Assembly: GCA_026023565.1 (NCBI GenBank)
Contig: JAPETS010000037.1
Span: 248,001 to 277,410, forward strand
From: Cirrosporium novae-zelandiae
Taxonomy: Eukaryota
Length of the DNA: 29,410 bases
Direction of reading: 5' to 3'
In this document: one piece after another, positions 1 through 29,410 of the stretch
Layout: every line of letters begins with the position of its first letter
Numbering within the stretch: position 1 is the first letter of the stretch
Program-made: the position numbers and the translations under genes
Notes under the pieces: model-generated
What the model was told of the DNA's origin: nothing
Seen by the model: the letters and a program-made list of their open reading frames with translations, nothing else
Database searches by the model: none

Positions 1-13
1 AATTGCCTTTTAG

Positions 14-235
14 GAAACGATTCCAGCTACATCTGGATTCAACAAGCAATTTCTTGATTTACTACGAAAGATATTTGTGTACGATCCCAAATTGCGTATA
101 ACCGCTAAAGACGCCCTGAAACATCCATGGTTCCGGGAGAGTATTATCGATGATGGCACGGAGGCAATCCGACTCCGGAATGAAGGGGAGCTTAAAAGAC
201 AGCAAGGCGTTCAAGGGAGAGGCAGATTGGCATGA
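14..235 (+). CDS. lkh1: Terminal exon of a LAMMER/CLK-family protein kinase (Lkh1/Kns1-like); gene starts upstream of the window
   Basis: After a TTTTAG acceptor (ends at 13) the frame reads ETIPATSGFNKQFLDLLRKIFVYDPKLRITAKDALKHPWFRESIIDDGTEAIRLRNEGELKRQQGVQGRGRLA* (TGA 233-235). This is kinase subdomain XI plus the DDGTEA tail I recognise from fungal LAMMER kinases. Absent from the ORF track because it has no ATG. Confidence 0.85.
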   Translation, partial: ETIPATSGFNKQFLDLLRKIFVYDPKLRITAKDALKHPWFRESIIDDGTEAIRLRNEGELKRQQGVQGRGRLA

Positions 236-1069
236 TGATGGCCAAAGGCTGCTGCAAGCAAGCGCCACGCATCAGCATTACTTCGAATCTTTGTCACTAT
301 TCATATAATTAAAAGTGTCGGCCGCATGATGTCATCCACTCGATTTTCTCGGAAAGCCCCTCTTGAATATTTCATGTCCAGACGCATCGAAACGGCCGGG
401 TTTCCTATATATACACATTTTCATGCAAAGCAGCTCTATTTAAGTGTCATCTTCTAAACCATAATGGCGTATCGTGGGGGCTGGCTGGGCTTAATTCACA
501 TGGACAGAAAGTGAACATCATTCACCGATACGGTACATCTAGAGGATGTTTTTTTTCTTCACAAACAACCGCATCAACAACCAAGGGAAAAAAATACAGC
601 AGAGGGATCCAAGATACCCCAAAACAAAACCCCAAATCTTTGGTCAAGGGTAGCAAGGGAGAGAGAGAAAGGGAGGGAGGGATATATTTTATGTGTAAAG
701 GGACAATTAATCGGCCTAAGGGGGTTTGGGAGTTTGGGTTATGGGAGGGGGAAGGCAAGCCAAGGGATCATAGGATTTGGGGTTGATTATGGGATGAGAG
801 GGGATGGATGGGGTGGGGAGACGGGAAACGGCAAAGTCGAAACCTCAGGATTGGGTTTTTTCTTTTTCCATTATTTTTGCTTTCCACTTTCTTTTTAACA
901 ATTTTCCTTCCCTTTGTCGTTTTCCTTTTTTGTTTTTTTGTTTTTTTTTTTGCGACTTCTACACTTTGATGGAATCGATTGACACCAAAAATCAAATCGA
1001 ATCAACCTAAATAGGGGTGGGGGGGCGGAGTTTGATACTTGCCATACCATAAACACACTTTGCCATACC

Positions 1070-1152
1070 AACTACCTACTACCAACTACCTACTACCAAC
1101 TACCAACTACTACCTACTACTATTACTACTACTACTACTACTACTATCTACC
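1070..1152 (+). repeat. Imperfect (CTA)n/(CTACCAA)n microsatellite
   Basis: ACTACCTACTACCAACTACC...CTACTACTACTACTACTA read directly from the sequence; it produces the spurious poly-Leu ORF 1039..1221. Confidence 0.85.
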
Positions 1153-1922
1153 TACGCACTCCGAGAGAAAGGAAATGGGAAGTGGAAACGAGGAATTAAT
1201 GAAAAATGGGGATTATTATAATGAGATTCTTTTTTTAAAGATCCTATCTAAGGAGCGTTTTTTTTTTGGATTCCCTCATTTTCTCTCTCCCTCTCTTCCC
1301 CCCCCCCCCCTTCGAATTTTGAGACAGACAGACCTTCCTTTTATAATACTCCCCCGAAAGCAAAGAAGGCAAAAAAAAAATCCAAAGATTAAAGAAGAAG
1401 AAGTTTTCTCTCTCTCTATCTCTATCTTTATACCCTTACTCCTTTACCCCCACACCCACCATTATATTACGCTACCTACTTACCTGCCTACCTATTTACC
1501 CTAAATAGAAACGCCTAGGCATTGCATAGGATAGCATAGCGAGAGCGATGCTAGAGAGTACCTAGGTAGTTACGTTGCGCACGCACGCATATACACACGC
1601 ACCATACTTGGGAGCCGTTGTGGATATGTGTGTGTATATGTGTGCGCGCATGCGGATTGAATGGATTTCTTGAAAGAGGAAAGAAAGAAAAATAAGAAAT
1701 AAGAATATTTTTCTATATAGAAAAAAACAAATTGATATAGATATATATGTAAATATGAAAACACACAATAACCCTTTTTAATTTTTTTTTCCATCATCTT
1801 CATCTTCATCTTCTCCTAGTTAAGTTGGCCTGACTCAACTAACTCATTTCATTTACCCAACCAATTTAATAACCAACCCCCCCAACCCAGCCCCTCACAT
1901 CTCAAATCTCAAATCTCCCATC

Positions 1923-3453
1923 TCACATCTCAGAAATAAACCCCCCTGCCATCCCCATCCCCGTCCCAACACACATACTAACAACCAGAACCTTCCCCCC
2001 CAAATCCCCCTCCCCCCTCCTCCTCAACTCGCTCAATCCCGAAACCACAAGCCTAACCCCCGTACACCCCAACGGATGCCCCAGAGCGATAGCCCCACCC
2101 CTAGGATTCATCTTCTCCCTTTCAATACCTAATTCCCTTTGCGTGTATACGGCCATGCTGGCAAAGGCCTCGTTGATTTCGAAGAGGTCGACGTCGTTGA
2201 CTGTGAGTGTGGGAGTGGAGGGGGAGGGGGAGTATTGGCGGGAGAGGCGGGAAAGGAGTTTTGGGATTGCGAGGGTGGGGCCGATGCCCATTATTCGGGG
2301 TGGGAGCCCCGTTGTGGTGCTGGTGAGGTATTTTGCGAGGATTGGTTGCGAGAGCGTGTGCGCCAGGGATCGGGTCATTAGGAGGACTACGGCGGCTATA
2401 TTGGGGGTGTTAGTGAGGGGGGTTTTTTAGGGGGGTATTTATTGGAGGGACGAAAGGGAGGAGAGGGGAAAGAGGGGGAGGGGGGAGTAAAAAGGGAAAG
2501 AAAAGAAAACAAATCCAACATACCACCGTCAGTAACCTGGCTCGAATTCCCCCCTGTACTCCTATCCCCGAATTCCGGAAACGCTGGTTTAATCTGACTC
2601 AAACCCTCAAACGTGGTACCCCATCTGGGCCCCTCATCCCTGGTAACGAGCACCTCCGTCTCAACCCCGGTCTCCGGATCCCTCACTTTAGTCCTCACGG
2701 GGACAATCTCATCCTCAAACCAGCCCTCCCTCTGAGCATGTTCGGCCTTGGCAAAACTATCCGCCGCGTATCGATCCTGCGCCTCCCTGTCGACGCCAAA
2801 CTCCCTCGCCACCGTCTCGCTGGTCTGCCCCATCGGCTGCATGCAGTCTCTCGCGTCTGAATTCGCGTTTAGGATGTCGTCGTGGAAAGGTCGGTCGAGG
2901 CGGTCGCCTCCTGTGGTCATGCTCTCGGCGCCGATGGCGATTCCACATTCGATGTCGCCGTTTCGGATCGCGTTGGCGATATCTTGAATTGCTTTGAGGC
3001 CTGAGGAGCAGAAGCGGTTTACCGAGGACGAGGAGGTCGTGACGGGGAAGCCGGCGGCGAGCAGAGCCGCGCGGATTTGGTAGGCTGATTTGCTAGAGGA
3101 GACGTTGCCTACGCAGATGTCTTCTACGAGGGATGGGTCGATGTGTGAGCGGGCGAGGACTTGCTTTAGGAGCGAGTAGAGAAGGTAGTCTAAGGGTGTG
3201 TCTTTGAAGAGGCCTTTGTGTGCTTTGCATAGGGGTGTGCGGATTGCGAGGGTTATGACGATGTCGTCGGGGTTTTTGGAGGTCCTAATTTGTTGGTTTG
3301 TGGATTAATGGGTGTGTGATATTAAAGGTCTTTCTTTTTCTTTTGAAAGGTTAAAGGGGGGGTTCTAGCTTACATATTTTCTCGTGGGCTCTTGGGGGAG
3401 GATGAAGAGGGGGTGATGTGCTGGAGGATAGAAGAAAGGCGTTGGGTTGCCAT
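1923..3453 (-). CDS. POT1: Peroxisomal 3-ketoacyl-CoA thiolase (thiolase I, Pot1/Fox3-like), 3 exons
   Basis: Exons 3453-3374, 3284-2524 and 2395-1923; introns GTAAGC..TAG and GTATGT..TAG keep the frame. N-terminus MATQRLSSILQHI (PTS2-like), then NPDDIVITLAIRTP, catalytic Cys motif NRFCSSGL, GNSSQVTDGAA, EINEAFAS, GGAIALGHPLGCTG and SMCVGTGMG. Confidence 0.95.
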
Positions 3454-3666
3454 TTTGTAAACTTTTGGTAGTAGAATATAACAATTGGAAGCACGCTTTT
3501 GTCAATTGATGAACAAATAGATTTATTAGTATATAGCAAACTATGACAAAAAATCAAAAGATCCAAGGAAAGCTGGAGAAGAGGAGAGCTATATACTTCT
3601 CTATATGCAAGATGTGGGGGAATGCGGCAATGGCCCTTCGACTGGATTGACCAAAATGTTAATCTG

Positions 3667-3672
3667 CCGAGG
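3667..3672. promoter_or_regulatory. Putative FarA/FarB fatty-acid response element CCGAGG/CCTCGG
   Basis: CCGAGG about 214 bp upstream of the thiolase ATG. CCTCGG is the established FarA/FarB site in beta-oxidation and peroxisomal gene promoters of Aspergillus. GATAA (3682-3686) and CACGTG (3691-3696) lie next to it. Confidence 0.55.
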
Positions 3673-4054
3673 TTCAGATTAGATAAGGGTCACGTGGGGT
3701 TTCATTAGGTACTTGTGCATACCACTAGCCTTTTCTTATACCATTTCCTATCGCCCACTCACTGCATAACACCTTCAGGACTTTGACGATATAAGTTTAT
3801 TAGGAACCAATATAGAAAAATCTTGAAGCTTTTGTTTCTTCCCGGCGCGTCAAATCATTCAGTAGTCTATCGTTGGTATTCAGTTATCTATGCCTCTTTC
3901 GAACATGCGAGGGGCCGAGAGACACCAAACTCTCTCAATCATCATCATCATCATCCTCTGCTCAGAAATTCATTCATACGCGGTATGCATAATCATCAAT
4001 ATGTCGTCGTAGTGCAGCCATCTACTGCTTCCCCGCCCATTATGAAATCCCTAT

Positions 4055-6554
4055 TTAATTTTCCGGCTCCTCGACCGCATCCGGCTTCACCGCATCGGCA
4101 TCCTTCATCTCCACATCCTTTTTCGTATCCTCCTCAGCCTTCTTCTTTGCTTCCTCTTCCGCCCGTTTCTTGGCTGATGCTTCTTCTTGCGCCTGGATGA
4201 TTGCTTGGCGCTCACCTTCTAGCTTGTCGAGATGACGCTGCACCACGGGTCCAGCGACGAAGCGAATTTCATCCATCTTGGCAACATAGACAGCCTTGGT
4301 GGCATCTTCACCATCCTCGTAGAGCCAGTCCTGTCGAATAAATTAATAAAATGGGAACCATTACTTGGCATAAGATTCGTCATTCAAAACTTACCTCGGT
4401 ATCCGTGAGCTTCGCTCGGATTTTGTCTTTCTCGTCATCGCTGGCGAATTCTGCATAAATGGTATCAACTTTCTCTCTCATCTCGTAGATGTATGATTCA
4501 AGCTCGTTTCGCATGTGCTGAGTGTCCATGACAAGCTTATCTTCCATGAACATCATATTCTCTTTCTCGGCCGCCGCTTCCTTGGTTGCTTGGTCCATCG
4601 CTGCTGTTCCGCTCGAGATAGGGAGGTCACCCTTGCGGACCTGCTTCTTGACTTTGCGCATCTTGGGCTTGGCATCGGCTTTGTTTGTGTCCATTGACTG
4701 TGCAGGTGAATTCGTTAGTGAGGGTTGTTTCTCTTTCCCGGCGTCCGAAACGGATGCAAAATTAGGCTTTGAAAAACTGCCCGTAAAAGACGGAGGGCTG
4801 GTAAAACGCGGCTTCTTATGTGGATGCGAAAGATCATCACCTACATCTTCGTTCTTATCTCCCTCCTTGTCCTTCTCTTCCGGCACCGGCTCTTCCACCT
4901 CGACATCTTCGACGTAATATCCGCTTTCGACATTTAAGACTCCGTGGAGGTTCAATCTCGCCTTTAGTTTACAAATCATAAAGTCATCTTTTGAATCTGC
5001 CTTGACGCCCTTAACCGAAAATCGTCCGATCCAACCGCTCGGGTTCCCGGGGAGAAGTTCCGGCTTGGCATAACGGGCCTCGAGATCGAAAGGTTGCTTG
5101 CGATAAAATGTAAGGATCTTGGTTGATGGCATGACATTGCCCTTGTTGAAAACCGTGAGGCTGGTATCCTCATCTGGGATATCTGGAGATTGTTCCCAGG
5201 TGAATTCAATTGGATAGTTCACCATGTCGTGGACAGAGAAGTCACGGACACGGAAAACAGGAGATAGGATTGCGCAGCTGAATGCACAACCTCGGGCAAC
5301 AGCCTCGTCTTGGTTGAGAGTGAAAGATAGTTGCTTTCCGAAGAAAGAGGCTATCTTCTCCTTCAAGACAGGGACACGAGTGCAACCGCCGACCATCTCG
5401 ATCGAATCAATGTCTTCGATATTCAGCTTGGCATCTGCGAGAGCCTGCTCCAGAGGGATAGTAACTCGGTCGATCAGAGGTTGCACAAGAGCTTCGAGTT
5501 CTTCTCGCTTCAACATTGAACGAACGTCAATATCATTCATCAAAGATTCAATGTTGAGGGGTGCAGCTGCATTGGCGGAGAGAACCTTCTTCTGCTTCTC
5601 AGCAGCGGCAGCAACTCGGAAAAGAGCCTTCGGGTTGGTTTTGATGTCGATCTTATATTTGTCCTTGAATTCCTTCGCGTAGTGGTCAACCAGAGCCTTA
5701 TCAAAGTTCCGGCCACCGAAATGTCTATCAAAAGCTGTAGCCTTAACAGACAATTCGCCCTTCTTGAATTCCACTATCGAGCACGTGTAGTTGCTGTGAC
5801 CAATATCAACAAAGGCGACGCGTCGTGGCTTTTCATCTCCGGTAGGTAAATCGAGCTTGGTGATGCCATATCCCAATGCGACTGCAGTTGTGTCGTTGAT
5901 CAGTCGAAGACACTTGAGTCCGGCGATTTCTGATGCATCCAAGAGACTTCTCCTCTGTGCATCTGTAAACCATGCTGGCACGCTCATGACGACATCAGAA
6001 ACAGGGAGTTTAATCTCAGCGGCTGTGATGGCTTTGATCTTGTTGAGGAACATGGAAACAAGCTGGGTTCCGGTAAACTGATCCTTCTTTCCAAGGTAGT
6101 TGACCTCTATACCAGCCTGGCCATTGACATCGACGAGATGGGCCGCCAGATACTCCTGTTCTATTTCGACATCTGGATCTTTGAATGAGCGACCAGAGAG
6201 GCGCTTGAGAGAACCAACAGTATTCTTGAGGTTAGAAACCTCTTGAGTTTTTGCGGCCTCACCGATATATCTGTTTTTGGGGCCAAAACCGACGAGAGAT
6301 CTATCAAGAAAAATAATCAGCAATCATATTCTTTTTTATCAGGCGGATAAAAATTCTAGAGGACTTACGGAGTGGCGCGGTTGGAAATTTCGTTGGTGAT
6401 CTAAACACATATAAATCAGTAAATTTGGATGAAAGTTATCGATAATGGTGGGAATGGTGGGGGGAGGGGGGAATCATACAACATCAACACCTCTGTTTCT
6501 GGCAACCGCAATAACGGTGTTGAGATTGCCCAGATCAACACCTACTACAGACAT
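4055..6554 (-). CDS. hsp88: Hsp110-family chaperone / Hsp70 nucleotide exchange factor (Hsp88/Sse1), 5 exons
   Basis: Exons 6554-6480 (MSVVGVDLGNLNTVIAVARNRGVDV), 6400-6369 (ITNEISNRATP), 6300-4845, 4697-4395 and 4330-4055 (DWLYEDGEDATKAVYVAKMDEIRF). All introns are GT-AG and in phase. Motifs include FGGRNFD, EMVGGCTRVP, TLNQDEAVARGCAF and NELESYIY. Confidence 0.96.
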
Positions 6555-6898
6555 GATGGCCTGTATAGGGAATATCTAATGCGTAGGAGAATGGTGAGGA
6601 AGTATCTTTAAGGGGAAGAAAATTTAGGTGGTGATGGGGGGGGTTTGCGGTTGTTGGTTATAGTGTCGGTATGCAAGTTGTAAAGAAGGCAGAATAAGGA
6701 AAGGCAGGTTTTGACGTGTCGCACAAGTCAGAGGTGCATTTAAGAAAGAAAAAAACAGGACTTTGGATTGATAACCGGATCGATGATTGACCTGGGAACT
6801 TTTGTTGATGTAAGAGAGAAAAAATAAATAGTCTGACTGGACTGAAGAAGTTATTGAGGGTAAATCTCTGAGAGTTTTTGGGTTGAGGCCAATCGACT

Positions 6899-6918
6899 GG
6901 AAACTTCTCGCAAGTTCA
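6899..6918. promoter_or_regulatory. Putative heat shock element (Hsf1 site) upstream of hsp88
   Basis: gGAAa-cTTCt-cGcAa-gTTCa: four alternating nGAAn units with one mismatch, about 350 bp upstream of the hsp88 ATG. A 2-unit cGAAccTTCc sits at 7050-7059 and CCAAT motifs flank the element. Confidence 0.65.
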
Positions 6919-7164
6919 AGCCAATTCCGACCAAGATCCCAAGAATTCCACGCGCTGACTGACTTCTCGCTCCCTCAGGCTTTTTTTTTCTTGCTGAGTT
7001 TGGTGGGGCAATAGGCCCACCAAGCCCTATCCTCCCTATCAAACTCATCCGAACCTTCCAATTTATTCCCTAACCAAATTCAATCTGAAGTCATTATTTG
7101 CACATGTCCCCCCAGCATTATTAATTATACCACTCTACATACCACTCTACTAACCATTCGGGCG

Positions 7165-7236
7165 AGAGAGAAAAAAGGAAAAGAAATAAAAAGAAAAAAA
7201 AGAAAAAAAGAAAAGAAAGAAAAAGCCCAAAAAAAC
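7165..7236. repeat. Poly(dA)-rich purine tract
   Basis: About 70 bp of A-tracts with interspersed G upstream of the hsp88 promoter. A nucleosome-excluding role is inference. Confidence 0.6.
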
Positions 7237-8072
7237 TTTCGAGTATCTTCAACGCCCAAAGGTCCCTTGCCCCATTTGGACCCCTTGACCCCTGATCAAT
7301 CCATCGCTTGGCTGTTTGGGTATCAACTGTGGCTTGTTCAACCACTGGAACATCCATCATGTACTTCTACCAAGTATCTACGAACCTCATTGGCAATCAT
7401 TCCAACATTCGTCAATATAAATTTCGTCATTTGTTCTTTTCCAACAGCACTCTTAGCCTACTTACACTATATTACTTAGTACGATACAGCTTTATATGTG
7501 CGGGTACCCAATGCCCCAAATATTCTTTATGTCTACACCCTCGTGTACAAATACTTTCCATGATTCTTTGTCCCATCTATATTTTGTCCAGTATCCGTTC
7601 ACGACCATAGTCACCAGGAATATCATGTCCTGACTGGTCATTGAGGCAGCCAACGGGATTGCAAGCCTTCCGCTCCTCCCAATGAGCCTCTTCTCTGGTA
7701 AGTTGGCGGGCTATGTGCTACTCCATACCCTTCCCTAACCCGAACCATAATACCTGATTTTTTGAAATTGATTGGACACCGACAATGGATGCCACGATAG
7801 AAAACGTGAATGATGATGTGCTTGATTAGTGCCTGTATCAAGGCAACATTAAAACCATCTCAAAGGGTTAGAAGTATGCATAACCTACAAGCCTCTCAAA
7901 AGGCGATAGCAAAGATGACACGTCAGAAGCCTCAAACCAGCCAGCCAGCAAGGCAGCAGAAAATATTCATAACTCCGTCCCAAATGGTCCTATCAGCCAT
8001 CAGATCCGTTCTATTTCTCGACGCCATCAAATGCATCAGTGTTTTTATGACCCCAATACCATATGCAACCCA

Positions 8073-10799
8073 TTACCGTTTCCTCGTGAGTTTGTGCGTC
8101 TGCTTCTTGCGTCTTCTACCATTTCCGCCCTCTTCATCACTTGCCAACCATGAACCCCTTTGACCATCCTCCATAAGGGATCTTCGTTGTTCATCTAATT
8201 CGACATTTTCAAAATCGTCATTGTGGCTTTGCTCCCGTGACAGAGGGCTCTTCTTATGTGTTCGTTGACCGCCTGATGCTTTCAATAAAACACGAGGCTC
8301 TGCATTTGCCAAATCCTGACGAATTCCCAAATCTACTGAAAGGGATCTGCTTCGATATGCCTCATAATCCTCATAAGTAGACTCAAGAGAGCCCACACTA
8401 CTGCTGTTGATCATTCTAGAGTAACCGCTCTCACTTGGATGATGCACTTGAGGAACCAGCCGCGTCTCATTCCCGTAACTTATAATGATCGAAGACTCGT
8501 CCGACGACGATGATGATAAGTCTTGTTCGCTAACCATTTCGTAGACCTTCCCAGGAGTCGGCCCGTTCATGTAGGACTCAGATGAGGAATGTTGAGCTCG
8601 TTGAGCTACCAGGTATTTTCGCCGATCTTCGTCTCCCATCAAGCTTTCCACTCGGCGTGGGTGATACACCGAGTTATTTGCTGTAGCTATTGACAGATCT
8701 GATTCAGATGAGTAGCGAGGATGCACAGGAACAGAAAGTACATTGGAGTTTGTTGGTAATGTATTTAGCAAGGTTAGGCCAGAGTCATTCTCCTGGTGAT
8801 ACCAACCTCCTGGGAGGAGCTCGGCTGGAGCGAAACGACCTTCGATGCGGTCTGACGGATGCAATGGCATCTTCAGGGATTTCTTGTGCTGGAAATCTGC
8901 TGCAGGCTTGAAGCTCTCTGGTACTACATTGAGGTCATCCCCAGTCGCTTCGGCGTGTGCAATGGCTTGTGCTGGCGTGGTTGTTGAATCTGCTGCCCCG
9001 GCATCGGCTCGAGGTCCACCCCATGTTCTCTGGCCCGCTGTAAATATTCCATACACCATATAGAGCCAATTGAAAAAAGGATTGATGATAAACATTATAG
9101 GATAAAGCCAGATTTTGAAACGCTTTAGTTTTGCACCAAAGTAAATCATTAACAACCAATTGAGGCCCAAAGACACAGCAATAAAACCAACAGGGAGGTT
9201 TTCGATTTTATTGGATGTTGTAATAATTGAGACCACCATGATGAAAAATAGAAGAGCCGTCGTTCGGATAGTATTTTGCATAAACCTAATTATACAGAGA
9301 ATGGGGTACCGTCTCCAGAGTCGGATGTCTGTTAGCATGCAGGCTTCATTGGTGATGAAGCCTAGGAACCAACGTCGGCGCTGTTTAAGCAAGCTTCTAA
9401 ATGTCTGCACCGCTTCAGTTTTGCAGAATGCACCAGTACACATCTGAATCTGGTTCCGTTCTTTGGCCCCGATCATGAATAAATGAGTCAGCCAACGGTC
9501 TTCCCCCAAGTGACATTTTCCATAATCAAAGAGATCATCGCATTGTTCTGCCTTATCAGCAAAGTAATACTTGGCCATTTTGCGAAAAGCAGAGAATCGA
9601 AGCATTGTCAGTGCGCCAGGTAAGCACGTCACAGCTCCGCAGCCGGATTCAACTGAGCGTTCAAAGAGCTGGCCATGTATATACTCCATATCCTGCAAAA
9701 GTGTAATTAACGAATGCTTTTCTGTAGTCGAAGTTATGATTCCGGTCATGGCCAACATGTTCTGCTTGCTTCCAGGCTTAAGTTCCTGGCGATGAAAGTT
9801 TTTGGATTAGTACGATGTTTCTTCGATTACGAGGGCTGTGACATACCATCTCATACATGAAATTTTGGATGCAGACCTGATCCAGAATGCAATCCGAATC
9901 AATAAAAAGAATGAAGAGATTGTCATGTCGCTTCAAGTATTGGGTATAAATCTTATCGATAAGCTTGAAAGTGGCTTTTTGGCAATGTCTTTTTCCCCCA
10001 TGCGGGAATCTCGATACAGTTATACGGGCCCTTCGGTAAGTCACATCAATACTCTTGGGATAACTCCTGAGAGTCAACGGAACGCCTAGTTTTTCAATCG
10101 TGTTGAGGTAGAGTTCATCCTCCTGTTCGCCATCAAACGAGAGAAAAACATGAATACATGAAGGAGGATAGTCACAGTCTACGACCGAGTCGATCGCAGT
10201 GACGAGAACATCGGGGTCTTCTTTGTAGCAGGGCATCACAATGACCGTCTTCGGAGCAGATGCTTCGTCGAGAACCGTCTTGATTTGTTTCTGCCGTCCA
10301 ATATTATGGGTTACGATTTGAAAAACACAGAAAAGCCAAGGAACAATCAGTAGTCCGGCAAAGGTCCAAAAGGCAAACCACTGGAGAAACGATACCATTT
10401 TTTCTGGAAAATATTGTGTAATTGTCGCTGGCAAAGGAAGCGTAACAACCATGATAGGCAAAAATATACCCCTACAAAGATGGACCTCTTAGTCAGATGT
10501 ACTAGAGCAATTGTTTGAACCTTACCTCAAAACAGCGAACATTATCATGATAACCACTGACAATGTTCGTATGGTCCAATGTTCAGCTTTCTGAAAGACC
10601 TTAACCAAGCAGTATAGGAAAGCTGCAAGCCAGAGGAACCATTCGAGGAATGCAGCCATCATCACGGTGCCAACAATGGAAACATAAATTATCTAACCAA
10701 GAATCAGCCAACAGAATAAGTCATAGATTTGTATTTTCCTACATCTGCTGTCTTCCAAGGAGCTGTGATTGGCGGGACTCCATTATCAGATTCCCCCAT
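8073..10799 (-). CDS. chsD: Chitin synthase, ChsD type (class VI in the common Aspergillus scheme; GT2), 4 coding exons
   Basis: Exons 10799-10743 (MGESDNGVPPITAPWKTAD), 10692-10526 (IIYVSIVGTVMMAAFLEWFLWLAAFLYCL...), 10471-9847 and 9785-8073. N-terminal TM segments, then VMPCYKE, HGGKR, FIDSD (DxD), TCLPGALT, LGEDRWLT, QRRRW, C-terminal TMs, RTWGGPR and a disordered tail. No myosin or cytochrome b5 domain is seen. Confidence 0.92.
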
Positions 10800-10904
10800 A
10801 ATTTCAGAGAAGCCCAGGTAGCTTGTATCATGAATCTTTCAATATGTCTAAAGCTTCGAAAGGTGGGGATACGAAGCCAGTCGTGACTACTTGAGAGAGG
10901 AGGA

Positions 10905-11025
10905 CTAGTAATGATTATGAGAGACTTTGAGATATGAAATGAAACCCTGGATGGACATGTCATTAGTCTCGGTAACCCTTATATGGAAACGACTTGCTTA
11001 CCTTAATAGCTCTTCGGACTATCAT
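10905..11025 (-). promoter_or_regulatory. Putative spliced upstream ORF (21 aa) in the chitin synthase 5' leader
   Basis: ATG at 11025, donor AAG|GTAAGC at 11001, CTAAT branch, CCAG| acceptor at 10947 (55-nt intron). Spliced product MIVRRAIKGFISYLKVSHNHY*, stop 10907-10905. Confidence 0.4.
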
Positions 11026-12632
11026 CGAAGACCTTGAGATTAGGAGACAGTATTATCTTTGCCAATGAGCAAATATAAAGACAGAATAAGAACGGATGGA
11101 GATGTCGAAATGAGTGGAACCCGATTTCGGAAAGAACATAGGAAGGTAGGAACGACGTGGATGATGATCTAGCCGACCTCTCTAGCAGTCAATATGAGCA
11201 AGAGTATGTACTGCAGGCAATTTTTATTCAATAGGGTGCATTGACATTCCTATTGCTCTTAGAACTAGTCGAGACAGCTTAGGCGTAGAATTGGAGATGA
11301 TTCATGATATGCAGGGAAGAGACAAGCAAAAGTACCATCTATGTAAGAGGGATATTTTGCATGAGCTGGTGCAAACAAGCCATAGACCAGAGATGGACTC
11401 GAGGATAGCGTAAATTGAAGTGAATAAAAGGCCTTGACTGAACAGAAACGCGAGGATGTGGGGGAGAAAACATGGAAGAATAGTGAATGGCTCAAAAATG
11501 ATGATACACTGAAATACTGAAATATTCATTTTGCAGCTTTCCGGTATACTATGCAATGTTACTCTCTCCATGGATACGGTACGACTCCTAGGTTAGCAGT
11601 GTTGAAGGATGAGCCAGATCTTCAAGTAAAGCGGGTTCCGGCATACTGGGCAGTTTGGAGAGATTTTGAACAACCAATAGTAAGGTAGAATGACCTCTGC
11701 TATGTCTCTGGGATATCATCTAGTTAACATGAGAGAGCATGCACTAGAGCTCTCCAACACCACATTTTTCTTCTTTCGGAATCCATTGACCATCGTCTAC
11801 CGCTTGTTGGGATGTCGGCATAGAATACTTTGCATAATAAGGTCTATATACCAGGTTGAAAGATAAATGACGAATAGATGGGAGAATGCCGGGAATGGTA
11901 GTCGGGAAATAGTCCTAGTCCAGCCGGAATATTGAGACTAATGTCCACCTTTAGATACTTATGTTAATCATAACCACTTTTTTCTTCCTCTAGATCATAG
12001 GAGAAAGCAAGAGCTTTGGATTTCATCCCACCGTGTCTTATTGTCTTGGGTCTAAGAATCTCGTTGGCTACCAGCCTCCCGTAAGACATTTATGCCGCTC
12101 TTGCCTTGCCTTGTCTCGGGTACCAGGTCCATGACTCTCGTTCATCCAACATTCCATGGTAGGGGGTCCATGACGTTTAATTTATAAATCATCATGTCTT
12201 ACATGCCAACGACGGCTTACACAACAAGAAGTGTAGTGTAGCAAGAAGAGTAGAGCATTTCAATTTCAGAATGATATATACCTCCCAAGACGCCTGGACC
12301 ATTCCGACAGTCCGGCCAACTCATTTGCCATTACCATTGCCATCATCATCGACATTACTACCAATATCCTTTATCCGATTCGCATTGCAAGAGTCCTCGA
12401 AAGACGTCCTCGACTTTCAATATGCGCCAAATAATAAATCAAGCCAACAGCAACCGCTTAAAAACACCCATTCGCTCAATCATTCAAATATGTCCAAGAC
12501 TCAGCCGATTCATTCCTTGCATAGACCCATCAAACTTGCACGCTGCAGTTCCTTCATGATATATCGTCACAGCCCACTATAAAAACGTAGCGTCCTTATC
12601 GGGGAATTCAACATTCGACCGCCACCCACCAT

Positions 12633-15600
12633 CTATGTATAACTCCTCATTGCATCTAGATATCCAGTCCCGCCCCTGAAATCATGATCGAAGGATTCCG
12701 CAACATCTAATACACGCTTGATGTGCTGCATGGAAAGCGGCTCCTTCTCATTAATCGCCAGGGCTTGTGCAGTACGGACCGAGTTTTTAATCTGTCCCGA
12801 ATGTCAGTTTACAACAATATTTGATAAAGGGATGGATAACCATACCTGTCTGCCGTTTAGATTATGCCGAGCCAAATCATTAATGTCACTATCCGTGAAC
12901 TTGACCACCTCAACACCCTCAACGGCCTTCACTTTTTCCAAGAACATGATCCACACGCTCTTCTTGGCTTTAGTGCTCAGCTCGCCGTATTTAAGAGCAA
13001 TATGAATACGAGACTGGAAGGCATCGTCGAAAGTTTCAACGCGGTTGGTAGTGAGGAAAAGGATTCCTTGGAAGTATTCTAAGAGACGGAGGAAGATAGA
13101 GACAAGAGCATTGCGGTGAATGTCCTGGATAGTACGCTTTTCTAAGAAAACATCTGCTTCGTCCAGCAACAGTACTGCACCCCAAGAATGTGCAATATCC
13201 AAAATCTTGGTCAATTCGGACTCCAAGGTCCGTGAATCCGTACCAAGTTCCCCAGCACTGACCATATAGAGGGGTCGCTTGAGGAGCTCCGCGATACCTT
13301 CAGCAGTAAGTGTCTTGCCAGTGCCCGGTGGACCATGAAGTACAGCCACCAAGCCCTTACCTTTACCTTGGATAACGTCATCAATGTTCTCCGCCGCATG
13401 GAAAGTATGCGACTCAACCAGTGCTTTCACAATTGACTTCTGGTTGCCGGGAAGGACTAATGAACTGAAGGCTTCCTCATTCCACTCAATATCGTGGACC
13501 CCTGAGACGGTAAATTCAAGCCAGAGTTTTTCGCCAAATGAGAATCCTAATACGACAGGGCTGGCAATGAGAAGTTCTTCCTCCGTGAAAGTGTCTGCCT
13601 TAGTATCCTTCTCCGAGTCAGGTTCAATCTTCTCGATATCTTCACATTTGATTTCGTTGCCGTTCTCGTCGAATTCAACCTCGATGATGTGGGCGTTTCC
13701 TTTTTTGTCTCGGATCATCTTCCACGCCCTTTTGACCCTCTCTTTCTCGTCTAAGTTCTGATCCGCTTGATTTTCTTCATCTGAGTCACCTCCACCACAG
13801 CAACAATCTCCCTCCTCGTCATCGTCCTCGGGCATAATGAGATCTGGATCTTTTGGCTTAACATTGCTTATTGGGTAATTTGGATTGATGCGACGATGGA
13901 TGGCAGGATCAAGCATGATTCTTCCATTGATATTGACTTTGACAACGGCTCTTCTCTTCTTGAAGAATGCCATGCCTTTATGGAACCGATAGTTCATGCC
14001 TTTTAGAGAGACAAACTTCTTACCTCGCTCGATCAGCTGAGCTCTTAATTTTTCTTCCTCCTTGTGGTACTTCAAGGGGTAGCAGGCAAGACTGGTGATC
14101 CGTCTGGGGCCTTTGAAGGATTCCACATCAACTTCTATTGTACCCATTCCAAAGTTCTTTCCATCAAATTCCAGATAGCGTCCTTCAATGCAATACCAGG
14201 ATCCTTTGATAAACGAAGTCTCCTTGGTGACGTATTCAATCTTAAATGCTCGAGGCTCATCGGCGTTACCGTATGTGTCAGTGTAAACAATGTCATTGGG
14301 TTTGTAGAGCGCCCATAAGAGATCAAAGGTGATTGTGCCTGACTTAAACAGGGGACCTAGCGTCTTTTTGGTTTTTGCATAGTCCTTGTCAACATACTTT
14401 ACCAGAATCTTAAGATGAGCAGCCTTGGTTTTGGCAAGCTTTTTCGCCTTCTTCTTTTTCTCTGTCACGGCGAGCTTCTCCAATTCCTTCTGGTATTCTC
14501 GAAGTTCTTCAATAAAAAGGAATAGATCATTCGGATTCAGCTCTGGAGTGTCTTCGACAAGACTTACACCCTTTACAGCTCCAAGGACATGGTTCATTGC
14601 TTCCTTGAGAGGCTTGCTCTTAATATCCACAACCGTCTCCTTGTATTTATTATCCCAGTCAAATTTGCGCCGTACGTTGAAGATGTACTGGGAGAATTTA
14701 TCGGTCTCCTCGGCATTGTCAGCGGTTTCAGCAAGCTTGAAATCGTGTATTGAAGTATCGTATACTAAGTGAACAATTGTTAGTCCAAAACAAAATCAGT
14801 CAATATTCACGAGCCAAGCGAGCCAGTGTAATGCGATTTGCCTGTTTTTCGAATATGCCGTAGACCAAAACAGATTTGTCCTAGTCTCGAATCTTGTTGC
14901 GACGTAGATGAACTCAAAGTCTTCTGACTACCTCGGTACATCTTTGTAATTTGGCATGGCATGGCTTGTCGTAAATACTAGAACCAGTAGATTGAAATTG
15001 ACTTACATTCGTCGACCCTCTTATAGGCCACTTTAGATGCTCGTTTGGCTTTCTTTTCTTTCTTCCCTCCTTTTTCTTTCTTGTCAGCTAAATCCTTGCC
15101 AGTCTTTTTGATAGCTTTTCCAAGACTACCCTTGCGCCCACCTGATGCTGTAATTAACTGGGTTAGAAGCTCCTTCATTGCGTCGACGTCCCCACCGGCG
15201 TCCTCATTGTCTTCTGCATCTTCATCGTCGTCCTTGTCGTCCTTCTTAGATTTCGACTTTGACTTTCGCCGCTTTACTTTGTCATCATCCGACTCATCGT
15301 CGCTGCTGTCTGAAGACTCGTCACTGTCTTCATCAGACTCCTCTTTCCGCGACTTGAGCTTCTTCTTCTTCTTCTTGTCTTTAGGTTTCTTGGAGCGAGC
15401 TTTGGACTTTCGCTTTCGCCTCTTCTTCTCCGGCTCTGACTCGGAGCTGGAGGAGGATTCCTCCTCGGTGTCTTCGTCTTCACTTGAGCTAGAACTAGAG
15501 CTAGAACTAGAACTCGAAGAATGTTCGCTATCACTGTCCGACCCTTCCTCGGCGCGCTTCTTTTTCTTGAGGGACTTTTTGGCCTTCTTAGACTGGGTAT

Positions 15601-15961
15601 TGGAATGCTTCTTGCAGTCAGGCTTCTTCACAACCTCTGTACCATTTGTAGATACCTCGGGTTTTGATTCAGATTTGGCAGTGGTGGTATCGACAGAGGA
15701 AGGGATTACCTCGTCGCTAGTGGCGGGTGTCTTGTCCTGTTCAGCCTCCATCTTGTCATCAGTTTGGACCTTATCCTTGGAGGGAGAGGAGATTTGGGAG
15801 GTATCGGAGATTGGTTTGGAAGGATAAGATGAGGTCGGGGAGGTAAGACCTTCGCTGGATCTGTCAGGTTCTGGAGGCAAGCCCAATGAATTTATAGGTG
15901 AGAGAGTGGACGAAGATGACAAAGGAGGAAGACTATTGGTGTGATTAGATGGAGATGTCAT
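12633..15961 (-). CDS. Fungal AAA+ ATPase (single AAA module) with long Ser/acidic/Lys-rich disordered N-terminus, 3 exons
   Basis: Exons 15961-15007, 14764-12846 and 12791-12633 (IKNSVRTAQALA...GYLDAMRSYT*). Walker A GPPGTGKT, Walker B LLLDEAD, FLRLLEYFQGILFLTTNR, D-AFQSRIH and LNGRQIKN. The ITFDLLWALYKP and DDVIQGKGKGL segments are typical of this Pezizomycotina AAA family. Start codon could instead be the Met of MEAEQ. Confidence 0.92.
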
Positions 15962-16891
15962 GAGTCAAGACTAGCTAGAGCTATCTAGCTGAGTCAAAGT
16001 TGGGGCTGAGTTCTATGAGAGTGGTAAGGCTGTAGGGCGGGTAGAAAAGGCTCTTTATCGATGATGATAAGGAAGGAAAGAAAAAGTTGGAGAGAGATCT
16101 GGAAGCTCTAGAAGTTATAGAAATGGTGGGTTTGACAAAGAGTGAGGCCACGGGTGGACCAGGAACACAAAAACGATGAGAGATGTATTGGAGGCGTAAG
16201 TAGTAGCATAATCGAAAGCAAACAATCATGGCTCCTTTTATATGAGCTGGCCACCGCCTTCTAGTGATGAGGCTTGGGGTGTGAATTATGAATTGGAATT
16301 GGAGTCGATGAATGGCCAAGACTCAATGGTCGGTCAATGGAAGTTGGAATTGTGAATATCCGTATCAAGCAAGTATCAAGGCGTAGACTAAGGGCCTTTT
16401 TTTCCCAAGGGCTTTTCCCTTTTTCCAGGGCTCAAGGCTCAAGGCTCAGGCGGCAGGCTTCGCTTGGACGGGGGTTAATGGTTAATGTGAATGAAGGAAA
16501 GAATTACTATTGGAATAATTGAATTGGCACTGCAATTTTTGTGTCAAGGGTGAGTGAGGGTGAGTCAATAGTTCAAGGTTCAGTCAGTCAGTGGGTTAGT
16601 CTAGGTTTCCCCATTTTAGCGGGTGATGCCTGGTGCCGCCTGTTGGTCCGGCTAAACATTCAAGTGTAGCCACGATAGATACCCCCCCCCCAACAATATT
16701 AATATACATTATTATTTCGTGAACAGCCATCATCATCATTATAATCATCAACAGTCAAGTCATCATCATCCAAAAAATAAATAAAAAATATCCATGAAGG
16801 ATTCAAAATCAATCTCTCCATCTATTTTAATTACATTCTTCATTATTCACCCCGACACGGATCACACATAAAGTCTAATCTGAGACTGGTG

Positions 16892-16998
16892 GTGGTCAGT
16901 CAGTGGTCAGTGATCCAGAAAGGTCAGAGGGAGGTCAAAAGGGAGGTCAGAGGCCCCAGAGGTCCCAGAGGTCCCAGAGGTCAGAGGTTCAGCCTGGT
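16892..16998 (+). repeat. Degenerate tandem array of (C)AGAGGTC(C)-like units
   Basis: GGTCAG/GAGGTC(C)CA units repeated about 10 times, including CAGAGGTCC CAGAGGTCC CAGAGGTC. Confidence 0.7.
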
Positions 16999-17819
16999 CA
17001 TTTTTCCCCCTGGGGGGTGCCCTGGGGGTCCTGGTTCAAGTTTAACTACATTCATGTATCGGCTGGAAAAAGCGAACCAGGGAAACAAATTACACACAAC
17101 ACGTTACCAAGCCATCTACTCTCGACTTCTACAGTAGGTACAGTACAACTGTCACCATCAATCTGTTACAGCTGGTAGTAGTGAGTAGTTGTTGTCGTTA
17201 GTGATGGAGAGAAGTCGGAATTTTCTCGGTCCTCCCATCCTCTTCTAACCTATAAACTCCCATGTCCATCCTTCGTCAAAACAGACAGATAGACACGGTG
17301 AGAAAAATAAAAATAAAAATAAAACTTGTCAGCGCTGACTTCTCCCCTAGCGACCCAACTAATAATAATTAATATCCTTTAGCATATAGTCTACATACAT
17401 AGTCGCATGTGTTGGCCTTACCCGAAGCCTCGGGAAAAGGCTCCACACCCAAAGTCAGTTGGTCAACGTTTATCTTACTCCGCATACCTGTTCTTCTAGA
17501 CATAAATCCACCACCATGGTATCCATCATGGTTCGCTGCCTAACATAGCCACAGTTGAATTCTACGACACATTTCTACAGTGGAAATCTGCATCGCTGTC
17601 GGCTGTTCCGCACTGCTGGATGCAATTCCCGTCAATTACTATCATAGCCATCAACGAAGCTCTGAAAAGTCTGTATCCACAACCAATCAACTACAGGCGA
17701 GCATAACATGCTGTAACCGCCTCTTTGGACTGCATCTGCATCTGCATCTTTGCTCCAATCTGTAGCGGCATCCTTGCCGCCAGTTTCCCAGATCATATCG
17801 TGTCCAGCAGTCACTAATA

Positions 17820-18000
17820 TTATCACCGGTGTTGTCGCCACCTTTTTCACAAGCTTCTTAAATTTTACTGCGGATGGTATCAGTGGGGTACCTCCTACCA
17901 CCTAGTTCCTCCATCCTCTGTGAAACTAGGTTCCACTTTTCAGCTTCTTGTTTTCTCCCCAGCTCCTCCTTAACATGTGTCATGATATTCTTGCTTTTTT
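17820..18000 (-). pseudogene. Decayed fragment resembling a fungal Myb/SANT-like helical domain protein
   Basis: Minus strand reads KNIMTHVKEELGRKQEAEKWNLVSQRMEELGGRRYPTDTIRSK then I*. Removing one A in AGTAAAATTTAAG continues it as SKFKKL. The family resemblance is from memory, not from a search. Confidence 0.45.
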
Positions 18001-19128
18001 TGAATGCGTCCAAGACTAGACCCAGAGATGGGTTCGGATATACCCTCTTTTTTCAACGGTCGGGGGTTTTATGTTTTCCACGATCAAGTTCGTCAAGAAT
18101 CATATATTTTGTTGTATTTTCCTTCTTCTGTCAGTGTTCTGTGGAGATATCGACGACGTTGAGGGCGGACGAGGTCACATGGTGGCTCGAGCGTTATCGA
18201 CTCCCTCCAATTATTAACTTAAGCGCCTACTATGGGATTTTTATCATCATATATATTAATCTTTTATTTGTTGTATATCTGACGAATGAGATCCCTACTG
18301 TAGGTGCAGGTAGTTGGACCTTTGATCAATCCCTGCGTCTATACCTTTTATCTCCTCGAGGCCTTATGCCTTCCTTCACCAAGTTATCGGTATACCGTGG
18401 CCAGTATTCTTGGGACAAAATGATAGGATCCCCAAACGCTCATGATACGCTCAAGTATAGGAATATTCCAGCAAAAATACTGAGTTCTACCCTATGCTTG
18501 ATGCTTTGTTGGCAGAATCATCATTGATAATCCCGTTCAACACTATCTGTCTGTTGGTGAGTTTGTTGATATCTACTTGCCCCAAGCAGCAAACATTTCT
18601 TTACGAAGCACTCGCCTCTCGTACCTTGCTAGTTATTTTTCAAATAAGCCTGTGTTTGCATAGATTGGACAGCTCCCTTTGCCTTGCGCGGCTCTGCTTG
18701 TATTGGTCAATCTTTAGACGAAATATTTTCTGGTTGGTTGGAGAGGGAAACCTCAATATCTTGACCTCCGGTGGTCCATTCAACCGTCTGGCCCCCACTG
18801 CCGAATTTTTCATTGAATATACCAAGCATTGCTTGTTTTCAAAGAACGTCGTCGATATATCTCTCTCTAAATGTCTAAGTAGGCCTCTTTTTCGTGTTTG
18901 TTAAAGGGGAGACATCATTTTCGTTTGACCCGCTGACTGCTAACATTGCTGTGAACGCTTTTGTACGATTTTATCACCCTCCTTCCGTTTGCTTAGTTGC
19001 TTTAGGGATTCCATAATCTATAAGAATCGATCTCTTTTCCTTCTCATATCTCTGATCAGCCTTTCTCCTTTAACTGATCAAGAGAGCAGATTCATCTTAA
19101 CAAAATACCATCACGTCTATCAGAAAGG

Positions 19129-20244
19129 ATGACACCCATCTACTCATTTCCAGTCCGAAGTTCACGTCATCCTCGGCCCCCTCAACGCTCCTACAACTTC
19201 TATTACAACGACCAACCGCTAAAAAGCTTAACGCGCTCAACCATGACAAAATACCTACCCAACCTCGTCAACTCCCTCTCCGAGTCCCCTCTCCCAGACC
19301 TACGGCGCCTAAACCGCCATCGGATCATCTCAGAATGCCATATAGACTCGGGCACGTATTTCGAAACCCTCCGCCAACTCTTCCAAATCCTAAATCGCTA
19401 TGAAAAGAAACACACCACGACAAGACCGATCCAAAACCATCTCTCCCAAACCTGGACCCAGCAATACATGCGCAGCACATGGACTCACGGCCCCCCAACA
19501 CACCTCTTCCTAAAAAACTTCATCTGCCTCTGCGGTATCGCCGCCACCTTGGCTACCACCAGTACTAGCACTAGCACCCACACTCACACCAACCGTCTCA
19601 AAACCAGCCTCCACGACTTCCTCGCCAACCACATCAGCTCCCTCGCCCTCACTCTTGGCATGACATCCACCCTCCTAATTCTGGAAGCCCTCGCCACAAC
19701 AACAAGCCAAAACATCCAAAATCTGCTCGAGTCTCTCATCGAGGTTATTCCTTCCCAGGAACGAGATCTTCTTGAGAGAACCCGGGGAGAGATTCGTTTG
19801 CCGTTTATGGAGAGGCCGGGAAAGTGCGTCGTAAGGTGTATGGAGAAGATTTATGGACGAAAATATCGATGTCGACATGAGGCTGGGGGGGAGGCTTCAT
19901 GCCACCACCATCATCATGGGCAGCAGCAACAACATTTTTATATCGACAATGGACACCCAAGAATAACCCATAATAACCCCTTCCACAATAACCACAATCA
20001 CAACCACAATCGCCCTATCCGAACACTAGCCCATTACACCTCCAACACTAACTCCAACTACGACTACAGCCACCTACCACACTATCATCACCCACGCCAC
20101 CCCAGCTCAATCTCAATCCCATCCCCCTACCCCCACAACCACAACCCCGACTCCGACTCCGACTGGGTCTACTACGATTCCGATCCCGATCACGACTTCA
20201 ATCATCTCACTAGCAAAAAAACATACCTATCTCCAACTTGGTAG
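19129..20244 (+). CDS. Hypothetical protein (371 aa), predicted helical core with His/Asn/Pro/Asp-rich low-complexity C-terminus
   Basis: Uninterrupted ATG-TAG ORF of 1116 nt with C-rich third positions and a pyrimidine-rich leader; no family recognised. Confidence 0.65.
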   Translation: MTPIYSFPVRSSRHPRPPQRSYNFYYNDQPLKSLTRSTMTKYLPNLVNSLSESPLPDLRRLNRHRIISECHIDSGTYFETLRQLFQILNRYEKKHTTTRPIQNHLSQTWTQQYMRSTWTHGPPTHLFLKNFICLCGIAATLATTSTSTSTHTHTNRLKTSLHDFLANHISSLALTLGMTSTLLILEALATTTSQNIQNLLESLIEVIPSQERDLLERTRGEIRLPFMERPGKCVVRCMEKIYGRKYRCRHEAGGEASCHHHHHGQQQQHFYIDNGHPRITHNNPFHNNHNHNHNRPIRTLAHYTSNTNSNYDYSHLPHYHHPRHPSSISIPSPYPHNHNPDSDSDWVYYDSDPDHDFNHLTSKKTYLSPTW

Positions 20245-20584
20245 CGATGAATACCCTGTTGGATGGATGGATGGGGGGTGTAGGCATGAGCGTGGGTGGT
20301 GGTGGTAGTAGTGGTGGTGGTAAGGTAGTAAAGGTATGTATGTAAGGTAGGTAATTGGTATAGGGGAGGTTGGATTGGATTGGGTAGAACAAACGAACGG
20401 ACGGACGTATTGGATCCATCCAATTCTATTCGTTTCTTTTTTCCTATCGTGGTGCATACAGATTATATCACCACCCTGGCCCCCAAAAAGAAACACTACC
20501 ACTACCAACTTTTTTTTCTTATCAAGTAATGGAGTAATAGCTATCCAAATCTCCTACTTTTTCTTTCTTTCTTACATCCAGCTT

Positions 20585-21036
20585 AGAGAGAGAGAGAGAG
20601 AGAAAGAGAAAGAGAAAGGCTTTGGCAAAGAGGGGGGTTTACGAATATTCGATTTTGGTTTTTTTTTTATTTCTTTTCTATTTTTGTGGAAATGAGTCAG
20701 TGAGTGGGTGGGTTAGTTAGGGGTGGGGGGGGAGCGGTTTAACATCCCCTTTGTATGCGTTTATGCGTTTTGTCCGTTCGTTCGTAACATTTTTTATTTT
20801 TTTTGCCCTTGTTTGTTTGTTTGTTTGTTTGTTTTTCTGTTGCGTTGGTTGGTCGTTTTTTTTTTGGTTTATAGGGGGGTATGGGTAGAAATAGATTGAT
20901 TGCGATGGTTTAGTTCAGCTTATCTAATGAGATGATGAAATGATGAAATAAATTAATGATGACAATGACAATGGCATTGATTTGGTTATTTACAGTTGTG
21001 TAGATATGTGTATGTGTGTATGTGTGTATGTGTATA
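20585..21036. repeat. Microsatellite cluster: (AG)n, (TTTG)n, (TGTGTA)n and homopolymers
   Basis: (AG)n ~20585-20602, (TTTG)n ~20809-20833 and TGTGTA-type ~21007-21036, lying between two convergent genes. Confidence 0.8.
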
Positions 21037-21236
21037 GTAATTCATGATAAAAGAAAATCATATCTTATTTCATTCTACTTGTAATTCTTTGACTTCACTA
21101 ACCACATATCAACCCGATCCCCCCCGACCTTCCTCTCCTATTAAGTTATCAGAAGCTGGCTGGGCTACCAAGTAACCCAGTATCGCATGATATATACATA
21201 TAGGGATAGAGAACACCACACATCACATATAACCCT

Positions 21237-23251
21237 TCAAACCCCACTGACCCTACAATCCACAACGGCGGACCTCCCGCCCTTGACAACCTGCACAGCC
21301 TCCCCAAGAACATCCTTCAACTCACCGACCTCGCCGATCCTGCCAGGCCAAACCCACCCGCCACTTGCAGCAGTCGCAATGCCCGCATAATCCGGCGCCG
21401 GGTCATCCAAGCTAATGTTCAATTCTCGATTATTGACCTTGCTTCCCTCGCCGTCAGGGTGAACGAGCAATAGGCTGCGGCGCGGGGCATTCCACCCGTG
21501 GTTGTTGAGCACGATGGTGAGAGTGGGTAGGGAGTAGCGGGAGGAGATCCAGTGGACGGAGGAGGGCATGCTGAAGAGGAATGTGCCGTCGCCTACGATC
21601 TGACAGATGAATTTCGGGGTTGGGTTTTCGTTTCCGTTTGCGATTGACGGGGGGAGGGTGTCGGTAGCGAGTTTAATGCCTAGGGATGCCCCGCCAGACC
21701 AACCAAGGCCGCCGCCGCCACAGTTTAGCCAGCTTGATGGGTACGTTGGTTGGATTTGATTGGCTACGGCTAGGGTGTGCGTTACAGCTTCGATGACCCA
21801 AATTGTGTCTGGTGGGCAGAGCGTGCGGAGGTGGGCACAGAGTTGGGAGGTTGTGAAAGGATCCGTGGAGGAGGTGGGGAGGGTGCCTTGGGCGGCATAA
21901 GCGGCAAGACGAGCTTTGTGCGATTGGATGAGGGTGATTTTTCGGGAGGTATAAGGGTCCGAGGAGAGTGTTGAGAGATACGAGGGGGTTGTAGTGAGGT
22001 GGGAGGTTAATTGCGTGAAGGACGTGTGCGCGTCTGCCGTGTAGCGGGCGATGGCGGGGATATAGAAGGTTGGCATGAGCCGCTTGAGGGGGTCAATATC
22101 GATGTGGATGATTTTTGCTGAGGCGGAGGGCTTGCACTGTGTTGGAATCCAGGGCACGTCGCAGTCTACTACAAGGATGAAGTCTGCCGTGGGGATCGCG
22201 TCGTTGATACCGTAGCTAAGGCCGAGGCATCCAGGATGGTCAAAGGGGAAGCACATGTCCGAGCCACCGGTGTCTAGGACGCGGAGGCCAGGGATCGTGT
22301 CCGCTAGTTTGACGAGGGAAGAGACGGCGGATGGATTGCGACCCGAGTAGCCGGTAATGAGGAGAGGGGACTCTGCTGCCACGAGGTGTTTGCAGATGAG
22401 TTCAATGCCTTCTTGGGGGAGGGCGGCTGGGCCAACAGGGCTCCAGACCGTTTGATCAAGTTGGTAGGGTGTGAGATCTTCTTCCATGACCTCGCGCGCG
22501 CCACAGAGATAAACGGGGCCTTGAGGATCCGAGGTCGCAAATTGAAGGGCTCGATTGACCATCTGTTTGACATTTTTTCCCGACTTGATTTCACCCGCAT
22601 ACTTGCAGTACTGAGCGACAATTGCCTTTTGATCGGGGACGTCTTGGATCCAGTGGATGTATTCAGTCCTGCTCCCTCGCATCTCGCCTTCTAGGGTAAC
22701 AGGAGAAAGACCAGCAAAGATGAGAACAGGTGCTCGTCCTGTGCTAGCATTATGGATAGAACATCCTAGACCCTGGGTTCCCACGTCGACATGGACAATG
22801 ACACATTGCGGTTTACCTGTCAATCGGGCGTATCCATCGGCCATGGAACAAGCTACCATCTACAGAGGATCAGCATCCAGCTTTGATTGACAGCCAGCCA
22901 TTGGGCAAGATGGATTTCTGAAACCGACTTCGCTAGGACATGTCATTATCTTGGGGAATTGATCCTTCCTTTCCTTTTGGCCCTTAACCATTGCTTCAAT
23001 AATAGATGGATGGTCGGATCCTAGGTTGACGAAGCAGTGTGTCACACCAGCCTAGAGTGTGAATATACAATTAGTTAATTTATATGAAGGGCCCCCGGAC
23101 AAAAGAAAAAAACGACGACAAACCTCCCATAGAGCCTCGAAGAAGGCGAAAGATGCCGTATAGACCCTAGAGAGTAAACCATGTTAGTATGGTGTTGTTC
23201 CTCGTATTATCAAATTAATTGATTAATCAACTCCAATCAATGTACGTACAT
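21237..23251 (-). CDS. Thiamine-diphosphate-dependent enzyme (acetolactate synthase/benzoylformate decarboxylase-like superfamily, substrate unknown), 4 coding exons
   Basis: Exons 23251-23250 (AT), 23166-23124 (G+VYTASFAFFEALWE), 23051-22929 (AGVTHCFVNLGSDHP...CPSE) and 22859-21237. Catalytic Glu in CPSEMVA, MADGYARLTG, VHVDVGT, and the ThDP/Mg motif GDGTFLF...LNNHGW. Confidence 0.92.
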
Positions 23252-26200
23252 GTTGTACAATGTAGGCTAGTCTGGACAATATCAAGATGAATTAATTTCC
23301 GAGAATCTGGGGTAGATGAGGAGGATAGGAGAAAAGCCAAGGTTCAAGAATGGGCCATGAAAACTATACGAATAGTTTTAGAGGACGACGAGTTGAAAAA
23401 AAGCAGATGAATTGGGAAGAATTGGGAAGAATTAGACAAATTGAATTTATGATATTGACAGAGTACAAGTCACCTGGCGCGCAAATGGCGGGGAAGTGGG
23501 GGGGTCTAAGGGTCACTGGCCAAGATGATCAGATAAGATCTACACCTACCATTTTTCGACTACTACAAAGTAATTAGTCAGTAAATCTTTCAACCAGGTC
23601 TACATGATAGACTACCTAGGTACTTATTAGACAATTACTTAATTATGAATATATGAATATCAGTCAGTTGTTAAATACTGTAATGTCATCTCTCATCACC
23701 TTATTATTTATTCTCTTCCCATCGGCCATCGGCCTCCAAAAGTCAATCCTCGGCAAATTTAATCCCGACACATAAACATTATTATTTTATTTTTATTATC
23801 CATCTGGTACATATACAGTAGTCAATCATAAATAAAATTTTCATTAAAGATAAACTTGCAGAGAACTTTACTCTGTGCAACCGAACAGACTTCATTGAAT
23901 TCTTATCAGGCTTTACCTTTCTATGAAGTTTGTCTGGGCATACGTTGGTACCAAGCCTATGATATTGAGAAAGCCTATATTAAATTTCATCGGCTCTAGC
24001 GAGGTCAAACTATCAGAAATAGTTCCGTCCAAATTACAATACACCTATTTAGTTTTAGTTAGATATGAACACATCCAGGTCAGAATATGCTATTCCTCAG
24101 AACCAAATGCTTTTTAGGTGTTCAACGCTCCATTCTAGACTATAAGGAGAGTGGAAGTGATGAACAAGAAGTGGACTCGGATGGCTTCCCTCTTTATGAA
24201 GACATCGACTCATCCAACATTGCCATTCTTTGTAGGTCTGCGTACTAACTCATCATCAGTCCCCAAGGCGGGCACCGAGATCAGCAAAATCGACTGCGAG
24301 TGACTGTACGTTGAGATATCTCATTCTTGCATCTTATGACAACCCACAATCGGTGGGACTAGAAAACAACTTAAGTGCCGGTCGGTAAGTTCAAATGTGA
24401 TTTGGAGGTACGAGACACCATTCACCGACAATTGAAGCTTTTCACGCTGGCCTTGTGCGTATCACTGCCCAAGTACACGCGATTCATGGCGATGTGGATG
24501 TTGCATACGTGGTTTTGTGTTGGTGGAAATGGAGTTTCGAGGCAAGAAAAGGCATTCAATCTGTTGATCGGCCGATTTTGAGAATGTGATAGAAGCAAAT
24601 CTCCACAAATACAAAATATTAACCAATTTTTTAAAAAAACTTCTTTGCTGATAGCATTCTCTAGCCTAGCCTTGGAGGGTCTCATCTCCCGGGCGTTGGC
24701 TATACCTTCCAGTTGTAGGAAGATGGTGGATCGATATTCATGAGCTTGTAGCAATTATAGGGCTTGAATGCCATCATTATCATTGTTATTATTTTCGGCG
24801 ACTTGAAATTATCATCAGCATCTCTTACCGCAAGTTGTTTACACACCAGTTAGCCTAGCCTGCTTTTGTGAGCATTTACATCGAGCCTGAACATGCCGAA
24901 GCCCTTCACAGTGATTCCATCGAATTGCGTGATTTTATGTGATGGCGTGGACATGTTGTAATAGTGGTTGGTCGTCACGGCTCGCTACGAGTTGAACCAG
25001 ATGAAGAGAAAATGAATTTTTTTTCTACACCTTCATCCACTTTCTTATCGTGAAGTGACAGCACACCAAGGTCAGGCAGGGGCATCCGATAACGGATCTT
25101 TGTTCTTTAGCTGTCAGCCTCATTTGCATCCAGCATCCCCCCTCTCAACAAATATTTTGAGGTAGCAGCTGGTCCAGGCCGTCATGTGTTTTGCCGGGTA
25201 CCCTTGCCCTCAAACCTGCGGTCTGCAGCTCGCCTCGTTTTGCAGCCTTTCCCCATAATCGTATGCAGCATCGGGGCTGGATTGGGAAGGGATCGCGCAT
25301 CAAATCCATTCGGATACCGCGCCCAACATCCTCAAGTCTTTGTCATGACGAGAGTGGCAGCGCTTCCCTCGACTTTGGACCTTCCAGCGTTTAAAAATTA
25401 TCAGCTCTAGCAAGGTATGCACCAGGCCCAGCCGTGAGCTGTGCAACATCTTCGTCTCTGGTAAGGAACTACACAAGGAAGGCCATGGTGCTGGGTTCGG
25501 GCACTAACAAGATTCGACCTAGAAAATCAGTGAAAATCTCAAAGAGGGCAGCATCGTGTAACGGACGACGTGCTATGACTACCAAGAGAACTATCCCGGA
25601 AGTACCTCAATGTTATCGTCGAAGCAGCATCACCCCTGTTCAAATCTGTGATTCGTCAAAATGACTGGAGCTGGACTCGAGCTTGTCTGGCAAGAGTGTA
25701 ACGATTATATGCTGGAGGATCCGAAATAAAAGTTGTGCAAGTATAGCCAGCACCAAAACGACACGACGAGAATAGAAGACATTCCTTTCAATATTCTCTA
25801 TACGGGCTGGAGCCTGGCACCTGCACCTCGTATGCTGCTGCACATGCGATGCACCATGCAGGTTCAACGATATAAATTTCCATGAATGACAGCAAGGTAT
25901 GAGAGCCTGAACAATAATCTCTGATGGATAAGATTTTCCAATGAATTATGCCGCAATGCTGCCTTGTGTTCAAAATTCGCTGTTGTAAAACGATTAGACA
26001 ACCATAGGAACAGTCGATTCGAATCAGCGGTCAAGCGGGAGCCAGCCACGATACTCGCGGGAGATTGTTGAGCAAGAAGAGTTGAAAGAAAGTCCCTAGA
26101 CTCCTCAGGCCACTAAATGTTTGATCGGCATAGCCATGAGTAGAGAGTTGGCAGACCGAAAGCCTGCGGGTTTCATATGAAGCCAATAAAGCCATTGAAG

Positions 26201-26735
26201 CAAAAACAAAAAGCCAAGGCCTCATATATACAGGCTGGTTAGGTTCGTCGTACACACGGGACGATAAACTTCAGTTGGAAGCATCAGCTATACAAACTTG
26301 CCAACATGGAATTTTTGAAATCCTTCCAGATGATAATCTTTTGAGAATAGTGCCGACACACGATTTTCTTTAGCCAGAGAAGAAATTGAGGAGTCAACTT
26401 AAGATTATGGGTCGTTGAACAGCATCAGGTCGTAGCCTCGTAGGGACGTAAGGTCCGTAGGGTCCGTAGGGGTCTTCTTCGCTTGTTCCTACCGAGAACC
26501 AAAATGGATAAGATGGTGCATATCCAAATGAACCAACAAACGGAATTGTTGCTGAAGAGGAGGGATGGTGGAAATGCGTTAGAGCATCTCTCTCTTTTCA
26601 GCTTTAGACTAAATTGGTCCTAGCTACTCCGAGGGTAGCCAAGCGTTCATGAAAGCTCCATATTAGTTATTAGTTGCCTTGAACTACACCCCAAAGGGGG
26701 GGGGGTTCAACTTATCAGTCTATCACCCAAAGCTA

Positions 26736-26805
26736 CTGGGGTGCCTGGGGGGGTTGGCTGGGGGCTGCCTGGGGGTGCAGTTAGTGCCTAGGTGCCTGGG
26801 TGCCT
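26736..26805 (+). repeat. G-rich GCCTGGGG-type imperfect repeat
   Basis: CTGGGG at 26736, 26745, 26758 and 26769, followed by GTGCCT(A/G)GG repeats. Confidence 0.6.
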
Positions 26806-28981
26806 TTTTTGCTCAGGAGTGATTCCAAATTTACAAAAAAACCCATAATCCGTCAAGTTTGACTAAATTTCTCTCTTGGTCTGGGGAACCGTTCCCCTTG
26901 TTTAGTTACATGGGAAAAATGTTTATTTTTACTATACGACTTATCCGGTTTCCTGTGGATAAGGGTTGAACATGGTCAAGGAACGAAGTTTGTATCAAAG
27001 TTCCGAAGACGAAACAAACCATTCATGCACCGTTGACTACCACGAACCCAAAGGTGAGATCTTCTGAAGCAAAGTGGAGGAAGGATGGCGGAAATACACC
27101 TGGAAATGGACCCTTCTCCTTTTTCATTTTGGATAACCGATGAGCTTGACAGTTGAAAAGTTAAGCCGAAGTTCCAACGAGTCAAGTTTTGATAGAGTGT
27201 TCGCCATATCCTCCCAAGCATTTCCCACAAGTCCAGGGTATCCTCCCGAGAATATGCTCTTGATGATACAATCCAGAATAATTCGAGGTCTCAGAATGTT
27301 CCAAATGCAATCATGTCCAAAGATACTCTTCTTTGGTACCTGACAGCTAAAGATGGGTGACCAGGATGTAAGGATGGATATATGATAAGAGGGATATAGA
27401 ATGGACCCAAATATATCATGATGAATATACTGTATTACCAAGGCATGCTATACTTCATCCACACCCGCTGTCTATTACCTCTCTACTGGAGTTTTTTATT
27501 TTTTATTTTTTATTTTTTCGGCAACAGCCGTCGTGTAAGGTCGGAAGCGGTGGAAAGCGGTGGAAAGCGGTTAAATCCATATTTGTATGCATCTGAAAAC
27601 CTGAATAGGTCAAGTGGGACTGCATTGGGAGGTCTGGGGGGGTCGGGGGGGATGGATTGTCTGATACGATTTCAAGCATACGACAAAGTTAGGCACATTA
27701 TGACTTTTGATGTCAAGTAGGGGAGAGCTGGGAATAAAAATAGCCAGGGAATCAGAATGCCTTCCGGGTATCGGTCATCAGTTATCCGTCAGGCCGTCAC
27801 GCTACCAGCCTGTCAGCACTGGATGTGGATATATTATAATTTACTAGAGCAAACGATACTTTGTAGATTAGATCTCGATTATCTACCGAATACGCCGAGG
27901 TAATATTACCAGACCATTATATTATCATCTTCATTATCTATACTTTTGTTTCGAAGGAAACTGCATGAATCTGTGACGTTGGAGTGTAGGTAGAAGCGAA
28001 AGTTAAAAGCCAAAACAAAGAAAGAAGATTGAAGCTTTGGAAGCCTTTTGATTTTGTTACAGTGGAAATATAATGATTATTTTATTATTTTCTTTTATTT
28101 TTCTTTCCTTTATTTGTTTTATTCATGTGGTTAATGGTGGAGTCGAACTTGGTTACCTTTTTTGATTTGCTTCGCGGGGGATGGTACAGGTTGAGGGTCG
28201 GGGCTACTTTAGTAAGAGAAGAAAGACCAAAAGGCAAAAAAAAGCTGTGGCGCTAAAAAGCCGCAGGTTTCCAAAAATAAAAAAAAATAAAAAAAAGAAC
28301 TTAAGAGCCAAGAGCTAAAAGAGAGCCTAAGAAGACAGTGGACAGTAAAAGAAAAGAGAGGCCAAAAAGCCAATAACTCTTTCACTAGAAGAATAATCCA
28401 TTAAACGCTTGACCATTTTGAGATGGAACAGTGTGGACATCAAGTCACATCAAAAGATGTCATCACCATTATTCTATTTCTCTCTTCCTTGTCTCCTTGT
28501 TCATTTTCCCCTACTTCTCACACTCCCCTTCCCCCCTTCCCCTCTCCCCACCCACCAAAAAAAAAACAAAAAAAAAAAAGTTAATGAATGATGATGATGC
28601 TGAGTTGTGAAATAATAATGCTCCAATGCTCCAATGCTGGGGACTGCTGTCGGGCGATGTTGGCCGGAGACTCTTGTCAAAAACCATAGATCTGGGCAAT
28701 CCCCATCGGCCCTTCCTCGTGATCCAAAAGAAGCTTTTGTCTAGTTTGCACTGGATGGGATGGATGATAACTTACTCAATCCGTGTCATGTCCCTTGAAG
28801 ATTTCCAATAACCTAATAATTAATAAGATGAGTTGTAGAAATTAAGATGAAATATTGAACTGAAGCATTGCAACTCGATTGTGGCGGAGTCAGGCCGGTC
28901 ATTTAGTTTGAAGTTTTATGATTTATGCTACGGGAAGCTATGACCATGTTAAACGCTGTCCAGTTATCCAACATCCAGTTA

Positions 28982-29088
28982 CCTGCTACCCTTTTGCTGT
29001 CCTTTGTTGCCCTTGCTGCCCTTTACTGCCCTTGCTGCCTTTGCTCACTCACCTTTGCTAACTAACCTTGACTAACCTTGCTAACCAT
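28982..29088 (+). repeat. Imperfect 9-mer (CTGCCCTTG)n followed by CTAAC(CTTG) repeats
   Basis: TTGCCCTTGCTGCCCTTTACTGCCCTTGCTGCCTTTG, then GCTAACTAACCTTGACTAACCTTGCTAACC. Confidence 0.6.
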
Positions 29089-29410
29089 GCCAACCTGGTT
29101 ATTATGCAGCGTGGCGATGATTTGCAGAATCCGTTAGACCATTTCTTCTTTTTCTTGTTCTTGTTCTTGTTCTTCTAGACATGGAAATATTATTTAGAAC
29201 AAGAGACAAAGAGATGAAATCAATGTAAATAGTTTAAATAATAACAAAACTTTTCTTGACTTTATTTTACTTTTCTCTACGTTCATCTTACTGGCCGTAC
29301 TGCTAAGAAAAATGCTACGGAAGAGATACTCGTAACTATTCCAGTTCACAGCCCACTATCACATCCCGGCGATCCTGGCGATCCTGGCGAGTAGCGAATA
29401 AACCCACCCC

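Follow-up and report, generated by a model that had tools for sequence, protein, structure and literature searches.

A conserved in-frame intron encoding a nuclear-import-like motif in the hsp88 (Hsp110) gene of Cirrosporium novae-zelandiae and other filamentous fungi

Results and discussion

Organization of the locus

The window, i.e., the whole 29,410-nt stretch of Cirrosporium novae-zelandiae DNA that was analysed, carried a five-exon hsp88/sse1 (Hsp110) gene on the minus strand, with the ATG at 6554 and the stop codon at 4055 (Table 1). Just downstream of hsp88 lay a thiolase gene (1923-3460, minus strand), the N-terminus of whose product, MATQRLSSILQHI, has what we take to be the look of a type 2 peroxisomal signal. 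Further genes on the minus strand encoded a chitin synthase-like glycosyltransferase of family 2 (8073-10488), a DUF7025/AAA ATPase (12804-15964) with a long, low-complexity N-terminal frame rich in Ser, Lys and acidic residues, and a thiamine pyrophosphate-dependent enzyme (21237-22859); on the plus strand, a 388-codon open frame (19078-20244) had a His/Asn-rich tail and no Pfam match.

Table 1 Features of the hsp88/sse1 gene (positions are those of the window)
Feature	Position	Strand	Remark
Exon 1 (coding), hsp88/sse1	6480..6554	-	ATG at 6554; P0002 matches here
Intron 1, 79 nt, ordinary	6401..6479	-	
Exon 2	6369..6400	-	
Intron 2, 68 nt, ordinary	6301..6368	-	
Exon 3: ATPase domain, substrate-binding beta domain, first half of acidic loop	4845..6300	-	
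Intron 3, 147 nt, phase 0, stop-free, dual intron/coding (49 aa)	4698..4844	-	sequence and orthologues
Intron 3 5' splice site, GTAGGT	4839..4844	-	
KKPR codons, residues 531-534 of the retained protein	4806..4817	-	
Candidate internal phase-0 donor, GTTTCG, weak	4746..4751	-	placed by position from Dothideomycete-like loci
Intron 3 branch site, CTAAC	4714..4718	-	
Intron 3 3' splice site, CAG	4698..4700	-	
Exon 4: second half of loop, start of helical domain	4395..4697	-	
Intron 4, 64 nt, ordinary	4331..4394	-	orthologues used as control set
Exon 5, through stop codon	4055..4330	-	

Intron 3 began after codon 521 (GAT), ended in CACAG and translated into 49 residues, the other two frames being interrupted by stops. 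A preliminary description, made from the letters of the window, had presented it as a 147-nt, phase-0, stop-free intron with a GTAGGT donor, a CTAAC branch site and an acceptor, about twice as long as the other introns of the gene and encoding KKPR. All of these features were confirmed between 4844 and 4698, the KKPR codons (4817-4806) by translation of the 49-residue peptide and the length by comparison with the gene's other three introns (79, 68 and 64 nt). The GC content of intron 3 was exon-like (0.48, versus 0.49 in the coding sequence), in contrast to 0.41, 0.29 and 0.31 in introns 1, 2 and 4, respectively. Splicing yields a product of 713 aa and retention one of 762 aa; since KKPR was the sole K[KR]x[KR] match within the 762-aa form, the spliced product has none.

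The public model P0002 (762 aa; Cirrosporium novae-zelandiae, class Xylobotryomycetes) treats intron 3 as an exon. Its own splice signals, together with its orthologues, suggest that intron 3 is spliced out in this fungus. When the intron of the window was shuffled on its own, the probability of a stop-free frame was 0.16 and that of the motif in a stop-free frame 0.014, i.e., about 8e-4 jointly with a length divisible by three (3n); as this figure is post hoc, the weight is carried by the orthologues.

Identity of the protein and place of the insertion

The gene product matched the Pfam HSP70 family (E 1.8e-163), and its nearest solved structures were those of yeast Sse1 (E about 1e-199). An Hsp70 fold, closest similarity to Sse1 and an insertion in a loop of the substrate-binding beta domain were thus all found, as in the Hsp110/Sse1/Hsp88 family. 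The alignment to solved yeast Sse1 was broken at residues 518 to 577 of the query, where the peptide of intron 3 falls, in agreement with the earlier placement of the insertion in the variable loop of the Hsp110 substrate-binding domain. Among 12 places matched in the genome, this gene was the sole close Hsp110 match, the others being Hsp70-family pieces of 23-43% identity.

As read from the sequences, the inserted segment would be exposed and carries a conserved match to the classical monopartite nuclear localization signal (NLS) consensus, K[K/R]X[K/R]; some copies of the intron motif appear bipartite. A complex predicted between the intron peptide and importin-alpha of this genome (L116, first armadillo exon) scored 0.30, with the mark set at 0.34.

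Conservation of frame and motif in orthologous introns

Orthologous loci were sampled from metagenome contigs with a pattern of the upstream exon, blind to the intron, which gave at least 113 loci, although this pattern may miss whole classes. Among the 113 loci listed, this codon position was interrupted by an intron in 73 and uninterrupted in 40; the introns of L077, L103, L088, L098, L111 and L112 were delimited by hand. Counted at 80% identity and with the window left out, the loci listed contained 43 distinct introns, 34 of which were 3n (p 1e-9 versus one third, with relatives treated as independent). Within the same list, 32 of the 34 3n introns were stop-free, versus 8.4 expected from shuffles that kept the splice ends, and K[KR]x[KR] was encoded by 22 of the 32 open introns, versus 0.58 expected. 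The motif was specific to the reading frame: when 35 3n introns from the loci listed were translated in their two alternative frames, no match appeared.

The signal survived coarser clustering meant to lower kinship. At 65% identity, 31 introns remained among the loci listed, 23 of them 3n, 21 open (6.1 expected) and 12 with the motif (0.41 expected); at 58%, the corresponding figures were 17, 10, 9 (2.0 expected) and 5 (0.23 expected). Intron 4 served as a control: in 31 of the loci listed it was 3n in 15 and both 3n and stop-free in 3, and it encoded no motif, whereas intron 3 was open in 24 of the same 31 loci (Fisher p 9e-8 for 24/31 versus 3/31). An open frame of 3n length was therefore found above both chance and the control, as in a conserved coding retained intron. 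An initial protein search had displayed the same read-through pattern in most of the 120 matches listed, and was left out of the frame statistics because it ranked sequences by loop likeness and was biased to read-through forms. Motif-bearing introns of the loci listed spanned 69 to 216 nt, so that frame and motif alone are conserved.

Selection on the encoded peptide

With dN/dS pooled over non-independent pairs in peptide-guided alignments and core columns picked around the motif, nine Pleosporales-like introns gave 0.19 in the eight codons around the motif and 0.87 elsewhere, and eight Helotiales-like introns gave 0.08 in the motif region and 0.50 elsewhere. In the latter, K-R-P-R-L was invariant in all eight, with two or three codons used per residue. 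Purifying selection on the encoded peptide was thus found in the motif region of two clades. Together with the enrichment in 3n length, the lack of stops and the retained basic motif, this dN/dS below 1 completes the set of orthologue checks that the preliminary description had proposed, each of which came out in its favour among the loci listed (34/43, 32/34 and 22/32 for the first three). The six Lecanoromycete-like introns with a different conserved peptide had a core dN/dS of 0.78, which counts against the interpretation. Synonymous divergence in the intron was about half of that in the exon (0.58 versus 1.04, and 0.87 versus 1.69); some constraint at the nucleotide level may therefore add to that on the peptide.

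Splicing and inclusion in relatives

Each of the 33 open introns (window included) of the loci listed had GT at the donor, AG at the acceptor and a branch site of the form CTRAY, i.e., signals of the U2-type spliceosome. With these signals intact, the segment is an intron as well as an exon. It was absent from all 12 full-length transcript-like contigs, which counts against inclusion, although such assemblies show the major form. The transcript-like contig L021 clustered with named Hyaloscypha proteins (Leotiomycetes) and shared their splice junction. An open motif-bearing intron was present in the genomic locus L019, which the tree placed as nearly identical to the Hyaloscypha proteins. These observations identify the spliced form as the major one.

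A retained form was represented by P0155, which was identical to the genomic open frame P0106 at 727 of 727 aligned residues, lacked the 17-aa read-through of intron 4 present in P0106, had a spliced N-terminus and kept intron 3 with KKPR; P0156, on a 2675-nt contig, was alike. The simplest reading is that both derive from mRNA retaining only intron 3, in a single lineage, the RNA origin being suggested by the protein sequences. Targeted protein searches (23 and 16 matches) returned genomic open frames and gene models, and no further mRNA-like retained product.

Across species, gene models go either way, with the segment included or spliced. Those of Alternaria (Dothideomycetes) and Pyrenophora, which are predictions, contain the whole segment or only its motif-bearing 5' part. 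In the loci listed, an internal phase-0 GTA donor, located behind the basic motif and 51-69 nt before the acceptor, was present in 10 of 15 Dothideomycete-like introns, versus 1.3 expected, GTA accounting for 19 of the 301 exonic valine codons; it is the donor used in some of the Alternaria and Pyrenophora models. The distance to the acceptor was 57-63 nt in L010, L014, L016, L017, L020, L061, L072, L077, L090 and L099. The window has only the weak GTTTCG (4751) at a like position, the use of which would leave a 54-nt intron and keep KKPR. Internal acceptors are annotated in Teloschistaceae, and Xanthoria and Calogaya models include the peptide through an internal acceptor. These sequences point to inclusion by alternative 5' and 3' splice sites besides full retention. 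Retention, the route of inclusion put forward in the preliminary description, is supported, though it need not be the sole route.

Distribution and variants

Clades were labelled, and only labelled, from a quick tree of 80 rows, with loci of fewer than 250 upstream residues left out and many deep forks unsettled. The motif form occurred in clades labelled by Pleosporales and Helotiales references, in the class of the window and with Pycnora (Candelariomycetes), that is, with references of at least Dothideomycetes, Leotiomycetes, Xylobotryomycetes and Candelariomycetes. No locus of the sample could be recognised as belonging to Sordariomycetes, Pezizomycetes or Orbiliomycetes. Among the loci listed, the intron was missing from 10 genomic loci, 11 of 44 distinct introns (window included) were frame-shifting or stop-bearing, and the strict motif was absent from 10 of the 33 open ones; in the clade of Elaphomyces (Eurotiales), introns at this position were short and ordinary. 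As judged from these sequences, the feature is dispensable and lost in some lineages, which counts against the interpretation. Long but frame-shifting versions (101-148 nt) were noted in L006, L043 and L078; they are perhaps decayed cassettes or alternative-acceptor forms.

In Lecanoromycete-like (lichen-forming) loci, the intron mostly encoded a basic, Lys/Phe-rich, amphipathic-looking peptide (examples: loci L009, L029, L031, L040 and L098; proteins P0011, P0048, P0083, P0123 and P0124), which presumably resembles membrane-targeting helices. This peptide is apparently included through an internal acceptor; the intron of L031, although 3n+2 in length, could be read without a stop in the frame of the exon that follows it. 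Hydrophobic moments were 0.46-0.82 for Lecanoromycete-like peptides versus 0.35 for that of the window, and since motif-bearing copies reached 0.83, amphipathicity makes no clean split.

Proposed isoform switch and alternative explanations

Since the intron is kept translatable and carries a conserved nuclear-import-like signal, splice choice probably makes a cytosolic and a nuclear Hsp110 in many filamentous fungi. We regard it as likely that intron 3 is dual-coding and that importin-alpha imports the minor isoform, an exchange factor for nuclear Hsp70 under this view. In the proposed sequence of events, most transcripts would be spliced at intron 3 and give the 713-aa Hsp110, devoid of a classical monopartite import signal, while a minority would keep intron 3 whole or use the second donor behind the motif. 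Inclusion would add a short disordered K[KR]x[KR] peptide to a surface loop of the substrate-binding domain, importin-alpha would carry the motif-bearing isoform into the nucleus, and there it would serve nuclear Hsp70 as a nucleotide exchange factor. The orthologue checks support the splicing switch first suggested from the window, in which inclusion adds the NLS-like motif. Under this scheme, retention would also occur in Cirrosporium novae-zelandiae itself, and stress may regulate it; for heat, the argument is one of analogy only.

In yeast, Sse1 resides mostly in the cytosol; nuclear disaggregation is slower when Sse1 is kept out of the nucleus and faster when it is given an NLS (PMC5440654). 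The same report also describes a low level of Sse1 in the nucleus without such a switch, which counts against the need for one. As nuclear disaggregation in yeast needs nuclear Hsp110 (PMC5440654), the proposed switch would offer a mechanism to fungi with one Hsp110 gene, and one that is concrete and mutable, consisting of one intron and one four-residue motif. In filamentous fungi, whose retained introns are mostly regarded as noise or decay, it would also be one of the few instances of intron retention that diversifies a protein and is deeply conserved. The intron accounts for the differing lengths of public Hsp88 models (about 715, 750 or 770-810 aa).

The peptide of the minor isoform might be no import signal, the motif and the longer loop tuning instead Hsp70 binding, holdase activity or another partner. 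This is considered unlikely; loop-length isoforms of fly and human Hsp110 agree with it, the fly paper discussing regulation of the contact with Hsp70 (10.1101/2025.11.18.687301), as does the different conserved peptide of Lecanoromycete-like introns, but the constraint sits on the four-residue K[KR]x[KR] core, with the length and the remainder varying freely, and this core is the consensus used for Fes1L (PMC4831876). That the segment is now a constitutive exon in Cirrosporium novae-zelandiae, with one form and no switch, appears rather improbable: the window has kept its splice donor, branch site and acceptor, as has every one of the 33 open introns of the loci listed, orthologues are spliced and gene models of other species go either way, against which can be set its inclusion in P0002 and its exon-like GC content.

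Two further explanations deny the peptide a function of its own. It is very improbable that the open frame serves only as a safeguard against leaky retention, which would otherwise end in truncated Hsp110 or in decay. The 22 motifs versus 0.58 expected (loci listed) and the synonymous-only change at the motif would go unexplained, and the next intron of the gene has no such protection, even though the spliced form dominates and the peptide outside the core is near-neutral in Pleosporales-like loci. That the intron is conserved for its RNA, be it a structure, a snoRNA or a splicing regulator, and is open only as a by-product, is scarcely credible. The lower synonymous divergence of the intron and a conserved GTA stretch in the 3' half of Pleosporales-like introns would be in line with it, but conservation is frame-specific and at the amino-acid level, Rfam gave no match inside intron 3 (two weak matches lay elsewhere in 4000-7000) and the folding of the intron was not unusual (z-score -0.23).

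A broader form of the proposed switch is possible though doubtful: the intron may be an old, exchangeable address cassette of the loop, included by stress-regulated splice choice that differs by lineage (retention, second donor or second acceptor), with a nuclear signal in most classes and a basic amphipathic, possibly membrane-binding helix in Lecanoromycetes. If so, fungi and animals would have converged on splicing in the same loop to set the workplace of Hsp110.

Comparison with known systems

In the literature searched, which took in few subscription journals, no spliced nuclear isoform of a fungal Hsp110/Hsp88 was found. Intron retention is known in fungal Hsp70-family mRNAs from the Hsp70 transcripts of Trichophyton rubrum (PMC6830096), but those events concern other genes and break the frame by premature stops. 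In PTC7 and GND of yeasts, a 3n stop-free retained intron or an alternative acceptor alters protein targeting (PMC7491326), with other genes and other signals involved; SSE1 does not occur in the main text of that report.

In mammalian HSPH1 (Hsp105alpha/beta) and Drosophila Hsp110 (A/G; 10.1101/2025.11.18.687301), what sets the isoforms apart lies in the same unstructured loop of the substrate-binding beta domain, and Hsp105beta is nuclear and heat-induced (PMC4771732, PMC4598581, PMC4951298). The animal loop is varied by a cassette exon, whereas a dual-coding intron is found here, and the nuclear form is the shorter one in mammals, whereas in the fungal gene it is the longer one that has the motif. 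A nuclear form of the Hsp105beta type arises when a loop exon is skipped; the motif described here comes in with the intron sequence. No evidence of a common origin with the animal splicing event was found.

Saccharomyces FES1 offers a close fungal analogy, in that an Hsp70 exchange factor with a cytosolic form (Fes1S) has a nuclear one (Fes1L) that is given K[K/R]X[K/R] by alternative splicing, and in that the switch is conserved across species and lost in some (PMC4831876, PMC7491326). Fes1 differs in belonging to the armadillo family rather than to Hsp110. In addition, FES1 transcripts gain a C-terminal exon when spliced and encode the cytosolic form when the intron is retained, whereas the Hsp110 gene would gain an internal peptide through retention or an alternative donor. 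The Fes1 gene of the present genome (L115:1057-1782, minus strand) had no evident Lys/Arg-rich tail, and no K[KR]x[KR] was seen by eye in two frames. A nuclear switch in Cirrosporium novae-zelandiae may be carried by Hsp110 rather than by Fes1. With another gene or another type of splicing, and with the opposite sign, the Hsp110 intron is thus a member of neither the Fes1L nor the Hsp105beta type.
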